Of a DNA stretch of 64,000 nucleotides, positions 1 to 64,000 are shown piece by piece. A program made the position numbers and the translations under genes. The DNA lies in the sequence record MT661596.1; one strand, written 5' to 3'. Below the pieces are notes generated by a model. The model had not been told where the DNA came from and made no database searches. It saw only the letters and a program-made list of their open reading frames with translations. The number at the start of each line of letters is the position of its first letter. Position 1 is the stretch's first letter.

Positions 1-44
1 CATTATAAGAGTGTATACACTTTATTAACGTTAATGAGGTTCCT

Positions 45-1094
45 GTGAAAACATTTAAGTTTGAAACCAGGGATAGTTCTACCCAACCATTTGAACATTT
101 AAAGTCTGATTTCAGTTGGACCGTAGGTGTTACAAATCTAACGGGTAGAGATTTATCTCTTCGCACACATTACGGCGTAAGTACGCAAATCAATCGAAAC
201 AACGAACTTCGCAGGGAAAAGGGTTTCGAGGTTGCATTAACTATCAGGCTAAGGAGAGATGTATTATTCGACATAGCCGGTCTATCTATTGAGGACTTAC
301 CGCCAGAATACGAGGTAATCCAAAAGGCACTAGCCGATGAAACTACTATGTCCACCATGGAGCTTGTTCCATGTGGTATTAATCATTACGTTATTACCGT
401 CACTTTCTTCTATACACTAGATTGGTTATTATCTCAAGGTGGTGAAGTCTATTTACCACTTGCTGATATGGTGATTTCTCTAAATCAAATTCAAGACACA
501 ATGTACCACCCACGTTCTGTTGAACACACACTCGCTAATGTGTTGTTTGAAGAAGTTGGTGGTGTTAATTTTAACGTAGAACTTGTAGACCGAAAAGACA
601 GGGTGGGATGTAAGTTCTTAAATTTAAAAGGAGATGTTTATTTATTAAAACCTGTTGTGGTCACCGACCACGAGGATGTAAGACCAGATGGTCTTTACAT
701 AGGCTCAACCAGACCTATTAAATATGGGTCATTGTTAGGGAGAAAAGAACCTACGAAATTCATACGGATGGAGACATTAGCGATAGACCCTACCAAGTAT
801 GGATTATACACTACACGTCAAGAAGCTATATCTTTAGGAGGAAAAGATATCGACCAGTATGTTAAGATGTTGGATGCGGCGCAAGATAAAACAGATAAGC
901 TGCTTTCACAACTTAGTGAAAAACGTTCTGAACTTAAGAGCAAAGAGGATGAAATAAAGAAGCTCCGGTTCAAGTTGAAAGATTTAGAAGTGAAAGTCCG
1001 TGACGGGGATAAAATGATGGATAACCTATTCAGTAAAACACTGGATTTGTTAAAAATAGTAGGCGGTTGGTTGATAAAGATACCAGCAAAGTAA
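45..1094 (+). CDS. conserved jumbo-phage hypothetical protein with C-terminal coiled coil
   Basis: 349-aa GTG-start ORF; K/E-rich heptad region near the C-terminus; sits directly upstream of the RNAP subunit as in phiKZ-like core blocks. Confidence 0.7.
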   Translation: MKTFKFETRDSSTQPFEHLKSDFSWTVGVTNLTGRDLSLRTHYGVSTQINRNNELRREKGFEVALTIRLRRDVLFDIAGLSIEDLPPEYEVIQKALADETTMSTMELVPCGINHYVITVTFFYTLDWLLSQGGEVYLPLADMVISLNQIQDTMYHPRSVEHTLANVLFEEVGGVNFNVELVDRKDRVGCKFLNLKGDVYLLKPVVVTDHEDVRPDGLYIGSTRPIKYGSLLGRKEPTKFIRMETLAIDPTKYGLYTTRQEAISLGGKDIDQYVKMLDAAQDKTDKLLSQLSEKRSELKSKEDEIKKLRFKLKDLEVKVRDGDKMMDNLFSKTLDLLKIVGGWLIKIPAK

Positions 1095-1109
1095 TAGGAA
1101 TCAAGTAAA

Positions 1110-2801
1110 ATGTTAGACCCGCATTTAGAGTCATTAATAAAACAAAAGCAAACCCCTATGAACAAGACAGTGACTAGCGGGTTAGTTAAGAAACATATGG
1201 ATGGTGCGTTAAGTTATCTTGACCGTGTGTTTCATAGTGCCTTTGGTAGCTTTAGGTCTAATGTAGTTTATCGCGGATATCAACAATGTAAACCTGAAGA
1301 AGAGTATCGTTTTAAACTTAAACGTAACGGAGGTTCATCTCCAAGTAAAGCACGATATGAATTATCACGTTCTGACTTAGGTCTTGTTAAATTCTTCTTT
1401 GAAGTGGATGGTCGTCCAGTAAGACCTTTATACCTCTATATTCCATTTTGTGATGAAACCGGGTTAATACATTTACGTGGAACAGCACACACCATCAGTA
1501 TGGTTATTGAAGACCCAGGTCTATCTATAACACGAGATGGTTGTTTCTTTAAAGTAACCTGCGATAAAATCACGATTAATCGCATAGCACACACTTTTGT
1601 TAAAGAAGAAATAGGTATCACACAACGCCGCACAAGACGCGATATTCATTTAAGCATCCCATACGGACGTTTGTATAGAGCAAAGCAAAACAAAGCCAAC
1701 ACATCAAAGACAGCGCCTGTGGTGACACTACCGCATTACCTGTTCGGTAAATTCGGTGTTACTTATACATTTAAACGTTATCTAGGATTAGATGTGGTCT
1801 ATGGTACAGAAAGCGACATTACCTCAGATAAATACCCAGACTCTGAGTGGACCCGTTATTACTCTGCCAAAGAACCACACCCTAATAATAGAAAACCAGC
1901 ACATCCTTGGGTGCCTAGTTCTGCTGCAATAGCAATTAGAACGACTCAACCAACACCACTGGCTGAATTAATGGTAGGTGGCTTCTTTTATGTAGCTGAT
2001 TGTTATACACATGAGTTTTCACCTTATGATAGTGACCAGCCAATTCATTGGCGTCTGATGATGGGTAAAATGGTATTCAACAAATCTGTGAAACACATAC
2101 AGATGACAGAATACTTAGAACCTCATTTCCTATCACTGGATTCCTATCTTGACGATATTGCTAAAGCTAGATTCGAAGAGCAAGGTATTGTTTGCGAAGA
2201 CATTTATGAGTATATGGTGTTCGTAATGTCTCAGTTAGATACTTTGTTAAACACAACTAACTTAGCTAGTATGTATGGTAAGGAGCTTACGGTGTTACCT
2301 TACGTGTTATCTCCAATCGTTCACGGTATTTTCTATACTAAGTTTGGGTTAATGCAACAATGTAAACAAACACGAACAGACCCTACCACGGGTGAAGAAA
2401 TCATGGTGTTTACTGAAAGACAGGTTAATGATACATTAAATCTGAATTTAAAACCTGAGGCTATTTATCAGATTAAACGAGCATCTCACGGCGAGATAAG
2501 TACCGTCACATCCCCAAGTGACAACAAGATGTTTAAAATCAATAACCGCATCGTCTTACAACAAAATGCTTCTCGGGGTGCAGGTAAACGAAGTGAATCA
2601 CCAATGACTGATGAGTCCAAAGCACTTGACGTGTCTATCGCCGTAGTGTGTGCTTATCTTCATTTAACCAAACCAGAACCTAGTGGTCGTTCTTATGTAA
2701 ACGTATTCATGCCTTATGACGGTGGAATATTCGAACAACCAGAACGATATGACGATATACTAAATGAGACACAACGTACAATTGGTCGTCGTAACATCTA
2801 G
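1110..2801 (+). CDS. non-virion RNA polymerase beta subunit, N-terminal part (phiKZ gp123-like)
   Basis: 563 aa; beta-like segments (LYIPFCDETGLIHLRGT, YELSRSD); size and synteny with portal/baseplate block recalled from phiKZ-like phages; not verified by search. Confidence 0.72.
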   Translation: MLDPHLESLIKQKQTPMNKTVTSGLVKKHMDGALSYLDRVFHSAFGSFRSNVVYRGYQQCKPEEEYRFKLKRNGGSSPSKARYELSRSDLGLVKFFFEVDGRPVRPLYLYIPFCDETGLIHLRGTAHTISMVIEDPGLSITRDGCFFKVTCDKITINRIAHTFVKEEIGITQRRTRRDIHLSIPYGRLYRAKQNKANTSKTAPVVTLPHYLFGKFGVTYTFKRYLGLDVVYGTESDITSDKYPDSEWTRYYSAKEPHPNNRKPAHPWVPSSAAIAIRTTQPTPLAELMVGGFFYVADCYTHEFSPYDSDQPIHWRLMMGKMVFNKSVKHIQMTEYLEPHFLSLDSYLDDIAKARFEEQGIVCEDIYEYMVFVMSQLDTLLNTTNLASMYGKELTVLPYVLSPIVHGIFYTKFGLMQQCKQTRTDPTTGEEIMVFTERQVNDTLNLNLKPEAIYQIKRASHGEISTVTSPSDNKMFKINNRIVLQQNASRGAGKRSESPMTDESKALDVSIAVVCAYLHLTKPEPSGRSYVNVFMPYDGGIFEQPERYDDILNETQRTIGRRNI

Positions 2802-2825
2802 ATAAGAATTAATAAAGGAACCCAA

Positions 2826-5504
2826 ATGTCAAACTTTAACCCAATGCTTAACCAAATGAATGCAATGATGCAGCAAGGTGCTATGCAACAAGGTTTTGCA
2901 CAACCTCAATTCCAGCAACCGCAATTTCAACCACAGTTTCAACAACCACAGTTTCAACAACCACAAATGCAGGCTCCACAAGTAAACCCGGTTGAAACTT
3001 GTTATCACCTAGCTATTAACGAGTTGTATAAAACAACGGCTAATATGGCAAACCGTAGTGCTTTGCATAATACACTTTATAATGTATTCGAGCAAGAGCG
3101 ACGTAATAATGGTGTAGGTCAATTACATTCTATTGTAAATGCACTTATTACCGCAATGGCTTCTGCGTCTCTAGGGTCTAATCCACATACTCAGCCGCAT
3201 CAACTGACACCAAGTATTGTTGATAAAACTTATGGCATCTTGTTAATTGTGTATGCGATGCAAAAACCTGAACTTGTTAATGGTTTAGACCAAACCACTA
3301 TTCAGTCACTATGCGGCCAACTTGGGACTCTACAACAAATCCTTGACATGTCTATTCCAGGGAGCGGTATGCGTTTAGCAATACCAGGCTATAACGTTGT
3401 CAATCAGGCACCGGGTTTACAACCTACCCAGTTCCAGATGAACCAACCAGCACAGTATCCACAAATGCAACCAATGGCAACTCCAATGCAAATGCAACCA
3501 ATGGGGGTCTCAGCAACAAGTTATGGTATTAACACTAATACACCGCCAATGATGCAAAACCCAAATGTAGCTATGCAGGATAACCGTTATGGTGCTGGTA
3601 GCTTTGATGAATATGGTCGTGATTATCACCATGGGCTAAGTCAAGCTAGACCTCAAGTGCCTTGTGGTGTTGACCCCGTGCTATCTAAAGTTAAATGGTC
3701 TCGCCCTGGTGATGTTGTTAAAGACCAACAACCTGAAGTGAAATTATCTAACGACCCGAGCACAACTGAGCAATACGCCACACAAGGAGTTGTTCAGGAA
3801 TATTCAACGCCAGGTCTAGCTGCTCAACAACAACAACCAGCTCCCATACCTCGTGTAGAGCAGCAAAAAGCTAATCAGCCTATGATGCCACAGTTTGGTG
3901 CACCACAAGGTTTACCGTTTGACCCAATGCGATACATGAATGAAACCCACCTTGCTGTTGGCTCTGTGGTAGCAGATGACATGTCTCACATAACAGAGCT
4001 AACACCTGAAGAAGAGTTTGCGTTATTTGATGATAATTTAGGTGAAGAAATTCATAACGGCGATGGAGTTCCTTCATTTTCTGATATCTTCCAGCAACCA
4101 AGTAACTGGGATGCAGCAGCACAACAAAAGGCTATTAATTTACAAAATCACGAAACACAAAATATTCATGAGGTAAAACAGCAAGTGTTAAATACGCTTC
4201 CTGGTGTTGAAGAGGCACAGGCTCGTATTAATAAAGAGCTTAATGAGGCAAAAGAACGTAACAGTTCAACTGTGTTATCTGAAGATGGATTACCAGATGG
4301 CTGGATGTATGCTAATTACAACAAACCTAAGAACCATTTATTAAATATTCTGCGTGAACACCGTACACCAGAATGTCCTTTCGGTATAGCGCATTATAGC
4401 GACGTATCTACTTTAGTTTACCGTATGACAGATGACGGTAAAGTTGAACAACGTGTGGTAGGAGTTCCTGTGGACCGTTTAAAACATGATATTTCTTTAA
4501 TTAATGAACCGATGACAGAAGAAGTCGCTCTTCGTCATGAAGTATTCTTACCTATTAAACCAATGGCATTGGAGAAAGCAGTTCAAATCATCAAAGAAGA
4601 AGAAGGTGACTCTGTTAAAGTAACTGAAGCTTTTGATGAAGCAGATTTATTTACAGTTGGTGACACCATCATCGCGAGCAACCGCCAAGAAGCAATGTTA
4701 ATCGCGGCAGGTCGTTCTTCAGCCGTAGGTAAAACTTATGCTAATAAACACGGTTATGAATTCCACTTCCGTGAAGCAACTATTATCTCTGGTATGAAAG
4801 ATGCCGGTGAGCAGTTAGTTGAAGATGAATTATTAGCAAAACTTACAGATATTTCAACATGCCGTAATTTAATGGAGGTTGCACAAGTTGTTAAAATGGT
4901 TCGTAGTGAAGGAATCATTTCCCAGTCAGGCTTATCTAAAATCACGGATAACATGATTCGCGTATTAAATGACGTGTTAACCAACGACTATGGATATGCT
5001 GGTAGCCTTATCTTAGAAACGGAACAAAACTTCGAGGATGAACTAGTTGAATTCATTGTTTATATGGATAGCAACCCAGAACACCGAGAAGTTCTAGATT
5101 TAATGCACCGCCGCTGGAATTCATTGTTAACTCGTATGTGTAATCTATTAACTGGTAAAGAACGTGATGATGTTATCGAAGCTATCTCTGCTCGTTATGG
5201 TGACGAAGCTGAAGGTGTTCGTGAGGTATTGGAAAACACCATCATTGCAGAAACACTTCACTCAGTCACCACTCTTAAGTTAACAGCAGACCAATTAGGT
5301 ATTGATATTTCCGATGATATTTTTGTAATCAATTCAACTAAAACACCATACCTGTACGAGCTCGCAGGTAATACATTAAAACGTTGTGCAGACGAAGGCG
5401 TGTATTATGATACTCACCGTGTAATTACTCATGATGGTTACCAGTTTGATTTCCGTCGTGGTGGTTTAGGTGATGGTTCTGTTTATATCGCTAACCGTAA
5501 ATAA
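2826..5504 (+). CDS. hypothetical protein with long Q/P/M-rich low-complexity N-terminal half and acidic folded C-terminal half
   Basis: 892 aa; QPQF repeats; AAAGGA SD upstream; followed by terminator. Confidence 0.8.
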   Translation: MSNFNPMLNQMNAMMQQGAMQQGFAQPQFQQPQFQPQFQQPQFQQPQMQAPQVNPVETCYHLAINELYKTTANMANRSALHNTLYNVFEQERRNNGVGQLHSIVNALITAMASASLGSNPHTQPHQLTPSIVDKTYGILLIVYAMQKPELVNGLDQTTIQSLCGQLGTLQQILDMSIPGSGMRLAIPGYNVVNQAPGLQPTQFQMNQPAQYPQMQPMATPMQMQPMGVSATSYGINTNTPPMMQNPNVAMQDNRYGAGSFDEYGRDYHHGLSQARPQVPCGVDPVLSKVKWSRPGDVVKDQQPEVKLSNDPSTTEQYATQGVVQEYSTPGLAAQQQQPAPIPRVEQQKANQPMMPQFGAPQGLPFDPMRYMNETHLAVGSVVADDMSHITELTPEEEFALFDDNLGEEIHNGDGVPSFSDIFQQPSNWDAAAQQKAINLQNHETQNIHEVKQQVLNTLPGVEEAQARINKELNEAKERNSSTVLSEDGLPDGWMYANYNKPKNHLLNILREHRTPECPFGIAHYSDVSTLVYRMTDDGKVEQRVVGVPVDRLKHDISLINEPMTEEVALRHEVFLPIKPMALEKAVQIIKEEEGDSVKVTEAFDEADLFTVGDTIIASNRQEAMLIAAGRSSAVGKTYANKHGYEFHFREATIISGMKDAGEQLVEDELLAKLTDISTCRNLMEVAQVVKMVRSEGIISQSGLSKITDNMIRVLNDVLTNDYGYAGSLILETEQNFEDELVEFIVYMDSNPEHREVLDLMHRRWNSLLTRMCNLLTGKERDDVIEAISARYGDEAEGVREVLENTIIAETLHSVTTLKLTADQLGIDISDDIFVINSTKTPYLYELAGNTLKRCADEGVYYDTHRVITHDGYQFDFRRGGLGDGSVYIANRK
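2899..2970 (+). repeat. degenerate tandem repeat encoding (Q)QPQF units
   Basis: caacctcaattccagcaaccgcaatttcaaccacagtttcaacaaccacagtttcaacaaccacaa. Confidence 0.8.
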
Positions 5505-5511
5505 GTATTAA

Positions 5512-5571
5512 ATCGGCATAAAGGGTAGCCCGTTTGGGCTACCTCTTATGACGCTCTTTATTTTTTTTTTT
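5512..5571. terminator. bidirectional stem-loop terminator, CATA/TATG family
   Basis: GGTAGCCC-GTTT-GGGCTACC stem, GGCATAA...TTATGAC arms, long T run; between convergent genes. Confidence 0.85.
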
Positions 5572-5572
5572 G

Positions 5573-8434
5573 TTAGAACTTGATATCACCAAGTCCGTCG
5601 TCTATGGGAGAAGTATCGCCATCGCCCTCACCAGTTTCATCAGAACCCCCGTCTCCGGTGGTGTTATCGGACATTTCATTCTCTGGGTCCTCACCAGTTT
5701 CTTCGAAGTCGGTAGACCCACCGACTGAAGTGCCCGCCTCGTCGCTTCCTGGTTGTCCAGACCCTGTGTCTGGTATACCTCCAGTTTCCTCACTATTTTC
5801 GCCACTGTTGGCATCGTCGTTGTCAGGTTCGTCATTAAGCACCTTATCTAGTTTAGGTTGTAAACGAGTCTTAGCTTTATTAGCAAGTTTAACAAACTCA
5901 ATAACACCATTTATTGCAGTTTCGTTATAACCAACAATAGAAGTTAAGTGGTCAACTGATTTATTACTACCATCACCAAGTTCAGACAGATAATCAAAAT
6001 GTCTGCTGTTACCCGAGTCGTGCATCCATTTACGCATGTGTGCAGACACAAGACCAGAACGGAATGAGTTATAAGCATCCTCACCACCATCAACTACTCT
6101 GGATAAGACTTCATCTGTGTAGTAATCAGTGATGATGTTTTCAGCAAATGCGCGTTCAGCTTCATAAGCACGAGAGAACTCTTCACTGTCTGTGATATCT
6201 GGAGAAGGTAATGTAACTTCTAATGAATTAAGGAAGTTTGTTAAGATTCTTGCTGCAATAGCCTCATCATCGTTTGCAACATCTGGATTGTTTTCTTTGA
6301 ATTGTCTGAGTTGCTCTTTACCACCCTTTGTAGATGGTGACCATTTTGATTTGTTCTCCATAATGGTATCAAACAACTGATTCATCAAAGGACCAGACTT
6401 ATAGGCAATCTTACGAACAAGGTCAGATACCCCAGAGCATAACTTATCCTGATTAATCATGATTTCCTTACAGAACAACGCATCGTTTTGAATGTGTTCT
6501 ACTGCAAATTTGATATCATTGTTAGGATTAATTAGTTCTGGTCTAACACCCCATTGCAAGCCAAGGAAGTTCATCAATCTATCCATCCACTCGTTATCCG
6601 GTGGAGTGATATCACGCTTCTGGTGTGACATGTCTACGTTAATTGCTGGGTAATACGCATTACCTTCGGTCTTAACGAGAACAGAAGCCGCATCCATAAT
6701 ACCACAAACATCTCGTGGGTTTTTAGCACCTATGATAGATGATAAACCTAACGTTGAGTTCATATGAGTGGAGACAATGTCTTCTATCGTCGCTTCTGGT
6801 TCATCATCATTTTCATCAAGACGAACATCAAGTGTGGTAACGTTGATAGAAGAGGCTATATTAGCTAGTGTAGAAGCTACCGTGTTAGCCATTGCCATAG
6901 ATGCAAACAAACGAGATTTATCCAACAGCGAACGACCAATACCCAAGTTATTGTAATCAAAAGCGATATACGAGATAGATTCTTCAGGTAGGTAAAGAAC
7001 CCGTGTCCTCAAGTTTCTAAGTGTACGGGTGAACATCATCATCTTAGCAGCGTTGTCAATACCCACCGTCATTGTTTGACCATAGATACCGTTAGCAAGA
7101 CGCTGTGTTAGTTCAAGCTCAAGTTCTCTTTCATACTCCTTATAGAACTCTCGCATGTTAAAATCACAGGCTTTACCTTCCCGGATTTGCCGTGCCATCT
7201 CAATGATACCTTTTGTCCCATTAATAGCTGAGTTGGTATCCTGTTTATTCTGACCCTTATCTAGGAAAAAGTTATCGTAGTTAGCTGTTCTTAGTGGGTT
7301 GCCGTTTTCATCTAAGAACACGTACGCACCAACAGTAACTTCCGGCTGTCCTGGTAAATGAGCACGTACGACACACTCTGAAGGTAACCCCATCACCAAA
7401 GCACCACCAACATTTTCACGAGTTGTTTCGTCATCACGAGGAATACTGATTGTGTCTTGTGGAACGTACTCACGCTGCTTGTACAGGTCGTTATAGATGT
7501 TTGCGTATTGTTCTGGTGTAAGACCACTAACTTGTGCTTGACCGTCGTGCTTAACCTTGTGCTTACCTTTTTGTGCACCTGAGCCAGGGTACGATTCTAG
7601 ACCACCTGTACGTCTTCTCTTAGCAATAGACGACGGGACTCGCGCATTATCAGATAGAGCTCGACGTGCGATAGCCATCTTCAATTTAGGGTATTTTAAA
7701 ATAGAGTCGTTATCTGTAAACGAAACATTACTCTCACCAGTACCGAATAAGTTATTGTCGCTCATTGTTACTGGCGTACCTTCCATGAGGTCTTCAAGAG
7801 AAGCTGTCATAATAGCGCTGCGTGTGCCACGGTCACCCAGTATGTTTCTCGGTCTGAAGTCTTTTATCTTTGTATCATACTCATCAGATAAAGCTTCCAT
7901 GGACGCACGCGTATAACCATTAATAACATTATCAAGAGATGATTCTGATAATATCGCTGTTATATATGAGCCAGTATCGAATAAAACGTCACCAAGTATT
8001 TTTGGTAGTTTGTCTGTAATTTTATAGTTGCCCTCTAGGAACTCACTAGTTATTTTAAGTAACGACGCATTTAGGTCGTTATTCTTACCTTCGTAAGACT
8101 CACTCACGTAGGACAACTCAACCGTTCTTAAATTACGTGGGGAGAGTGTTGAGGCTGTTAAAATCTGTTTAGCTCTTAATGCCCCTGGAACGCTTTCTAA
8201 GAGTTCTTTATTAGCATCTATGTTAGTGCTAGTTATCTTGCTGATAGCCTCCATCGTTGACGTGGAGACCTTACTACGCGCCTTATTATTACCGACATCT
8301 TCAGGTCGTAATGGGTTGCTGGTTTCTGGCACAAGAAGATTGATAAGAGACCGACTCAATGGGTCTTTATTTATCGTGGGTAATTTAGGTGTCGCTGTTT
8401 TTGTAACACCGCGACGATTCTTTTCTACGGCCAT
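5573..8434 (-). CDS. portal protein (phiKZ gp129-like)
   Basis: 953 aa, acidic D/E/G C-terminal tail, AGGAGA SD; divergent from the large structural gene as recalled for phiKZ-like phages. Confidence 0.7.
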   Translation of the reverse strand: MAVEKNRRGVTKTATPKLPTINKDPLSRSLINLLVPETSNPLRPEDVGNNKARSKVSTSTMEAISKITSTNIDANKELLESVPGALRAKQILTASTLSPRNLRTVELSYVSESYEGKNNDLNASLLKITSEFLEGNYKITDKLPKILGDVLFDTGSYITAILSESSLDNVINGYTRASMEALSDEYDTKIKDFRPRNILGDRGTRSAIMTASLEDLMEGTPVTMSDNNLFGTGESNVSFTDNDSILKYPKLKMAIARRALSDNARVPSSIAKRRRTGGLESYPGSGAQKGKHKVKHDGQAQVSGLTPEQYANIYNDLYKQREYVPQDTISIPRDDETTRENVGGALVMGLPSECVVRAHLPGQPEVTVGAYVFLDENGNPLRTANYDNFFLDKGQNKQDTNSAINGTKGIIEMARQIREGKACDFNMREFYKEYERELELELTQRLANGIYGQTMTVGIDNAAKMMMFTRTLRNLRTRVLYLPEESISYIAFDYNNLGIGRSLLDKSRLFASMAMANTVASTLANIASSINVTTLDVRLDENDDEPEATIEDIVSTHMNSTLGLSSIIGAKNPRDVCGIMDAASVLVKTEGNAYYPAINVDMSHQKRDITPPDNEWMDRLMNFLGLQWGVRPELINPNNDIKFAVEHIQNDALFCKEIMINQDKLCSGVSDLVRKIAYKSGPLMNQLFDTIMENKSKWSPSTKGGKEQLRQFKENNPDVANDDEAIAARILTNFLNSLEVTLPSPDITDSEEFSRAYEAERAFAENIITDYYTDEVLSRVVDGGEDAYNSFRSGLVSAHMRKWMHDSGNSRHFDYLSELGDGSNKSVDHLTSIVGYNETAINGVIEFVKLANKAKTRLQPKLDKVLNDEPDNDDANSGENSEETGGIPDTGSGQPGSDEAGTSVGGSTDFEETGEDPENEMSDNTTGDGGSDETGEGDGDTSPIDDGLGDIKF

Positions 8435-8462
8435 TTATGGTCTCCTAAAACGGTGCAGTATA

Positions 8463-10808
8463 ATGAATTTGTCAATAGATTATAGAATTTATGTTAGTAA
8501 CAATATTAAACTAGCCCGTACAATGGTAATTAACTCGGTACAGAACGCCGCTATAATAAACGCACGTATGAGTTTAGGGGGTTACCCATACAACCCAAAC
8601 GACAAGACGACTTGGAAATACTACATGAACATGGCGGGTATTTATCACCCTACCAATGAACCCATGCAGGTTAAAAGTCTAGATACAGGTGAAATGATTG
8701 ATTTCACCGTAGAGAACTTGTCAAGGCATGTTAGTACCTGGCGTTCCTACCAGTACGGCACGGACTACTATAATCAATTACTTTCTAAATATCCATATCA
8801 ACCAGCCTTAATAAAAGGTGTGTTAAACCCAATCCCGTTTGACGTATCTACAAACGCTAAAGACTTTGAAATACTCTGGTATGATAAAAGCCTTGTTGAA
8901 GATGGTGAAGAAGGCTTAATTGATGATGTACAAGATTGGATTTGGACGTTAGATTGGCAGTGGTATCATAACGATTACGCGAAGGTTACCGAAGATTTAT
9001 ATCATCAGTACCATATGGGTGTGATGGCGATGATGCTGCCATCTGTTATTATGGGTGTTCGTATAAAGAACACCAACACAAACAAAGCACATAGTTTTCA
9101 TATATGGTCGCATATATTGTCCCATGCTGACTTGAAAGCATACATGCCCTATTTTAATAGAAAACAAATGCTTTGGTTGTATCGTAATATCGTTTGGATT
9201 AAACATAATGCTGGTAAACAATACACTTTTGATAAACTCATTGATAACCTATTAACGGAACGTAATATTCCAATCGGTGGTTTTGATGCTGTACATAACA
9301 CCGAAGAGTTACTCGAAAACATTAACGTTAGTATTGACTTCCGTCGTAAATTATTGAATATGCAAGATAGAATCTCGGATGAGACTTATATAAAGTCAAC
9401 GGAGTCCATTCTTGAAGCTGAAGTCCCACTAGCAAAATACAACGTTGATATTTACAAACAAGAAATCGATGTAACAAATCACAAAGTCGCATCTTCTCTT
9501 AGAAACAACATACCTACAAAAGTATTAGAATCTAAGATGAGAGACCGTAGCGGGTCACTAACATTCCCATTGGAGTTAACACTCCTAAATGAATGGATAG
9601 ATTTTGCCGACCGTGGGTTATACACTTCTATTGTTACTGTAACAAATCCGTCTACAGGTTTACCACTCACAATGTCCGTAAAGGAAGCGTTTGCTCTTTA
9701 TCTCTATGCCGTTTGGCGGGAGAGAAAAATTACACTAGATGAAATACCTCCAGTGTTAGCAAATAACGTTGTTCGATTACCACGACCAACTTTCCAAGAT
9801 TTAAAAGATAAACTCGGATGTGAATATGTTACTGACCCCTTTATTAAGGAAGCGATTAAAGACCTGCCTTATATAGAAAGGGTTATTTCAACAGAAGCGT
9901 TTTATAAACTAGCCGTTGATATAAACAGTAGAAACCAACTCCATAGAGACTTGTACTGTTATCGACCGCATATGGAGCAACGTGCCCATATAGAAAAGTT
10001 AGTGTTGAGTTTATATCAGGACAGACTTTGTAATCTATTTCCAAATACGACTTACAAAGAGTTCTTCGACACGCGTGGTTGGCGTTTCCCTGATTTACCG
10101 CCTGATGAGTGGGGTATCTTTGCTAAAAAGATAATGACGGTGGCAACAGGGATGGATACGGCTAACATTCAAAGTCTTGCTGATATCCAAAGAGCAATGA
10201 TAGATGCTACGTTGAAGTTATCTAGCTACACCATCCACGTATTACGCGATATTAACTCAGAAGCCATCGTTATGTTAGACACGCCATACAAACGTATCGG
10301 CGAGAACACCATGGTTATTAAATTACACAACTTTGTTGATAATCAAGATAAACGTGTTCTAAATCAAAGTGCACGACCTAAACGTAAACATAACCTCATT
10401 GATGTATGTCACCGTTTTGCTGTTGGCAACCCACATCCAGCCACAGGCTCTGTCGTTGAACGTGAAGTTGGTGTGTTATCGACCTCTGGAAATTCTTTCT
10501 ATCGATTTGTCGAGGGAATCAATCGCCAGGTTTGGGAACGTGAAGCAATTCCTATCGATAATGAGTTAGACAGAGATATCGAGAATAAGGTTTTAGATGG
10601 TCTTTATAAAACACCACTCGGTGGTGACTTACCACCACTGACGTTCGATAAGACGGAATTGGATGGTCTACATAAAGAACCCCTTAAAGGATTAGATACA
10701 CCTGTTAATCTATTAGACGGGTTATCTACCGAACCTAAACCATCTTTATCTGACATAAGGAATAAGCTGCTGAAGGGGCTTAAAGCCGACGATATCGATG
10801 AGTATTAA
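8463..10808 (+). CDS. virion structural/baseplate protein (phiKZ gp128-like)
   Basis: start reassigned from track 8220 (which overlaps the portal gene) to ATG 8463; motifs WKYYMNMAGIYHP, WLYRNI, HNAGKQYTF typical of this family. Confidence 0.7.
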   Translation: MNLSIDYRIYVSNNIKLARTMVINSVQNAAIINARMSLGGYPYNPNDKTTWKYYMNMAGIYHPTNEPMQVKSLDTGEMIDFTVENLSRHVSTWRSYQYGTDYYNQLLSKYPYQPALIKGVLNPIPFDVSTNAKDFEILWYDKSLVEDGEEGLIDDVQDWIWTLDWQWYHNDYAKVTEDLYHQYHMGVMAMMLPSVIMGVRIKNTNTNKAHSFHIWSHILSHADLKAYMPYFNRKQMLWLYRNIVWIKHNAGKQYTFDKLIDNLLTERNIPIGGFDAVHNTEELLENINVSIDFRRKLLNMQDRISDETYIKSTESILEAEVPLAKYNVDIYKQEIDVTNHKVASSLRNNIPTKVLESKMRDRSGSLTFPLELTLLNEWIDFADRGLYTSIVTVTNPSTGLPLTMSVKEAFALYLYAVWRERKITLDEIPPVLANNVVRLPRPTFQDLKDKLGCEYVTDPFIKEAIKDLPYIERVISTEAFYKLAVDINSRNQLHRDLYCYRPHMEQRAHIEKLVLSLYQDRLCNLFPNTTYKEFFDTRGWRFPDLPPDEWGIFAKKIMTVATGMDTANIQSLADIQRAMIDATLKLSSYTIHVLRDINSEAIVMLDTPYKRIGENTMVIKLHNFVDNQDKRVLNQSARPKRKHNLIDVCHRFAVGNPHPATGSVVEREVGVLSTSGNSFYRFVEGINRQVWEREAIPIDNELDRDIENKVLDGLYKTPLGGDLPPLTFDKTELDGLHKEPLKGLDTPVNLLDGLSTEPKPSLSDIRNKLLKGLKADDIDEY

Positions 10809-10855
10809 ACCAATCCTATGTCTATCATAAGACCTTTATCATTAAGGAGATTCGT

Positions 10856-11728
10856 GTGCGCGCACAACCAAAAGAAGGTGATAACGGTATCTATCCAGTA
10901 GACGTTTCATTAACTTCCAGTGAACTTGTTTATGGTTTAATTAACCATGATAATGAGACAAATCACTCAGCGTTAACGTTACGACTTGGCATACCGTTCA
11001 CTAACCCAGACCCGCAGTACAATCGTAATACTAAAATCAAAGCAGTATCTACGCCTGGGGCACCACGCCCTGGGTCTACCTATTTTTGGTATGACCGGTT
11101 ATCATTAGACCAGTATCTTCAAAATCATCAGAATATCGTTATCCCGGTTAATGATGAAATGAAGACCATGCAAGATGTTGTTGAATGGTTTAATACTGAG
11201 TTTGAACTCGGTTTGGTGAAAGATGATGTTAAACCTGATGTCATTAACTTTGAACCAAACGCAGTTAATAAGTTTACCATTTCATCTACATCGCTTGCCT
11301 GGCAAGGTTCTGTAAATGTCAGATTTGAAGTTGATAAAATTGACATCGGTACAGTGGTTGGTAATGAGAACCTGGACTGCATCCATGTGACCTCTGGTGC
11401 TAACATGACTTACGGTGAGTTGTATGGTTATGCTGTCGATACTAAGGACATCGGCGATGTTCTATACCAGACACCTACAGCAGAACTGACAGAAGACACA
11501 TTGGCTAAAGCCTTAACCAGCGCATCAGGCGATTTCTGGGCGTATGGTGAAAAACAAAGTGTGCGTAATTTGTACAAAGCCGATGTAACCTTTAATGGTC
11601 GTGTCACAGACCAAGTTACATATAAAGGTAAGCCAAACTACGAATACATGATGTTGGTGCAACCTAACGACCTTTACTGTGTTGGTTTCCAAGGTCCTCT
11701 TGTTCTTTACTACAACCACACTGTATAA
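10856..11728 (+). CDS. virion structural (baseplate-associated) protein, paralog 1
   Basis: 290 aa, AAGGAG SD + GTG; YDRLSL motif; C-terminal module shared with 11738 and 13473. Confidence 0.7.
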   Translation: MRAQPKEGDNGIYPVDVSLTSSELVYGLINHDNETNHSALTLRLGIPFTNPDPQYNRNTKIKAVSTPGAPRPGSTYFWYDRLSLDQYLQNHQNIVIPVNDEMKTMQDVVEWFNTEFELGLVKDDVKPDVINFEPNAVNKFTISSTSLAWQGSVNVRFEVDKIDIGTVVGNENLDCIHVTSGANMTYGELYGYAVDTKDIGDVLYQTPTAELTEDTLAKALTSASGDFWAYGEKQSVRNLYKADVTFNGRVTDQVTYKGKPNYEYMMLVQPNDLYCVGFQGPLVLYYNHTV

Positions 11729-11737
11729 GAGGTAATC

Positions 11738-12559
11738 ATGCTTGATTTAATTATTCGTCGTAAAATCAACGAGGTTATCGCCCCTGCATTTAACGATTCG
11801 TTTAAAACGAAATTGCTAGAGAGCGATTTTGAACTTGTTGATGTTAAAGACACTCTGGAAGGTAATGGTAATACAACAGCAACTTTAAAAATTGTTGACC
11901 CAGCCTCAGGTTATAAAGGTGAACGTAAGATAACTTACGACCGACTTGACGCAACTGAACTGTTCTATGGTGTTAATAAGAAGCTACCACTAGCGGCATC
12001 TGAAATCGATGAGTATAGTGTTATCGGTGCAATCAATGCTAAATACGGTTTAATGTTAACCATTGATGATATCACTAAAGTTGAAATTGAAGACGATAAA
12101 GCTGTAGTGACTTTTTCACCAACATCACCAATGATTAAAGGTGTGCTATCGTTAACTTACTTCTCTGAAGCTGAGGACTTAGGAACCGTGTTGTTCCGTA
12201 ATGACCTAGGTGAAATCAGAATGCAAGAAGCGACTGACCTGCCTAATATCACATACCACACTTATGCGTTAGATTTAAGTTATGCTAAGTACACCGTAGA
12301 CCGTGCAAGCACTGGTGATGACATCCCGGTAGAGGTTGTCAAGGCGTTAGCCGCAGCTACTGGTGAGCCTTGGGCCATTGTACCAGATAAAGTTACTGAG
12401 TTTAACTGTGCTGGCGCTAAACTGGTATTCCATGGCACAACACTTGAAGCAGACCGTGCGGGTTATCCATGTAACCGGAAGTTCAGCAATGTTGCTATTT
12501 ACAGACTTACTAATTTCTGTAATAATTATAGTGGCCTTCTGCTTGTTAATATGAATTAA
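11738..12559 (+). CDS. virion structural (baseplate-associated) protein, paralog 2
   Basis: 273 aa, GAGGT SD; YKGERKITYDRLD and INAKYGL motifs; shared C-terminal module. Confidence 0.7.
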   Translation: MLDLIIRRKINEVIAPAFNDSFKTKLLESDFELVDVKDTLEGNGNTTATLKIVDPASGYKGERKITYDRLDATELFYGVNKKLPLAASEIDEYSVIGAINAKYGLMLTIDDITKVEIEDDKAVVTFSPTSPMIKGVLSLTYFSEAEDLGTVLFRNDLGEIRMQEATDLPNITYHTYALDLSYAKYTVDRASTGDDIPVEVVKALAAATGEPWAIVPDKVTEFNCAGAKLVFHGTTLEADRAGYPCNRKFSNVAIYRLTNFCNNYSGLLLVNMN

Positions 12560-12572
12560 GGAATAAACTATA

Positions 12573-13460
12573 ATGAAACGTAACGTGAGAACTCACTATG
12601 GTAACTTATGGTCGGTTGCTAATGATTTGGGTATTCAAAACCCCATCATGGAGCATACAACATTAAATGAAAAGTTTAATGTCATTCCAGACCAAATACC
12701 AAAAACAAGTAACGGTATTCTTCGTTATTTTGCTATCGGTAACCAAGGTCACTATGGATGGCTATCTAAAAATAACATTTACTTAACGGCTTCTGTTGAC
12801 CACTACCCAGAACATGCAGCGTTGTACAATCACTTACCTTTTGTTATTCGTGAACCGGGTAATGACTTGGATGCAGACCAGCGCCGGAAATACCGCATGC
12901 GGGCTATCATCACAGCAAACGACGGTAAGCAGTATATTGCGTATTGGTTAAAGGTTATTAGTTCAGAAAACCTGGTTGTGCAATCACTTAAGTCTACACG
13001 AAACCCTGATGGTACAATTACTTCTGACGATTGGTCACCTGACTCTACCGCGTTGAATCCAACACCACCTAAATTGGACACAAACAATGTTGACCGAGTG
13101 GTGGCCTCAGACTCATTCTTAACAAGTTCAGCAGAGCTTGATTTAAGCCTGACTAAAGTTGACTGTGATGAGTTACTAAATGTTTGTCGTATTTTGTTTA
13201 AGGATGAGCATTATGCACTTATTTCCGAATACGCTTTAGTAGCTGGGGTTGATACTGTAGTTAATGGTGATGACGGTCAAGGTGGTGTCATTCAGTACAG
13301 TGAAGTTATTGGTGCACAAGCGGTAACATTGCTGACTAACCGTGGGTACGGTCCAGATGATGGTGACCGTGGTATCGAATACCTTGTTGACTACGGCGCT
13401 ACCGAGCCTTTACTAGCTGACTCAGGCGTTTACGCTAAGTACATCGCTACTGTTAAATAA
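12573..13460 (+). CDS. virion structural protein (phiKZ gp139-like)
   Basis: 295 aa; TLNEKF, YFAIGNQGH, YIAYWLK, ISEYALVAG, GATEPL motifs recalled for this family. Confidence 0.65.
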   Translation: MKRNVRTHYGNLWSVANDLGIQNPIMEHTTLNEKFNVIPDQIPKTSNGILRYFAIGNQGHYGWLSKNNIYLTASVDHYPEHAALYNHLPFVIREPGNDLDADQRRKYRMRAIITANDGKQYIAYWLKVISSENLVVQSLKSTRNPDGTITSDDWSPDSTALNPTPPKLDTNNVDRVVASDSFLTSSAELDLSLTKVDCDELLNVCRILFKDEHYALISEYALVAGVDTVVNGDDGQGGVIQYSEVIGAQAVTLLTNRGYGPDDGDRGIEYLVDYGATEPLLADSGVYAKYIATVK

Positions 13461-13472
13461 TGAGAGGGTCTA

Positions 13473-14306
13473 ATGAACGTTCTTAATAAAACGAGTCAAG
13501 AGCTCATCTTAGGTTTAGCGGGCAAAACTAACGACGTTGTTTTGAATCAGCGAGCCTTAGAGCTTATTGAATTTGAGAACACCGAACAAATTGGCGAGAA
13601 CAACGCTAAAGTTCGTATTAACTCAAAAGACCCTGTTGTATATACTGGGTCTCGTGTTGTTAAATATGGTAAACTTAATATCAACAAAGAACTTGCTGGT
13701 CTTAAAATTACACTGCCACTTAAGGCAGGTGATACCATGCAGATGCTGGCTTCGGCCTTCACAGAAAAATATGGCATCTATCTAGATATTAACGAACTTG
13801 AAGATACCGAAGTTGACGTATCTAAGTCACCAATGGAAATACTGCTTAAAGTTAAAATAACTGACAAAGCCGTAATGACCGAACGTGGTGGGTTTGTTAT
13901 TACAGAAGAAGTTGATGATTCTGACTTAAGTAATATTATCAAGCGAACTTCTTTAAATGGTTTAGTTTATCCATCTAAAGATAAGACTCGGATACAAGGT
14001 CCTATCATGACATACCCTGTCGTGTCAGAAGACAAGGTCGTCCCTGCTAGATATATTAAGGGTTACTTAATCACCACGCCGACTTCTGATGATTGGGTCA
14101 TCGCAGATGCATTAAGTGAAGACACCGGAGAAAACTGGTCGTTCAAACAAGCTGGATTTACTCTGTATAATGCAAAAGTGTTGTATAATGGTAAAACAGC
14201 CTCGCTGGATGAAACCTACCATGTTAACAGAGCGCACGAAAACGTCCTTATCTTTGAACCAGGTAAAGAATGTGATGTAGGCGGATATATCTCTATTCAT
14301 TATTAG
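13473..14306 (+). CDS. virion structural (baseplate-associated) protein, paralog 3
   Basis: 277 aa; YTGSRVVKYGKLNI, EKYGI motifs; shared C-terminal module. Confidence 0.7.
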   Translation: MNVLNKTSQELILGLAGKTNDVVLNQRALELIEFENTEQIGENNAKVRINSKDPVVYTGSRVVKYGKLNINKELAGLKITLPLKAGDTMQMLASAFTEKYGIYLDINELEDTEVDVSKSPMEILLKVKITDKAVMTERGGFVITEEVDDSDLSNIIKRTSLNGLVYPSKDKTRIQGPIMTYPVVSEDKVVPARYIKGYLITTPTSDDWVIADALSEDTGENWSFKQAGFTLYNAKVLYNGKTASLDETYHVNRAHENVLIFEPGKECDVGGYISIHY

Positions 14307-14344
14307 TCATAGGTGTTGAGGGTGTAAAGCCCTCAACTTATGCT
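14307..14344 (+). terminator. stem-loop, CATA/TATG family
   Basis: GTTGAGGG-TGTAAAG-CCCTCAAC with GTCATAG/TTATGC arms; no U tract. Confidence 0.6.
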
Positions 14345-14353
14345 GAGGTACGT

Positions 14354-14956
14354 ATGATACAGCATGACGTTAGACCACTTCAACCCTTACGTATAGTGGC
14401 TGTCGACCCAGGTACAGAGACCGTCGGTGTTTCGTTATTAGAACTGTGTCCTGTTACCCTGACAAAAACCTTAATTGAGTCATACACCATCCATGCGTCA
14501 GCATTGGCTTATCACTGGGATGGTATTATGCCAGAAGGGTATAATAGAGAATATCGTTTACAAGGTATTTTTTCTCATCTGTGGCATTACTTTAACAACA
14601 CACACCCAACTGTTGTTGTATTTGAAGATAACTATCTTAGACACTCGCCAAAGTCTTACAAAGCGTTGATTGAATCGGTTTGCGCTATTAAGCAGGCTGT
14701 CTGGCATTATAACCCAGCAACGCCTTTTTATGCGGTTACACCTATGCAGGCAAAAGCCTGTGTTAATGCAACTAAAAAGGCAAGTGATAAAGAACTTGTT
14801 CGAAAGGGTCTAAAAGCCTATACTGGATTGGTTACAACACCAGGATATATTGATAGTCTTGATGAACACTCGGTTGACTCCGTTGCAATAGGGTTGTATG
14901 CTTGTGAACAGATTGAGGCAGCATGGAAAGAAATAACTTGGACTATAAATAAATGA
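14354..14956 (+). CDS. ruvC: RuvC-like Holliday junction resolvase
   Basis: IVAVDPGT (D), VVFEDN (E), SDKELV, EHSVDSVAIG (D..D): complete RuvC catalytic set. Confidence 0.9.
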   Translation: MIQHDVRPLQPLRIVAVDPGTETVGVSLLELCPVTLTKTLIESYTIHASALAYHWDGIMPEGYNREYRLQGIFSHLWHYFNNTHPTVVVFEDNYLRHSPKSYKALIESVCAIKQAVWHYNPATPFYAVTPMQAKACVNATKKASDKELVRKGLKAYTGLVTTPGYIDSLDEHSVDSVAIGLYACEQIEAAWKEITWTINK

Positions 14957-15312
14957 AAGATAAAACAGAGCGCAGAACAGAGCAGGCTGTACAAGCAACT
15001 GTTCCTAGTGGAAGTTGGGTCACATTTGCGGGTGTTATGTCTGTCATTGTCACAAACGTTGTTTGTCTTATGTATTTTTCAGCAATACTGTTGCACGTTT
15101 ACAATAACGGCGTCTGGCCTGAGAACGATGGTTATTGGGTTGTTCTTATTGGTCCTGTATTAACAGCATGGCAGTTCATGGATGTGCGTAAGATACTTCG
15201 TACTGTGTTGAATTCAGATAACACAATTGGCTCGATTGTTAAAGAAGTTGTTATCAGGCGTTTAGGTGGACCGACACCACCAAAAGAAAACCAAAAAGAA
15301 AAAGATATTTAA
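14953..15312 (+). CDS. putative holin
   Basis: 119 aa, two hydrophobic segments, charged termini; ATGA overlap with ruvC; converges on the spanin pair. Confidence 0.55.
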   Translation: MKDKTERRTEQAVQATVPSGSWVTFAGVMSVIVTNVVCLMYFSAILLHVYNNGVWPENDGYWVVLIGPVLTAWQFMDVRKILRTVLNSDNTIGSIVKEVVIRRLGGPTPPKENQKEKDI

Positions 15313-15313
15313 A

Positions 15314-15368
15314 CCGACATAAGTAGGTATGGGTAACCCTAACGGGAAACCCATACCTTTATGCCGTA
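15314..15368. terminator. bidirectional stem-loop, CATA/TATG family
   Basis: AGGTATGGGT...ACCCATACCT stem with CGACATAA/TTATGCCG arms between convergent genes. Confidence 0.75.
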
Positions 15369-15372
15369 TCAA

Positions 15373-15795
15373 TTAGTGTAACTTTATTTGTTTAACCTGC
15401 TGTAAAGAATGAAGTAAATCATTAACGTATTGTTGTAACGCGTTAAGTTTTCTAGCATTCTTATCAGCCTCCGCCATAGAGTTAATCAAGAATAGACTTG
15501 TGGACACTGGTAACAATACACGCCCATCAACAATTCGTGCAATGTCCGTATCTTTAAGTTCACCAACAACTGGACGATTGAAATGTTCTATCAATTTCTT
15601 TTCGTTGTCTGTCGGTGCCTTCAACATTAATTCTCCGGGTGGTTGCACAGGTGTAAACGCAATCTGCTTAATTACCGGTTCTAGCTTTGTTGTCGGTATC
15701 GGTGGGCAAATGTTTGTATTTACTTGCTTCCCTGATGGGGACTGACAAGCTAAGAGTGCCGTCGATAATAGCATTACGATTATTAGCCGTAGCAA
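15373..15795 (-). CDS. o-spanin (outer-membrane lipoprotein)
   Basis: TTG start with AGGAGG SD 6 nt upstream inside the i-spanin gene; lipobox LLAC; Pro-rich mature region. Confidence 0.85.
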   Translation of the reverse strand: MLRLIIVMLLSTALLACQSPSGKQVNTNICPPIPTTKLEPVIKQIAFTPVQPPGELMLKAPTDNEKKLIEHFNRPVVGELKDTDIARIVDGRVLLPVSTSLFLINSMAEADKNARKLNALQQYVNDLLHSLQQVKQIKLH

Positions 15796-16111
15796 ATTCT
15801 GCCTCCTGGGATTTGAATTGGTACTCTTGACTCAAAGCAGCGGTTAATTGGTTTTGCTTATCGCGTATATCTTCCACAGCTGCATTGAGGGTTTGCATTT
15901 CTACGACTAGACCAGAAAGGTTTCTAATATCATCACCTTGCTTTTCTATAGTAACATGCATCTCCCCAAGCCGTTGACCGTTCTGATGAATTGTGTTAAT
16001 CATCCAATAAACCACTAGTGCTAATAGTAGGTATGGTATAAACCCCACAAACCATTTAAAGAAACGCAATACCGGTGCTGGGAGTGATATCAGCGAGAGT
16101 AATTTACCCAT
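15668..16111 (-). CDS. i-spanin (Rz-like)
   Basis: N-terminal TM, coiled-coil periplasmic part, Rz-type C-terminal NRNAIIDGTLSLSV; 3' end overlaps the o-spanin in another frame. Confidence 0.85.
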   Translation of the reverse strand: MGKLLSLISLPAPVLRFFKWFVGFIPYLLLALVVYWMINTIHQNGQRLGEMHVTIEKQGDDIRNLSGLVVEMQTLNAAVEDIRDKQNQLTAALSQEYQFKSQEAEFATANNRNAIIDGTLSLSVPIREASKYKHLPTDTDNKARTGN

Positions 16112-16119
16112 AAGTTATC

Positions 16120-17352
16120 CTAGTATGATGAAATCCTAAGCCAGTAAGGTTTGGGTATAGCGAACGGCTTAGTCATCATAGAAGCTGCGGCAACAGAACT
16201 TTCATCTTTATAACGAACAGTGTGTGATACACCATTGTGCTTATGATGGTGTCTGGTAAAGTACATAGTTTTCCGCTTACCTATACGTGCCAATGGTTCT
16301 GCTAAAACACCATTACTTAACTGAATAGGGATTGGTTGATTGTCAGGCGCTGCTGTAATACCTGACCAGTTATATGACTCCATAGGAATCTGCTCTACCT
16401 GTATAGCATCGTTATCGAACACAACCCAAAAAGATTGTGTTAAATCAGTCAGCCATGACAGTATCACTTCATCACTTTGGTACTCTTCCTTAGTAAGATA
16501 GTCTTCTTCTGACGTAAGCTTAAGCTTAGCTAGATTAGACAGGTTCAACCAGTGTCTATCGTGGAAATAACGGGAAACCCAATCGATATGTTCAAAGTTT
16601 AAACTAACGAGATTCTCACCGACAACAGTAACAACCTTACTTTGCCAGTGTAGAATACCACCGATGACAATACCGACAGATTTACCTTTCGTACTAAACG
16701 GTGTATTGATTAATACGTTTTCGTTATAACGTGCAAAATCCCCTGGAGGAAGTATACTGTCTTTTCTAATGTCATAACATTTGAGTGTTGACAGCTTATC
16801 AAACGTCAGTACAGCGCTGTGATGTTCGTTAGATACCTTAGCAGTCGTTACGCCATCTAAGATATAAATACCTTCATCGCCCATACCTGCTCTGTGAATA
16901 TAACCGTTAACAGTAAACAGTGATGAGTTGAATAATCGTTTATAATCAACCTCTTTCTTAGATACTAGGATATCTTTAGCATCTTCATAGAGGATTTCAT
17001 CGTTAGGGTGTTTATCAATATCAGCGGGTTTTTGTGTAAACCAGTGGGCGGCAAGGTTATGGAATCTTGCAACCTTTTGCTTTGTATCTGGTTCACCTGG
17101 CGTTGTGTTCAACCCACGAGTCCCTATAGATGCAAACCATTCATTAATTGTACCACCAAACATCATGAGTTCATTATAATAGTCTTGTAGAACAAACCAT
17201 TCTTTACCTTCTATAAATGGGTTACTCACAATGACCTTTACGTCAGTGAACATCTGAAGAACTTTGGGCAGAGGTATGTTAGAAATATCTTGATTAGTCG
17301 TGTGAGGTCTCGACCCCGCAGTTCGTGAGATACTACCTTCGTATTTGTACAT
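16120..17352 (-). CDS. virion structural protein
   Basis: 410 aa; LFTVNGYIH, IVIGGILH motifs typical of phiKZ-like structural genes; GAGGTG SD. Confidence 0.6.
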   Translation of the reverse strand: MYKYEGSISRTAGSRPHTTNQDISNIPLPKVLQMFTDVKVIVSNPFIEGKEWFVLQDYYNELMMFGGTINEWFASIGTRGLNTTPGEPDTKQKVARFHNLAAHWFTQKPADIDKHPNDEILYEDAKDILVSKKEVDYKRLFNSSLFTVNGYIHRAGMGDEGIYILDGVTTAKVSNEHHSAVLTFDKLSTLKCYDIRKDSILPPGDFARYNENVLINTPFSTKGKSVGIVIGGILHWQSKVVTVVGENLVSLNFEHIDWVSRYFHDRHWLNLSNLAKLKLTSEEDYLTKEEYQSDEVILSWLTDLTQSFWVVFDNDAIQVEQIPMESYNWSGITAAPDNQPIPIQLSNGVLAEPLARIGKRKTMYFTRHHHKHNGVSHTVRYKDESSVAAASMMTKPFAIPKPYWLRISSY

Positions 17353-17432
17353 GAGTCACCTCTTGAATCAAATTATATGCGCATCTTGCTTTCTACATAG
17401 CAAGCTATAAAATTACTTCGGAGATTACTACT

Positions 17433-18623
17433 ATGGCGGCCGCTAAAGTAAAAAACCTGGTCTATCCATTCAACCCGAATGCTTCTGATGAGAAGTCATA
17501 TATTAAGGGTGAAGAACACACGATAACACCAGCTAATGGAAAAAACTACGGTATTATCATTCCACGGTGTGCACCTTTCTTTCGTGGTGCAAGTAATGAT
17601 AAGTTCAAACTTGTCGTTCGTAATGCAGAAACCAATAAAGAACTCGTTGAAAATAAGGACTATACTTTAGGATATATGTACCTGGGTTTCTCAACTCTAG
17701 TTTATAAAGGTTTATATGGATGTATCACTTTCATTGGTTTGTCTAAACCTATTCGTATTAAATTAGACTACGCAACGATTGGTTGGAACTTTGTTCTTGA
17801 CGACAAAACTTATGCTGAAACCGTGGCGCGTATCATGGATAACCCGCGTGTTATCTCTTGGGAACAAGTTGTTGACGTGCCAACAGAATTCCCACCTATC
17901 CCGCATACTCATGTTGCAACTGATACAACTGATTATGCAGCATATATACAGCAAATGAAGTTATTGCAAGATGTTATTGTCACTGCCATCGGTGGGTATA
18001 ACGATATATTAAAAGAACACATCAATGCAACAGGGGATGTCCATAAACTAGATAAAAAGGCGGTGTCATTAGACAAGCTACCAAACTACCAGGTAGGTGA
18101 AGCCGGTCAGATTGAAACCGGTGGTGATAAAGCCCTAGCTACTATGGAACTGGCAAGAAAAATTGCCATTAAAGTCATGGAGAATAATGGAGGTCCTACT
18201 TACAGAGGTCCTGTTGCAGCTAAAGCAATGTCAGCACCTGTAGGGCGGTCTTGGGTCTCCGCAGACCAGAAGTTGGGGGGTAGTTATACATTAGAGCACA
18301 CATTTAAAGGTATACCCCCACAATCGCTTGTAGCTCGTGCGTTCCTTAAATGTATTAAGAACGATAGTGGTTATAAGGTGGGTGATATTGTTGATGCAAA
18401 CACCTACGCAAGTATTTCAAATGGTATTGTTCAATACCCTTCCACAATAAAAGCATTAACTGAGAAAGAAGTTATTATCGAGGCACCGAATGAAGTCAAC
18501 TACGGTAAAACACCATCTCGGTTCTTTCCATTAATTAAACGCACAGAACTTGAATACGATATGGCTAACCCCGCTGTTCTAAAAGGTGACTGCTGGCGTG
18601 TAATTGTTCAAATAACTTATTAA
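17433..18623 (+). CDS. tail fibre-associated protein
   Basis: 396 aa; N-terminal anchor domain shared with the next two genes; PPIPHTH and VSLDKLPNY motifs. Confidence 0.7.
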   Translation: MAAAKVKNLVYPFNPNASDEKSYIKGEEHTITPANGKNYGIIIPRCAPFFRGASNDKFKLVVRNAETNKELVENKDYTLGYMYLGFSTLVYKGLYGCITFIGLSKPIRIKLDYATIGWNFVLDDKTYAETVARIMDNPRVISWEQVVDVPTEFPPIPHTHVATDTTDYAAYIQQMKLLQDVIVTAIGGYNDILKEHINATGDVHKLDKKAVSLDKLPNYQVGEAGQIETGGDKALATMELARKIAIKVMENNGGPTYRGPVAAKAMSAPVGRSWVSADQKLGGSYTLEHTFKGIPPQSLVARAFLKCIKNDSGYKVGDIVDANTYASISNGIVQYPSTIKALTEKEVIIEAPNEVNYGKTPSRFFPLIKRTELEYDMANPAVLKGDCWRVIVQITY

Positions 18624-18638
18624 TGATAAGGTGGTGTT

Positions 18639-19886
18639 ATGTCATTTCCTAATGTCAGACACTTGGAAGAAGACCTTACTGGTATAAATCCAAGTAATTA
18701 CATCGACCATGATATTCGTGAAATACCTAGCGCCGCTAACAACCGTGTTATTTGCTTACGTTATGGTAAGTTTTACACAAAGACACTTAAGCTCTTCACA
18801 GCAGATGGTAAGAGCTTAATACCATGGAAACAGTTTAGACCCGTTGCTATGGATGTGGATTTAACAGGGTTGAGCGGAAAGACAGTATCCCAATTTATTG
18901 AAATACTTGACAATAGAGTAATGGGTACAGTTAATGCTAAGTATCAGGCGGTAGGTGGTGAAATTGGTATGGTTAAAGAAGACTTGATAGACATCTATCA
19001 AGCTTATGCGGAGGATAACCGGGATTATTATTGGAAGGACATTCTAGGTAAACCAACAGAGTTTAATCCGTCCCACCACACTCATAAGACCCACGACCTA
19101 ACTAACCAAACTAATGCAGCAGAAGCTTTGGCTAGATTCAGAGCTGTCCTGGCAAATAGAGTGAGTTACCCTGATTTAAAAACACTTAAAGCAGAGCTAG
19201 ATAATATTTCAAAGAGAATTGATTCTGAAAGTATTAATATTAGAAATATTATTCACAATCATGATTCCGACAAAAACAACCCACATAAAAATCAACATGG
19301 AATGACTGAGGGTTTGGAAAACGTTGACAACTTTCCGATGGCATCGCTTGCTATTGTTAAAGAAGGTAAATCAAAAGTGCATTTCGTTTCCCCTAAAACG
19401 GCAACAGATGCAGCTATGACAATCCTACTTAAAAACGATGAATCTGTTGTCCATGTTGGTAAGGTTCCAATGTTACAGTTCGGTGATTTAACAGATAACC
19501 CGATTCCTGTTTCTTTTAATAAATATGTTTTAACAATCCCTAGAGATGTACCTGCTATATTTGGTGGTCGAGAATATCTGGTTCCAGCTTCTGTTATTGA
19601 CATCACTAAATTTGTAGCCAACCCAGCAAACAGAACTTTGTTTATTTACGTAAGGGTTACACCTAGCACTGTTGGGTATGAGATTGCTTCTGAAACAGCT
19701 CCTGAAAAAACAACCTATATCAATGTAGGGTCTATTAAGACAAACGGGAGTGCGATAGTGAGTGCATCTATTAACAAAGTTACCGGGTTAGGTACATTCC
19801 GCGTATCTGAAGAGAAGATTGGTTCCGCCATCGCAGCAACCAAAGGTCTACCATCGCAACCAGGTACATTTGACTGGATAAACTAG
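18639..19886 (+). CDS. tail fibre protein, short paralog
   Basis: 415 aa; anchor domain, NPHK..GLENVDNF motif, conserved C-terminal module. Confidence 0.72.
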   Translation: MSFPNVRHLEEDLTGINPSNYIDHDIREIPSAANNRVICLRYGKFYTKTLKLFTADGKSLIPWKQFRPVAMDVDLTGLSGKTVSQFIEILDNRVMGTVNAKYQAVGGEIGMVKEDLIDIYQAYAEDNRDYYWKDILGKPTEFNPSHHTHKTHDLTNQTNAAEALARFRAVLANRVSYPDLKTLKAELDNISKRIDSESINIRNIIHNHDSDKNNPHKNQHGMTEGLENVDNFPMASLAIVKEGKSKVHFVSPKTATDAAMTILLKNDESVVHVGKVPMLQFGDLTDNPIPVSFNKYVLTIPRDVPAIFGGREYLVPASVIDITKFVANPANRTLFIYVRVTPSTVGYEIASETAPEKTTYINVGSIKTNGSAIVSASINKVTGLGTFRVSEEKIGSAIAATKGLPSQPGTFDWIN

Positions 19887-19895
19887 GAGTAGTTT

Positions 19896-22800
19896 ATGAA
19901 TATCCCATCCCTATACAAGTATAAGCTAGATTACACAGGAAAAGACCCTGAGAATTTAGTGACTGGGGAAAAGCATCACGTTGAACCTGGTGCGAAGAAT
20001 AGAATCTTTGCTGTTAATAACGGCACTTATTTTAGTGAGTCTTTACGCGTATATCAGGATGGGAGACCATTAAAACCCTGGACTGATTATCGCCCTATCC
20101 ATTTCTTTCCAGAAGCCTCAGCTGCCGTTGGTGAAGATTGCACCGTCTTCTTTAAAATTATTAACCAAGCAATTGATGGTGATATTTATATTGACTATCA
20201 GGTTGTTGGTGATAAATACGGGCATAACTCGATTACTATTGAGGACATACTCTGGAGCGCTGTTAATGACGACCGGGGTGTTTGGTTTGTTGATATCGAA
20301 GGCTTGCCGACAGAATGGCCGCCAGCACCTCACATCCATAATGTTTTAGACATTTATGGATGGAATGACCGCATTGATATTGTTGAACGTTACGTCGCAA
20401 TGATTGATGTTGAGCATGATGAGCGTTTAGAAGCGCTACTTATTCATGCTAACAACATTACACGTAAACTCAATAACGTATCAGCTGACGTTAATGAATT
20501 TATTCATAATCACGATATCTCTAACAATAACCCGCATAGAGAGTTAAAAGCCCAAGTTGGTTATGATAAGGTCGACAACTACGCAACTGCTACTAAAGCA
20601 GATGCCATCGAAGGCACTCGCGAAGACCTGCGGTTAACAGTATCAGCAGCAGAAGAGTCGCTTAGAGTTGCGTTCGAGCAATACGAGAAGAACGTTATTC
20701 ACCAGGGTATCTTACCTGTATCTCGTTATGGTAATTTAACATATCTAGAACCAGGTGTAATGGGGTCATACGAAGGTAGTAGTCGGTATAATCAGGTTGA
20801 GCAACGACCTTGTTGTCTTGAACCAGATGGTACTTTAATGAGATTACGACCAGGTACAAATGGAGTAACTATCGGAGTCTATTATGATTACGCCATAAAA
20901 CCGTATGCAAACCCGGTGGTCACTAAGTTAGTTAATACGAACGTCACATACTGGCCCGCTTCTTTAGGTAGTAATTGGAAACCTTATTACTTAGGCAGAA
21001 CAATGTCAGCAAGTGTGTTGTGGGGTTCGGCTTACGATGTTAGTAAATTTCCATCGTTAGTGGGTCGTCCATTCATCGCTATAACGGGTGATACCTTTGA
21101 CCATACAAAACACGTAACTGCATTTTTGGATAACACGTATGACTTATACGGTGGTAAACGTTACGTTAACGGCGAAGCTAAGATTGCATTAATTGGTGAT
21201 AAGGTCTGGTTTGTTGACCACTCGTCGGCATATAGTAGTTCAAGCCCGCTGGCTTTTATAATGGGTTATATACCTGTTAAAGATATTATTGAAAAAGATG
21301 AAGTGAGATGGACACTTTTAGAAGGTCCTATTACATCAAAAGGCACTCCGTTTGGAACGTTAACCGGTGACACCGTTAAAGTGTCAAACTGTCAACGGTC
21401 AAGAAACCCTGACGATAACCCGATGTATCTAGAGGATGGGGTGGCTGAATATAATGTCTACTGGGCTCGTAGTAAATTCTGGCTTAGGTCAGATGATGGC
21501 GGTAAGAACATTTACGTTATTGCATCCTTGAGTTCATGGATAAACTCAGGCGCTAGCACAACAACCCGATATTCTCAATACCGATTCAGCCTAAACACCG
21601 AAACTAAAGTAGCTGAATTCCCAGATAACATAACGCAGGTTAAAGCGTTTTGTATTAACGGGGATAGGCAGAAACTTCGCATAGAAGGTGGTGGTGATTT
21701 GTTTGTGTATGATTCTACACTACAGGCAGGAACTGAGGCACATCACCATAATTCCGGCGACTACTATGTGTTTAATGATGGTACGGCTTTCATGGATGCG
21801 TCAGGTGCATCCCTTAATGCGTATAGAACATACACCTTAAGTAAGTTTAGTGACCTTAGCTTAGCCAATATGTGGAGCACTCGCCGTAAGGGGTGGACCA
21901 AGTATCAGACGAGACCGGATTTAACCTCGTTTGGTTCAGCAGCTAAGAATACTTTAATACGTCCTTTATGGAGAGGTGGTAATAAGTATAGCTGTATAAC
22001 TGTTAATGAGTCTAATAACGAAGAACGTATTTTCTTTGAGACTGAAGGCGGTATCGATTACAGCTACCCTATACTTAACTATAAAACTGTTAAAGGGTAT
22101 AAACCAACAAGCAAACGCAGCGTGCCTGGCTTAGGTGTTGTGTTTATAGCAACGCATTATTGGGATGGTAGCAAGTTAACATTCTTTGGTGGTTGGGGTG
22201 TTAATGGTTACAACATTAACTCAAGACCTTACACCTTTGGTGATGACTTGTTAAAGAACACTGATAAAACAGTGAATGTTGACCGTGTTGAATTACACAC
22301 TAAAGTCGGTCTTTTTATTGAAGCTATTAAAAGTGATTTGAAGCAACACGATTCAACCGCAGACCAATGGTTACAGTGGAACGCGGAGATGTTTGCACAC
22401 GATATCCCAGGTAAGCCGTTTATCATCACGATTAAGTATCGCTACAGACATCCGACACAAAGTGGTATGTCAAAAACAGCATGTATCATTGTCACTGCTG
22501 ACTATAAAGGCGACCGCACCGGTAATATAAGTGGTTATGTTATCGATAAAAGTAACTACACATTTACTATACTACAGAGTGCGGCTACAGGTATTGGTCA
22601 GTCAACAGCAAATGCATCTGGTTTGATTGTGTATAAAACTACGGATGGTAAAGGTTACATTGTTAGTGTTCACGGTACATACACAGACTACCACACAACG
22701 AACCAGGGTCAGTCGATAGTTATGCTGTTAATGGATAACAACTTCAGACAAGTCCCTTATTCAAGGTGGGTTCTTTATTCAGCAGCAAATACTGGTATAG

Positions 22801-23360
22801 TGCATAACCACCCTGTGTTAAATCACGATAAAGGTTTTTGTGTAACTAGTGTTGCTTTAGGTGATGGTGCCCGTGGTACATGTATGGGTCTTTTTACTGT
22901 GGGTAAAACATTCGATGATTACTTTGCTGCGAAAGATGGAACAAGGGAGCGTGATGATTTTGTTTTACTTGGTCAAGAAGTAGAGCAAGGTTGGTTAGTT
23001 TACTTCACTGAAGATACACCGGTTATCATCAACGGTCGTGAATACACTATACCTGCTACATCTATTGACTTAAGAACAATAAAAGCAAACCCAAAAAATA
23101 CAACTTACTATGTGTACGTTGTTCAAGACCATGGGCAGGCTTTTTACCGTATATACGAAGGTCAGCAAAACGCAACAATGACAAGAATGTATATAGGGAC
23201 AATAGTCACAGGTGAAAATCAAATCAAATCTATCAACATTACTAAGCGGTCTCGGTTAGGGAAGTATCAGATATCAGACCGTATAGCTGGTTCTTCAATA
23301 CCTGTATCAACCGGACATCCGTTTAAGAAAGGTTATTGGGATTGGTCTTCTGATAACTAA
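19896..23360 (+). CDS. tail fibre / receptor-binding protein, long paralog 1
   Basis: 1154 aa; anchor domain, NPHRELKAQVGYDKVDNYATA, large beta-rich insert, conserved C-terminal module. Confidence 0.78.
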   Translation: MNIPSLYKYKLDYTGKDPENLVTGEKHHVEPGAKNRIFAVNNGTYFSESLRVYQDGRPLKPWTDYRPIHFFPEASAAVGEDCTVFFKIINQAIDGDIYIDYQVVGDKYGHNSITIEDILWSAVNDDRGVWFVDIEGLPTEWPPAPHIHNVLDIYGWNDRIDIVERYVAMIDVEHDERLEALLIHANNITRKLNNVSADVNEFIHNHDISNNNPHRELKAQVGYDKVDNYATATKADAIEGTREDLRLTVSAAEESLRVAFEQYEKNVIHQGILPVSRYGNLTYLEPGVMGSYEGSSRYNQVEQRPCCLEPDGTLMRLRPGTNGVTIGVYYDYAIKPYANPVVTKLVNTNVTYWPASLGSNWKPYYLGRTMSASVLWGSAYDVSKFPSLVGRPFIAITGDTFDHTKHVTAFLDNTYDLYGGKRYVNGEAKIALIGDKVWFVDHSSAYSSSSPLAFIMGYIPVKDIIEKDEVRWTLLEGPITSKGTPFGTLTGDTVKVSNCQRSRNPDDNPMYLEDGVAEYNVYWARSKFWLRSDDGGKNIYVIASLSSWINSGASTTTRYSQYRFSLNTETKVAEFPDNITQVKAFCINGDRQKLRIEGGGDLFVYDSTLQAGTEAHHHNSGDYYVFNDGTAFMDASGASLNAYRTYTLSKFSDLSLANMWSTRRKGWTKYQTRPDLTSFGSAAKNTLIRPLWRGGNKYSCITVNESNNEERIFFETEGGIDYSYPILNYKTVKGYKPTSKRSVPGLGVVFIATHYWDGSKLTFFGGWGVNGYNINSRPYTFGDDLLKNTDKTVNVDRVELHTKVGLFIEAIKSDLKQHDSTADQWLQWNAEMFAHDIPGKPFIITIKYRYRHPTQSGMSKTACIIVTADYKGDRTGNISGYVIDKSNYTFTILQSAATGIGQSTANASGLIVYKTTDGKGYIVSVHGTYTDYHTTNQGQSIVMLLMDNNFRQVPYSRWVLYSAANTGIVHNHPVLNHDKGFCVTSVALGDGARGTCMGLFTVGKTFDDYFAAKDGTRERDDFVLLGQEVEQGWLVYFTEDTPVIINGREYTIPATSIDLRTIKANPKNTTYYVYVVQDHGQAFYRIYEGQQNATMTRMYIGTIVTGENQIKSINITKRSRLGKYQISDRIAGSSIPVSTGHPFKKGYWDWSSDN

Positions 23361-23363
23361 ATC

Positions 23364-23400
23364 AGCATATAGAGGAGAGGGTGACCTCTCCTTTTTATAT
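23364..23400 (+). terminator. intrinsic terminator
   Basis: GGAGAGG-GTGA-CCTCTCC followed by TTTTT. Confidence 0.7.
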
Positions 23401-23412
23401 AGGTAAATAAAG

Positions 23413-26400
23413 ATGACTGACATTAAAGTTAACGCACTTGGTAATAGCGGGACGTGGGGTGAGTTTTATACAAACCTAGAACTTCTAAGTCTGCACTTTG
23501 CTAATGGCTTTTTTGATAAGTATGATTTAGCGCGGGCGGTTGTATTTAAAATAGATACAGATACAACAACAGCACTTAATAAATCAATGGTAGCTGCCAC
23601 AACACATGTAAGTAAGAGAGGTAATGTACACCGTGTTAATAACTGGCAGGTTGGGTTGGGGTTAGTAGACAACTACGCCACAGCAACCGATGAGCAAGCT
23701 TCAGAAGGTGGTCATGACGATTTATTTATAACACCTAGTGGTTACACGTTGCTGGCTGGTAAAATATTTGGTGACTTTGAAGACAAGGTGCATCATCAAG
23801 GTATTAACCCAATTTCTTCTTATGGCGATATGACCTTCCTACCGCCTGACGTGTATGGGTCTTTTGAAGGTTCTGTTGCCGGGTTAGGTTATGACAGCTC
23901 GTGTATGTTAATGGAAGATGATGGAACGTTAACAGGGTTGCGGTTTGGCACTACAGGTACGACATCAGGGGTTTATTATTTTTACAAACCAAATGCAGAA
24001 TATTCTATTGGTAACGAGCCGCCGATAAGGTCTAACTATAAATACTACCCATCTGGCATCCCTGATGGGTTGCTCATGGGAACACCTTACCCGTGCTGTA
24101 GTGAAGGTGTGCTTCTTATAAACCTTCTTAGACCTCAGGATAATCCAGCTAGCGTCGATACTATTTTATCACTCACTAACGGTACACTAGACCAAACTAA
24201 ACACTACTCAACAGCGATTAGTATGTTTTCTGGCTCAGGAATATTATCCAAAAACTATGTAAATGATGCTATGTGTGGTTTTATACATAATGGGTATGTC
24301 TATATAGTTACTGGTCCTGGTAACAATATCTCTTGGGATGTTGAGTATACATATACAGTAAGTCGCGTTAAAATATCTGATATAAAAACAAAGGATATAT
24401 CCCCCGTTGAGCGTGTAACAGGCTGGACAAGTATCGGGTTTAATGATGTTAAATATATTGGTGACAACATTAAAATGGCCGAAATGAACGTCAGCCATAA
24501 CCAAAAAGATAACTCTGCCGTTTATCTAGAATTGACTAAAGAAGACGGTACGTTAGGCACAGCATACGGGCCGTCAAGAGTTAATAGGTTCCAGGGGTTT
24601 ACACACCCTAAGAAAAGCAATCTAGTGCGAATAGCATATAACACCGCCTTTTATGCTACAAATATATACGGTAACGGAAGTCATTTATACTACACGTTAT
24701 ATACAGAAATTGATTTAGATGCCAAAACATCTAAATTATTTGGGGAGACAAATAAAATCAGTGTCACATGGCCTGATAAATCTAAGGGGTTGGTAACCTC
24801 TGTCCCAAACCCGACCAACGCCATCAAGACAGTTGGTTACGGTAGACATGACTGGGGACCGTACCTAGTATCTAATAACGGGTTTATATTCGCAAAGGCT
24901 ATGGGTAATGAGCCAGAGAGCTCGCCTGAGTATTATCGGGCTAGAATCCTCAACTTCTCAACAGTATATGACTCACTACCTACGGTTAATCGGAAAGTAA
25001 TACCGGATTTAAGATTACCAGACCCAATGTCATTGGGGTCAGCGATGTCTACGGTTCCTGCCGGTCCCGTTATCTTTAACAATAAAATTATGACCTTCTT
25101 TCAAGCAGGTATGGTGGGTAATTACCCTATATCAGACGCCTCTATTTGTAGAACAAAATTAGTTGGTACTCACGATGGGTTTATTTACACTTCATATAAG
25201 GGGGGTTCCAGGAGAGGGTATGCGCCAACAGTGCAACGTAAGTTCATAAAAGAGGCCCCGTCTAAGAGATATTCATCTGATGTATCTAGTGACTATAACT
25301 ATAGAGTGCATGGTGTAGTCCTGATGACTAACTCCGGTAGTACGGTTTATGACACTATAGATGATGAGTTTGTATCAAGTGGTGTGGTGAGTTATAACCA
25401 TAAAGAGTTAAGTGCTTTAACACTGGCTGCTGCAAAAGAGGTTGTGGGTGATAGAGAAATACACACCTATGAAGGTGGGTTGCATTTATCTAGAAATCAA
25501 AAGTTTCCACCAATACTAACTGCCTGTGTTATTGTTAAGAGCTTAACAGCTGGGTATGATGCATTCACGTTCATATCAGAGGTGGATTATACGGGGCCTA
25601 GAAGCGGTAATATCTCGGGATATAAGCACAGCAGAGTTATAAAGTCTGTTTACGAGACTAACCGCAGAGGCTCCGTTAACTATCATGACGCTGTCAGTGC
25701 TGATTTAGTCACGTTTGAGACAAAATCTGGTGATATTCTATTTGGAGTTCGAGGTACGTATAGCGCGGCTACGTATGGCGGCTCTAACGGGTATGTATTT
25801 TGTGGCGTTGTCCCAAAAAACACAAACAAAATTGATATAAGTAGTATTTTAGTTAAGGAGGGTGGATATTTTAGACGCCAGTCATTATGGAGCCCTGTTG
25901 TTGTTCCTGATGTCGGACTCTGTTTAGTTGACGGTGGTATCAACTCAGAGTTCTCTTTTTGTGCTTTGGGATGTCGTGTACTTGGCGACAACACGGATGA
26001 TTATAAATCTAGAAGACGGTTCAACGAGATTATAATCCTAGCAGCACAGCAGGTGGAGCAAGGTTGGTTAGTTTACTTCACATCTGAGTCACCTCTATTT
26101 ATGATGGGGTCTGAGTTCACGTTACCACAAACACACATTGATTTACGTGATGTGGCTAACGACCCTCGCAATAAAACCTTCCATCTGTACTGTCGCCTAA
26201 AAGACCAAAAGGCTGAATATTACATCACAACAGAAGAGCATAACCCGACTATGTCACTTATGTATATTGGTGATATCATTACTGATGATACACAAATAAA
26301 GACTATCAATGTTGATAAACGAATACGTTTAGATACATTCCAGATATCGCCTTCTCGTGCTGGTTCCGGTATTCCTGTCACTACCGGGGTTCCTTCTCAG

Positions 26401-26424
26401 GTCGGTAGTTTTGCTTGGAAATAA
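23413..26424 (+). CDS. tail fibre / receptor-binding protein, long paralog 2
   Basis: 1003 aa; QVGLGLVDNYATA, same insert boundaries and C-terminal module as 19896, no N-terminal anchor. Confidence 0.78.
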   Translation: MTDIKVNALGNSGTWGEFYTNLELLSLHFANGFFDKYDLARAVVFKIDTDTTTALNKSMVAATTHVSKRGNVHRVNNWQVGLGLVDNYATATDEQASEGGHDDLFITPSGYTLLAGKIFGDFEDKVHHQGINPISSYGDMTFLPPDVYGSFEGSVAGLGYDSSCMLMEDDGTLTGLRFGTTGTTSGVYYFYKPNAEYSIGNEPPIRSNYKYYPSGIPDGLLMGTPYPCCSEGVLLINLLRPQDNPASVDTILSLTNGTLDQTKHYSTAISMFSGSGILSKNYVNDAMCGFIHNGYVYIVTGPGNNISWDVEYTYTVSRVKISDIKTKDISPVERVTGWTSIGFNDVKYIGDNIKMAEMNVSHNQKDNSAVYLELTKEDGTLGTAYGPSRVNRFQGFTHPKKSNLVRIAYNTAFYATNIYGNGSHLYYTLYTEIDLDAKTSKLFGETNKISVTWPDKSKGLVTSVPNPTNAIKTVGYGRHDWGPYLVSNNGFIFAKAMGNEPESSPEYYRARILNFSTVYDSLPTVNRKVIPDLRLPDPMSLGSAMSTVPAGPVIFNNKIMTFFQAGMVGNYPISDASICRTKLVGTHDGFIYTSYKGGSRRGYAPTVQRKFIKEAPSKRYSSDVSSDYNYRVHGVVLMTNSGSTVYDTIDDEFVSSGVVSYNHKELSALTLAAAKEVVGDREIHTYEGGLHLSRNQKFPPILTACVIVKSLTAGYDAFTFISEVDYTGPRSGNISGYKHSRVIKSVYETNRRGSVNYHDAVSADLVTFETKSGDILFGVRGTYSAATYGGSNGYVFCGVVPKNTNKIDISSILVKEGGYFRRQSLWSPVVVPDVGLCLVDGGINSEFSFCALGCRVLGDNTDDYKSRRRFNEIIILAAQQVEQGWLVYFTSESPLFMMGSEFTLPQTHIDLRDVANDPRNKTFHLYCRLKDQKAEYYITTEEHNPTMSLMYIGDIITDDTQIKTINVDKRIRLDTFQISPSRAGSGIPVTTGVPSQVGSFAWK

Positions 26425-26430
26425 TTAAAC

Positions 26431-26476
26431 TGGCATAAAGGTAGCTCCATGCGGAGCTACCTGCCTTTTATGCCGA
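26431..26476. terminator. bidirectional stem-loop, CATA/TATG family
   Basis: GGTAGCTCC-ATGC-GGAGCTACC with GGCATAAA/TTTATGCC arms; convergent genes. Confidence 0.8.
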
Positions 26477-27529
26477 TTAACCAATAGAAGGTTTTTGGGT
26501 GCTCCCTTTACCTGTTTCCACACCTGGGTGAGTGTGACCAGGTAATGTAACACCTTGTGATGATACAACACCTGTAGTTGTAAAGTTTCCGTCAGAGGTA
26601 GCCGAGCCACCAGTTAATGTTAACGGTCCATTTAATGTGATACCACCAGGGGCGTTGATACCGGCTGTTGTTGTGTTTACCACCCATGACGTTGTTGCAG
26701 ATATTGTCATGTTGTCCGTGTTCTCAGTGATTGATTTATCTGCGTTAACAGTATAGTCCTGAGTGTTTACGATGTAACTTTGCTTAGCATCGAATTGCAT
26801 AGTCTCTGCTGTAAACTGGATATGTTTACCTGCCGTTAATTTAAAAGTATCAACAGCAATAACTTCGATGTTATCTTTATCAATTTTAAACAAGCACTTG
26901 TTTGTATTGGTTATTGACCACAACGCTTCAAGGGAATCTAAAACAAGAGAATTATCTAAGTCATCCGCTATAGATACCTTACCATTACCAAAATCCAGTT
27001 TAGCAACATACTGTATGACTTCACCATTTGCTTTAGAGTTTGATATCATTAAGTGTTTCTTATGAGAACTCCACTCAATGAAGTACCAGTCTAAGTCATT
27101 GATTGCTTTATTTTCTTTTGTAGCGGGTGTTCCTGATATAGCCCAAACAATAGTTTCGAGTCTACGTAGGTGGTCGTCAAGTCCTAGTTCAGTCCACCAA
27201 TACTGGTCTTCGTCACCTACCTGCCAAATAACAACACGCTCACCAGGCTGTACATCAGGCGGGGTAACACGGTTTGATTTATAAGGTAGCCATGTACATG
27301 GTAGTGTTGTATTTGTAACAACTTTATCTTGTACATCATCCCCTTGTGAGTTTTTTGATTGATACTCTACTACGTTTGGATTGACTTCAGCACCACCCGA
27401 CATGTAGGGCATTTTCTCACGAGGGATAACGTGAACGATACGTTGGTCCTTTGGGTCAACTGTAGAAACAACACCTTGAGAAATTCTTCTCAAAGCTGAC
27501 ATTGAGTGCATGCCTTTTTCTTCACTCAT
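26477..27529 (-). CDS. baseplate central spike (gpV/gp5-like)
   Basis: OB-fold-like N-terminus (PPDVQPGERVVIW), beta-helix repeats, terminal GHTHPGV HxH metal motif; AAGGTG SD favours ATG 27529. Confidence 0.82.
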   Translation of the reverse strand: MSEEKGMHSMSALRRISQGVVSTVDPKDQRIVHVIPREKMPYMSGGAEVNPNVVEYQSKNSQGDDVQDKVVTNTTLPCTWLPYKSNRVTPPDVQPGERVVIWQVGDEDQYWWTELGLDDHLRRLETIVWAISGTPATKENKAINDLDWYFIEWSSHKKHLMISNSKANGEVIQYVAKLDFGNGKVSIADDLDNSLVLDSLEALWSITNTNKCLFKIDKDNIEVIAVDTFKLTAGKHIQFTAETMQFDAKQSYIVNTQDYTVNADKSITENTDNMTISATTSWVVNTTTAGINAPGGITLNGPLTLTGGSATSDGNFTTTGVVSSQGVTLPGHTHPGVETGKGSTQKPSIG

Positions 27530-27594
27530 CTGAATCACCTTGTTAAAAAATAATTAGTTTAGATATCGTATAGACTTTAATCGGAGATAATACA

Positions 27595-27792
27595 ATGTAT
27601 CAAGTTTTTGAAATTACAGCAGCCCCGCAACCCCACCCTGAGTGGTTAAAGAACGCAATCATGAGTCGTCGTATTAAGGTAAAAGGTTCTAGTGTGTCAG
27701 ACCAACGTCAATACATCATGGGTAAGGAAACCGCCGGTGTTGGCGATTGCATTGTTAATGACAACGGGTCTATTAAGTTTTCTAAAAAGTAA
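27595..27792 (+). CDS. small hypothetical protein
   Basis: 65 aa, GGAG SD. Confidence 0.65.
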   Translation: MYQVFEITAAPQPHPEWLKNAIMSRRIKVKGSSVSDQRQYIMGKETAGVGDCIVNDNGSIKFSKK

Positions 27793-27803
27793 TAAGGTAA
27801 ATT

Positions 27804-30296
27804 ATGTTCATCAAATACTTGGAACTATACAATTACAAGCGATTAAAGAAAAAAGGTATCAACCGCATTACTTTAACGTTTACTGAAATAGTTCAAATCA
27901 TCATCGGGATGAACGGTGGCGGTAAGTCAAGTTTGATGAGAGAGGCATCTCCGATGCCTCCATCTAACGATGACTACGGTACAGGTGGTTATAAGTTTGT
28001 TGTTGTTGAACATAATAAGTCTACTTATGAACTTCACTCAACAACAGGTTCGCCATCGCGTCACAGTTTCATTAAAGACGGTGAAGAACTCAATGAGTCT
28101 AAAACACTGAATGCACAAAAGATTCTTGTTAGAGACCACTTTGGGTTGACTCAAGAGTTACTTGATATGTTACTGGGTATGGTTTATGGTGTGTCGTTTA
28201 CAACAATGACTCCGGCTAAACGAAGGGAGTGGTTGATGAACCTATATCCTAACGACCTTAGTTTTGGCGCTAAACTTCATAATTATTTTAAAACACAATA
28301 CCGTGACATGAAAGGAGGGATTAAGTTAGGTAGCAAACGTTTGTCGGAACTTGTCTCTCAGAAAGACGCATCTACGACACCAGAGCAAATGGCAGTCCAG
28401 TTATCCGGTATGCAAACAGCTAAGGATAGAATAGCAAGGCTTGTTAACGACAATTTATCACCAAGAAATTACCAACATGATATCGATGAGGGTGTTGGAA
28501 ATATTAAACAATGGGTTAGTGACTACTACGACCAAGTAATTAAGTTTACGGAATCACACACATCCCGTGATGACATCCTTAGCAAGATAGAATACTGTAA
28601 GTCTGAATTAAGTAAGCTTAACTATGCCCATAAAACGCATATGGCTGAATTGGCTGAATTGGCTAAGAATAATGTATTCACCGGTGATAACGTTGAAGAG
28701 GAACGTGAAGCGGCTAAAACTCGGTTATTGGTACTTCAAGAAGAATTGGGTCGGGTTACTGAAAAACAGTTAGAAGCCGGTAAAAGTTTAATTGGTTGTG
28801 ACTTACTGGGTATTGTTGATAGTCTAGAAGCTGATGTCGCTCATCAATTCCATCAAGTAGCTAATGAATTGTTGTCTGTATTGATGGATATGAAAGATAA
28901 TCCAGACCATACTGTATCTATCTCACAGTATGAGAAAGTTCAATCACTCATGTATAACTTAAAGGCTAAGGTCGAACAGTTAGAGAGAGATATTGAAACA
29001 AAGCAGCACAGGCTTAAACATATACAACAGTCAGATAAAACACAATGCCCTTCATGTAAATATGAATGGATTCCTGGTGTTACGCCACAGGCTGTTGATT
29101 CTCTCTCCATGGAGTTAGCAACACTCATTGAGGAACACAAACAGTCTAATGAACGATTAACAAAATGTGTTGATTACATTAGTAAGAACACACCATGGTA
29201 CGAGCAGGCTTGTCGATTTATTCGGTTTACTAGTCAGTACACCGCACTATCCCCCGTGTTTGAATGGATGTTAGCTAATGACGTTTTACACACGGCTCAC
29301 CACGCTATAGCTATGCATATACCGGCTGTATCTAACATGGTTGGTTATAAGTCTTCTTGTGACGCATTAGAGAGTCAAATAGAGCAGGTGTCAAATCGCA
29401 TCAAATTAATGAGTGATGACGCAGCTAAATGGTATCGTGAGAAATACAACAAACATGAACGTGAGCTCAATGCGGTTATAGAAGCGCAAACTGGTATAGA
29501 ACAACGCCTTCGGTTACTAGAATCGGATTTACATGTTTGCGATATGGCATCGACTATGAATGCTAAGTTAGTTAAAGAGCGTGAAGTAGTTTTACGGGCA
29601 AGTGGTAATGCGATGATTCAAGCTGTTACTGAAACAGCAAATAAAGAACACCATTACTTAACTGAAGCGTCTAATAAACTGAATGCCTCTCTTTATGCAG
29701 CTAAATCTCTGGGTGGTGCAATCCAGTCACAAGAAGCGCACATCAATGAAATGAAGTTACAAGAAGAAGCACTTGAGCTACTCGTTAAAGCCACATCACC
29801 AACTGAAGGTGTTGTTGCAGAACAACTCGAACTGTTCATTGCGCATTTTGTTGGTAATATGAACGCGGTTATTTCTGATATTTGGTCGAATAACCTTCGT
29901 ATACACCCATGTACTTTAGAAGATGGTGAATTATCGTTCAAGTTCCCGTTATCGTTTGACGACGATAATGATACAACTAAAGATATTTCTGCAAGTTCTA
30001 CTGGTGAATCACAAATTATCAACTTTGCATTTAGACTTGTCGTGATGGAGTATCTTGGTCTTACCAACTATCCGTTATACATAGACGAAATAGGTGCTAA
30101 CTTTGATGAACGTCATAGACCTAACCTACTTCGTTATATCAAACGTGTATCTGAAAATGGTCAGTATAGCCAACTGTTTGTGATATCTCACTACATCGCA
30201 CAGCATGGTGCATTAACTAATTCAGAAGTCTGCGCATTATCAACTGACGGTGTGGCTTTACCAGAACGATATAACGAACATGTGGAGATTGAATAG
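27804..30296 (+). CDS. sbcC: SbcC/Rad50-like ATPase
   Basis: Walker A GMNGGGKSS, zinc hook CPSC, coiled coils, signature SSTGE, Walker B YIDE, ISH loop. Confidence 0.9.
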   Translation: MFIKYLELYNYKRLKKKGINRITLTFTEIVQIIIGMNGGGKSSLMREASPMPPSNDDYGTGGYKFVVVEHNKSTYELHSTTGSPSRHSFIKDGEELNESKTLNAQKILVRDHFGLTQELLDMLLGMVYGVSFTTMTPAKRREWLMNLYPNDLSFGAKLHNYFKTQYRDMKGGIKLGSKRLSELVSQKDASTTPEQMAVQLSGMQTAKDRIARLVNDNLSPRNYQHDIDEGVGNIKQWVSDYYDQVIKFTESHTSRDDILSKIEYCKSELSKLNYAHKTHMAELAELAKNNVFTGDNVEEEREAAKTRLLVLQEELGRVTEKQLEAGKSLIGCDLLGIVDSLEADVAHQFHQVANELLSVLMDMKDNPDHTVSISQYEKVQSLMYNLKAKVEQLERDIETKQHRLKHIQQSDKTQCPSCKYEWIPGVTPQAVDSLSMELATLIEEHKQSNERLTKCVDYISKNTPWYEQACRFIRFTSQYTALSPVFEWMLANDVLHTAHHAIAMHIPAVSNMVGYKSSCDALESQIEQVSNRIKLMSDDAAKWYREKYNKHERELNAVIEAQTGIEQRLRLLESDLHVCDMASTMNAKLVKEREVVLRASGNAMIQAVTETANKEHHYLTEASNKLNASLYAAKSLGGAIQSQEAHINEMKLQEEALELLVKATSPTEGVVAEQLELFIAHFVGNMNAVISDIWSNNLRIHPCTLEDGELSFKFPLSFDDDNDTTKDISASSTGESQIINFAFRLVVMEYLGLTNYPLYIDEIGANFDERHRPNLLRYIKRVSENGQYSQLFVISHYIAQHGALTNSEVCALSTDGVALPERYNEHVEIE

Positions 30297-30635
30297 ATGG
30301 GTGGATTTGTTTCTATTGGCGGGTTAGTTTATGAACTTTTATCAGAAACAAAGTGGGTCATGATTGGTAAGGAGGATGAGGTTGATGTTGACCTCGTTTC
30401 TCCACCATCAATAGACTTATCTATTAAAGGCAGTTTACTATCTATAAATGATTTACCTAGCAAAGGTAATGTTGGTGATGCTTATTTCTTAAACGATAGT
30501 AAAGCAATAACAGTGACAAGAGCTATATGTGATACAACAATTATTGTTGTGTACAACGGATTTAATTGGGTTAACCCGATAGATGGTGTTCTTGTTGATA
30601 AATTAACTAATTATGTATTCACATGGGAAGCATGA
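30297..30635 (+). CDS. hypothetical protein with DLPSKGNVGDAY...VYNG..W motif
   Basis: 112 aa; motif resembles short repeats seen in fibre/collagen-associated phage proteins. Confidence 0.6.
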   Translation: MGGFVSIGGLVYELLSETKWVMIGKEDEVDVDLVSPPSIDLSIKGSLLSINDLPSKGNVGDAYFLNDSKAITVTRAICDTTIIVVYNGFNWVNPIDGVLVDKLTNYVFTWEA

Positions 30636-31153
30636 TGATGGACAAACAAAAAGATATTGTAGGTTTTACTAACCTACTACGAAAATTAAAACACGGTCGT
30701 GTCATCACACAGAAACAGGGTATTAAGCTTGCATTGGGTTATAACCTGTCTTCTGGTGTGCGTCGTAATTTAATTCGTAAACTAAATCGAGTTATTCGAC
30801 ATAAAGGTAGCGCTATTGATAACCAGATATTTGGGATGATACGCGCTGGTAACAGAATGCCTATCCTTGCTGGTGATTTCGACGGTGATATGTTACCTGG
30901 TCGTTTCGAAGACCCTGCATTGGCATTATCGAAATCAATTGTTGGCTCGGATATAACACCGGCTGACGCTATCCCTGAACACATCCGCACCAATGTGATG
31001 CAGACCGTGATAGAAAAGTTAGATGCACTACCTGATGCCGTCGACAAGCGTGATGTGGTTGTGGTTGGTGGTGTTCTGTACAGACGTGTTAATGACGGGT
31101 GGAAGGTCATTGATAAGCAAGAGTGGTCTCCAGACGCTTATTACTTCCAGTGA
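30632..31153 (+). CDS. hypothetical protein carrying a DFDGD motif
   Basis: ATGA overlap with upstream gene; AGDFDGDML encoded around 30869-30895. Confidence 0.75.
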   Translation: MMMDKQKDIVGFTNLLRKLKHGRVITQKQGIKLALGYNLSSGVRRNLIRKLNRVIRHKGSAIDNQIFGMIRAGNRMPILAGDFDGDMLPGRFEDPALALSKSIVGSDITPADAIPEHIRTNVMQTVIEKLDALPDAVDKRDVVVVGGVLYRRVNDGWKVIDKQEWSPDAYYFQ

Positions 31154-31160
31154 TTTATAT

Positions 31161-31179
31161 ACCTACATTATCCTTATGT
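31161..31179 (+). promoter_or_regulatory. putative early (virion RNAP) promoter
   Basis: ACCTACATTA-TCCT-TATGT; one of five intergenic copies. Confidence 0.75.
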
Positions 31180-31209
31180 GTATAAACATATAAAGAAAAG
31201 GTAATTACC

Positions 31210-31629
31210 ATGGATTTAGAAAGCATTCACAACCCAATGAAATTATTGGGTCTGTTAATTAACTCTGGAAAAAGCAGTAAATCGTACCATGAAGAGATAA
31301 TCCAATTTCAACCCCAATTCCATCTCGGATTGGTTATGTCTGGTTTTGTTTCCGATATGCTCACCCAAACCATCGCTGCTATAAACAGACATGGGTTATA
31401 CATCCCAGCTACTGTTTATGATTACCGTGTTAAAGTGGCATCTGCACGGTTGGTATCGGTTGCTAAAAACCACAAATCATGTAAATTCACATTACTTGAT
31501 AAGTTTGATGTGGTTGATATCCTACTCGGTGCCGACAACGATTTCACACTTAATCTTTTGAACCAATATCAAAAAGATATGGATGTGGCGATACGAGCTC
31601 ATGGTGTTTATGAATTCCATTTTAAGTAA
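31210..31629 (+). CDS. hypothetical protein
   Basis: 139 aa, AAGGT SD, first gene after early motif. Confidence 0.75.
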   Translation: MDLESIHNPMKLLGLLINSGKSSKSYHEEIIQFQPQFHLGLVMSGFVSDMLTQTIAAINRHGLYIPATVYDYRVKVASARLVSVAKNHKSCKFTLLDKFDVVDILLGADNDFTLNLLNQYQKDMDVAIRAHGVYEFHFK

Positions 31630-31645
31630 CCAACCTACCCACTTA

Positions 31646-32017
31646 ATGGCGGTACTTCACGTACCGTCTTTATGCAGTGGTGTGTCAAAATTCCTTGATA
31701 CAAAAGTAGATTACCCTGGTGACATTAACGAGCTTATGTCACTTGTTTGTATTCTGGTGTCTAGTGATGACTGTACACGAGTCAAGCATATACTTAATAT
31801 GTTAAACAACTTAGATGAGAATCCAGAGTATAATGGTATAACTGAGTACCAACTAAGCAAAATAAGCGATATTGAGAACATCGTTGCTGACCTTGCTGTT
31901 GAAATACAAATTCAACTAGCTTGTATAGACCAAAGACTTACCCAACACCCAAATATCAGTATACTAAGAATACTGAATGACTATCAACATGTTTATGTTA
32001 GTATTACACTAACCTAG
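31646..32017 (+). CDS. hypothetical protein
   Basis: in-frame ATG after the upstream stop; start uncertain (track 31583). Confidence 0.6.
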   Translation: MAVLHVPSLCSGVSKFLDTKVDYPGDINELMSLVCILVSSDDCTRVKHILNMLNNLDENPEYNGITEYQLSKISDIENIVADLAVEIQIQLACIDQRLTQHPNISILRILNDYQHVYVSITLT

Positions 32018-32073
32018 GATAAAACGGTAAATGTCACCTTGTTGTCTGAGGTGTCTATAATGAGGAACATCCA

Positions 32074-32835
32074 ATGAATATCAAGTCCGTTAAAGCGTTT
32101 TTATTAACTGCTGTGTTGTTTATGTTAACGTGTACAGCTAACGCAGCCGTTAAAGAAAACTATTTCCAGAAAGACAACTGGAATAAAAACCGTCACGCGG
32201 TCGTTAAAGGGTCTATTGATTCCAACATCGACCCTATGTTAATGATTAGCTTTGCATCTATGGGGACTCGATTTAACGAGTCGGCAAGAACAAAGATACC
32301 CGGAATGACAGCTGGCGGTCTAGGCGATTTCACAAAAGGGACATTTGATAGTATGGTAAAAGAGTACGGTCATAAATACGGACTAACTCTTGCAAACGCT
32401 GACCGATTCAACCCATATCACGCTTCTGTGATGGCGGGTGAGTACATGAACTGGAATAAACGCTATTTAGAACGTAGACTTAAACGTAATATCACAGACG
32501 GTGAAATCTACATGGCGCACTTCTTAGGTGCAGGTGGTGCTAGTCGTGTTCTTAGAGCGCCTAACAACTCACTAATAACTAACCATATATCAGATGCAGC
32601 ACGCACTAATAACCTCAATATGTTTAAACAAAATGGTCGTATTATGACTGTAGGTCAGTTTAAACAATCCATGGAGAATCGCGTTAATGACCACAAACTT
32701 GCTTATGAAAAACCTGCTAAACAATATATAGCACAATACAAAAGAGAGCAGTACGTAAAGGATTTAAGAAATACTGTGCTTGCTAAACTCGATAACTTCA
32801 CTTCAGGTAAACAATTAATTGCCCTTATTAGCTAA
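32074..32835 (+). CDS. secreted lytic transglycosylase-fold protein (phiKZ gp144 catalytic-domain homologue), catalytic Glu replaced
   Basis: Sec signal (..TANA/AV); FASMGTRF, GLGDFTKGTF, KYGL, YMAHFLGAGGA align with gp144 motifs ASIES, GWFQF, YLAHFFGPG as recalled. Confidence 0.82.
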   Translation: MNIKSVKAFLLTAVLFMLTCTANAAVKENYFQKDNWNKNRHAVVKGSIDSNIDPMLMISFASMGTRFNESARTKIPGMTAGGLGDFTKGTFDSMVKEYGHKYGLTLANADRFNPYHASVMAGEYMNWNKRYLERRLKRNITDGEIYMAHFLGAGGASRVLRAPNNSLITNHISDAARTNNLNMFKQNGRIMTVGQFKQSMENRVNDHKLAYEKPAKQYIAQYKREQYVKDLRNTVLAKLDNFTSGKQLIALIS

Positions 32836-32849
32836 CACACACAACCTTC

Positions 32850-32884
32850 TATAGCCTCAGGGGACGCCCTGAGGTTTATGCCGA
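32850..32884 (+). terminator. stem-loop, TTATGCCG family
   Basis: CCTCAGGG-GACG-CCCTGAGG then TTTATGCCG. Confidence 0.7.
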
Positions 32885-32946
32885 TTTATGTATAATCGGA
32901 AATAATAACCCATTTATATAAACTAATAAACAATAAAGGTGTTCGT

Positions 32947-33432
32947 ATGCAAGTTATTGTAGAACATGGTAATCAGTCACTACAAGCATTAAGTGGTTCT
33001 GATAAAGTTATTGTCAGTGACCTTATGGACAAATATCTCCAGGAACTCTGCAGTCACTGGATACTATCTGGGGAACCTTGGTCATGCGTCACACCAGACC
33101 TAATGGCTGAAGCATTAGAATATATGTACAGCGTACCTCAATTCTATTTACTACGTGATAAATTAAGTAATAAACCAGTTGGATTTATTCTTTACAGTGA
33201 GGACATAACACCATCCAACCACCTGATTGTAGACGTGTGTGAATTTTACATACATGACATCTATCGTGGTAAAGGGTATGGTAGACAACTACTTAGTATG
33301 GTTGTTGAGTACGCACGTAAAAGAGGTGCTATTAGTGTCTCGTTGAATTCCGCTGAATCAAATCCAGCCAATCACTTATACAACACAATTGGTTTCAGAC
33401 CAGTATCCACAAGAAAGGTACTCGCCTTATGA
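32947..33432 (+). CDS. GNAT-family acetyltransferase
   Basis: motif A YRGKGYGRQLL, motif B NPANHLYNTIGF. Confidence 0.88.
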   Translation: MQVIVEHGNQSLQALSGSDKVIVSDLMDKYLQELCSHWILSGEPWSCVTPDLMAEALEYMYSVPQFYLLRDKLSNKPVGFILYSEDITPSNHLIVDVCEFYIHDIYRGKGYGRQLLSMVVEYARKRGAISVSLNSAESNPANHLYNTIGFRPVSTRKVLAL

Positions 33433-33893
33433 AGAACATTATAGTTAAATTACCTAGCAGTAAGGATGAAGCCCAAATTTCTGCTATGACCTTACTTAAT
33501 GACGCGGTGTCATTCCTGTCTAAGCGAGACATCTATATTTATACAGACATGAATGAAGTCCACAATAAAGAACATGCCGAGCCGAATACTCGAACTTACT
33601 ACGCTAGAGTCATTGCTGACTTTATAAGACCGATTGATGCTGCATTGTGGAACGACACCACTACAGTGCAAGTTATTGCGGGGATAACTGGTGGTAACCC
33701 GACGCGCGTTACAGTTGGTGATACAACCTACAGAGCCATCTGTATGACATCAGGTGTAGTTTGGATTGACAAGTATCCTAACGGATTATTCACTGGTGAA
33801 AATGCTAACACGTTAACTATAGACACTTCTGTTAGGCGCTCAAGAGAAGTCGCCCTGTTGCTCGCTAGTATCATCAAATCAATTAATAATTAA
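33429..33893 (+). CDS. hypothetical protein
   Basis: 154 aa, ATGA overlap. Confidence 0.75.
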   Translation: MKNIIVKLPSSKDEAQISAMTLLNDAVSFLSKRDIYIYTDMNEVHNKEHAEPNTRTYYARVIADFIRPIDAALWNDTTTVQVIAGITGGNPTRVTVGDTTYRAICMTSGVVWIDKYPNGLFTGENANTLTIDTSVRRSREVALLLASIIKSINN

Positions 33894-33903
33894 GAGAATT
33901 AAA

Positions 33904-34302
33904 ATGACTAATAAGCGTATGGCTGAAATTCGTGCTTTGTTATCAACAAGATTTTTTATCTACAATTATAACTTAAAAGGTTCTTTATTTGATAACGATA
34001 ATAAAGACGACCCTCGTTGGAACTCCGCTTGTAAAGATATTAATAACTTTGTAGCCACTTGGTTAGATGCTAATAACCGAGATGAAAATGAATTCAATAA
34101 ACAATTCGGTAAAGCTCTTTTATGTCGAGTTCATGTTATCCGTGATAACAAAGGTGGCGCTAAACATATCTTTACAGTAACATCAGCAGGTATCATTTGG
34201 CAAACTCCACCGTGTCTTGAAATGCTTAAGTCAGGAACAGATGGGTTTGCTGTACTAAAAGATATCGTTAAACGCCGTTTAAACGAAATGTTCTATAATT
34301 AA
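33904..34302 (+). CDS. hypothetical protein
   Basis: 132 aa, tightly packed. Confidence 0.75.
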   Translation: MTNKRMAEIRALLSTRFFIYNYNLKGSLFDNDNKDDPRWNSACKDINNFVATWLDANNRDENEFNKQFGKALLCRVHVIRDNKGGAKHIFTVTSAGIIWQTPPCLEMLKSGTDGFAVLKDIVKRRLNEMFYN

Positions 34303-34319
34303 TAAACTAGGAATATCAA

Positions 34320-35525
34320 ATGAAAGACAACAAACTAATTATATTACGCCAGAACGAATTCAAAGCTAATGAAGTTACTAAGAAGAATGCGTATATCACA
34401 GACCTTGGTTATGGTTGGTATGCTGCGTGTAGTTATCGGGATTATAGCGATGAAGCTAAAATGCAAATCATCTTAAGTGATGCGGCAAAAGCTTATTTCG
34501 ATGAACTCAAGTTTGAACCTGTCGAGTTCTGGATGTTGTCGAGGCACAGTGAGCTTGACGCCACTGCTATATTGAGTACGTTGACCTATCTAACTAACCA
34601 CAAGACCTTTGATGATTTTGAAGATATCTCAGTGTCGGTTGACCCTGAACGCGTTGTTGTAAAATTAATTACAGACAACTTATGTAGTTGCGGTGACCAA
34701 GAAGAAATGCTTCGCTTTATCAACACCACAATGCTTTACTGTTCTGGTCATCCTAAACACACCGAGTTTAAGAACGGTAAAACAAACACGACTGATGAAC
34801 GCATGGTTATTGCACAACGCCTCATTGGTGTTGATGCGTATGTATCCGCAGCTAACGAATACGGGCTTCACATGCTTGAGGTCTACGACTTAGCAGAGCA
34901 TGGGGGTTCTGTACACGGTGGGTGGTTAACAGGACGTGGTAAACTAATGGCGATGTTAATTAAAGCAGCCATTACCGATTACTATGTTCTACCTATGGGT
35001 GTTGAAGAACAGTTCATGAGACAAAACACAACCGAGCAACGTTTAACGTTAGAAAACTTAATGATGTTAAACATTGGTCGTGAAGACAGTACGCTGTATA
35101 AAGTAGATGGTGGTAATGTTAACTTGATAGTTATTCCAGAAATGGAAGAATTCCTTAAAATACACAGTGAAACTTATGCGGCTTCTGTCGGTGTGACAGT
35201 AGATGAGCTGACTCAAAGTAAGAATGTTGAATTCCATAAGCTCATGGCTAAGTTTAGAGTAGACTTGGTTAATCGTGGTTGGGGTGCTTTAGGCGTTGGT
35301 AAACCATTGTCTGAGCATAACAACATCATTGTGTGGTATCGCCCTGGTGCTGATTTTGCTGAGTTTGTAAGTGGTGTTACAGCTAACTTAAACGGGTTAG
35401 TGGTTGACTTGTATAAAACAGAACCAATGGTTAAATTACATGTTGATACTTTAATGTCAGTTGTTCAGATTGGCACACGTATTGCATCTGAAGCGGTTTC
35501 TAAAATAATGAACGGAGAATCGTAG
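34320..35525 (+). CDS. hypothetical protein
   Basis: 401 aa, AGGA SD. Confidence 0.8.
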   Translation: MKDNKLIILRQNEFKANEVTKKNAYITDLGYGWYAACSYRDYSDEAKMQIILSDAAKAYFDELKFEPVEFWMLSRHSELDATAILSTLTYLTNHKTFDDFEDISVSVDPERVVVKLITDNLCSCGDQEEMLRFINTTMLYCSGHPKHTEFKNGKTNTTDERMVIAQRLIGVDAYVSAANEYGLHMLEVYDLAEHGGSVHGGWLTGRGKLMAMLIKAAITDYYVLPMGVEEQFMRQNTTEQRLTLENLMMLNIGREDSTLYKVDGGNVNLIVIPEMEEFLKIHSETYAASVGVTVDELTQSKNVEFHKLMAKFRVDLVNRGWGALGVGKPLSEHNNIIVWYRPGADFAEFVSGVTANLNGLVVDLYKTEPMVKLHVDTLMSVVQIGTRIASEAVSKIMNGES

Positions 35526-35526
35526 T

Positions 35527-36087
35527 ATGTCTAAAATTAAAAACATTAGTAGTGTTATTATCATGGAAAATAAAGGCGGTTTAATTACCGTTAATCTTAA
35601 TGCGACTCAGGGTGATAAGGCGAGACTGATTGAAGAGGGTCGTGACGCCGGTTTGCACTACGCTAAGTTAACAAGCTTCATGAAACCCAATGCATTCGGT
35701 CAAACATTCATTGTGGATAAAGGTAAGTTGGTTAATGACTTACTTTACTTAGTTGGTAAAGATATTGGTGAGCGCCAACAACCCACTGTCGAAAGCGCTA
35801 AAAGTAGTAGCATCTCTGATTACTTACTTAGAATTGGCACCTTAGATAAAGAACAATCGGCTGGCATAGCAGACACATTCTTTATAGAAACAGAACGAAA
35901 TGCAGATGACGAACTAATTTACCATGTTAGCGCGTTAATACTGTTAGATGTTAATGTGGTCGGTACATCGCCTCTTTACTTTGGTTTAAGGTCTATTTCA
36001 GATTACGAACCACACAAACTACAAAATATTCACAAAGTTGACACAGTTTGTTATTTTGACATAATCCAAGAAAATCCAAATCTGTGA
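35527..36087 (+). CDS. hypothetical protein
   Basis: 186 aa. Confidence 0.75.
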   Translation: MSKIKNISSVIIMENKGGLITVNLNATQGDKARLIEEGRDAGLHYAKLTSFMKPNAFGQTFIVDKGKLVNDLLYLVGKDIGERQQPTVESAKSSSISDYLLRIGTLDKEQSAGIADTFFIETERNADDELIYHVSALILLDVNVVGTSPLYFGLRSISDYEPHKLQNIHKVDTVCYFDIIQENPNL

Positions 36088-36099
36088 TAGTCTGTATTG

Positions 36100-36128
36100 A
36101 GTGGGTATAACAACCCACTTTTTTTTTT
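36100..36128 (+). terminator. intrinsic terminator
   Basis: AGTGGGT-ATAACA-ACCCACT plus long T run. Confidence 0.8.
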
Positions 36129-36147
36129 GTATTGAACTTTCCTTTAC

Positions 36148-36166
36148 ACCTACATTATCAATGTGT
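36148..36166 (+). promoter_or_regulatory. putative early promoter
   Basis: ACCTACATTA-TCAA-TGTGT. Confidence 0.75.
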
Positions 36167-36185
36167 AATAAATAATAACCACTAA

Positions 36186-36407
36186 ATGGAGAACTTTATG
36201 AGCTTAACAAGAGCAGACGGTGTTGCTCTAGAAAGCGATTACGTTACGGAACGTGTGCCACTTGGCCGTGGTTATGTTGATTTATACCACATCCCATCTA
36301 GCTTATATGAAGCTTATAAAAACGCATCAAAAGAAGATATTATTTATACTCCTCTACGAATGGATAAAAATAAACGCCATTGGACTGTGTCATTAAAATC
36401 TAATTAA
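36186..36407 (+). CDS. hypothetical protein
   Basis: 73 aa; the true start may be the second ATG after GGAG. Confidence 0.65.
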   Translation: MENFMSLTRADGVALESDYVTERVPLGRGYVDLYHIPSSLYEAYKNASKEDIIYTPLRMDKNKRHWTVSLKSN

Positions 36408-36420
36408 TAAGGTATACATT

Positions 36421-36777
36421 ATGAGCACTAACTTAACTATCGATGTATTATTACGCCAACCAACTACACAGATGGTTGTATCTCTTGCAGTTAATGATAA
36501 GGTCACCACTATACGTCAAGGCGGTGTCGTTACTTACGGTCAATTCTCTCTCGAATACGCGGGCGATATTCTTCGTCAGCTACGCCCTGGTCTATCCATC
36601 AATAGTAAATTGACCTGCCAATTGAATGATGAGATTTGTGACTTGACATCAAGCGGTCGTTTAAAGAAAGAGATTACAGGTGAACACAAATTCGACATCT
36701 ACACCATTCGATGGGGTTACGGTATCCCGGCGACTAGTTCTATGGATGCTGCTTTACATTACACTAAAAATAATTAA
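36421..36777 (+). CDS. hypothetical protein
   Basis: 118 aa, AAGGT SD. Confidence 0.75.
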   Translation: MSTNLTIDVLLRQPTTQMVVSLAVNDKVTTIRQGGVVTYGQFSLEYAGDILRQLRPGLSINSKLTCQLNDEICDLTSSGRLKKEITGEHKFDIYTIRWGYGIPATSSMDAALHYTKNN

Positions 36778-36791
36778 TGAAATAGGAACCA

Positions 36792-37232
36792 GTGATGAAC
36801 TACACCGATAAAATGAAATTGCGTCTTGAGTTACATCAGTTAGCCGTGGCAGCTCGTGATAAAGCGGTTGCTTATAAAAACTACTTAATTGAGACCAATC
36901 GAAGCAATAACTATAAAGATGCTGTTGATGCTTTGAATGACGCTAAATACATCTTGCTTGTAAAAGACACATACCGTGCCATTAAGAAATCTTTAGAGCC
37001 AACTGATGTAACTTTATCAGTCATCCGTAATAAACACACTCTAAAGTACGATGTAAAAATCATTGATTATAAAAATGGTGAAGTGTCTTGTATTATTGGT
37101 TCTGGTGATAATGAAGTAGAGTGTCATGACTTCTTAACCAGTGATAATATCTTTAATGCATTAACCCATGACGGTAACATGTACAGGTTGATGGTTTCTT
37201 TTATGGAACACACTAATACGGAGAACGTATGA
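36792..37232 (+). CDS. hypothetical protein
   Basis: 146 aa, AGGA SD. Confidence 0.75.
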   Translation: MMNYTDKMKLRLELHQLAVAARDKAVAYKNYLIETNRSNNYKDAVDALNDAKYILLVKDTYRAIKKSLEPTDVTLSVIRNKHTLKYDVKIIDYKNGEVSCIIGSGDNEVECHDFLTSDNIFNALTHDGNMYRLMVSFMEHTNTENV

Positions 37233-37807
37233 TTGATTATAAAGTTATTGACGACATCATTATTGAAACCAACACTAAACTAAGTGCTATTCGACATGTC
37301 GAACCTATAAAGAACACTGACTATAACAATCAGTTTTTCGGTATCGGTCCTGCGTTTGGCCCCTATCAACGCCGTGAGTGGAACTTGGACGGTGCTCATC
37401 GCACTGCGTTCATAACTTGTCGCCCTGGTGACGGTAAAGAATACGCTGTAGCAATTGGTGTGTTTAAAGCCAAACAATTAACTAAAGAAATCGACTCAGC
37501 GTCAGTATTGTTGTTCATCCACGAGAAAGGCACTCGTAACTGTGACGCATGGCCATTATCAGGCTTAGCTGTTATGAGAACGAAAGGTGATACTGTGTTC
37601 GAGGTTAACAGTAGTATTGTGGATGCCAGTCACAACAACATCTACGATACATACTCAGGTATTCGCGAGATGGTAATAAAGGTAGTGTCTGCTGCCGCTA
37701 ACTCGGAAAAGGAAGAAGACTCCAAGTTCTTTACTGTTTTAAAATATGCACTTATTAATAAAGTTAAACACAACATCCGAAGTGATGTTGCTACGAAGGC
37801 TAAGTAA
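37229..37807 (+). CDS. hypothetical protein
   Basis: 192 aa, GGAG SD, ATGA overlap. Confidence 0.75.
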   Translation: MIDYKVIDDIIIETNTKLSAIRHVEPIKNTDYNNQFFGIGPAFGPYQRREWNLDGAHRTAFITCRPGDGKEYAVAIGVFKAKQLTKEIDSASVLLFIHEKGTRNCDAWPLSGLAVMRTKGDTVFEVNSSIVDASHNNIYDTYSGIREMVIKVVSAAANSEKEEDSKFFTVLKYALINKVKHNIRSDVATKAK

Positions 37808-37809
37808 TC

Positions 37810-38433
37810 ATGATTTATATTGCAATTGATTTAGACGATACAATGGTAGACACCTTACCTAAAATGCACGACGAACTAACTGAGCTGACCGGTAAGGTGT
37901 TTCCAAAAGATACATTCTTAACACCAGAGTCCACCGGGGGTGCTTTAACGACTATTCTTAATTCCGGTCATTTCATGACGACAGCTAAACCTAACCCTGT
38001 CTTTATGTCAGAGCTAAAACGTGCTAAAGCCTCTCTAGCAAAATCATTTAACGTTATGTTTGGTATTTGCACTCATCGCGGGTATCACAAAGATGCTGAA
38101 GCTTTAACAAAACCTATGCTGGATAATTGTGGTTTTGACTTTGAGTTTACTCATTACCTAGACCCAGCTAAAAACCATGATAAAATGGATTACCTACTAT
38201 CCATCTATAACAAACCCGGTGACATTGTTATCTTGGTTGACGATAGACCAACGAATGGTATTAAGGGTGACTTTAACTTTAATGTATTGCTAATGACAAG
38301 ACCTTGGAATGAAGATGTCATGGTTCCAAAACTAAATCGGGTTAATAACGTGATTGAATTACATGACTTGTTAGTGGGTCTTGTTACACGTCGTGTAGTT
38401 GACCAAATGGTGTCTGAGGAGACTGCGTTATGA
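37810..38433 (+). CDS. HAD-family 5'(3')-deoxyribonucleotidase-like protein
   Basis: motif I IDLDDTMVD, motif II CTHR, motif IV LVDDR. Confidence 0.82.
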   Translation: MIYIAIDLDDTMVDTLPKMHDELTELTGKVFPKDTFLTPESTGGALTTILNSGHFMTTAKPNPVFMSELKRAKASLAKSFNVMFGICTHRGYHKDAEALTKPMLDNCGFDFEFTHYLDPAKNHDKMDYLLSIYNKPGDIVILVDDRPTNGIKGDFNFNVLLMTRPWNEDVMVPKLNRVNNVIELHDLLVGLVTRRVVDQMVSEETAL

Positions 38434-39035
38434 TTATTGATGAATACGGTTTGCATTATCATCCTTTATACCCTGGTGTATGGAGTGCTTATAATGGGTG
38501 GCGTGTAAAAGACTGGCATGACATTCGTTTGTTGAACGGTCGTGTAATTAAGTGCTGCTACCCTAATGCAACTGCATGGTCAGAGTACCACACTGGCGAG
38601 CGCTTTGAAGATAATGAAGTTGCTGAGATTCGTTTAATTCCTGATGATGAACTTATTGTTAAACATTGGGGTAAGGGCGACTATCGCAATGAACGTAATA
38701 TGGATTACTTTGGTGACGCTACACCCCACATACTCGGTACTGGTAGTGTGTTGATGGTTTGCCCTAAAGCTATTGCCGGTTTACGTAAAGTTCTTGAGGC
38801 TAAAGCACTTGAACCCATCAGTATCTCCGGGTGTGGTAACGAGTTGTTTGATAACGGGATACCGTGTCTAATGCATTATGGTCGTAAATATATCATGCAA
38901 ACACACACTAGAAATATCAGACCTGAACCAGACTTACCTAGAGAGTTAACAGATATTACTCATTGGTACTGCAGTGTCGAACCTGTTGCCTATGCCATAA
39001 CAGCAGATGGTGAACATTACAAACGGGTGAAGTAA
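38430..39035 (+). CDS. hypothetical protein
   Basis: 201 aa, GAGGAG SD. Confidence 0.75.
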   Translation: MIIDEYGLHYHPLYPGVWSAYNGWRVKDWHDIRLLNGRVIKCCYPNATAWSEYHTGERFEDNEVAEIRLIPDDELIVKHWGKGDYRNERNMDYFGDATPHILGTGSVLMVCPKAIAGLRKVLEAKALEPISISGCGNELFDNGIPCLMHYGRKYIMQTHTRNIRPEPDLPRELTDITHWYCSVEPVAYAITADGEHYKRVK

Positions 39036-39799
39036 TGAAATTGTTTCAAGCCAATAATTTATTCAACACAACCCCAGGGGACTGGGGTTTCGTTTTATTA
39101 ATTGCAAGTAATAGTAAAGAAGAATGTAAGGCGCTAATAAAGCGAATGGGTGACAGGGAAGAGCAGTACGATATCGATTGTATTGGTAATGTCATGACTT
39201 CTTATGTTAGTACACCTAAAATACTTTCTAAAACTAGAACTATAATAACTTGTCAATTTACAAAAACAGAAACGCAAGATAAAGAAGTTTTACATATTGC
39301 TAACTTAAAGGGTTCTGATAAACTACGTATTTATCAAGCCATGTCTCGCAAGAATGCTTCTATACTCATGCATGTCCCAAACACAATACCCCAACCCTGG
39401 TCTATTATCGATAACCTAACTTATAGCACCGATGGTGAACTGTGTATTGTTGGGTTATCTATAAATCAAAATGTAAACCTGACATATCGTGACATTACCT
39501 TAAAAGAGATGGGGGTTAATGTTGATTTCTATAAAGATAACACGACATCATTTACGGTAGGTGTTAATAAAGAAGTTCCAGTTGAACTTGAATGGGAAGC
39601 AAGAATAAGAGCACGTCACGGTTTTGACGGTACTGCCATTCTTACAATGAAACGTATTCGTGAGTTATATCCACAAATTAAATACTTAATAAGGCATAAT
39701 GATGATGGGTCATTATCACCTTATGTAAGCGATGCTGATGCTAAACTAATTAATGAATATCTCGATGGGTTAGATTACCCTAAGGCTGTTGAATTATGA
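39035..39799 (+). CDS. hypothetical protein
   Basis: 254 aa, TAATG overlap. Confidence 0.75.
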   Translation: MKLFQANNLFNTTPGDWGFVLLIASNSKEECKALIKRMGDREEQYDIDCIGNVMTSYVSTPKILSKTRTIITCQFTKTETQDKEVLHIANLKGSDKLRIYQAMSRKNASILMHVPNTIPQPWSIIDNLTYSTDGELCIVGLSINQNVNLTYRDITLKEMGVNVDFYKDNTTSFTVGVNKEVPVELEWEARIRARHGFDGTAILTMKRIRELYPQIKYLIRHNDDGSLSPYVSDADAKLINEYLDGLDYPKAVEL

Positions 39800-40374
39800 G
39801 TAATTACAGTTCTATTGATTGGAATATTAAATTATCTAGTGATGTGCCTACTGCTGTTATCGATACAGTTAATGCTCTTTACGAACATAGTTTCGAAGCA
39901 AACGTTGACTTTTCTAAATTACCTAATACGGAAGCTGCATTAAAGTGGGGTGAGCAACAACGTGCGTTAAATGTGTTTGCTAACTACGGCAGTCATGTTG
40001 ATGGGGAATTGCCTGAGCGGATACCTCTGTCTAAAGACAACCTTTACATTAACGCAAAAACCAGCACTAATTACACTTATGGGGCGATGATTGAATTCAT
40101 CAACTGGCTGGCACCGTGGGTAGTTAATAAGGATGAAGTCCTTGCGGTGTTCCGTAACGAAGACACTGGCGGTTTCAACGAGTTAGACTTTGGTGATATC
40201 ATTGGGTATAACGAAGATGGGTTGGCTGCGGTGATACCTTATAAACTAAGCCATTGTCAGTTTGGCGATATCTTAAATGCGATGGATAGTCCAGAGGTCA
40301 CTGAATCATATTTAAAGTTATCTTACGTTAAGAACACTAAATACGAACCATCTTATAACGGGTTTGGTTGTTAA
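39796..40374 (+). CDS. hypothetical protein
   Basis: 192 aa, ATGA overlap. Confidence 0.75.
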   Translation: MSNYSSIDWNIKLSSDVPTAVIDTVNALYEHSFEANVDFSKLPNTEAALKWGEQQRALNVFANYGSHVDGELPERIPLSKDNLYINAKTSTNYTYGAMIEFINWLAPWVVNKDEVLAVFRNEDTGGFNELDFGDIIGYNEDGLAAVIPYKLSHCQFGDILNAMDSPEVTESYLKLSYVKNTKYEPSYNGFGC

Positions 40375-40375
40375 T

Positions 40376-40427
40376 CGGTATAAGAGGAGCTCCTTTCGGA
40401 GCTCCTCTATTATGTTTTTTTTTTATT
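40376..40427 (+). terminator. intrinsic terminator, CATA/TATG family variant
   Basis: GAGGAGCTCC-TTTC-GGAGCTCCTC, then TTATG and a T run. Confidence 0.88.
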
Positions 40428-40443
40428 TTGTAATTAATCTCAC

Positions 40444-40462
40444 ACCTACATAATGAATATGT
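40444..40462 (+). promoter_or_regulatory. putative early promoter
   Basis: ACCTACATAA-TGAA-TATGT. Confidence 0.72.
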
Positions 40463-40502
40463 AACATAAACTAATAACCAATTAAATTAACAAGGAACGC
40501 CC

Positions 40503-41390
40503 ATGTCTAATAAACTTTACTTAATTTCCACAGCAACTTTATCCTTATCACGTAACCCTATTTACTATATGGTTGTAAGTGCACCTAATGAGCTTCTAGC
40601 TACTAGAGCAGCAGGTATATACATCCACGGTAAACCTTTATTTAATCAAGTGCGTACACTTGCGTACGCTAGAGATTTACTGATTATTGATTTAAACAAA
40701 CCGGGTGTTAAAGATATTAAGGTGGTTAGTTCTGGAAGGGCTGATAGGGACGACACACCTATTGTTAAGAAAGAGAGTGTTGAGATGCATGCTGTTGTAC
40801 CTGGGACTGCATATGAACGAACTTTAATTAAAGTCTACATTAAAAACTTTAACGAAAAGAGCGTTTTACTTAAGGATAAGTTTGATAATCTTTACATCTC
40901 TAACAACATAGACACCACCGGCCCTACGGCTGAACCTATTCCTGCCATGGCTAAGCACTTTACTGGCAGACTTGCCGTGTCTAAGAATGCAGTTAATGTT
41001 AAGGTGACTAGATATAAAACAATGTCACCTGCCCTATATGCATCAAAAGCCTTACTAACTTTTAATGACAGAAAGTTAATTAATGACGAAGATGCACCAA
41101 ACAATGACTGCGATAGTATTTGGTGGGTCGAACGTGATAACGAAAAAGGCTCTATGGATTTGTTCATTAGAACTAACCACATGGCTATAGGGTCTTACGC
41201 AAATCTGGCTAAGTCATTATGGACAATAACCATGGAACGTGACGATGATGCAGAAAATGGTATAACCGTTGGTTTTGTTCACGGTAAACCAATTAAGTTT
41301 AGACAAGTCACATCAAAGTCAGCAGCTGATTTAATTAATAATTACTTAGGTGAGCACGGTCTTCACCCTAACGCATATACAGGTGTTTGA
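40503..41390 (+). CDS. hypothetical protein
   Basis: 295 aa, AAGGA SD. Confidence 0.78.
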   Translation: MSNKLYLISTATLSLSRNPIYYMVVSAPNELLATRAAGIYIHGKPLFNQVRTLAYARDLLIIDLNKPGVKDIKVVSSGRADRDDTPIVKKESVEMHAVVPGTAYERTLIKVYIKNFNEKSVLLKDKFDNLYISNNIDTTGPTAEPIPAMAKHFTGRLAVSKNAVNVKVTRYKTMSPALYASKALLTFNDRKLINDEDAPNNDCDSIWWVERDNEKGSMDLFIRTNHMAIGSYANLAKSLWTITMERDDDAENGITVGFVHGKPIKFRQVTSKSAADLINNYLGEHGLHPNAYTGV

Positions 41391-41391
41391 T

Positions 41392-41817
41392 ATGGCTAAT
41401 CGTTTATTTGTAACACTAACCGCACCAGAACGTTCAATGCTTGGATGGGTTCTTGGTATTATGTACTATGGTCGTTTTGTTAGAAACAAAACGTTCACCG
41501 AGGAACTAAAATCTCTTTTTGAGATGGCTCCTGGTCAAAGTGGTTTCCCACATAACGGTGGAGAACACTCGTTTAGTATAAAAGGAACCGAAGAAGAAGT
41601 ATTGTCTTGGTTGGATTTGTTAAAGGAAGTAGTCCCTGAAGTAGAGAGCGAAGTCAATGCCATCAGAGAACATCAATCTCGTGGCAAAACCTCTATTTAT
41701 CTAAAGTTAATTAATAGAACTGTTAATAACGTGCGTGCTCCTTGGTATGGTTCTAAGGAAGCGCATGAATTTGAATCTGCTCGACATATGGCGTTTATAA
41801 AAGGTGATAATAAATGA
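41392..41817 (+). CDS. hypothetical protein
   Basis: start moved to ATG 41392 (AGGTG SD). Confidence 0.72.
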   Translation: MANRLFVTLTAPERSMLGWVLGIMYYGRFVRNKTFTEELKSLFEMAPGQSGFPHNGGEHSFSIKGTEEEVLSWLDLLKEVVPEVESEVNAIREHQSRGKTSIYLKLINRTVNNVRAPWYGSKEAHEFESARHMAFIKGDNK

Positions 41818-42566
41818 AGAAGTTCACATGGTGGTTAAGAGAATCTAAATTCAAATGGGTGCGAACTAACCTAACAAGCATTGCGTTTATGTTTACTTGG
41901 TTTAAGTATTGCAGGTCTTTTGATATCAGTCTGGGCATTTATTTCAGTGACGGATTTAGCATCTCATTTAAGTTCCAAATACCGTTCTTATTTGGCATTT
42001 ACTTCAGTATTGAATTCAATGAATTTCTTAAGAATCGATTTAAAACAGCAAGAAAAGAAGACTACAGTTATATCAACTCCATTGTTATTGACGATAGTTG
42101 TATTGCTGTTTATTTATTAAGACGTCAATCATGGGATTCGTCAAAAGAGCGCGGTATAATGAAATTCTTTAACTGGACTGACATCATCTACGGTAAGTGT
42201 AAAGACACCGTTGAAAAGAACGGTAAGTTACATAAGTTTAGTTTCGACATTGTTGATAAACTAAATCACCAAGAAGAAGACGGTACGTGGGTTGCCAAAG
42301 ATATTACACTCACTGTTGAAGTCCAAGAGATTGAGCGTATAATGAAAATGCAGCGCTTTGGTTGTCGTAAAGTAAAAGCCTATGTGTTATCTACTGATAA
42401 ACAAATAACTATATTTGGTAAGGGTGATAACGGGTGGGATTGTGACATGGGCACTATGGGTGGTGTTGGTGTGGTGTACATTGGGTCACCAACTACAACT
42501 CCGAAAGAAGAAGCTGATAAATACGTAGCTAAAATTAAACAAAGACAAGGTGGTTATTATGGGTAG
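41814..42566 (+). CDS. hypothetical protein, aromatic-rich N-terminus (possibly membrane-associated)
   Basis: 250 aa, ATGA overlap. Confidence 0.72.
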   Translation: MKKFTWWLRESKFKWVRTNLTSIAFMFTWFKYCRSFDISLGIYFSDGFSISFKFQIPFLFGIYFSIEFNEFLKNRFKTARKEDYSYINSIVIDDSCIAVYLLRRQSWDSSKERGIMKFFNWTDIIYGKCKDTVEKNGKLHKFSFDIVDKLNHQEEDGTWVAKDITLTVEVQEIERIMKMQRFGCRKVKAYVLSTDKQITIFGKGDNGWDCDMGTMGGVGVVYIGSPTTTPKEEADKYVAKIKQRQGGYYG

Positions 42567-42936
42567 TTTCGGTTATAGTGCGCCTGTTAATTCAGAAACC
42601 GCTGTCTCGTATAAGAATGCGGTAAAGGTATGTCAATTACAACTTAAGTTAAACGAGAAGCTTAATGCTAATTTAGATATTGATGGGCATTTTGGTGAAT
42701 CTACGTTAGGTGCTTTAAACATCTTAGCGCAAGCTCTAACAAATGCTCCTGTTGTTATGGATTTTAAGTATCATAGAGCAGCTTCCGTTGAGGCAATACA
42801 ACGTTGGCACAATAAAGTAGCGTCTCGGTTAGGTATTGGTTTTATTGATATCGATAATAACTGGGGTAATGGTACAGAAAATGCCATTAATTTTCTTATA
42901 GACATTGGTGTCGCTAAGCTAGATAAAGAAATTTAA
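42559..42936 (+). CDS. stand-alone peptidoglycan-binding-domain protein (two PG_binding_1-like repeats)
   Basis: LDIDGHFGESTLGAL and IDIDNNWGNGTENAI resemble the DGxFGxxTxxAV consensus; no catalytic domain or signal peptide. Confidence 0.65.
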   Translation: MGSFGYSAPVNSETAVSYKNAVKVCQLQLKLNEKLNANLDIDGHFGESTLGALNILAQALTNAPVVMDFKYHRAASVEAIQRWHNKVASRLGIGFIDIDNNWGNGTENAINFLIDIGVAKLDKEI

Positions 42937-42944
42937 GTAATTAT

Positions 42945-42997
42945 AAACAAGATGCGATTATCTCTATAGAGGTAGCTGTATCTTGTTTTATTTTTTG
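42945..42997 (+). terminator. intrinsic terminator
   Basis: AAACAAGAT...ATCTTGTTT long imperfect stem plus T run. Confidence 0.65.
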
Positions 42998-43016
42998 ATT
43001 AATAAGAGGTTTAAAA

Positions 43017-44198
43017 ATGGAAGCTTACAAAAGTCTTGTGTCAGGTGTTCTTCGTGATGGTCGTGTAAAAGGAAATGTTCGTACTGGAACAACAACGCGT
43101 TCTATAATGTCGTGTGTATTCAAACATGACATGGCAGAAGGGTTCCCTTTGTTAACAACAAAGAAAATGAAGTTCAGTAATATCGTGGCTGAATGGTTAT
43201 GGATTACAAATGGACACACTAACGTCGATTTCTTGCATGCGCTAGATTGTCACATCTGGGATATGTGGGCTTTAAAGGAAGACCATTACGGTGAAGTCCC
43301 TATGACCACCTTGGAGCGTATTCAGCATTATCTTAATAAGCATAATCATGTTGACTTCCAAGACCACTTACACATGTACTCTGAAGAAGAGTTGGTTGCT
43401 AAACTCGATGCGCTTAATGTACCTAAAACAAAAACTGCATTAATTGCTAAGAAGGGGGAAACCAACGCTCCTTATGGACGCGCTATGCGTAAGCGCAATG
43501 CCAAAGGCGAAACGCCAATGGAGTACATTGATAACCTTATTGCTAACTCTCAAGATTCACGCCGTATCATGTCGTGTTACTGGGACCATGCTGATTTACC
43601 TGATGAATCATTATCTGTGCAAGATAACATCAAGGCGGGTCGCCCTTGTTTAACACCATGTCATTTTGGTCATCAGGTTTATATTGATGACATGACTCTG
43701 CAAGAACGCTGGTCTTGGATGTTAGAAAATTACGTGGGCACTAATTCGCACAGAATGAAAGAGTACCGTGGTGAGTTCACAGATATCGACAACCAAAAAT
43801 TCTACGATGGCGATATCGAGGCTCTCACTAAAGCTAAGATGGATAGCCTTGACAAATACAATATACCTCGTCGCCGATTAAACCTTAAATGGGGGCAACG
43901 TTCAATTGACACGGGAATCGGATTGGGGTATAATATCGCTTACTACGCGCTAACACTTGCAGTGTACGCACACCGCCATGGTTTAGCTACCGGGTTCTTA
44001 GAAGGTGATTTAACAAACGTACACATCTACGAATCACATGTCTCTGGGTTGATGCAACAGTATTCTCGTAGTTGTTATAAACTCCCTCGACTTAATATTA
44101 AACGTCGTCCTGACTCTATTCACGATTATACGGCGGATGACTTTGAGCTCGTAGGATATGAGCACCACCCATTTATTAAATTTGAATTATACGAATAA
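43017..44198 (+). CDS. thyA: thymidylate synthase with insertions
   Basis: RTGTTT, FPLLTTKKM, catalytic TPCH, QRSID, GYNIAYY, HIYESH. Confidence 0.95.
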   Translation: MEAYKSLVSGVLRDGRVKGNVRTGTTTRSIMSCVFKHDMAEGFPLLTTKKMKFSNIVAEWLWITNGHTNVDFLHALDCHIWDMWALKEDHYGEVPMTTLERIQHYLNKHNHVDFQDHLHMYSEEELVAKLDALNVPKTKTALIAKKGETNAPYGRAMRKRNAKGETPMEYIDNLIANSQDSRRIMSCYWDHADLPDESLSVQDNIKAGRPCLTPCHFGHQVYIDDMTLQERWSWMLENYVGTNSHRMKEYRGEFTDIDNQKFYDGDIEALTKAKMDSLDKYNIPRRRLNLKWGQRSIDTGIGLGYNIAYYALTLAVYAHRHGLATGFLEGDLTNVHIYESHVSGLMQQYSRSCYKLPRLNIKRRPDSIHDYTADDFELVGYEHHPFIKFELYE

Positions 44199-44245
44199 CA
44201 TAGCTAGGTCAGGTGCCCTGATGGGTATCTGGCTTTTATGTCAGT
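44197..44245 (+). terminator. stem-loop, CATA/TATG family
   Basis: ACATAG...GCTAGGTCAGGTGCCC/GGGTATCTGGC...TTTTATGTC. Confidence 0.55.
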
Positions 44246-44287
44246 TATATGACATCGTATGAACCGACTAATAAAGAGGAAGTAATA

Positions 44288-44800
44288 ATGCGTATGAATC
44301 CAAATATCAATCGTGATATTAATGCTTATATGTTGTTTGCATGGCCGTTGGTGTACGGGTTATTCTATTCATTAAACCACTCTGCCGCGTTTGTTATTAC
44401 TCTAGGTACAGCGTTCTCTACGCTATTCACGTTACTTGATAATAGACTGTTATGCGAGTATGGTATACCTAAAGAAAAGCGACCTTGGGTTCTTATGGGG
44501 ATACTCATACCCCCTATCTATGCAATACAGAGACTAATCATGACTAGAGCTCACCCGGCTTACTATGCGGTGTGCGTAATAACACTAATCTTTGGTGTCA
44601 TGGCAGTTTCCATCAGTGAAGTTGAAAGAAAACACAAAAGAGAACTGTGTGATGACATCGATATCATGTTTACTCAAATGGAGTTACCTTTACGCTGCAT
44701 GAGTGTTAAGTTAAGTCGATTTGACTTAGATAGTGCTAAGGGTGAGATAACTCTTAATAATGGCTCTATTGTTCCGGTCGAAGTTGTCAACAATAAATAA
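44288..44800 (+). CDS. multi-pass membrane protein
   Basis: start moved to ATG 44288 (GAGGA SD); about four hydrophobic segments. Confidence 0.72.
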   Translation: MRMNPNINRDINAYMLFAWPLVYGLFYSLNHSAAFVITLGTAFSTLFTLLDNRLLCEYGIPKEKRPWVLMGILIPPIYAIQRLIMTRAHPAYYAVCVITLIFGVMAVSISEVERKHKRELCDDIDIMFTQMELPLRCMSVKLSRFDLDSAKGEITLNNGSIVPVEVVNNK

Positions 44801-44802
44801 GG

Positions 44803-44860
44803 CGGCATAAAGGGCAGCTCCTTTGGGAGCCGCCTGCTTAGTTTATGCTGATTTTTTTTT
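44803..44860. terminator. bidirectional stem-loop, CATA/TATG family
   Basis: GGCAGCTCC-TTTG-GGAGCCGCC with GGCATAAA/TTTATGC arms and T run; convergent genes. Confidence 0.82.
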
Positions 44861-45580
44861 TTATGCTAATGTATCATTAACAACATTGTTGTCTTTATTT
44901 GTAATATGACCATCTGCGTCACGGATGACAGGACTGCCATCAATAAACGCTTCTTCCATATCTTTAGCGTCTTCAAAATATTCAACAAACCATCCAGTGA
45001 TAATAATATCATCAATTTCAGAGGACTTGGTTCCGTTAGATAACGTCGATAAACATAAACCGTAATTACGCATCAACCAATCTGATAACACTGCCAGCCA
45101 AGGAGCAGTTGCAGAAACTGGATATGTTTTATACAGTGTATCTTCTTCCGTTAGTAATTGTCTTGTGTGTTTAGACAGCATGTTTAGAGTGCTGACAACT
45201 TCATTAATAAAGTTTTCTTCATTTTCTTTTAACACACAATACCCTGGGTCTTTAGAGAAGAAGTCGTAAAACTTATCAACATCGATGTAATCTGAGTCAG
45301 TTGCAAGAGTGCCAACGAATTCATCACCACCTGCGTAATAAGGTGCACTTGAAAACGAGGCAATGGTTTTACCTGCTTCAAGCACATAACAGTTGCCTTC
45401 GACTTTAATGCGTTTAGATACTTCGTCTTCAGCATTAAGGATGTGAACAAAACCTTTACGACTTAATTGGTTACGGCGGAATTCTACATGTGTGCCATCA
45501 GCAACAGGGATTAATTTAAACCCTTTAGATGTATTTGAATCAGCGATATTTTCAGCAGACATAATTTTTAAAGTTAACAT
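44861..45580 (-). CDS. hypothetical protein
   Basis: 239 aa, AAGGA SD; lone minus-strand accessory gene. Confidence 0.75.
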   Translation of the reverse strand: MLTLKIMSAENIADSNTSKGFKLIPVADGTHVEFRRNQLSRKGFVHILNAEDEVSKRIKVEGNCYVLEAGKTIASFSSAPYYAGGDEFVGTLATDSDYIDVDKFYDFFSKDPGYCVLKENEENFINEVVSTLNMLSKHTRQLLTEEDTLYKTYPVSATAPWLAVLSDWLMRNYGLCLSTLSNGTKSSEIDDIIITGWFVEYFEDAKDMEEAFIDGSPVIRDADGHITNKDNNVVNDTLA

Positions 45581-45678
45581 AATTTTTATCCTTCATAATA
45601 GTTAATAGTGTTTGTTTTTGCTTTTTAATACTCGTTCTAGTAGTGGTGAGTAAAAGCGATAGGTTTAGATTATTATAA

Positions 45679-45697
45679 ACCTATATTATTAGTGTGT
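45679..45697 (+). promoter_or_regulatory. putative early promoter
   Basis: ACCTATATTA-TTAG-TGTGT. Confidence 0.75.
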
Positions 45698-45728
45698 AAT
45701 AAGTTAAATATAAAACGGAGTCGATTTA

Positions 45729-46511
45729 ATGCAAAGTAATAATCAAGAGGCTATTTTAACTAAATGGTGTAACTATCACCCTCAGTTCAAACACCTTATC
45801 GAAAACGTATTATGCGTGATGTATTCGAGAAAATGGGTTAGTGAAATATTACTCTCTCTAGAACAAAATGACAAGGCGCACCAACCAGACCATGTATTAG
45901 GTGTTACTTTGGAAGCCAACCGGATGACTGATGACAACTATGAGTTAAAACCATACAGATTTGAAATCATCACTGCGGCTTTCTTGCATGACATTGGTTG
46001 TCGTATCGACCGTGACACACATCACGAGTTAGGTGCAACTTATGTGATGGAAGATGCTTACCTGTCATCATTACTCGACCAGAAGACTCGCGCTATCATT
46101 TCTGGTGCTATACTAAAACATCGTGCATCATGGACGGGTTCCGATAGAAGCGATATTGAAGATGTCGTTGCTGCTGCTGACCGAGGTGAACCTAACCTTA
46201 AGCGATATCTTAAAAGGGCTTGTTTATACCGATACGGTCAATATGAAGCTGTTCGTGGTGTTAACTGCACTGTAACAGAAGCTGAAGTCAATGAGATAAT
46301 AAACGCATCAATAGACCATCTTCGTGATAAATTCGGTCCCGATGGATACGTGTGGGCTAAATATCCTAGATATGGTTTAAAATATTACTCTAAGGTAATA
46401 AAGGAAATAAAAGATAAACTTTCCACTAATACCTCAGATGCTAACAAAACTTATATCAAGGAACTCTATCTTCACGCTAAACGTAATTTTTATAACTGGA
46501 TTAAACAGTAA
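45729..46511 (+). CDS. HD-domain metal-dependent phosphohydrolase
   Basis: HQPDH...FLHDIG...HHELGA...KHRAS...AADR. Confidence 0.85.
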   Translation: MQSNNQEAILTKWCNYHPQFKHLIENVLCVMYSRKWVSEILLSLEQNDKAHQPDHVLGVTLEANRMTDDNYELKPYRFEIITAAFLHDIGCRIDRDTHHELGATYVMEDAYLSSLLDQKTRAIISGAILKHRASWTGSDRSDIEDVVAAADRGEPNLKRYLKRACLYRYGQYEAVRGVNCTVTEAEVNEIINASIDHLRDKFGPDGYVWAKYPRYGLKYYSKVIKEIKDKLSTNTSDANKTYIKELYLHAKRNFYNWIKQ

Positions 46512-46545
46512 CTTAGGTAGGGTGAATACCCTACCTCTTATAACG
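46512..46545 (+). terminator. stem-loop
   Basis: AGGTAGGGT-GAAT-ACCCTACCT. Confidence 0.65.
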
Positions 46546-46561
46546 ACTAAGTAATAACTTA

Positions 46562-46635
46562 CATATAACCCATAACCTATGTAAACATTAATAAGTGTTT
46601 TCTAGCGAGCTTACGCTAACGAGAGGGGTTATATG
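46562..46635. other. branched RNA-like structure (10-bp outer stem, two inner hairpins)
   Basis: CATATAACCC/GGGTTATATG enclosing AAACATT/AGTGTTT and TAGCG/CGCTA. Confidence 0.5.
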
Positions 46636-46662
46636 ACAATTTAAATTAATAAGGAGCCTATA

Positions 46663-46914
46663 ATAGATAACCCATTTAAAGCTATAGATATATCTATAGA
46701 AGAAGCGAAGGCCATCTCAACTAAAGTAAACCAGGATACACGACATAAAGTAGTAATGGGTGAACTACCTCTTGTTAATTATGAGTAAACTCATGAACTC
46801 GGTGCTGACCGAAGTGCTGTTGTCACGGTTAACTATGATGGTTTATGGTTCGCTAGTCTTACTCATCCCGATACAGGTGTCGAGTTATTGCGCTTACCTG
46901 TAATATTAGATTAA
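46663..46914 (+). pseudogene. decayed small gene
   Basis: AAGGAG SD at 46651, ATA where ATG is expected, in-frame TAA at 46786, frame continues to TAA 46914. Confidence 0.55.
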
Positions 46915-46929
46915 CTAAGAGTTAATTAA

Positions 46930-47373
46930 ATGTCTATCGTTATTAAAGAAACAACAAGTTTTATTGAAGCATTTAATGTATTACCTTTTATCAATAGTCT
47001 GGATGTTTATTATCCTGATATAAATCATTGGTATATCAACAAGGTTGTACCTGGGTTATCTCTAGGTGGCGATAAATTAATTATTGCATATGACAATGAT
47101 AAAGTAGCTGGGATTGCACTTGGTAAAGCCAGTGATGAGTTTAAGTTACGTTGTATTAGAGTCCATCCTGAATATCAGGGCGCGGGTTTAGGTGTACGTT
47201 TAATTGATAAGATGCTAGATGAGCTTGGCGTTATGAATCCTCTTGTTACAGTCTCAGAAGAACTCATTCACCATTATTCGCGTATCTTTGTCAATAGATA
47301 CAAGTTTGAACTTGCTCATGTACATAAAGGCTTGTATAGAGTAGGTAAATTAGAATATTCATTTAATGGGTAG
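46930..47373 (+). CDS. GNAT-family acetyltransferase
   Basis: KLRCIRVHPEYQGAGLGVRLI motif A. Confidence 0.85.
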   Translation: MSIVIKETTSFIEAFNVLPFINSLDVYYPDINHWYINKVVPGLSLGGDKLIIAYDNDKVAGIALGKASDEFKLRCIRVHPEYQGAGLGVRLIDKMLDELGVMNPLVTVSEELIHHYSRIFVNRYKFELAHVHKGLYRVGKLEYSFNG

Positions 47374-47412
47374 TAATTAATTCATTCACAATTAATAAAA
47401 GGAATAAACTTT

Positions 47413-47781
47413 ATGAAAAATAAAATTCAGACTTATATCCGTCCATTGGTAATCGAACTAATACACACACCAAACAATAAAAAACTTCCTGTTTTGGTCA
47501 CCATGAAGTGTCTTAAATTTCTCACTAACCAGCATAACAAGCAGGTAAAACCTGCTAAAAAATATAGAAAGTTTTATAATGTTGTAATGCAGTTAGATGT
47601 AGCCAAATGCTATTTAAATGATATCGATTTAGAAGTAATCGATAGTGTTATAAATCCAGAAAAAGGCACTGGTAATAATCTTCCTCCGTGTAAGAGTATG
47701 ATGGATGGTTACGACACAGTGGCTTCATTTAGTTTGCTATCGAGTAAATCCGGCTGGTATAGAAAAAAGAATTGTTTGTGA
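47413..47781 (+). CDS. hypothetical basic protein
   Basis: 122 aa, AAGGA SD. Confidence 0.7.
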   Translation: MKNKIQTYIRPLVIELIHTPNNKKLPVLVTMKCLKFLTNQHNKQVKPAKKYRKFYNVVMQLDVAKCYLNDIDLEVIDSVINPEKGTGNNLPPCKSMMDGYDTVASFSLLSSKSGWYRKKNCL

Positions 47782-47803
47782 GTCAGTGCATTCGGCTGCG
47801 CCC

Positions 47804-47840
47804 AATGATACATACGCCAGCCCTGTGTTAAAACATCGTG
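47804..47840 (+). repeat. dispersed repeat copy A with IS200/IS605-end-like hairpin
   Basis: AATGATACATACGCCAGCCCTGTGTTAAAACATCGTG. Confidence 0.65.
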
Positions 47841-47919
47841 CATCATTGGCAGGTGAGGACAATCTAAGTAATTCCCTAGAAGAAGCTAATTTAATAAAAA
47901 TGAAATGGAGTACAAATAA

Positions 47920-48384
47920 ATGAAACACTTTAATAAGAAAGTTTATACGGAATCTAAAACATGGCTAGTTGCCTGTGATGTGGACAGTTCTATTGCTGTT
48001 AATGGCTTGTTCATCTACACCGTAAAACCCGGCACTAAGAAAGTTAAGTTGTTTAAACTCATAGACACCAGCACTGGTAAAGTAATGGATAGCCACCTTA
48101 AACCAAAAGCTGGCACATTGATGTTATCTACAGGTGCCGGTTTACCCAAAGGGGGGACGACGGATGAAATTAAGACTGTTTACCCACACCAATTTCAGAT
48201 GAAGGCAGAATATGTTTTCGATGGTTACTGTCGCGGTAGTAAAAGACACTATTTTGCCGATAATGAAATTAAGGGTGTTACTCTAAAAAGTTCAAAACCA
48301 ATTGTTAGTGAGTTAGAGCACCCAACAACACTTAATGACGTACATACACTCCCGGTGTTAAAACATCGTGGTGTTCAGGATTAA
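47920..48384 (+). CDS. hypothetical protein
   Basis: 154 aa, GGAG SD; last codons (TLPVLKHRG) are read from repeat copy B. Confidence 0.72.
   Translation: MKHFNKKVYTESKTWLVACDVDSSIAVNGLFIYTVKPGTKKVKLFKLIDTSTGKVMDSHLKPKAGTLMLSTGAGLPKGGTTDEIKTVYPHQFQMKAEYVFDGYCRGSKRHYFADNEIKGVTLKSSKPIVSELEHPTTLNDVHTLPVLKHRGVQD
48334..48370 (+). repeat. dispersed repeat copy B
   Basis: AATGACGTACATACACTCCCGGTGTTAAAACATCGTG. Confidence 0.65.
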
Positions 48385-48440
48385 TTATTAAATAAGTAAA
48401 TAATTACTCATCTCACCTAACATATGAGATAATTCTCACC

Positions 48441-48469
48441 GGGCGTCTTATTAGACGTCCTTTTATGAC
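48441..48469 (+). terminator. stem-loop
   Basis: GGGCGTCT-TATT-AGACGTCC then TTTTATGAC. Confidence 0.6.
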
Positions 48470-48493
48470 AACTAATTAATAAGGTTACTCAAA

Positions 48494-49036
48494 ATGGATT
48501 TATGGACATCTGTTATAATTCTTGTAGTTATTGGATTTACTATTGGCGTCTTATGTGGTTGTGCTGTAGAACGGCTCAAGCCCTTATCATCAGTAGGTAC
48601 TTATATCGCAAGCTACCAAGGGTCATTGCGTAAGTTTTTAATGCGTTTGCATAACTCCGCATACGGTATCGATTTACATGACAACGCGTCTATTGCTGAA
48701 GTGATGGAAGCAACCATTTATAACAACTTCAAAATTGTGAGATTAAGTTCTATTGACAAACCAAGACCTAACATACTGATGGTGGTTGGTGTATTAACGC
48801 AGTATATAGAGAATTGTCGTTATTATGCGTTGCGTGAAGAAGATATGGACAACAAAGACTTACATATTGCAATAACTCCTTACGTGATGTATAAGACCTG
48901 TGTTGATAAAGATGATGATTTGGGTATCATCATCCGAGTTACTATTCCTAAGTCAAAAGAAACGGATATACTTGTTATTAAACCAGGCGAGATTGATAAC
49001 GCCCTAGTAAAAATTAAATCAGAACTTGAGTTCTAA
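48494..49036 (+). CDS. N-terminally membrane-anchored protein
   Basis: 180 aa, one N-terminal TM. Confidence 0.75.
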   Translation: MDLWTSVIILVVIGFTIGVLCGCAVERLKPLSSVGTYIASYQGSLRKFLMRLHNSAYGIDLHDNASIAEVMEATIYNNFKIVRLSSIDKPRPNILMVVGVLTQYIENCRYYALREEDMDNKDLHIAITPYVMYKTCVDKDDDLGIIIRVTIPKSKETDILVIKPGEIDNALVKIKSELEF

Positions 49037-49055
49037 TCACTACGAGGTAATTACC

Positions 49056-49517
49056 ATGTCATCCACTACCGTTGTGTTAGTCATTGCAATTATTATTATT
49101 TTATTCTTATATAACCGCATGAAGACTTATCGGGATGTTAATCGATATTCAACCAATCTTGAATTGTTTAATCAAGGACTCAGAGGTTTGCAAAAACTCA
49201 ATAACCTTGCTAAAATTAATGCGGATACTGATAACTGGAGCTACCATCAGGATGAAGAGCTAGCTCGGTTAGAAGTCAATCTAAGACATTACAAAGATAC
49301 CTGTAATGATTTAGCACGTCTTGGTAATAACTTCCTATTAACACGTCATAACCAACTTATTGATGGTTTTGACATTGTTGAGGACGGGATGGGTGCGCTT
49401 GTTTATATCAACGCATTAGGTATTAAGGAATACGGCTATTTCAAAATAGAAAGTCTTGACTTACTGACTTACAACAATCTTCTAGAACAGCACATTAAAC
49501 TTATTAAAGAACTATAA
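49056..49517 (+). CDS. N-terminally membrane-anchored protein
   Basis: start moved to ATG 49056 (GAGGT SD); VVLVIAIIIILFLY TM. Confidence 0.75.
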   Translation: MSSTTVVLVIAIIIILFLYNRMKTYRDVNRYSTNLELFNQGLRGLQKLNNLAKINADTDNWSYHQDEELARLEVNLRHYKDTCNDLARLGNNFLLTRHNQLIDGFDIVEDGMGALVYINALGIKEYGYFKIESLDLLTYNNLLEQHIKLIKEL

Positions 49518-49530
49518 GGAATTAATAATC

Positions 49531-50664
49531 ATGGCAACATCTACACAAATTATCGCATCAGCTATCCATAATTTCCATGAAGCTTATCGCGATGTATTCA
49601 TCCCCTTCAATTATGCTGAAGACGGATATATCGATACAGCTAATTACATTAACAACGGCGATTGTGGTCTTCTTACAATTGCTCTTGAATCTCATTTGAA
49701 AGCAAATGGCGTTAACTATGAGGTCATGACTAATGGCAGTCATTGGTTCATTCACGATATTGATACTGGCTTATTCCATGACGCTTTTATCATTAATGGT
49801 AATGAGCTTTGGCATATTACCGAATTTGAAGATATTAGTGTGTGTACTTCCTACCCTAAACATTTAGAAATAAGGTGGCGTATTAAATTAAACTATATCA
49901 AACCTGTTCTAGATACCTACCTAATGGATGGCGATATAGATAACTTACCATGCAATTTAATCAATGGCGATGTGTTAGCAAAAAATCGCGTTACTGACTT
50001 TATTCCTGGCGCTAAAACTAGCACGAATAAATGGGATATCAGTAATTCACTTGCGTGGGCTTTAAAACAAGTCCCTTCTCCAATTTTAGGGTTGATGGAG
50101 ATTAAAAGTAGAACCACTAATACTAAAGATGATTTCTACAAACTTAGTATTGGGTGTGTGTTAGCCGAATCATCTATTCAAATAACCGCATCTACAAAAC
50201 CAATCAAGACAGCTGGGTTTTGTGTAGAAACAACCGCTAAGAAAGTATTTGAGTGGCTATCCCAAAACACCAGGGCTAGTTTGTTCAAGTCACCTAACGC
50301 AAGTATTAGTCGAATAATGTCAACTGGGATTGCTGAAGCATTCTTTGGTGGTCTAGCAGCAAACGCTAAAGACATCGTTATGGCTAATACTGCGGCGGGT
50401 GTTAATATTACATTTAGATACTACGAAATGTGGGTTAATATACGTATGTCGCACCTCGCTGCTTTAATGGGGTTGGTTGAACTTGGTAATAAAAAGACTG
50501 AGCTTTCCGAGTTGTATAATTACAATAAAGAAATCTTGTGTGATGCGATAAATCGTAATTTAATCAAAGCGATGGGTGAGTTACCTGAACCTTCTAAAGG
50601 TGACTTCTTTCATACATGGGTGTCTGAAGAGACATACACCGGTAATAGAAAAGAAGTAAATTAA
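49531..50664 (+). CDS. hypothetical protein
   Basis: 377 aa, AAGGA SD; GDC..H..HD triad-like residues near the N-terminus, function unassigned. Confidence 0.75.
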   Translation: MATSTQIIASAIHNFHEAYRDVFIPFNYAEDGYIDTANYINNGDCGLLTIALESHLKANGVNYEVMTNGSHWFIHDIDTGLFHDAFIINGNELWHITEFEDISVCTSYPKHLEIRWRIKLNYIKPVLDTYLMDGDIDNLPCNLINGDVLAKNRVTDFIPGAKTSTNKWDISNSLAWALKQVPSPILGLMEIKSRTTNTKDDFYKLSIGCVLAESSIQITASTKPIKTAGFCVETTAKKVFEWLSQNTRASLFKSPNASISRIMSTGIAEAFFGGLAANAKDIVMANTAAGVNITFRYYEMWVNIRMSHLAALMGLVELGNKKTELSELYNYNKEILCDAINRNLIKAMGELPEPSKGDFFHTWVSEETYTGNRKEVN

Positions 50665-50736
50665 TACACTATTTGTAAAATATATAAGGGTGGTTCACAC
50701 CACCCCATTAACAACTAATAACCTGTAGAGGCAAAC

Positions 50737-51030
50737 GTGAAAATTACAACTAACGATAAACTATCAGCTGAGTTATACACTTACCTGGATGAACTTGAAC
50801 AAACTTATAAGCTATGTAAGGCAGCGAATCCCGGGAAAGTAAATTCGGTCATCAGAAAGAAAGCTAAAGAAATCGCATCTAAAGTAAAATCAGGACCTAT
50901 CTTTGACATCATGCGCGCAATCTATCTACCGTTCTTAACAGAGCCTAAATTACTTGAAGTCCTGTCATTAAGAGACAGTATCAACACCGGAGAGGTTGAA
51001 GTTATTATTACTGGAGTCGAAGATGAATAA
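50737..51030 (+). CDS. hypothetical protein
   Basis: 97 aa, GAGG SD + GTG. Confidence 0.7.
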   Translation: MKITTNDKLSAELYTYLDELEQTYKLCKAANPGKVNSVIRKKAKEIASKVKSGPIFDIMRAIYLPFLTEPKLLEVLSLRDSINTGEVEVIITGVEDE

Positions 51031-51517
51031 TTTACTTAATGTTGCAGGAATTATCTTTTTAATTATTATTACAATAAATGTTATCACGTTTATCACCTTT
51101 TGTATAAAAAGAAGACGACCTTCGAAAGTAAGTTTACTGGGTCAAACTATGTGGTCTACTGAGTCAGATACCCTTAAACGACTCGTAGGCTTGTCAAAAA
51201 CACAACCACCACGAACTCTCGATTTAAACGAACTAATCAACACAATTAAATTATACGTTAACACATTTAATGTCTCTGTTTCGATGTGTAACTCCGTAGA
51301 CAAAAACATCCAAACTAACTTACGTATAAAGGATTATGGTGTTACTGATAAAAGTGATAGCATCGAGATACTTATAATACCTAACACCACTAATGTGGAA
51401 CCTATTGTTATTACAGTGTGTAAAAATAATGCGTATGAATTTGCACAATTTATCAACGAGCATGTGACTGCAATTGACCGCAGTGTTAAAATGTACATGG
51501 AGAAATACAATGTCTAA
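51023..51517 (+). CDS. N-terminally membrane-anchored protein
   Basis: start moved to ATG 51023 (GGAG SD); TM followed by KRRR. Confidence 0.75.
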   Translation: MNNLLNVAGIIFLIIITINVITFITFCIKRRRPSKVSLLGQTMWSTESDTLKRLVGLSKTQPPRTLDLNELINTIKLYVNTFNVSVSMCNSVDKNIQTNLRIKDYGVTDKSDSIEILIIPNTTNVEPIVITVCKNNAYEFAQFINEHVTAIDRSVKMYMEKYNV

Positions 51518-51902
51518 GAAAACAACAGTTAGTGTTCATTCGGCGACTCACGATATTGAAATGAAGACTTACGTAGACCATGCTAAAGAAGAGCAAAGTA
51601 TCATCACTGCTATGTTGGCATTCTCTGTGCCTAGAATAAAGGTCGATGGAGAACTCGTTCTTATTGTTGCCGGCCCCTTGTTAAGCTACACCCTATATAA
51701 CCGAAATACTTTAACACCAAGCCGTATAGGTAACATATATCCTCAGGATAACCACATTGCATTTAGCAAAGAAGTAAAGAACTACTTTAGTAAATCCAAA
51801 AAGGCAGAACGTGAGTTCAGGGAACTGATGAAAATGATTCATATAAAGATTCTTGAAGACAATCGGGAAGCTAACCAAGGTTTTGACCCTTTGGGGTTGT
51901 AA
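51510..51902 (+). CDS. hypothetical protein
   Basis: start moved to ATG 51510 (GGAG SD). Confidence 0.72.
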   Translation: MSKKTTVSVHSATHDIEMKTYVDHAKEEQSIITAMLAFSVPRIKVDGELVLIVAGPLLSYTLYNRNTLTPSRIGNIYPQDNHIAFSKEVKNYFSKSKKAEREFRELMKMIHIKILEDNREANQGFDPLGL

Positions 51903-51911
51903 GGATAAACC

Positions 51912-52298
51912 ATGACCATAGGTTCGTTATTTATTCTATTAATTGCTTTTACAATAAGTTATCTAAAGTGGTCATTTAAACGTTACATTACCAGAGGTAG
52001 CTTAGAATCGATACTTATAAATACCATTGAGCATAAGGTTAATGAACACCTCAGTAGACTAACAGCTCACGGGAAAACCATTTCAATTACTGAATTTAAT
52101 AACTTAATTAATAATGTGGCAAAAACAGAGTATGGTAAGTTCTGGTTAATCTCTGGTCTTTACTGTAAACTTAGTACCTATGTATATAAGTCAGGTAAGT
52201 TATCACTTGATGAAACCGTATCTGTGTCTATAACGGCAGGGTCAACGACAACAACTTACGATATTGTTTGCCACCCAACACAACTAATTCTAGAGTAA
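51912..52298 (+). CDS. N-terminally membrane-anchored protein
   Basis: 128 aa, AAGGA SD, N-terminal hydrophobic segment. Confidence 0.72.
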   Translation: MTIGSLFILLIAFTISYLKWSFKRYITRGSLESILINTIEHKVNEHLSRLTAHGKTISITEFNNLINNVAKTEYGKFWLISGLYCKLSTYVYKSGKLSLDETVSVSITAGSTTTTYDIVCHPTQLILE

Positions 52299-52308
52299 GG
52301 TAATCACC

Positions 52309-52641
52309 ATGGCAATTGAAATTGTATTTAAAAACACGCTTAACTTAAAACCTTGTGAATGCGAAGGTAAACACAAAGGTCGTTTTATTGTTGACCTTAA
52401 TGTTAGACGTTTTATGGGTGGTGAAACTCGTCCTCAAGTAGGGCTTCGTTTATCCAGCACTAGTGAAGAAAATATTAAAGCGATGGTTGACAAAGGACTA
52501 TCCTTTACCGACGGTATGTCTCACAACGTCTCATCTTACACAAATGGTATTGGTGGCGGCGAGATTATCATTGAACTGTATTCCGATAAAGAATACGACA
52601 AACTTATTAATCTATTAAACGAATGGAGTAATGATGAGTAA
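52309..52641 (+). CDS. hypothetical protein
   Basis: 110 aa, AAGGT SD. Confidence 0.72.
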   Translation: MAIEIVFKNTLNLKPCECEGKHKGRFIVDLNVRRFMGGETRPQVGLRLSSTSEENIKAMVDKGLSFTDGMSHNVSSYTNGIGGGEIIIELYSDKEYDKLINLLNEWSNDE

Positions 52642-52816
52642 AGACTTATCTGCGTATTTAAAACCACCTGTTAAACAAGAGGATGAATTCTCTTTTCTTG
52701 ATAATTTGGATTTAGATGGAGCAGCTGATAAACTGCGAGAACGCATCCTTCAAGATGAAGAAACTAACAAGGTAGAAGCATCTAATGTCTGTGAAGGCGG
52801 TGGTTGCACTATTTAA
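52631..52816 (+). CDS. small acidic protein ending in an NrdA-like CxxxxC tail
   Basis: 61 aa, GGAG SD; C-terminus VCEGGGCTI. Confidence 0.75.
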   Translation: MMSKDLSAYLKPPVKQEDEFSFLDNLDLDGAADKLRERILQDEETNKVEASNVCEGGGCTI

Positions 52817-52817
52817 C

Positions 52818-52875
52818 ATCGGCATAAAGGGTAGCCCATTTGGGCTACCCTAGCTATGCAACTTCTTTTTTTTTG
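52818..52875. terminator. bidirectional stem-loop, near-identical to 5512
   Basis: GGGTAGCCC-ATTT-GGGCTACCC, GGCATA/TATGC arms, T run. Confidence 0.85.
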
Positions 52876-54210
52876 TTACATCTGTTTGATTGCTAAGTCA
52901 CACACTTTTAAAAGCTCTACACAAACGCGATGAATTGCGTTAGGTAAGCTAAACCCAAGTGATGCAACAGATACCTGAGATGACGATAAAGCTGTACCTG
53001 CATTACGTTTAACGTATAGCATACCTTTCTCTTCACCCTTACCTGTTTGTCCGTCACCCACTTTCATAACAGCAGATTGCTCAGTTAATATACGTTTAAT
53101 ACGTGCCGTTAGCGGTGTGTAGCCAGTAAGGTTGCGTTGTAACACAATGAGTAAATCAAGCGCTTTAGTTACGTCAGACAGAATCTGCTTAACCTGAGGT
53201 ACTGTTAATGTCCCAGTGTATTGGGTTTTACCTGATTCAGCGCCAATGCGTTTGAATGCAAGACGGTTCTTACCTAATGCAATTAAGTCGGCAGAGATTT
53301 CGTGAGCGGAATTACCACCTGTGGTTTTCCACATAACTTCAACCAGTGCAAAAGAACCTAATGTTGCAGGGCTGCGACGGATAAGTTTCTTCTCATCATC
53401 ACTTACATTGATTGTAGCAATTTTAGATGGTTTCCATTTAAAGGAATCTACAATCTTGCGAGCTTCTTCAAGTGTTTTTGCTTTAACTAGTTTCTCAACA
53501 CCAGCAACGATATCGCTTGAATTATCTGTCAGGTTTTCTTTCCAGAAGCTGGTAGATAATGTAGAAACAAGCTCTGTAAAAGTTTTAACATCAGCAGGTA
53601 AATTAGCTGATGGCTTACCGCCAGCAACGGTTAACATTTTAGATTTACGAGATACAGTTGCAGAACCTGATTTACCGGCGAGTTGCTTTTCAAGCTTCTC
53701 TACTTTAGCTTTTAACGCCCCACCCGTAGTCAGGTATTTATCGAGTGTACCTTTGATTTTCTGCATAACGTTGGCACCGCCTTCCATCATGCGTTCAAAG
53801 ATATTACCTTTTGCGGTATGTAACGCTTCTAACCCGCTCTGCAACAGACCAATCATTTGGTCGTTATCCATTGACTCCAACCCGGCGGTTGTAATCTGTT
53901 TTGTATAACCGACGTTGCTCAGCGCTTCATTAGCCAGATGAGTTACAATAGCGACCGCTTGCATGTTTGGTGCACCTGATTCAATCAGTGCTTCCATAGA
54001 CCCGGCGATAACAGCAACAGCATCAGCAGCACCCGCTAACTCCTCAACGTCTGCTGTTGCTTCAACAACAGTCAGTTCTTCGTGAGGTAGTTCATGTGTG
54101 ACTTCAAGAATGGCTTCCATCACTTCTTCATTATCTACGTTTGCGGGACGAAGTGTATCAACAGGGTCTAAGCTTTCTAAACCAGCAGACAAAACTAAAT
54201 TCAATGACAT
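52876..54210 (-). CDS. internal head protein (phiKZ gp93/gp162-type family) with cleavable propeptide
   Basis: acidic N-terminal propeptide with AGLES x2, SMEA and SGLEA, then a basic mature region; GAGGT SD. Confidence 0.72.
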   Translation of the reverse strand: MSLNLVLSAGLESLDPVDTLRPANVDNEEVMEAILEVTHELPHEELTVVEATADVEELAGAADAVAVIAGSMEALIESGAPNMQAVAIVTHLANEALSNVGYTKQITTAGLESMDNDQMIGLLQSGLEALHTAKGNIFERMMEGGANVMQKIKGTLDKYLTTGGALKAKVEKLEKQLAGKSGSATVSRKSKMLTVAGGKPSANLPADVKTFTELVSTLSTSFWKENLTDNSSDIVAGVEKLVKAKTLEEARKIVDSFKWKPSKIATINVSDDEKKLIRRSPATLGSFALVEVMWKTTGGNSAHEISADLIALGKNRLAFKRIGAESGKTQYTGTLTVPQVKQILSDVTKALDLLIVLQRNLTGYTPLTARIKRILTEQSAVMKVGDGQTGKGEEKGMLYVKRNAGTALSSSQVSVASLGFSLPNAIHRVCVELLKVCDLAIKQM

Positions 54211-54234
54211 TTTATACCTCTTAGGAGTTTTCTT

Positions 54235-54813
54235 GTGGCGAGTTTATATTTTTATTACAGTGCTATGAACGCGGGCAAAACCACTGCGTTATTACAAGCA
54301 GCTTACAACTATGAAGAGCGCAAAATGCGCGTTCTTACACTCAAGCCAAAAATTGATGATAGAGAGTCTACATCAAAAATTGTATCTCGAATAGGGTTAT
54401 CTCGGGACACCCTACTATTTGAACCGTCGTGTAACCTATACTATTTAGTTAACCAAATAGAACCAGGTGATAAACCGCATGTTGTTCTTGTTGATGAAGC
54501 CCAGTTTCTGACAAAAGAGCAGGTTATTGAGCTTGGCAGAGTTGTCGATGATTTTGACATCCCTGTGTTATGCTACGGTTTAAGAACAGATTTCATGAGT
54601 AATTTGTTTGAGGGTAGTGCTGCATTATTGGGTGAAGCCGATAAGCTAATTTCTCTTAAAACTATATGCCATTGTGGTCGAGCTGCACATAAAGTTCTTC
54701 GTATCGATGAAGATGGTAACGTCGTTCGTCATGGTGAGTCAGTTGAAATAGGTGGTAACGACCGCTATGTCTCTGTATGCCGTAAACATTGGCGAGCTGG
54801 TGAAATTTGTTAG
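54235..54813 (+). CDS. tdk: thymidine kinase
   Basis: SAMNAGKTT, VDEAQF, YGLRTDF, Zn ligands CHC...CRKH. Confidence 0.95.
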   Translation: MASLYFYYSAMNAGKTTALLQAAYNYEERKMRVLTLKPKIDDRESTSKIVSRIGLSRDTLLFEPSCNLYYLVNQIEPGDKPHVVLVDEAQFLTKEQVIELGRVVDDFDIPVLCYGLRTDFMSNLFEGSAALLGEADKLISLKTICHCGRAAHKVLRIDEDGNVVRHGESVEIGGNDRYVSVCRKHWRAGEIC

Positions 54814-54824
54814 AATAAAATAAT

Positions 54825-54860
54825 AATAACCCAGGACAATGTCCTGGGTGTTATGCCGAC
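54825..54860 (+). terminator. stem-loop, TTATGCCG family
   Basis: ACCCAGGAC-AAT-GTCCTGGGT then GTTATGCCG. Confidence 0.72.
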
Positions 54861-54873
54861 TATTTTATTTCAT

Positions 54874-54892
54874 ACCTATATTACCTATATGT
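54874..54892 (+). promoter_or_regulatory. putative early promoter
   Basis: ACCTATATTA-CCTA-TATGT; contains TATATTAC, the reported phiKZ early element. Confidence 0.78.
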
Positions 54893-54930
54893 CACATTAA
54901 CATATAAAGAATAACAAAAAAGGATTGGGT

Positions 54931-55290
54931 ATGGATTTAGGTGTTATTGACGCCACTGATACGCTAGGCGCATTGTACAGCAAATATGGAATTAATAATG
55001 TCATTAGCGCGGGAGTAACAAGGCATATAGGGTCATTGGTAATTCGATATAAAGTAGATATATCAGATGACTACCAAGACTCCGTGTTTAAGGAGATGTG
55101 TAACATAGCTAACCATTATGGGTATAATAATGATGTCAACTTATGTAGCTGTCTTGTAGAGGTATATAGCACTTTATATCGTTGTATGAAAACATATTTA
55201 ACTGGATTACATAACCGGTCTCTGATGATAACTAAAGTGATAGCAACAAACACAACGTATAAATTAGGACTTATGTCAGTCGCGTTATAA
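54931..55290 (+). CDS. hypothetical protein
   Basis: ATG 54931 after AAGGA. Confidence 0.72.
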   Translation: MDLGVIDATDTLGALYSKYGINNVISAGVTRHIGSLVIRYKVDISDDYQDSVFKEMCNIANHYGYNNDVNLCSCLVEVYSTLYRCMKTYLTGLHNRSLMITKVIATNTTYKLGLMSVAL

Positions 55291-55338
55291 AAGAATACAT
55301 AACTGGTTAATAGTTATGTCATCTTAATGAGGTAGTAT

Positions 55339-55782
55339 ATGGACACCATAAATGTCAGTGTTAATTTTAAACTTACTTCTAAGGAACTCCCGGAAGGTGG
55401 TAGCTTAGTAGGTGTTTGTAATTACCCGTGTTATATCACGACAGAAAGGTTTAAGGGTTTAATTAATGAACTGGTTGATGGGCTCAATCATTATTTAAAC
55501 TCACACGATGTTGAGTTCACAAAAACAATCTCGTTAGAGGAGGAACCACACGTACTTATTGTGATTCCGGTTGAATTGGATTATACCGATTTACCCGCAT
55601 CCACAGAGCCGTTAGGAGCCGTACCTAAAAACATGAACAGAACTATCAACACTTGCATGAAGTGTGTTCATGTTATACTGGAGAAGCTTTTAGAAGACCC
55701 TACCACGGTCATAACACAAACAGAGCAAGAAACTAATGTGTACAAAGATATTGGAACTAATCTTACAATGCAGCTTGGATGA
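55339..55782 (+). CDS. hypothetical protein
   Basis: 147 aa, GAGGT SD. Confidence 0.75.
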   Translation: MDTINVSVNFKLTSKELPEGGSLVGVCNYPCYITTERFKGLINELVDGLNHYLNSHDVEFTKTISLEEEPHVLIVIPVELDYTDLPASTEPLGAVPKNMNRTINTCMKCVHVILEKLLEDPTTVITQTEQETNVYKDIGTNLTMQLG

Positions 55783-56365
55783 TAACGGGACTAACCTACA
55801 GTGTTCTTATTACGAAGTAGCTGATGCTGAGTTGTTTGCGGATGATGTCTTAGAGCAAATTATTCAACGCGTTAAAAATAAAGACGTCACTCTACCCTCG
55901 CTTGTACATTCTTTTATTAACGATATAAACAACTCGGAACGGGAACTGGTTAGTATTGCTAACATACATCGATTCGATAACCCCAAAGAAGGTCAATCGT
56001 GGATGGATGAACAAATAAATAAATACCTCGGGGAATCGTGTCCGAGAACCTGTGCAAATGTAGACCATATTGCCAGACGTATAAGAAAACTGAGGGCGAT
56101 GATATTAATAAATTCATCTATCTATTACGATTTAAATGACTCAATAATCACCGACCATGATTGGGATAGAATAGCCTACTCGTTAGTGGCATTGCAGACA
56201 AAGTACCCTCAACTCGTCGACAAAATAAATTACTTTGATAAAGAATTTGCCGACTTTGATGGTTCTACAGGTTATAACCTACCTTATAGAACATCAATGA
56301 TATTCGGCATTGCACAACGTATATTAAATCACCATTACGAATTAAAAGGAATAACTCATGAATAA
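55736..56365 (+). CDS. protein with stand-alone NAD-dependent DNA ligase domain Ia-like C-terminus
   Basis: IYYDLNDSIITDHDWDRIAYSLVALQTKYP resembles LigA YY..D.P.ISDAEYD.L...L..LE..YP; no KxDG motif; start uncertain. Confidence 0.68.
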   Translation: MCTKILELILQCSLDDNGTNLQCSYYEVADAELFADDVLEQIIQRVKNKDVTLPSLVHSFINDINNSERELVSIANIHRFDNPKEGQSWMDEQINKYLGESCPRTCANVDHIARRIRKLRAMILINSSIYYDLNDSIITDHDWDRIAYSLVALQTKYPQLVDKINYFDKEFADFDGSTGYNLPYRTSMIFGIAQRILNHHYELKGITHE

Positions 56366-58097
56366 CGGCAGACGTATTAACATAGATAACGGTTGGAGCA
56401 TTAACATAACCGAGACATTTGTTTCATTAGTAAATCCTGTTGGTGACACCGTCTCTGTGGTCAACGCCGACCAATTCAATTCTGGTTACCCAACTATGAA
56501 CGGTTTATTAAGTTCTAGTGGAGTTGAAGTTGAGCAAGGTGTCAGCGTGCCAGAGGGATTGATTGCACTTGCTATTATGTTAGACATCGCTGTTCGTCAT
56601 CAAGCGGGTGTCAGTGTAAATGAACAATCTACAGAAGAAACTCTTTCTGTTATATCCATGCTGTGGGCATTCATTGAATCTATCTCAGATAACACTTTAG
56701 ATAACTGGCCTGTGTCTTTTAACTATAGTCTATCCAGTGGTTATATAACACCAATCCGTATTAATATCGACGATAAATTTGATGATAACACAGATGTGTC
56801 TTTTAACGGGTTTGTTACCATCGACGGTTATGACGAGGTTCTAGATATAGTAATCGACGTCTATGGTACCTCTAACGCGCTCGGGGAAACTATTGATGGG
56901 TTATTAACCAACTTCGATAATGACTCAATTGCAGAGAGTGATGAACCATTACATTCATTAGATGATACCGATACTGCTAACCTAAAACCTATTGTTACAA
57001 TAAAGGCCCCTAGTGGTGTTAGCGTTAGCACTTATAGTGAAACAGGTTATTATAAAGCTGATTTGATTAAATTCAATATCGGAAATAAAACTTGTTTAGA
57101 AAAGCGCTCAACTAATGGCTCATTTAATTTACTTGAAACGATTATTACGGTATGGCACGAGTTAGCGCTCCGCTTGCCCTCTCCAGAAATCATAGCAGTC
57201 TCTGATGTCGATGCTGCAACGTTAATGGCAGGTATTTCAGAAATCGTTAATCAGTTTGTTTCTGATGTCGATGCTGTACTTAGTTTAGAGCATGGTATCA
57301 GTGTTGAATACGTTGAGCGTGTTAGACACACATTAGCGTGCCGTGTTGTTGCAAGCTATGCCGAAGAATCAGGTTGTGTTGATTTAAGTTATGAATTCAG
57401 TGAGATTAACACACTGGGTGACTACACAAAATCCATCACCTTCCAAAGAAACACTTTGGATTGGAAACCACTAACGCCTACTCAAATGACGGATGCAGTT
57501 GGTCGTGAGTTAGGTGTTGTCTTTGGACATACTGATGAGCAACTAGCTATTCGTAGTCTGCTAACTGAATCTGGCGCTGAGGTGCATGCTGTTGCCTGTG
57601 TCACTTCATCATTAGGTATCGGAAAAGATAATCAACTTGTTTATCGTAGTAAAGAAGATATGGCGTTCTTCATGGCCCACACCGATGAGTGCCCTGTTAT
57701 AATGGGGTTAGCTACTTTTGAATCTATCGGTAAACCACTTAAAAACAGACGTAATATTGTTCTAACCTCAAATCCCGATGAGCTTAACAAGAAATACGAA
57801 AGTTACGGTACGTTTACGATTATCTTTGTATCTAATCTTGTTGACGCTGTTGCTCATGCTGTTAAGTTTGCTGATGAACAAACGCCTATTTGTATCATTG
57901 GTGGTGAATCCGTTTATAACCAATTCCTTCAATATACAGACAAGTGTTTTCTCACTGTAGCAAATATTGATGTTGATTGCGATAGACATTTCCCTAACCT
58001 GACCTCGCAGCACTGGACAACCACACCAGTGGCTATCGATGAAAAACTTAAAACAGATTCTGATAAACATGTCAGAATGATGTTTGAACGTAAATAA
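56358..58097 (+). CDS. dihydrofolate reductase fused to a ~410-aa unknown acidic N-terminal region
   Basis: C-terminal GIGKDNQL..SKEDMAFF..VIMG..TFESIGKPLKNRRNIVL..IIGGESVY..DCDRHFP. Confidence 0.88.
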   Translation: MNNGRRINIDNGWSINITETFVSLVNPVGDTVSVVNADQFNSGYPTMNGLLSSSGVEVEQGVSVPEGLIALAIMLDIAVRHQAGVSVNEQSTEETLSVISMLWAFIESISDNTLDNWPVSFNYSLSSGYITPIRINIDDKFDDNTDVSFNGFVTIDGYDEVLDIVIDVYGTSNALGETIDGLLTNFDNDSIAESDEPLHSLDDTDTANLKPIVTIKAPSGVSVSTYSETGYYKADLIKFNIGNKTCLEKRSTNGSFNLLETIITVWHELALRLPSPEIIAVSDVDAATLMAGISEIVNQFVSDVDAVLSLEHGISVEYVERVRHTLACRVVASYAEESGCVDLSYEFSEINTLGDYTKSITFQRNTLDWKPLTPTQMTDAVGRELGVVFGHTDEQLAIRSLLTESGAEVHAVACVTSSLGIGKDNQLVYRSKEDMAFFMAHTDECPVIMGLATFESIGKPLKNRRNIVLTSNPDELNKKYESYGTFTIIFVSNLVDAVAHAVKFADEQTPICIIGGESVYNQFLQYTDKCFLTVANIDVDCDRHFPNLTSQHWTTTPVAIDEKLKTDSDKHVRMMFERK

Positions 58098-58106
58098 GTA
58101 ATCCAT

Positions 58107-58124
58107 GGCGGGGTAACACCCGCC
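58107..58124 (+). terminator. short GC hairpin
   Basis: GGCGGG-GTAACA-CCCGCC; weak U tract. Confidence 0.45.
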
Positions 58125-58165
58125 AACTATTTAACAACTAATAAACGTACTATTAAAGGACTAAC

Positions 58166-58543
58166 ATGAAGAAGGTGCCTTACACTCTTGCATCAACTGG
58201 CGAGATTAACTGGAATGTAATCATCCGTATATTAGCCACAATACTAACGGACAGTTCGATAACAATTAATAAAGAGCGTATGCTGACTTCACCAAGCATC
58301 CTAAATAGAATGCCTAATGGTGTTAAACGTAGCATACATCGTCTCCGTGACTTTGCTAAAATACATTTAACCAATACTAACAACCGAGATACTTTTAAAA
58401 GATTAGCGATGCAGCATGGTTATGAGTTATCCTTTACTAGAACAATAAAAGGGTGCCACTGCCACATCGAAATTAAAACAGACAAAGGTATCATTAAGTT
58501 TAAAGTAATGAGAGCTCACAATGTCCAGAAAACCAGTTTATGA
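58166..58543 (+). CDS. hypothetical basic protein
   Basis: 125 aa, AAGGA SD. Confidence 0.72.
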   Translation: MKKVPYTLASTGEINWNVIIRILATILTDSSITINKERMLTSPSILNRMPNGVKRSIHRLRDFAKIHLTNTNNRDTFKRLAMQHGYELSFTRTIKGCHCHIEIKTDKGIIKFKVMRAHNVQKTSL

Positions 58544-58853
58544 ATTTAGCAAACCAAGTTTCCCACGGTATTTAGGTTTAAATAATAATGAACTACGCAC
58601 AGCGATTGCTGTCGCAGAAATCGAACATTACATGAAAACTATGGATTTAGCTATAGCTTCCGCGTTATGGAGTGATGGTAATAATCATTTACCCTTGGAC
58701 GTTAACGTGATTATTAAAAAAGTATCAATGCGTTTAGCAGATAGATTCACCGAGAAAATGGCTATTGCTGTTGCTGCGGATGTGTTGTTAGATAAGAACC
58801 CATTAGAACGATACACACTTAAAAGAAAGTCGTTTGAAGCTTTTATAAACTAA
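58521..58853 (+). CDS. hypothetical protein
   Basis: 110 aa. Confidence 0.7.
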   Translation: MSRKPVYEFSKPSFPRYLGLNNNELRTAIAVAEIEHYMKTMDLAIASALWSDGNNHLPLDVNVIIKKVSMRLADRFTEKMAIAVAADVLLDKNPLERYTLKRKSFEAFIN

Positions 58854-58854
58854 A

Positions 58855-58922
58855 CCGACATAAAGAGAGATACCCTGCTAATGGGGTATCTCTCTAGTTT
58901 ATGCCGTTATTTTTTTTTTTTT
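58855..58922. terminator. bidirectional stem-loop, CATA/TATG family
   Basis: AGAGAGATACCC...GGGTATCTCTCT with CGACATAAA/TTTATGCCG arms and T run; convergent genes. Confidence 0.85.
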
Positions 58923-58923
58923 A

Positions 58924-61035
58924 TCACCAGCCAAAGATTGTTGCTGACGACTCTCTGTAAGATGGTGGGGTTTCTGGGATATCCTCAGTGATTAAATCAT
59001 TATCGTTTAATGTGTTATAGAAATCTTCTACACCACTGCTAATGACATCGTCAACCGTGTCTAAAGACTCAACACCTTCACCAAGCACTTCATCTACATT
59101 AACATTACTACCGTATCTATCAATACCCATTAAAGAATCAACCTGGTCTCGTGACCACGCCATGATATCTTCTGACCGAGTAGATATATTAGGTTCATTA
59201 CCTGTATCAAGAATGAAACTAACAACGTAAACAATTTCATCTTGACCAATACGGTGCATGCGGGAGATAGCCTGCATACGGTGATGCCATCTAAATGGTT
59301 GGTTTATTAACAATCCCGTATTAGCAACTGTTACTGGGTTACCCTCAGCGAGTGATTTGAACGTCGCTATTGCAGGATTTATTTCATCGTCAGTTCTAAA
59401 CTTACGAAGAATATTTTCAATGTCTTTAGTGGTATCACCATAAACAACACAAGGATTATAACCAAGTTCTTTACATCTATCGTCTGTTGCTTTTAACACA
59501 TCAACGAAATCTGTAAACACTAAAACCTTTTTCAGAGAGTTTTCAATCCATAGCTCAAAGTCTATCTCTTTAACCATCTCAACGTGACAGTTAATACGCT
59601 CTCTCCCTAACACCCGACCTAGACATTCACCTTTTATCTTAAGGTCTACATACTTAACAACGGAACGCGCGTCCTTAAATGCTTTCTTAAGAGTTTGGGG
59701 TAACACGGGCATAATCTGTTTTAGTTCGTAGTCATTACAGAACTTAGATAAGTCAGCCATTGTAGTGTTATCATATCCGTGCTTAACAAAGGTGTTAATA
59801 ATACCTTTATACTTAGCAAATTCATCGAACTCTGCTTTGGATTTCAAAGTGCTGTAAAAGATAGCTAAAGACTCATCATAAATCTTTTGATACTCTTTCT
59901 TATGCTTCATGTAAAATTCGAAACGGGTCTTAATGAATTCAGACATCACTTTACGTATAGATTCTAAAGTGTATCTTGAACCATTGGGGATAACCACTTT
60001 ACTTTGAATTTCCTCTGGCTTGTCTTTCATGAATTTACTTTTAGGTATGGAGTAAGATACATAACCTAAACGATTAGCTAAAATCTCATTGGCTTTACCT
60101 GGTGTCTTACCCCATATCTTTTTGATAGCAACTTCTACTTCCGGTGTAAAGTCAGGTATAATGCTTTTAAATAAAGGTATAGCTTCAGACCCCATGGCTT
60201 TAATAGCTGTACCACTACACCATATGTTGTTTGTAGAACCAGACACATCACATAGCTTATCGAATAACTTAGACCGATTAGATGTACCACTATTCATGTT
60301 GTGAGATTCATCTAAGATAATGCCAGTGCTTGCTAGTCTGTACTTACTGGCAAATGCAACTGCCTTATCTAAGTCTTCATACCCGAATATCATCCACTTA
60401 TGGGGTTTTGTTATCGGAACCTTATCGGCAGACGACCAGATGTCTTGTTTAAGCGTAAGGTTATCGGTTAGTGTATTTTTCCATACATCATTAGCAACAC
60501 CCGGCGGGCAGATGACATATATGTTCTCAGTTCCTAATGCAAGGTGTGTAGCAATTGCACCAATTGTTTTACCCGACCCAGGAGCTCCGGCATAGAGAGC
60601 ACCTTTTAAGTTAAATCGAGGTTTAACATTATTGTAGTATTGTATAAACTTAGATTGGTCTTCAAGTAGTTTGAAGTTAATCGATTTTGTTTTGTTAATA
60701 TCTAATACATCATCATAATTAGATAAGGTATTTGCAAGCCATGTTTTTTGATTGAGTAATTCAATTATCTGGAAAATAGTTCTTCTATTTAATCTAGTAG
60801 ATTTATTTTCCAGCATTGTCTCCAGTATAAACTTCACCTCTAATGCAAAGAAGCTATGAAATCTAACACGACTAGGTTTAATATCTATAAACATGTACTT
60901 GGCTATTTTTGTCGTTTCATAAATAGATTTTATATCTCTTTCGACAAACCGAGTGTTAAGTCCAGATATTGTTACGATGTTATTCTTTTCAGACACATCT
61001 ATTAACCCTAAAGCCTTCCGTAAAATACCAATCAT
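58924..61035 (-). CDS. SF2 (SNF2-related) helicase/translocase
   Basis: GAPGSGKT, ILDESH, SGT, KVLVFTDF, QAISRMHRIGQ. Confidence 0.88.
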   Translation of the reverse strand: MIGILRKALGLIDVSEKNNIVTISGLNTRFVERDIKSIYETTKIAKYMFIDIKPSRVRFHSFFALEVKFILETMLENKSTRLNRRTIFQIIELLNQKTWLANTLSNYDDVLDINKTKSINFKLLEDQSKFIQYYNNVKPRFNLKGALYAGAPGSGKTIGAIATHLALGTENIYVICPPGVANDVWKNTLTDNLTLKQDIWSSADKVPITKPHKWMIFGYEDLDKAVAFASKYRLASTGIILDESHNMNSGTSNRSKLFDKLCDVSGSTNNIWCSGTAIKAMGSEAIPLFKSIIPDFTPEVEVAIKKIWGKTPGKANEILANRLGYVSYSIPKSKFMKDKPEEIQSKVVIPNGSRYTLESIRKVMSEFIKTRFEFYMKHKKEYQKIYDESLAIFYSTLKSKAEFDEFAKYKGIINTFVKHGYDNTTMADLSKFCNDYELKQIMPVLPQTLKKAFKDARSVVKYVDLKIKGECLGRVLGRERINCHVEMVKEIDFELWIENSLKKVLVFTDFVDVLKATDDRCKELGYNPCVVYGDTTKDIENILRKFRTDDEINPAIATFKSLAEGNPVTVANTGLLINQPFRWHHRMQAISRMHRIGQDEIVYVVSFILDTGNEPNISTRSEDIMAWSRDQVDSLMGIDRYGSNVNVDEVLGEGVESLDTVDDVISSGVEDFYNTLNDNDLITEDIPETPPSYRESSATIFGW

Positions 61036-61068
61036 AACTCACCCAAAAATTAATTAAAGAAGATAACT

Positions 61069-61503
61069 ATGTGCACAAAAAGACAACTTGTACACACACT
61101 GAACTATAAGATTGGAGAAGCCGTTTCCAATATAGACGGTGTGACCGATATCACCCTTAAAATGCGATATACGCACCAACAGTCATTTAAATACATGTTA
61201 GTTGTACGTAACACCAACTTAAAGGAAGTCATCGTTACAGAGCCTCTGCGTGATGTTATGAGAACATTAGGGTTTGTAATACAAACTACTATTGATAAAG
61301 CTCTTGCAAGACCAGACGCGTCGGTTAACGGAATTAGCAATTCCGTAATTGACACATTTACGGCGTTAAGTGCATTTTCCAGTAAGAATGCTATTTTAAC
61401 TGTAGCCTTAGATGCCGATACTTTAAATAACAAAGGCGACATCTTACTCCATATGGAGATAGAGTACGCTAAACACTTCCTACGAAGGTTGACATCATGT
61501 TAA
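61069..61503 (+). CDS. hypothetical protein
   Basis: 144 aa; weak SD. Confidence 0.65.
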   Translation: MCTKRQLVHTLNYKIGEAVSNIDGVTDITLKMRYTHQQSFKYMLVVRNTNLKEVIVTEPLRDVMRTLGFVIQTTIDKALARPDASVNGISNSVIDTFTALSAFSSKNAILTVALDADTLNNKGDILLHMEIEYAKHFLRRLTSC

Positions 61504-62006
61504 AAACAATAATGACGCATCACTTAACGGTGCTAGCGTTATCACATAACAACTTAGAAGAATATGTAGATGGGGTTCGGCAAAGAATTAGTGGGTCTAT
61601 CATAGCTCAAGCTAAAACCACTGCACCTGGTAATTATTTTGATATCAACGTGCGGTTTTTTCTTGGGTTTTGTGATTCGGTGGGGTCGTATACTAAAATA
61701 ACAACAATTATTAGTTGTCGACAGACAGGTAATGAATGCGCCGATTCTATCATTATCCCTATAAATGCTATTCAATCTTCTCCATTGAATAATCTCATAT
61801 ACACCTTATCCAGTCATGGGGCTATTATGGCTAGACTTGCACGCTCCCATGCGGCGGGAGAAGAATTCAATGCTGTTAAACTCAAACTACAATCGGCAAT
61901 AAGTGAAAGCTTCCCTAACCATAACGTTATTTCTTATGCAGAGCACGGTAAGTATAGCGCCCCCGGGCTAGAACTTGAGTTAGTTAAAAAGAACATTCTG
62001 TTATAA
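61497..62006 (+). CDS. hypothetical protein
   Basis: 169 aa, AAGGT SD. Confidence 0.7.
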   Translation: MLKTIMTHHLTVLALSHNNLEEYVDGVRQRISGSIIAQAKTTAPGNYFDINVRFFLGFCDSVGSYTKITTIISCRQTGNECADSIIIPINAIQSSPLNNLIYTLSSHGAIMARLARSHAAGEEFNAVKLKLQSAISESFPNHNVISYAEHGKYSAPGLELELVKKNILL

Positions 62007-62025
62007 AGATATGAACACTTAACTT

Positions 62026-62055
62026 AAGGGCGGTGGATTCTGCCCTTTTATGCGG
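62026..62055 (+). terminator. stem-loop
   Basis: AAGGGCGG-TGGATT-CTGCCCTT then TTATGCG. Confidence 0.6.
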
Positions 62056-62071
62056 ACTAGGTACAATTACA

Positions 62072-62578
62072 ATGACAAATGGGTTAACCATGTTTATGGG
62101 TTTAGAAGTTATAACAGCTATTTTATTAATGGTACTATCGAGCAGCGCATTGATTATAATGTTATTAAAGAAAATGAATGATGAATATAAACACCAACAA
62201 GCACTGGAACGAATTAATATCAAAGTAACTAAACTTGTTAATAACCTAATAGAAAAGCTAAAAGAATCGGGTGACAGTTGCGTTTGTTCGGATAAGATGG
62301 ATTACCAGAACTATATGGTAAAACATATAGAGAAATATCTTAAACGCAATGTAACTAATTACATAATCAGATATTCATATGGACAAAAATCCATCCTACA
62401 ACTGATACCTAAAGTATCCATAAAGACAGAATCAACTTCAGGTGATATTCTTATTTCAGCTGGGGTCAGCGGGCGGAAACCTGCTATTGTAACAACCTTC
62501 AATTTACCAGCGTCTGCCCATTGCAGTCGTTATTTTAACGAAACAATCCTAGCACAAAAGGAAATATCTAATGTCTAA
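62072..62578 (+). CDS. N-terminally membrane-anchored protein
   Basis: start moved downstream of the hairpin to ATG 62072; TM VITAILLMVLSSSALIIMLL. Confidence 0.7.
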   Translation: MTNGLTMFMGLEVITAILLMVLSSSALIIMLLKKMNDEYKHQQALERINIKVTKLVNNLIEKLKESGDSCVCSDKMDYQNYMVKHIEKYLKRNVTNYIIRYSYGQKSILQLIPKVSIKTESTSGDILISAGVSGRKPAIVTTFNLPASAHCSRYFNETILAQKEISNV

Positions 62579-63815
62579 ACAAACACCCAAAGAGCAAAAA
62601 CAACTTCGTAAACAAGTGGCTGCTTTTGGCGGGTTGCAGTGGGAACACGACTGGGCTAACACCATTGGTCCTCACCTTGATAATTTGTTTCGCGATAACT
62701 TAACTAATAAAGTACATCGCGAATATAAAGGTAAAGAACGCTTCCCTGTTAACTTTGGTATCGATTTGTCTGTTGATATGGCTAATCGTCGGTTTGTATT
62801 GGTTGAATGGAAAACCTTTACAAAGGTGACCGATATTCGTGAAGCGGTAGAATCGGGCGAAGCTGAGGTTCAAACATTCTTTATTTCATTTAATGCTCTA
62901 CAAGCTCAGGCTCGTAAAGCGACAGAAATGAAACAGAAACTCGATGCACGTTGGTGTTGTGTTCCAGAAGTCCCTGTTGTTGAAACAAAACCAGGTGCAG
63001 CTGACTGGTTGAAAGAACTACGCGCTGACGTAACCTCATACATGGTTAAGGCAAAAGAAATCTACATGAATAAGGTATCTGAACTCTCTAAAGAGTACGG
63101 TGAACTTAATGACCAAAACTTGTATGTTGGTGTTAATTTCGGTTATGATACCGATACGCGTAAACTCGTTTATATCTTGCAAACGCAAGGTCCTTTAGAT
63201 GCTATTAAAGGCGTCCCTTATAAACAAGACCACCGTGACTTGGATATGGGTGATTTAGAATTACCTACCCACGAACGCGATGTTAATGGTATTAACGCTC
63301 CAGCTATTCTAGCTGACCTTGTCGCTGAGGAAGGTGGGTGGATTCGTATTAGCCGTCCATCAAAAGACTGTTATGATAATAATGCTAAAGAACTAGTTGA
63401 TATCTTAATGGAACGCGCGACAGTCACTTGTGATAAAGCGATTGAGATTGCGGCTGACCACGGTATCTCTGGTGAACCTAAAGTTGTTTTTGATTCGTCT
63501 ACTGGTCGCCTTGATATCTACTATCATAACGACGGTCAAGCACATAAAGACCTTGATGAAGTGGGTCGTTTAAAAATGGGTCGAAACGTAGGTAACCTAC
63601 TTGATGTTATAACTCGTGTAGAGCCAGACCTATGGGTTGTAGCGTTACCGAAGTTCAACACCGTGTTCACAGATAAGTATGGTGACAACATCCCACCTAA
63701 ATATACTTTTGTTAAAGTAGAGCCTATCAAAGAAGATTTATCTGCTCGTGGGCTAACTAAAGTACACACCCCTATCGACGAATCGCCATTAGCGAATGAA
63801 GAGGTTATTCATTAA
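62571..63815 (+). CDS. hypothetical protein
   Basis: 414 aa, AAGGA SD. Confidence 0.8.
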   Translation: MSKQTPKEQKQLRKQVAAFGGLQWEHDWANTIGPHLDNLFRDNLTNKVHREYKGKERFPVNFGIDLSVDMANRRFVLVEWKTFTKVTDIREAVESGEAEVQTFFISFNALQAQARKATEMKQKLDARWCCVPEVPVVETKPGAADWLKELRADVTSYMVKAKEIYMNKVSELSKEYGELNDQNLYVGVNFGYDTDTRKLVYILQTQGPLDAIKGVPYKQDHRDLDMGDLELPTHERDVNGINAPAILADLVAEEGGWIRISRPSKDCYDNNAKELVDILMERATVTCDKAIEIAADHGISGEPKVVFDSSTGRLDIYYHNDGQAHKDLDEVGRLKMGRNVGNLLDVITRVEPDLWVVALPKFNTVFTDKYGDNIPPKYTFVKVEPIKEDLSARGLTKVHTPIDESPLANEEVIH

Positions 63816-63958
63816 TGTGCGACACTGACACAGTTGATGTTGTGTGCGATGATGGAAGTATTAAAAGAATGACTGTTGCTGAAGTTGATGCGTTACGCAT
63901 TCAGTGTAAGATGGTATTTGTTGTTCCGGGTAGTCGTCGTAAACAAAAAGATAACTAA
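63815..63958 (+). CDS. small hypothetical protein (47 aa, below the ORF-track cut-off)
   Basis: TAATG overlap, GAGGT SD; MCDTDTVDVVCDDGSIKRMTVAEVDALRIQCKMVFVVPGSRRKQKDN. Confidence 0.6.
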   Translation: MCDTDTVDVVCDDGSIKRMTVAEVDALRIQCKMVFVVPGSRRKQKDN

Positions 63959-63960
63959 AC

Positions 63961-64000
63961 TGACATAGGAGAGGATAAGGGTAATTCCTTATCCTCTCTT
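63961..64000 (+). terminator. stem-loop, CATA family (truncated by the window edge)
   Basis: TGACATAG-GAGAGGATAAGG-GTAATT-CCTTATCCTCTC. Confidence 0.7.

Follow-up and report, generated by a model that had tools for sequence, protein, structure and literature searches.

The question raised by this locus was what a phage gains from a lytic transglycosylase (LT) in which glycine has taken the place of the catalytic glutamate. The DNA came from Proteus phage 10 (MT661596.1), a jumbo phage of 223 kb, and the window, i.e. the whole stretch that was analysed, comprised its first 64 kb (64,000 nucleotides). The gene at 32074-32835 on the plus strand was an exact open reading frame of 253 aa with a ribosome-binding site (RBS), GAGGA, at 32062-32066. 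Its product, QMP24020.1, was labelled 'putative lytic transglycosylase' in GenBank. The upstream intergenic region was 91% identical to that of the relative L008, compared with 85% for the coding sequence, and the terminator-like hairpin behind the gene was identical in L008. The features of the locus are collected in Table 1.

Table 1. Features of the LT-like gene of Proteus phage 10 and its surroundings (coordinates of the window)
Feature	Coordinates	Strand	Basis or remark
Upstream intergenic region with RBS GAGGA	32018..32073	+	Presumed own promoter region
Signal peptide, aa 1-24	32074..32145	+	Read from sequence; n: K4, K7; h: 8-20; c: T-A-N-A
Predicted mature protein	32146..32832	+	229 aa, ~26 kDa, pI ~9.9, without Cys
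gp144/GH23-type lysozyme-like (LT) fold, aa 33-208	32170..32697	+	phmmer, AF2, Foldseek, PHROG
Codon 64, GGG = Gly, site of the catalytic Glu (gp144 Glu115)	32263..32265	+	Alignment
Codon 78 = Met	32305..32307	+	Ser in 79% of family (S-x-A-x-G-L-x-Q stretch)
Codon 85, GAT = Asp, at the Gln of GLxQF (gp144 Gln134)	32326..32328	+	Alignment
Codon 91 = Phe	32344..32346	+	Trp in 97% of family
Codon 127 = Trp, at gp144 Glu178 ('second-site' Glu)	32452..32454	+	Alignment
C-terminal extension past the end of gp144	32698..32832	+	Prolongs long helix 193-241, adds short terminal helix
Terminator-like hairpin CCTCAGGG-GACG-CCCTGAGG, then TTTATGCC	32855..32882	+	Read from sequence

As read by eye, the N-terminus was composed of MNIKSVK, AFLLTAVLFMLTC and TANA followed by AV, the n-, h- and c-region layout of Sec signal peptides, and an AxA site was present. 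Inspection and hydrophobicity calculation agreed on a signal of the Sec (SPase I) type with a hydrophobic core of 13-15 residues and A22-N-A24 ahead of A25, and the predicted cut was between A24 and A25. The Kyte-Doolittle mean over residues 8-22 was 2.18, and the pLDDT of the AF2 model was below 50 at residues 21-24. Moreover, short homologues aligned across the N-terminus, sharing a hydrophobic stretch and an [AS]-x-A motif. A lipoprotein reading of M-L-T-C20 was rejected because of the poor lipobox (Thr at -1) and the good AxA site that followed.

By sequence and by fold, QMP24020.1 was a homologue of the gp144-type LTs. Namely, phmmer aligned its residues 51-208 with residues 102-259 of phiKZ gp144 (3BKH/9XPS) at an E-value of 4e-18, and phrog_4067 was matched at 1e-42. 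The Pfam SLT profile (PF01464) gave 16.9 bits, under its gathering cut-off of 21.3. The AF2 model (pLDDT 90, pTM 0.81) had a lysozyme-like alpha-helical fold, and its pLDDT per 10-residue block stayed at 94-99 over most of residues 33-208, falling to 88, 86 and 76 in places. Foldseek ranked 3BKH first (E 5e-10), with MltE, Slt and MltF next. A search of the protein library produced 892 matches at E <= 1e-10, a word-index protein search returned one close cluster together with distant FlgJ/LT-like cellular proteins, and a scan of IMG/VR with QMP24020.1 found no relatives. In a quick tree of 48 homologues, in which 21 forks were left open, the stem of the Gly64 clade had a length of 1.39.

In the phmmer alignment, FASMGT lay over FASIES of gp144 and GLGDF lay over GWFQF. 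Where the Glu-Ser catalytic motif was expected, the protein had Gly64-Thr65 (E115G and S116T relative to gp144), and the Gln of G-L-x-Q and the Ser preceding it were replaced by Asp85 and Met78. Column counts were based on the best 150 of 3,846 homologues from a 1.8-billion-protein library. All 150 other aligned homologues in this set had Glu at the codon-64 column, Met at the codon-78 column occurred in 0 of 143, and the codon-85 column held Gln in 145 others (95% conserved) and Asp in none outside the phage 10 lineage. At the codon-127 column, Glu or Asp was found in 107 of 157 others, with Trp confined to the phage 10 lineage; Asp85, Trp127 and Met78 were absent from all other aligned homologues inspected. 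Among columns conserved at 70% or more, 34 of 50 were kept, and the unique misses clustered in motifs I and II. The conserved groove residues that were kept comprised Tyr98, Glu123, Asn128, Tyr146, His149 and the AHFLGxGGA stretch (here AHFLGAGGA), and thereby the active-site Tyr and His (Tyr146 and His149, corresponding to Tyr197 and His200 of gp144). The intact catalytic centre expected of an endolysin was not found in QMP24020.1: as judged from the alignment, the canonical centre is gone.

The preliminary description of this DNA had taken the protein for an exported gp144-type LT homologue with Gly64 (GGG at 32263) at the site of the catalytic Glu and with a second altered motif, GLGDF, and the alignments agreed with it, including the ASIES motif that it had given for gp144. 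The loss of catalytic residues that it proposed was borne out but proved wider, since S116T, E178W, Ser to Met78 and Trp to Phe91 had also occurred. It had further stated that a signal peptide stood in place of the peptidoglycan-binding domain; this was true in comparison with gp144 but was a property of a whole jumbo-phage subfamily rather than of phage 10 alone. The roles that it had suggested for the protein, namely to bind or shield peptidoglycan, to block the lysins of superinfecting phages, to act as a decoy for host lysozyme inhibitors or to use Asp as an alternative catalyst, are hypotheses.

Two lineage-specific acidic residues, Asp85 and Glu69, were situated within or close to the motifs of the active site, and either might in principle take over as the acid.

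The absence of a single Glu would be an insufficient argument for inactivity because the E115A mutant of gp144 kept 54% of its activity, and the family therefore tolerates the loss of its canonical Glu better than expected. The E115A/E178A double mutant had zero activity, in line with the second-site role of E178 (PMC5406664), and in QMP24020.1 both Glu residues were gone. Residual activity through other residues may nevertheless exist.

The residue changes were genuine and fixed, and purifying selection on them was strong. Gly64, Asp85 and Trp127 were invariant in all ten members of the 90% cluster (93-100% identical), which were drawn from NCBI, ENA and Logan assemblies; among them were contigs of ~224 kb from assemblies of P. 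mirabilis and P. terrae. Codons 64 and 85 were unchanged in contigs of four runs from four studies, of which at least one run may be the source sample, and codon 64 varied synonymously between relatives (GGG in phage 10, GGA in L008). Between phage 10 and L008, the gene had 111 nucleotide differences, with 18 codons changed non-synonymously, and its dN/dS of 0.034 was the lowest of 11, the 10 alignable neighbouring genes having values of 0.047-0.138. Thus, although GAG becomes GGG by one base, neither an error of sequencing or assembly nor the drift to loss of a gene inactivated not long ago had more than a negligible probability, and both were rejected in view of the ten agreeing sequences, the four runs, the synonymous variation and the selection over 111 substitutions. 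The preliminary description had argued against a single sequencing error and had proposed to look for Glu at codon 64 in reads and close orthologues; Gly was present throughout and Glu was not found. Enzyme-family homology, missing catalytic residues and purifying selection on the gene together are the marks of a pseudoenzyme.

The relatives of the gene indicated what it may once have done. Signal-peptide LTs of about 200-280 aa, each with the Glu in place, formed an entire subfamily among enterobacterial jumbo phages, and a C-terminal extension of variable length and sequence was found there too. The gene of phage 10 had the same neighbourhood, downstream of SbcC, as gp30 of Erwinia phage Simmy50, whose motifs were SIES and GLTQF. 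Among the families searched, the signal-peptide LT was the sole free-standing wall enzyme in these phages: in five related jumbo phages, M15_4, GH24 and Amidase_2 were not found, and GH19 was found in the giant virion protein only. Therefore, the LT appears to serve related enterobacterial jumbo phages as endolysin, which we consider probable.

The situation in phage 10 was different with respect to the other wall enzymes. Nine wall-hydrolase Pfam families were covered in this genome and fewer in the relatives, with GH25, GH108, Amidase_3 and CHAP lying outside the set. SLT was found in the gene 32074-32835 only, GH19 only inside a 2033-aa gp181-like protein, and profile searches of phage 10 gave no matches to GH24, Amidase_2, M23 or NlpC/P60. 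The GH19 is the virion lysin of phage 10. In addition, an M15 L-Ala-D-Glu peptidase that had gone unannotated, QMP24096, was encoded at phage coordinates 94790-95185. Its M15_4 domain scored 42.9 bits against a cut-off of 25, and its His, Asp, His columns matched those of Ply500 (2VO9), which we take to be the Zn ligands of that enzyme. Its best relatives (55-58% identity) were holin-adjacent endolysins in ~30-kb enterobacterial phages. The gene of QMP24096 sat among virion and RNAP genes, not beside holin or spanins, and its product may therefore belong to the virion instead of being an endolysin.

The LT-like gene was likewise not linked to holin or spanin genes. Its neighbours at 31210-32017 and 32947-33893 had no transmembrane segments and no family or lysis matches beyond a GNAT acetyltransferase at 32947-33432. 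A lysis cassette around the gene was considered and rejected, the flanking small proteins being without transmembrane segments or lysis-family matches. A spanin pair was present in the window at 15373-16111, 16 kb from the LT gene, and thus the canonical lysis pathway was present.

With somewhat more than even confidence, we favour the explanation that QMP24020.1 is a former endolysin that was displaced from this role and survives as a peptidoglycan-binding protein of the periplasm without catalytic function. We infer that it would be a Sec-exported, catalytically inert descendant of a signal-peptide LT. Cell bursting is probably done by an imported-looking enzyme other than the LT, and wall degradation at lysis in the phage 10 lineage would most likely be the task of the M15 peptidase, with the GH19 domain of the giant tail protein providing wall penetration at entry. 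The old LT, which appears to have taken on another task in the envelope of the cell, lost its centre through the changes Glu to Gly64, Ser to Thr65, Ser to Met78, Gln to Asp85, Trp to Phe91 and Glu/Asp to Trp127, but retained its fold, its basic charge and the majority of the remaining conserved groove residues. After cleavage of the signal peptide, the protein would bind glycan strands or muropeptides in the periplasm without cutting them. Such binding would serve fitness by modulating wall integrity or lysis, or the access of other wall-active proteins.

Host peptidoglycan may have provided the selective context. Since LTs require a free C6-OH (PMC1199599), O-acetylation of MurNAc at C6 in Proteus would block them; Proteus has been listed as O-acetylating its peptidoglycan, and E. 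coli and P. aeruginosa have not (PMC6174289). It is possible that this modification favoured the loss of the LT, an idea that rests on one lineage. Other Proteus phages do have lysozyme-type endolysins.

Further explanations were weighed against a displaced glycan-binding endolysin. A rebuilt active site, with Asp85 or Glu69 protonating the glycosidic bond, would leave the protein as the muralytic enzyme of the phage or as a second one; it might be a hydrolase, and such a hydrolase would not need the C6-OH of MurNAc and might tolerate the O-acetylated peptidoglycan of Proteus. The very strong selection was consistent with it, as were the invariance of Asp85 and Glu69 in the lineage and their rarity or absence elsewhere, the activity left in gp144 E115A and the likely endolysin function of the orthologues in related phages. 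However, we know of no lysozyme-fold enzyme that works without the helix-end Glu. Furthermore, the equivalent of Glu178 was lost too, the corresponding double mutant of gp144 being dead, six conserved positions of the centre were altered together and a separate M15 endolysin candidate was present, so that we regard a rebuilt enzyme as rather unlikely.

The selected function could also be the binding of protein rather than glycan, which we judged unlikely and for which three versions were possible. The protein could be a periplasmic decoy or inhibitor of the wall-active enzymes of superinfecting phages, as in the case of T4 Spackle and gp5 lysozyme, a decoy that titrates host lysozyme/LT inhibitors or LT partners, or a subunit by which the phage regulates its own peptidase, comparable to alpha-lactalbumin or to EnvC and NlpD, which are dead LytM factors. 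The predicted periplasmic location suited these versions, the long C-terminal helical extension of the subfamily could mediate protein contacts, and dead-enzyme regulators are well known. One of them, DipM, is a LytM factor that is reported to bind LTs (PMC10336132). However, catalytic orthologues have the C-terminal extension as well, so it was not linked to the loss of catalysis. Moreover, the groove residues were still conserved, which fits glycan binding, and the candidate partners lay outside the window, with no specific pair well founded.

A more specific and unlikely proposal was that the former endolysin has become a peptidoglycan 'reader' that is exported and whose -1 subsite has been remodelled. 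Such a protein would recognise O-acetylated strands or muropeptides of the Proteus type and constitute a new envelope-level phage function. The removal of Glu, Ser, Gln and Trp may make room for 6-O-acetyl-MurNAc. Such a reader might pre-position or activate the M15 peptidase at lysis, exclude superinfecting phages at wall penetration or sequester wall fragments that signal damage.

To our knowledge, hardly any phage pseudoenzyme with a regulating or reading role at the cell wall has been described, although such proteins are familiar from bacteria and animals. Our literature searches found no description of QMP24020.1 or of a Glu-less phage LT. The locus offers a clean natural experiment, in which a gene whose orthologue is apparently the endolysin in related phages has been deprived of its catalytic residues and is nevertheless under tighter constraint than any other gene of its neighbourhood. 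Working out its role could bring to light a new function that nucleus-forming jumbo phages exert in the periplasm, would show how endolysin replacement happens and would test whether O-acetylated peptidoglycan drives which lysis enzyme a phage uses. For an enzybiotic against Proteus derived from phage 10, the unannotated M15 peptidase, rather than the annotated 'transglycosylase', would be the sensible candidate.

Among known systems, the signal-peptide LTs (gp30 of Simmy50 and those of other Agricanvirus, Serratia PCH45 QFP93147, Moabite gp016 'endolysin' and Salmonella SA002) shared the AxA signal peptide, the LT domain, the C-terminal extension and the basic pI with the phage 10 protein, at 219-260 aa compared with 253 and at 32-37% identity. 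In contrast to it, all of them kept the Glu-Ser motif and most kept GLxQ. The endolysin gp144 of phiKZ (3BKH/3BKV), which was also present in the phiKZ neck structure 9XPS, shared the fold of the catalytic domain, and its Tyr147, Tyr197 and His200 corresponded to Tyr98, Tyr146 and His149. However, it has an N-terminal peptidoglycan-binding domain, lacks a signal peptide, needs holin and carries Glu115, Gln134 and Glu178 where the phage 10 protein has Gly, Asp and Trp. Its gene is also part of a lysis cassette that includes holin and spanins (PMC12894885), whereas the gene 32074-32835 lay outside any. The LT domain of the phiKZ gp181-type virion protein (phrog_3201) was homologous (1.8e-28, positions 2015-2205) but was part of a tail protein of >2000 aa, and the phage 10 counterpart of that protein carried GH19 instead.

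T4 Spackle (Sp) is a phage-encoded periplasmic superinfection-exclusion protein that is exported by a signal peptide and binds the incoming gp5 lysozyme. It differs in having an unrelated fold and in being a lysozyme binder that is not derived from a lysin. What it would share with the Proteus protein is export to the periplasm, predicted for the latter, and action at the peptidoglycan step of infection, with exclusion being hypothetical in the Proteus case. Finally, the LytM factors EnvC, NlpD and DipM, the non-catalytic PGRPs and alpha-lactalbumin belong to other folds and organisms, include no phage GH23 and have new functions known from experiment. Like them, the phage 10 protein has kept its fold and lost its catalytic residues in a gene that selection maintains.

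Positions 31500-33500 matched Proteus phage 10 (MT661596.1) in a megablast search with 100% identity at identical coordinates, and therefore the window was the first 64 kb of this phage. The phage had a genome of 223,209 bp, infected P. mirabilis and was isolated from wastewater in Egypt. The annotation of the record was sparse; similar to phiKZ-like jumbo phages, it included split RNA polymerase subunits, an FtsZ-like protein and giant virion proteins.

The lytic transglycosylase (LT)-like protein QMP24020.1 scored 16.9 bits against Pfam SLT, under the gathering cut-off of 21.3, and matched PHROG 4067 ("transglycosylase", 1e-42) and the gp181-type phrog_3201 (2e-28). Its residues 51-208 were aligned with residues 102-259 of the phiKZ endolysin gp144 (phmmer against PDB sequences, E 4e-18). 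The N-terminus, MNIKSVK-AFLLTAVLFMLTC-TANA/AV, showed the tripartite organisation of a Sec signal peptide and carried Ala at both -3 and -1, as judged by eye and by hydrophobicity. The predicted mature protein had 229 aa, about 26 kDa, a pI of 9.9 and no Cys, and its orthologues were alike. An AlphaFold2 model built from a 41-sequence alignment reached a mean pLDDT of 90 and a pTM of 0.81; within residues 33-208, most 10-residue blocks had a pLDDT of 94-99, and in places the value dropped to 88, 86 and 76. In this model, the signal peptide was an N-terminal helix, residues 21-24 formed a linker of low confidence, and a long C-terminal helix (193-241) preceded a short one at the very end. Foldseek returned the gp144 structure 3BKH as the top match (E 5e-10), then MltE, Slt, MltF and MltC, and the predicted fold is intact.

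Active-site equivalents were obtained by counting along the phmmer alignment. Namely, FASIES of gp144 was FASMGT in the LT-like protein, placing the catalytic Glu115 at Gly64 and Ser116 at Thr65; GWFQF was GLGDF, placing Gln134 at Asp85; and the second-site Glu178 was Trp127. Tyr147, Glu174, Tyr197 and His200 were unchanged (Tyr98, Glu123, Tyr146 and His149). Representative proteins (1.84 billion) were searched exhaustively with HMMER, which yielded 3,846 matches, and residues were tallied in the best 150 of these together with earlier matches, all aligned to the query. In this set, position 64 was Glu in 150 of 150 sequences covering the column, and Gly was found solely in the aligned sequences P0001 and P0004, the latter a 93%-identical protein from the related contig L008. 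The gap of another aligned sequence (P0014) at this position was an alignment artefact; MAFFT placed its NES there. Position 85 was Gln in 145 aligned homologues and Asp in none beyond the phage 10 lineage, to which Trp at position 127 was also confined (Glu or Asp in 107 homologues). The protein kept 34 of the 50 columns conserved at 70% or more. The misses carrying residues never or almost never found elsewhere (E64G, S65T, S78M, Q85D and W91F) were concentrated in the two motifs of the active site, and the residues that define the fold were kept along with other conserved ones of the groove (Gly82, Leu83, Phe86, Thr90, Tyr98, Glu123, Asn128, Tyr146, His149 and AHFLGAGGA). In gp144, E115A retained 54% and E178A 63% of the activity, and the double mutant was dead (Chertkov et al., PMC5406664); thus, losing a single Glu would be a weak argument. 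In the LT-like protein, the equivalents of both Glu115 and Glu178 were gone, together with four further residues of the centre.

P0004, found in a Logan assembly by a word-index search, had the same FASMGT and GLGDF. At the DNA level, 111 of 762 bases differed between L008 and the window gene, with 18 non-synonymous codons. The two genes spelled codon 64 differently (GGG and GGA), and the glycine was therefore kept across a synonymous change. The dN/dS ratio (Nei-Gojobori) was 0.034, compared with 0.047-0.138 for ten alignable neighbouring genes, among which the LT-like gene was the most constrained. A 90% cluster comprised ten sequences drawn from NCBI, ENA and Logan, some of them on ~224-kb contigs in assemblies of P. 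mirabilis and P. terrae, and Gly64, Asp85, Trp127 and Glu69 were invariant in all ten. Logan contigs from four runs in four studies, some of which may be the source sample, had zero to four differences over 31900-32950 and none in codons 64 or 85.

The intergenic DNA flanking the gene (including 32018-32073) was 87-91% identical to L008, compared with 85% for the coding sequence. Downstream, a hairpin (CCTCAGGG/CCCTGAGG) followed by TTTATGCC formed a terminator-like element, identical in L008. This pattern suggests that the flanks carry conserved signals for transcription by the polymerases that the phage encodes. The next gene encoded a GNAT acetyltransferase (Pfam Acetyltransf_1, 9e-13) only 60% identical to its L008 copy. 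QMP24025 was missing from L008, where the offset between flanking orthologues jumped by 566 bp, a one-gene accessory indel. A "radical SAM-like" protein with a DFDGD motif was about 34% identical (ungapped) to its positional counterpart in L008, compared with 77-93% for its neighbours, and its gene was either fast-evolving or replaced.

Features of Proteus phage 10 discussed in the text (window positions unless stated)
Feature	Position	Strand	Remark
QMP24005	14953-15312	+	119 aa; one long hydrophobic segment, about residues 22-47; divergent from spanins
Spanin pair	15373-16111	-	QMP24007 and overlapping lipoprotein ORF
QMP24007	15668-16111	-	
Overlapping lipoprotein ORF	15373-15795	-	
Radical SAM-like protein	30638-31153		
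GAGGA ahead of LT-like ORF	32062-32066	+	from sequence
LT-like ORF	32074-32835	+	253 aa; annotated "putative lytic transglycosylase"
Codon 64, GGG (Gly)	32263-32265	+	from sequence
Codon 85, GAT (Asp)	32326-32328	+	from sequence
Terminator-like element	32855-32882		
GNAT acetyltransferase	32947-33432		
QMP24025	35527-36087		
gp181-like tail protein	phage genome 82396-88500 (L010:32396-38500), outside window	-	2033 aa; GH19 (chitinase-like) domain, about residues 1630-1840
QMP24096, M15_4 peptidase	phage genome 94790-95185 (L010:44790-45185), outside window	+	131 aa; annotated "hypothetical protein"; Pfam

The window also contained a spanin pair. QMP24007 had a transmembrane segment at its N-terminus and matched Rz-like PHROGs weakly, and the overlapping ORF began with MLRLIIVMLLSTALLAC, a lipoprotein signal with the lipobox LLAC as expected of an o-spanin; GenBank annotated only 15373-15627, leaving this signal out. 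Therefore, phage 10 used the canonical multigene lysis route, which requires an endolysin. QMP24005, which matched only PHROGs of unknown function, was a candidate holin. Across the whole record, six-frame Pfam searches found SLT in the LT-like gene only and no match to GH24, Amidase_2, M23 or NlpC/P60. QMP24096 scored 42.9 bits against Peptidase_M15_4 (cut-off 25), matched several PHROG endolysin families, and was aligned with 8Q2G and with the L-Ala-D-Glu peptidase domain of the Listeria phage endolysin Ply500 (2VO9). Its His73, Asp80, Asp119 and His122 each coincided with the same amino acid in Ply500, where these residues are the Zn ligands and the catalytic base. Its closest phage relatives (55-58% identity) were not jumbo phages; they were annotated as endolysin or M15 peptidase and holin-adjacent in ~30-kb Escherichia, Cronobacter, Yersinia and Salmonella phages and Pseudomonas PaMx-type phages. 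The QMP24096 gene was not adjacent to a holin and shared 8 nt with the end of the gene for the virion RNAP beta subunit. The product might be virion-associated; it was likely the true endolysin of phage 10.

By tblastn, the LT domain was present in 249 phage records, chiefly jumbo phages of Pseudomonas, Erwinia, Salmonella, Aeromonas, Serratia and Klebsiella, either within gp181-like tail proteins of >2000 aa, in their C-terminal part, or in free-standing proteins. One subfamily of the free-standing proteins (about 200-280 aa) was aligned with the LT-like protein from the first residues, and its members had hydrophobic N-termini together with an [AS]-x-A motif, which argues that the predicted signal-peptide architecture is ancestral to the clade and no peculiarity of phage 10. 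The homologue tree did not single out a sister group of the phage 10 protein. The LT of Moabite and others was annotated as endolysin, and for the phiKZ type the gp144-type LT is the experimentally established endolysin (PMC12894885). M15_4, GH24 and Amidase_2 were absent from five related jumbo phages (Simmy50, PCH45, SA002, Moabite and PA7), and GH19 occurred only within the giant protein of Simmy50 and SA002; thus, among the searched families, the gp144-type LT was their sole free-standing wall enzyme.

The LT-like protein was a member of the gp144-type LT family that had been stripped of its catalytic centre and apparently displaced as endolysin. In the simplest history, the endolysin of the clade would have been a Sec-exported LT, the Proteus lineage would have gained the M15 peptidase, with a small phage of enterobacteria as the probable donor, and the LT would thereafter have shed its catalytic centre, yet the gene was retained. 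Proteus O-acetylates MurNAc at C6 (PMC6174289, Table 1) and LTs require a free C6-OH (PMC1199599); host wall chemistry that bars LTs, to which a peptidase is indifferent, would be a plausible selective background. The strongest constraint in the neighbourhood and the conserved flanks with the terminator-like element indicated a new function rather than decay. Since the protein retained its fold, its basic charge and most groove residues other than the catalytic ones, we favoured the view that, once exported, it binds glycan strands or muropeptides in the periplasm without hydrolysing them, and this whole reading seemed somewhat probable. Residual or rebuilt catalysis via the invariant Asp85 or Glu69 was unlikely. 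A role in binding other proteins was also rather improbable, although it overlaps the glycan-binding reading; the protein might, for example, block incoming lysins in the manner of Spackle, act as a decoy for inhibitors from the host, or serve the M15 peptidase as a regulatory subunit. A sequencing error or a decaying pseudogene was hardly conceivable and was rejected on four independent lines: the P0004 motifs, the synonymous change at codon 64, dN/dS, and the cluster and run contigs. The ORF, the GGG codon at 32263, both altered motifs and the predicted signal peptide were all present as the preliminary description had them, and the observation was confirmed and strengthened. Its "periplasmic pseudo-enzyme" reading was supported in part, for the loss of the catalytic centre, the likely export and the selection; the biological role stood as a proposal only.

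In Erwinia phage Simmy50, gp30 had SIES and GLTQF and occupied the same neighbourhood as the phage 10 gene, downstream of SbcC and with a GNAT acetyltransferase a few genes further downstream. Serratia phage PCH45 had a similar protein with SIET and GLFQF. Finally, phiKZ-type phages had the LT domain in the giant tail protein, whereas the gp181 homologue of phage 10 had GH19 in its place, a swap that was also found in Simmy50 and Salmonella phage SA002.

What the first reader, a model, noticed from the sequence alone, without database searches (positions are those of the whole stretch)
52631..52816. Free-standing mimic of the ribonucleotide reductase C-terminal redox arm
Seen: a 61-aa acidic, likely disordered protein ending NVCEGGGCTI-COOH. 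Established: E. coli NrdA ends DGCESGACKI, and that CxxxxC pair shuttles electrons from thioredoxin/glutaredoxin to the active site. Spacing and terminal position are the same here. It lies near tdk. Inference: a trans-acting reductant shuttle for RNR, a competitor that hijacks host Trx/Grx, or a decoy.
Basis: partly seen in the sequence, partly recalled or inferred. Interest (0 to 1): 0.65.

Follow-up and report, generated by a model that had tools for sequence, protein, structure and literature searches.

The report
Free-standing ribonucleotide reductase tail mimic
A giant Proteus phage with no ribonucleotide reductase of its own encodes a conserved 60-residue acidic peptide whose end copies the two-cysteine electron-shuttling tail of its host's enzyme, one member of a large undescribed family of such loose tails in phages and some bacteria.

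Summary
Window 52631/52634-52816 (+) of Proteus phage 10 encodes a 60-61 aa acidic protein (pI 4.3) ending CEGGGCTI. It is under purifying selection: dN/dS is 0.14-0.24, and the tail codons change almost only synonymously.

The likeness to NrdA extends beyond the cysteine spacing. The last 19 residues match the C-terminal arm of Proteus NrdA (10/19). Sister proteins in other jumbo phages match it 14/17.

The same tail is a portable module. It sits on true NrdAs, on over 130 clusters of small acidic proteins, on N4 gp49 (an Acb4 anti-CBASS sponge), and on chromosomal mini-genes in Neisseria (between iscS and iscU) and Moraxella.

None of 51 phage genomes or contigs carrying a detached tail has NrdA. 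None of 36 tested has NrdB, NrdD, thioredoxin or glutaredoxin. Any partner must therefore be host-encoded.

The N-terminal half loosely resembles the NrdB C-terminal tail. This is clear in some relatives and only suggestive here.

Function is untested. I favour engagement of the host class Ia RNR redox cycle; whether it helps or blocks the enzyme is open. I found no paper describing this. This scan has already reported the same family on other phage DNA.

The parts
52634..52816 (+). Coding sequence of the tail-mimic protein (60 aa; 61 aa if the ATG at 52631 is used), stop TAA 52814-52816
   Evidence: Homologues at 60-97% identity. dN/dS 0.14-0.24.
52623..52626 (+). GGAG ribosome-binding site, 4 and 7 nt before the two candidate ATGs
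   Evidence: Sequence read directly.
52640..52714 (+). Residues 4-28 (KDLSAYL...FLDNLDL): acidic/hydrophobic segment that aligns without gaps to the last 25 residues of NrdB, including the SSYL tyrosine position. Suggestive only.
   Evidence: Ungapped 25-column PSSM against own shuffles, p=0.0097. An HMM of the same NrdB tails is not better than shuffles, p=0.87. The 8-mer PSSM gives p about 0.10.
52712..52765 (+). Residues 28-45: the only predicted helix, serving as linker
   Evidence: AlphaFold2, pLDDT 72-80. The equivalent helix is predicted in the SA002-type fusion.
52757..52813 (+). Residues 43-61: copy of the NrdA C-terminal redox arm, ending C-E-G-G-G-C-T-I. Cys54 is codon 52790-52792 and Cys59 is codon 52805-52807.
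   Evidence: BLASTP against the Proteus faecis NrdA C-terminus: 10/19, E 8e-4. Invariant C54, G57, C59, I61. 0-2 non-synonymous against 5-8 synonymous changes in the last 14 codons.
52822..52859 (.). Strong hairpin (-25.8 kcal/mol) between the convergent tail gene and the internal-head-protein gene; probable two-way terminator. A T9 run follows at 52866-52874.
   Evidence: ViennaRNA fold. The simple terminator scan did not flag it because the T run is not adjacent.
52309..52641 (+). Upstream 110-aa gene overlapping the start by 8-11 nt. Context only, not part of the module.
   Evidence: Conserved in L102 but replaced by an unrelated 147-aa gene in L101. No family match.
54235..54813 (+). Thymidine kinase. 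Context: nucleotide-metabolism neighbourhood, together with the DHFR fusion at 56358-58097.
   Evidence: PF00265 3e-50. PF00186 4e-32.

Best explanation
The gene makes a small, mostly flexible acidic protein. Its C-terminal 17-19 residues derive from, or copy, the dithiol arm of enterobacterial class Ia NrdA. The phage has no RNR, thioredoxin or glutaredoxin, so the arm can only meet the host partners of the real arm: reduced thioredoxin/glutaredoxin-1 and the oxidised Cys225-Cys462 active site of host NrdA. My preferred mechanism is this. The peptide docks on host NrdA, possibly through its NrdB-tail-like N-terminal half. It then acts as an extra, trans-acting redox arm that carries electrons from Trx/Grx to the active site. 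This would keep host RNR turning over for a phage that depends wholly on it for dNTPs. Shown: the gene is real and selected, its end is homologous to the NrdA arm, it is modular, and it is confined to RNR-less phages. Inferred: binding to NrdA/Trx/Grx, disulfide exchange, and above all the sign of the effect (stimulation rather than inhibition).
For: 1. Tail homology:
- 10/19 identity to the Proteus NrdA arm.
- 14/17 for the sister protein P0010.
- Proteus, Providencia and Morganella NrdA end ...EEVVE-x-x-DSDCEGGACKI.
- The identical ending CEGGGCKI occurs on a true phage NrdA (L012).

2. Invariant Cys pair and terminal Ile in 16 divergent relatives. Purifying selection on the gene.

3. Distribution:
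- 0 of 15 plus 0 of 36 phage genomes or contigs with a detached tail carry PF02867. The positive control was found.
- At least 5000 of 50,697 phage records carry an NrdA.
- NrdB, NrdD, Trx and Grx are absent from 36 tail-carrying genomes tested.

4. No IMG/VR contig holds both an NrdA tail and a free tail.

5. C-x4-C is the minority tail type typical of E. coli-like class Ia enzymes (PMC9669993). It matches the hosts of these phages.

6. A solved Grx1 complex with the NrdA tail peptide exists (1QFN). A free tail peptide is therefore a competent glutaredoxin partner.

7. NrdB-tail-like motifs are enriched in the N-terminal halves of the family: 7 of 65 at p<0.01, for example SEFDDFEL and LDFDDFEL.

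8. Neighbourhoods are rich in dNTP-metabolism genes: TK and DHFR here, dCMP deaminase in L017 and JA29.
Against:
- A tethered native arm has a very high local concentration, so it is unclear that a free arm adds anything.
- An NrdB-tail mimic would be expected to compete with NrdB and inhibit the enzyme.
- Bacteria with free tails (Neisseria, Moraxella, Thalassolituus) keep a fully tailed NrdA, so the peptide is not needed to complement a tail-less enzyme.
- The Neisseria copy sits in the isc (Fe-S assembly) operon, not next to nrdAB.
- For the window protein itself the NrdB-like signal is weak.
- RNR absence may be partly a clade trait of phiKZ-like and N4-like phages; the 51 genomes are not independent.
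Confidence: 0.4

Rival explanations
1. Inhibitor or decoy of host RNR, working like Sml1. The NrdB-tail-like half would occupy the NrdB docking groove of NrdA. The arm copy would compete with the native arm for the active site or for Trx/Grx. Together they would throttle host dNTP synthesis or host replication.
For: - Some relatives carry near-perfect NrdB C-terminal motifs.
- From my own knowledge, C-terminal R2 peptides are classical competitive RNR inhibitors, and yeast Sml1 blocks the arm step.
- In Neisseria the gene would be co-regulated with the isc operon, which could tie DNA synthesis to iron-sulfur status.
- Bacteria keep both a tailed NrdA and the free tail, which fits a regulator better than a spare part.
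Against: - The peptide occurs only in phages without their own RNR. Blocking the host enzyme would starve those phages.
- From memory, N4 needs host RNR.
- The NrdB-like motif is internal and lacks a free carboxylate.
- The motif is weak in the window protein.
Confidence: 0.27
2. A general Trx/Grx-coupled dithiol peptide or docking tag not specific to RNR. The arm would make any carrier a client of thioredoxin or glutaredoxin. It could reduce other targets (for example IscS/IscU persulfides) or tether cargo such as the Acb4 sponge of N4 gp49 to the redox machinery.
For: - The tail is attached to unrelated domains: Acb4/PF13876 and at least four other N-terminal domains without a family.
- Only 2 of 80 sampled Acb4 homologues carry the tail, so it is an add-on.
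- Bacterial copies lie between iscS and iscU, or beside flavin reductases, an old-yellow-enzyme gene and an Rrf2 regulator.
Against: - The similarity to NrdA extends about 10 residues upstream of the cysteines. A generic dithiol would not need this.
- The strict absence from RNR-encoding phages points to RNR.
Confidence: 0.2
3. A ribosomally made peptide precursor (acidic leader plus Cys-bearing core) or a metal-binding peptide. On this view the likeness to NrdA is convergent.
For: The nearest ESM Atlas cluster by features is 'putative FxLD family lantipeptide', score 0.85. The protein has an acidic leader-like N-terminus containing F-x-F-L-D.
Against: - A score of 0.85 is within the range that shuffled proteins reach.
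- No modifying enzyme turned up among the neighbours scanned against Pfam or in the homologous loci; a few nearby small ORFs were not scanned.
- Most family cores (CEGGACKI) lack the Ser/Thr needed for lanthionine.
- 14/17 identity to NrdA arms is hard to get by convergence.
Confidence: 0.06
4. A functionless remnant of a deleted nrdA gene.
For: The tail is clearly NrdA-derived and the phage lacks nrdA.
Against: - dN/dS is 0.14-0.24 at saturating dS, with tail codons changing synonymously.
- Synteny is conserved in diverged relatives.
- Over 130 protein clusters across many phage types and bacteria.
- The N-terminal part is unrelated to the NrdA barrel.
- The gene has its own RBS and terminator.
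Confidence: 0.03

Closest known systems
C-terminal redox arm of class Ia RNR large subunit (E. coli NrdA Cys754/Cys759)
   Same: - Same ending, C-[DE]-[SG]-G-[GA]-C-x-I-COOH.
- Same acidic flexible lead-in.
- 10/19 identity to the host-genus arm and 14/17 for sister proteins.
   Different: - It is not attached to any RNR barrel.
- It is encoded by a phage with no RNR.
- Its N-terminal two thirds are unrelated to NrdA.
NrdB C-terminal tail and the peptide inhibitors derived from it
   Same: An acidic/aromatic motif of the D-D-[LF]-x-D-F-[ED]-L type occurs in many family members. The window protein has S-A-Y-L and F-L-D-N-L-D-L at NrdB-like spacing.
   Different: The motif is internal rather than C-terminal. 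For the window protein it is statistically weak.
Split class II RNR NrdJa/NrdJb (tail-bearing part on a separate chain)
   Same: It is a precedent for the cysteine-pair tail lying on a polypeptide separate from the catalytic core (PMC9669993).
   Different: NrdJb is a large structural part of the enzyme encoded beside NrdJa. Here only the arm exists, without any enzyme gene.
Sml1 / Spd1, small disordered RNR inhibitors of yeasts (from my own knowledge)
   Same: Small intrinsically disordered proteins aimed at the large subunit; Sml1 interferes with the C-terminal arm step.
   Different: No sequence relation. They are eukaryotic and carry no cysteine-pair copy of the arm. No bacterial or phage counterpart has been described.
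Acb4 anti-CBASS sponge family (PF13876; N4 gp49)
   Same: N4 gp49 and its relatives carry the same tail at their C-terminus.
   Different: The window protein has no Acb4 domain. Most Acb4 proteins have no tail.

Membership tests
NrdA C-terminal redox arm (class Ia, C-x4-C type) | Two Cys spaced C-x4-C, with the second Cys three residues from the C-terminus | tested here: met
   The protein ends CEGGGCTI. E. coli NrdA ends CESGACKI and Proteus NrdA ends CEGGACKI.
NrdA C-terminal redox arm (class Ia, C-x4-C type) | Sequence homology of the arm beyond the cysteines | tested here: met
   10/19, E 8e-4. Sister protein 14/17, E 5e-7.
NrdA C-terminal redox arm (class Ia, C-x4-C type) | Covalently joined to the RNR catalytic barrel (PF02867) | tested here: not met
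   No Pfam domain in the protein. No PF02867 anywhere in the 223-kb phage genome.
NrdA C-terminal redox arm (class Ia, C-x4-C type) | Disulfide exchange with Trx/Grx and with the NrdA active-site pair | not testable with these tools
   This needs biochemistry.
NrdB C-terminal tail | Consensus ...SSYL-x12-DD[LF]x[DN]F[EDQ]L at the extreme C-terminus | tested here: inconclusive
   The motif is internal here. 8-mer PSSM p about 0.10. 25-mer ungapped p 0.0097. HMM p 0.87. Clear in some relatives.
Acb4 sponge (PF13876) | Match to the PF13876 core | tested here: not met
   No Pfam hit for the window protein. N4-like tail carriers do match.
Thioredoxin / glutaredoxin fold proteins | Trx fold with a CxxC active site | tested here: not met
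   No Pfam or NCBIfam hit. The AlphaFold2 model has one helix and coil. The spacing is C-x4-C.
Lanthipeptide / RiPP precursor | Modifying enzyme genes next to the precursor | tested here: not met
   Neighbours scanned are hypothetical proteins, a phiKZ internal head protein, TK and DHFR; some small nearby ORFs were not scanned. The Atlas lead scores only 0.85.
Anti-phage defence proteins (PADLOC) | Match to a defence-system model | tested here: not met
   No hit.

The most novel reading that the evidence does not exclude
These peptides are two-headed copies of both RNR subunit tails: an NrdB docking tail plus the NrdA redox arm. They would form an undescribed class of small regulators that plug directly into class Ia RNR. 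RNR-less phages (jumbo phages, N4-like phages) would use them to take control of host dNTP synthesis. Neisseria and Moraxella would use them to couple RNR to iron-sulfur and redox status. They would be the first bacterial and viral counterparts of Sml1-type RNR regulators.
Probability: 0.35. Interest if true: 0.85.

Novelty: new variant of a known kind. Interest (0 to 1): 0.74.

Why it matters
- RNR is the bottleneck of DNA-precursor supply and a drug target. How phages without their own RNR secure dNTPs is poorly understood.
- A family of about 50-residue peptides that copy the enzyme's own tails would be a new, minimal way of manipulating RNR.
- Such peptides would be ready-made probes or inhibitor leads for enterobacterial and Neisseria RNR.
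- The family would also explain an unexplained extension on the Acb4 sponges of N4-like phages.
- It is directly testable with existing E. coli NrdAB, Trx and Grx assays.
- The chromosomal copy inside the Neisseria isc operon hints at an unknown link between Fe-S assembly and RNR or thiol redox control.

Tried and rejected
No result either way.
- Pfam, PHROGs, NCBIfam and PADLOC scans of the protein: nothing meaningful.
- PDB phmmer with the peptide: nothing.
- The idea that the upstream overlapping ORF (52309-52641) is the missing N-domain of the SA002-type fusion, joined by a frameshift: rejected. The only similarity is a 15-residue match, and the upstream gene is replaced by an unrelated one in L101.
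- The idea that bacteria with free tails have a tail-less NrdA: rejected.
- Full-length NrdB-tail HMM against the window protein: no better than shuffles.
- Fold of the SA002-type N-terminal domain: confident model, but no PDB match by Foldseek.
- RNA evidence of expression: no RNA run holds the locus; read laying was not used.
- A 2x2 test of tail against RNR within Acb4-bearing phages: abandoned, because the sampled Acb4 phages are mostly about 40-kb temperate phages with neither feature.
- Literature searches for N4 gp49 function, the tail sequence, and phage proteins acting on host RNR: no description found.

Full report
**Identity of the window.** Bases 52000-55000 are 100% identical to Proteus phage 10 (MT661596.1, 223,209 bp; host Proteus mirabilis), and window coordinates equal record coordinates. 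The phage is phiKZ-like: the convergent neighbour at 52876-54210 (-) is a phiKZ internal head protein (PF12699, 2e-42).

**The observation**
- GenBank annotates it from the second ATG (52634; QMP24052.1, hypothetical protein). The homologue P0005 starts at the equivalent Met, so 60 aa is the likelier product.
- A GGAG lies 4-7 nt upstream. A hairpin of -25.8 kcal/mol follows the stop.
- The protein has pI 4.27 and net charge -7.5, and its only two cysteines are those of the tail.
- AlphaFold2, using a 16-sequence family alignment, gives one helix (residues 28-45) and a low-confidence coil for the last 16 residues.
- E. coli NrdA ends ...IQDDGCESGACKI.
- Thymidine kinase lies 1.4 kb downstream, and a DHFR fusion protein follows at 56358-58097.
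- Only 1 of 837 open frames of at least 30 aa in the window ends C-x4-C-x2.

**It is a real, selected gene**
- Close relatives at 60-97% identity exist on independent metagenome contigs.
- They share the same gene order: variable upstream gene, tail gene, internal head protein on the other strand, TK.
- Pairwise dN/dS is 0.14-0.24, with dS of 0.8-1.5.
- In the last 14 codons there are 5-8 synonymous but only 0-2 non-synonymous differences.
- The upstream overlapping ORF is not part of the unit. It is replaced by an unrelated gene in L101, where the two genes do not overlap.

**The tail is an NrdA arm, not just a C-x4-C**
- A scan of bacterial genomes showed that NrdA of Proteus, Providencia, Morganella, Xenorhabdus and Photorhabdus ends ...DLEEVVE-x-x-DSDCEGGACKI.
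- The window protein matches the last 19 residues of Proteus faecis NrdA at 10/19 (E 8e-4 for the pair).
- The sister protein of Erwinia jumbo phages (P0010) matches at 14/17 (E 5e-7).
- A genuine 759-aa phage NrdA ends in CEGGGCKI, the same GGG variant (L012).
- According to PMC9669993, most class I RNRs use CXXC. C-x4-C is a minority type exemplified by E. coli, which is the type found in the hosts of these phages.

**The tail is a portable module.** Three pattern scans of IMG/VR for the tail plus a stop codon gave 91 contigs. Every match was at a protein C-terminus. The carriers fall into four groups:
- True NrdAs of 750-790 aa.
- Small acidic proteins of 26-86 aa in many jumbo phages and some 40-110-kb phages.
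- Fusions to other N-terminal domains: SA002-type proteins of about 160 aa, and 123-, 263- and 296-aa proteins with no family match.
- N4 gp49 itself and its relatives in N4-like and G7C-like phages. These belong to PF13876.

PF13876 is the Acb4 anti-CBASS sponge family (bioRxiv 10.1101/2024.12.30.630793). That paper notes that several homologues have unexplained extensions. Only 2 of 80 sampled Acb4 homologues carry the tail, so it is an add-on to the sponge.

A profile of 16 small members retrieved 137 protein clusters. In the alignment only C54, G57, C59 and I61 are invariant. Tail variants in relatives (CESGACSI, CESGACEI, CEGGACKI, CDGGGCKI, CDGGGCII) stay within the range seen in NrdA.

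**Distribution against RNR**
- PF02867 (class I/II large subunit) is absent from Proteus phage 10.
- It is absent from 14 other tail-carrying phage genomes.
- It is absent from a further 36 contigs, 23 of them at least 90% complete.
- The search found the NrdA of the control contig L012.
- NrdB, NrdD, thioredoxin and glutaredoxin are likewise absent from 36 such genomes.
- By contrast, at least 5000 of 50,697 phage records encode an NrdA, many of them Escherichia, Salmonella and Klebsiella phages.
- No contig carried both an NrdA tail and a free tail.

These genomes are not independent, but judging by protein type and genome size they represent more than ten different phage groups. Any partner of the arm must therefore be host-encoded.

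**The N-terminal half**
- NrdB of the relevant bacteria ends ...SSYL-x12-DD[LF]-x-[DN]-F-[EDQ]-L.
- I built a PSSM of the last 8 NrdB residues and scanned the tail-less parts of 65 non-redundant family members. It gave 12 at p<0.05 and 7 at p<0.01 against their own shuffles, where 3.3 and 0.65 are expected. Striking cases include SEFDDFEL and LDFDDFEL.
- For the window protein the best 8-mer (SFLDNLDL) gives p about 0.10.
- An ungapped 25-residue comparison picks residues 4-28, which places S-A-Y-L on the NrdB SSYL (Tyr356) position, with p=0.0097.
- A HMMER model of the same tails is no better than shuffles.
- I therefore treat NrdB-tail mimicry as established for part of the family and only suggestive here. 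I noticed the alignment before I tested it, which weakens the p-value.

**Bacterial members**
- The profile search also found chromosomal copies. One is a 42-aa protein conserved across Neisseria species; it is annotated as 69 aa in N. meningitidis.
- It lies between iscS and iscU, in the order iscR-iscS-X-iscU-iscA-hscB.
- A 50-aa protein occurs in Moraxella, next to old-yellow-enzyme genes and two genes from an Rrf2 regulator.
- A 71-aa protein occurs in Thalassolituus, directly after a flavodoxin/FAD/NAD diflavin reductase.
- These bacteria keep a fully tailed NrdA ending C[AV]GGACK[IL]. The free tail is therefore not a replacement for a lost arm.

**Interpretation.** Four things are shown: a selected small protein, homology of its end to the NrdA arm, modularity of the arm, and restriction to RNR-less phages. 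The rest is inference. The only known partners of the NrdA arm are Trx, Grx1 and the NrdA active site, and a solved Grx1 complex with the tail peptide exists (1QFN).
- I favour engagement of the host class Ia RNR redox cycle, acting as a trans-acting arm that supports the host enzyme (0.40). My reason is that these phages depend on host RNR.
- An Sml1-like inhibitor or decoy is the main rival (0.27). The NrdB-like motif and the coexistence with tailed NrdA in bacteria favour it.
- A general Trx/Grx-coupled dithiol shuttle or docking tag is third (0.20). The isc context and the Acb4 fusion favour it.
- A RiPP or metal-peptide reading (0.06) and a dead nrdA remnant (0.03) are unlikely.
- Recent work shows that phage NrdAB triggers DRT2, DRT4 and DRT9 defences by raising dNTPs (bioRxiv 10.64898/2026.10.27.754916; PMC13434031). 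That gives a possible reason for phages to exploit host RNR rather than bring their own, but this link is speculation.

**Novelty.** I found no curated family and no paper describing detached RNR tails. After reaching this reading I looked at the scan's own notes. At least nine earlier reports on other phage DNA describe the same family and reach similar conclusions. They are not independent evidence. New in this report:
- The 17-19-residue match to the arm of the host's own bacterial family (Morganellaceae).
- The quantified NrdB-tail test.
- The wide RNR/Trx/Grx absence tally.
- The Acb4 sampling.

Noticed in passing
L105/L106 about 8082-8210 (Neisseria meningitidis chromosome): A 42-aa acidic protein ending DDGCEGGACKI is encoded between iscS and iscU in the isc operon. 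It is conserved across many Neisseria species and is annotated, if at all, as a 69-aa hypothetical protein.
   Followed up: partly
L108/L109 8001-8153 (Moraxella); L181 1783-1998 (Thalassolituus maritimus): Chromosomal free-tail genes lie beside redox genes. In Moraxella these are old-yellow-enzyme, luciferase-like monooxygenase and Rrf2 regulator genes. In Thalassolituus it is a flavodoxin/FAD/NAD diflavin reductase.
   Followed up: partly
L022 1085-1459 (= phage N4 gp49, EF056009.1): N4 gp49 is an Acb4-family (PF13876) protein carrying a 30-residue extension that ends in the NrdA tail. RefSeq labels it DUF2829, and pharokka labels the Mimir124 homologue 'anti-CRISPR'.
   Followed up: partly
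window 56358-58097 (+): A 579-aa protein has DHFR only in residues 409-575. The 400-residue N-terminal part has no Pfam match.
   Followed up: no
window 55736-56365 (+): A 209-aa protein consists of an unknown N-terminal part plus a stand-alone NAD+-binding domain Ia of DNA ligase (PF22745, 1e-28). It has no ligase catalytic core.
   Followed up: no
L002 3683-4174 (Salmonella phage SA002) and L006 2750-3244: These are fusion proteins. A confidently folded 100-residue alpha/beta domain (pLDDT about 90) with no PDB match by Foldseek precedes a full homologue of the window protein.
   Followed up: partly
L057 6331-6831; L121 1321-3818: In L057, an NrdA C-terminal fragment follows what looks like the end of an intein (...VVHN|T). 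In L121, the nrdA of Psychrosphaera algicola appears frameshifted near its 3' end, so the tail falls in another frame; this may be an assembly error.
   Followed up: no
L025 1094-3199: In a 17-kb viral contig, a 44-aa tail protein sits between two genes. By eye these look like a low-molecular-weight phosphatase/ArsC-like gene and a metallophosphatase, followed by a PP-loop (PAPS-reductase-like) gene. None of the three was checked with a family search.
   Followed up: no
window 54235-54813 (+): The thymidine kinase frame opens at GTG 54235, and the Pfam match starts at residue 2 of that frame. GenBank starts the gene at 54265.
   Followed up: no
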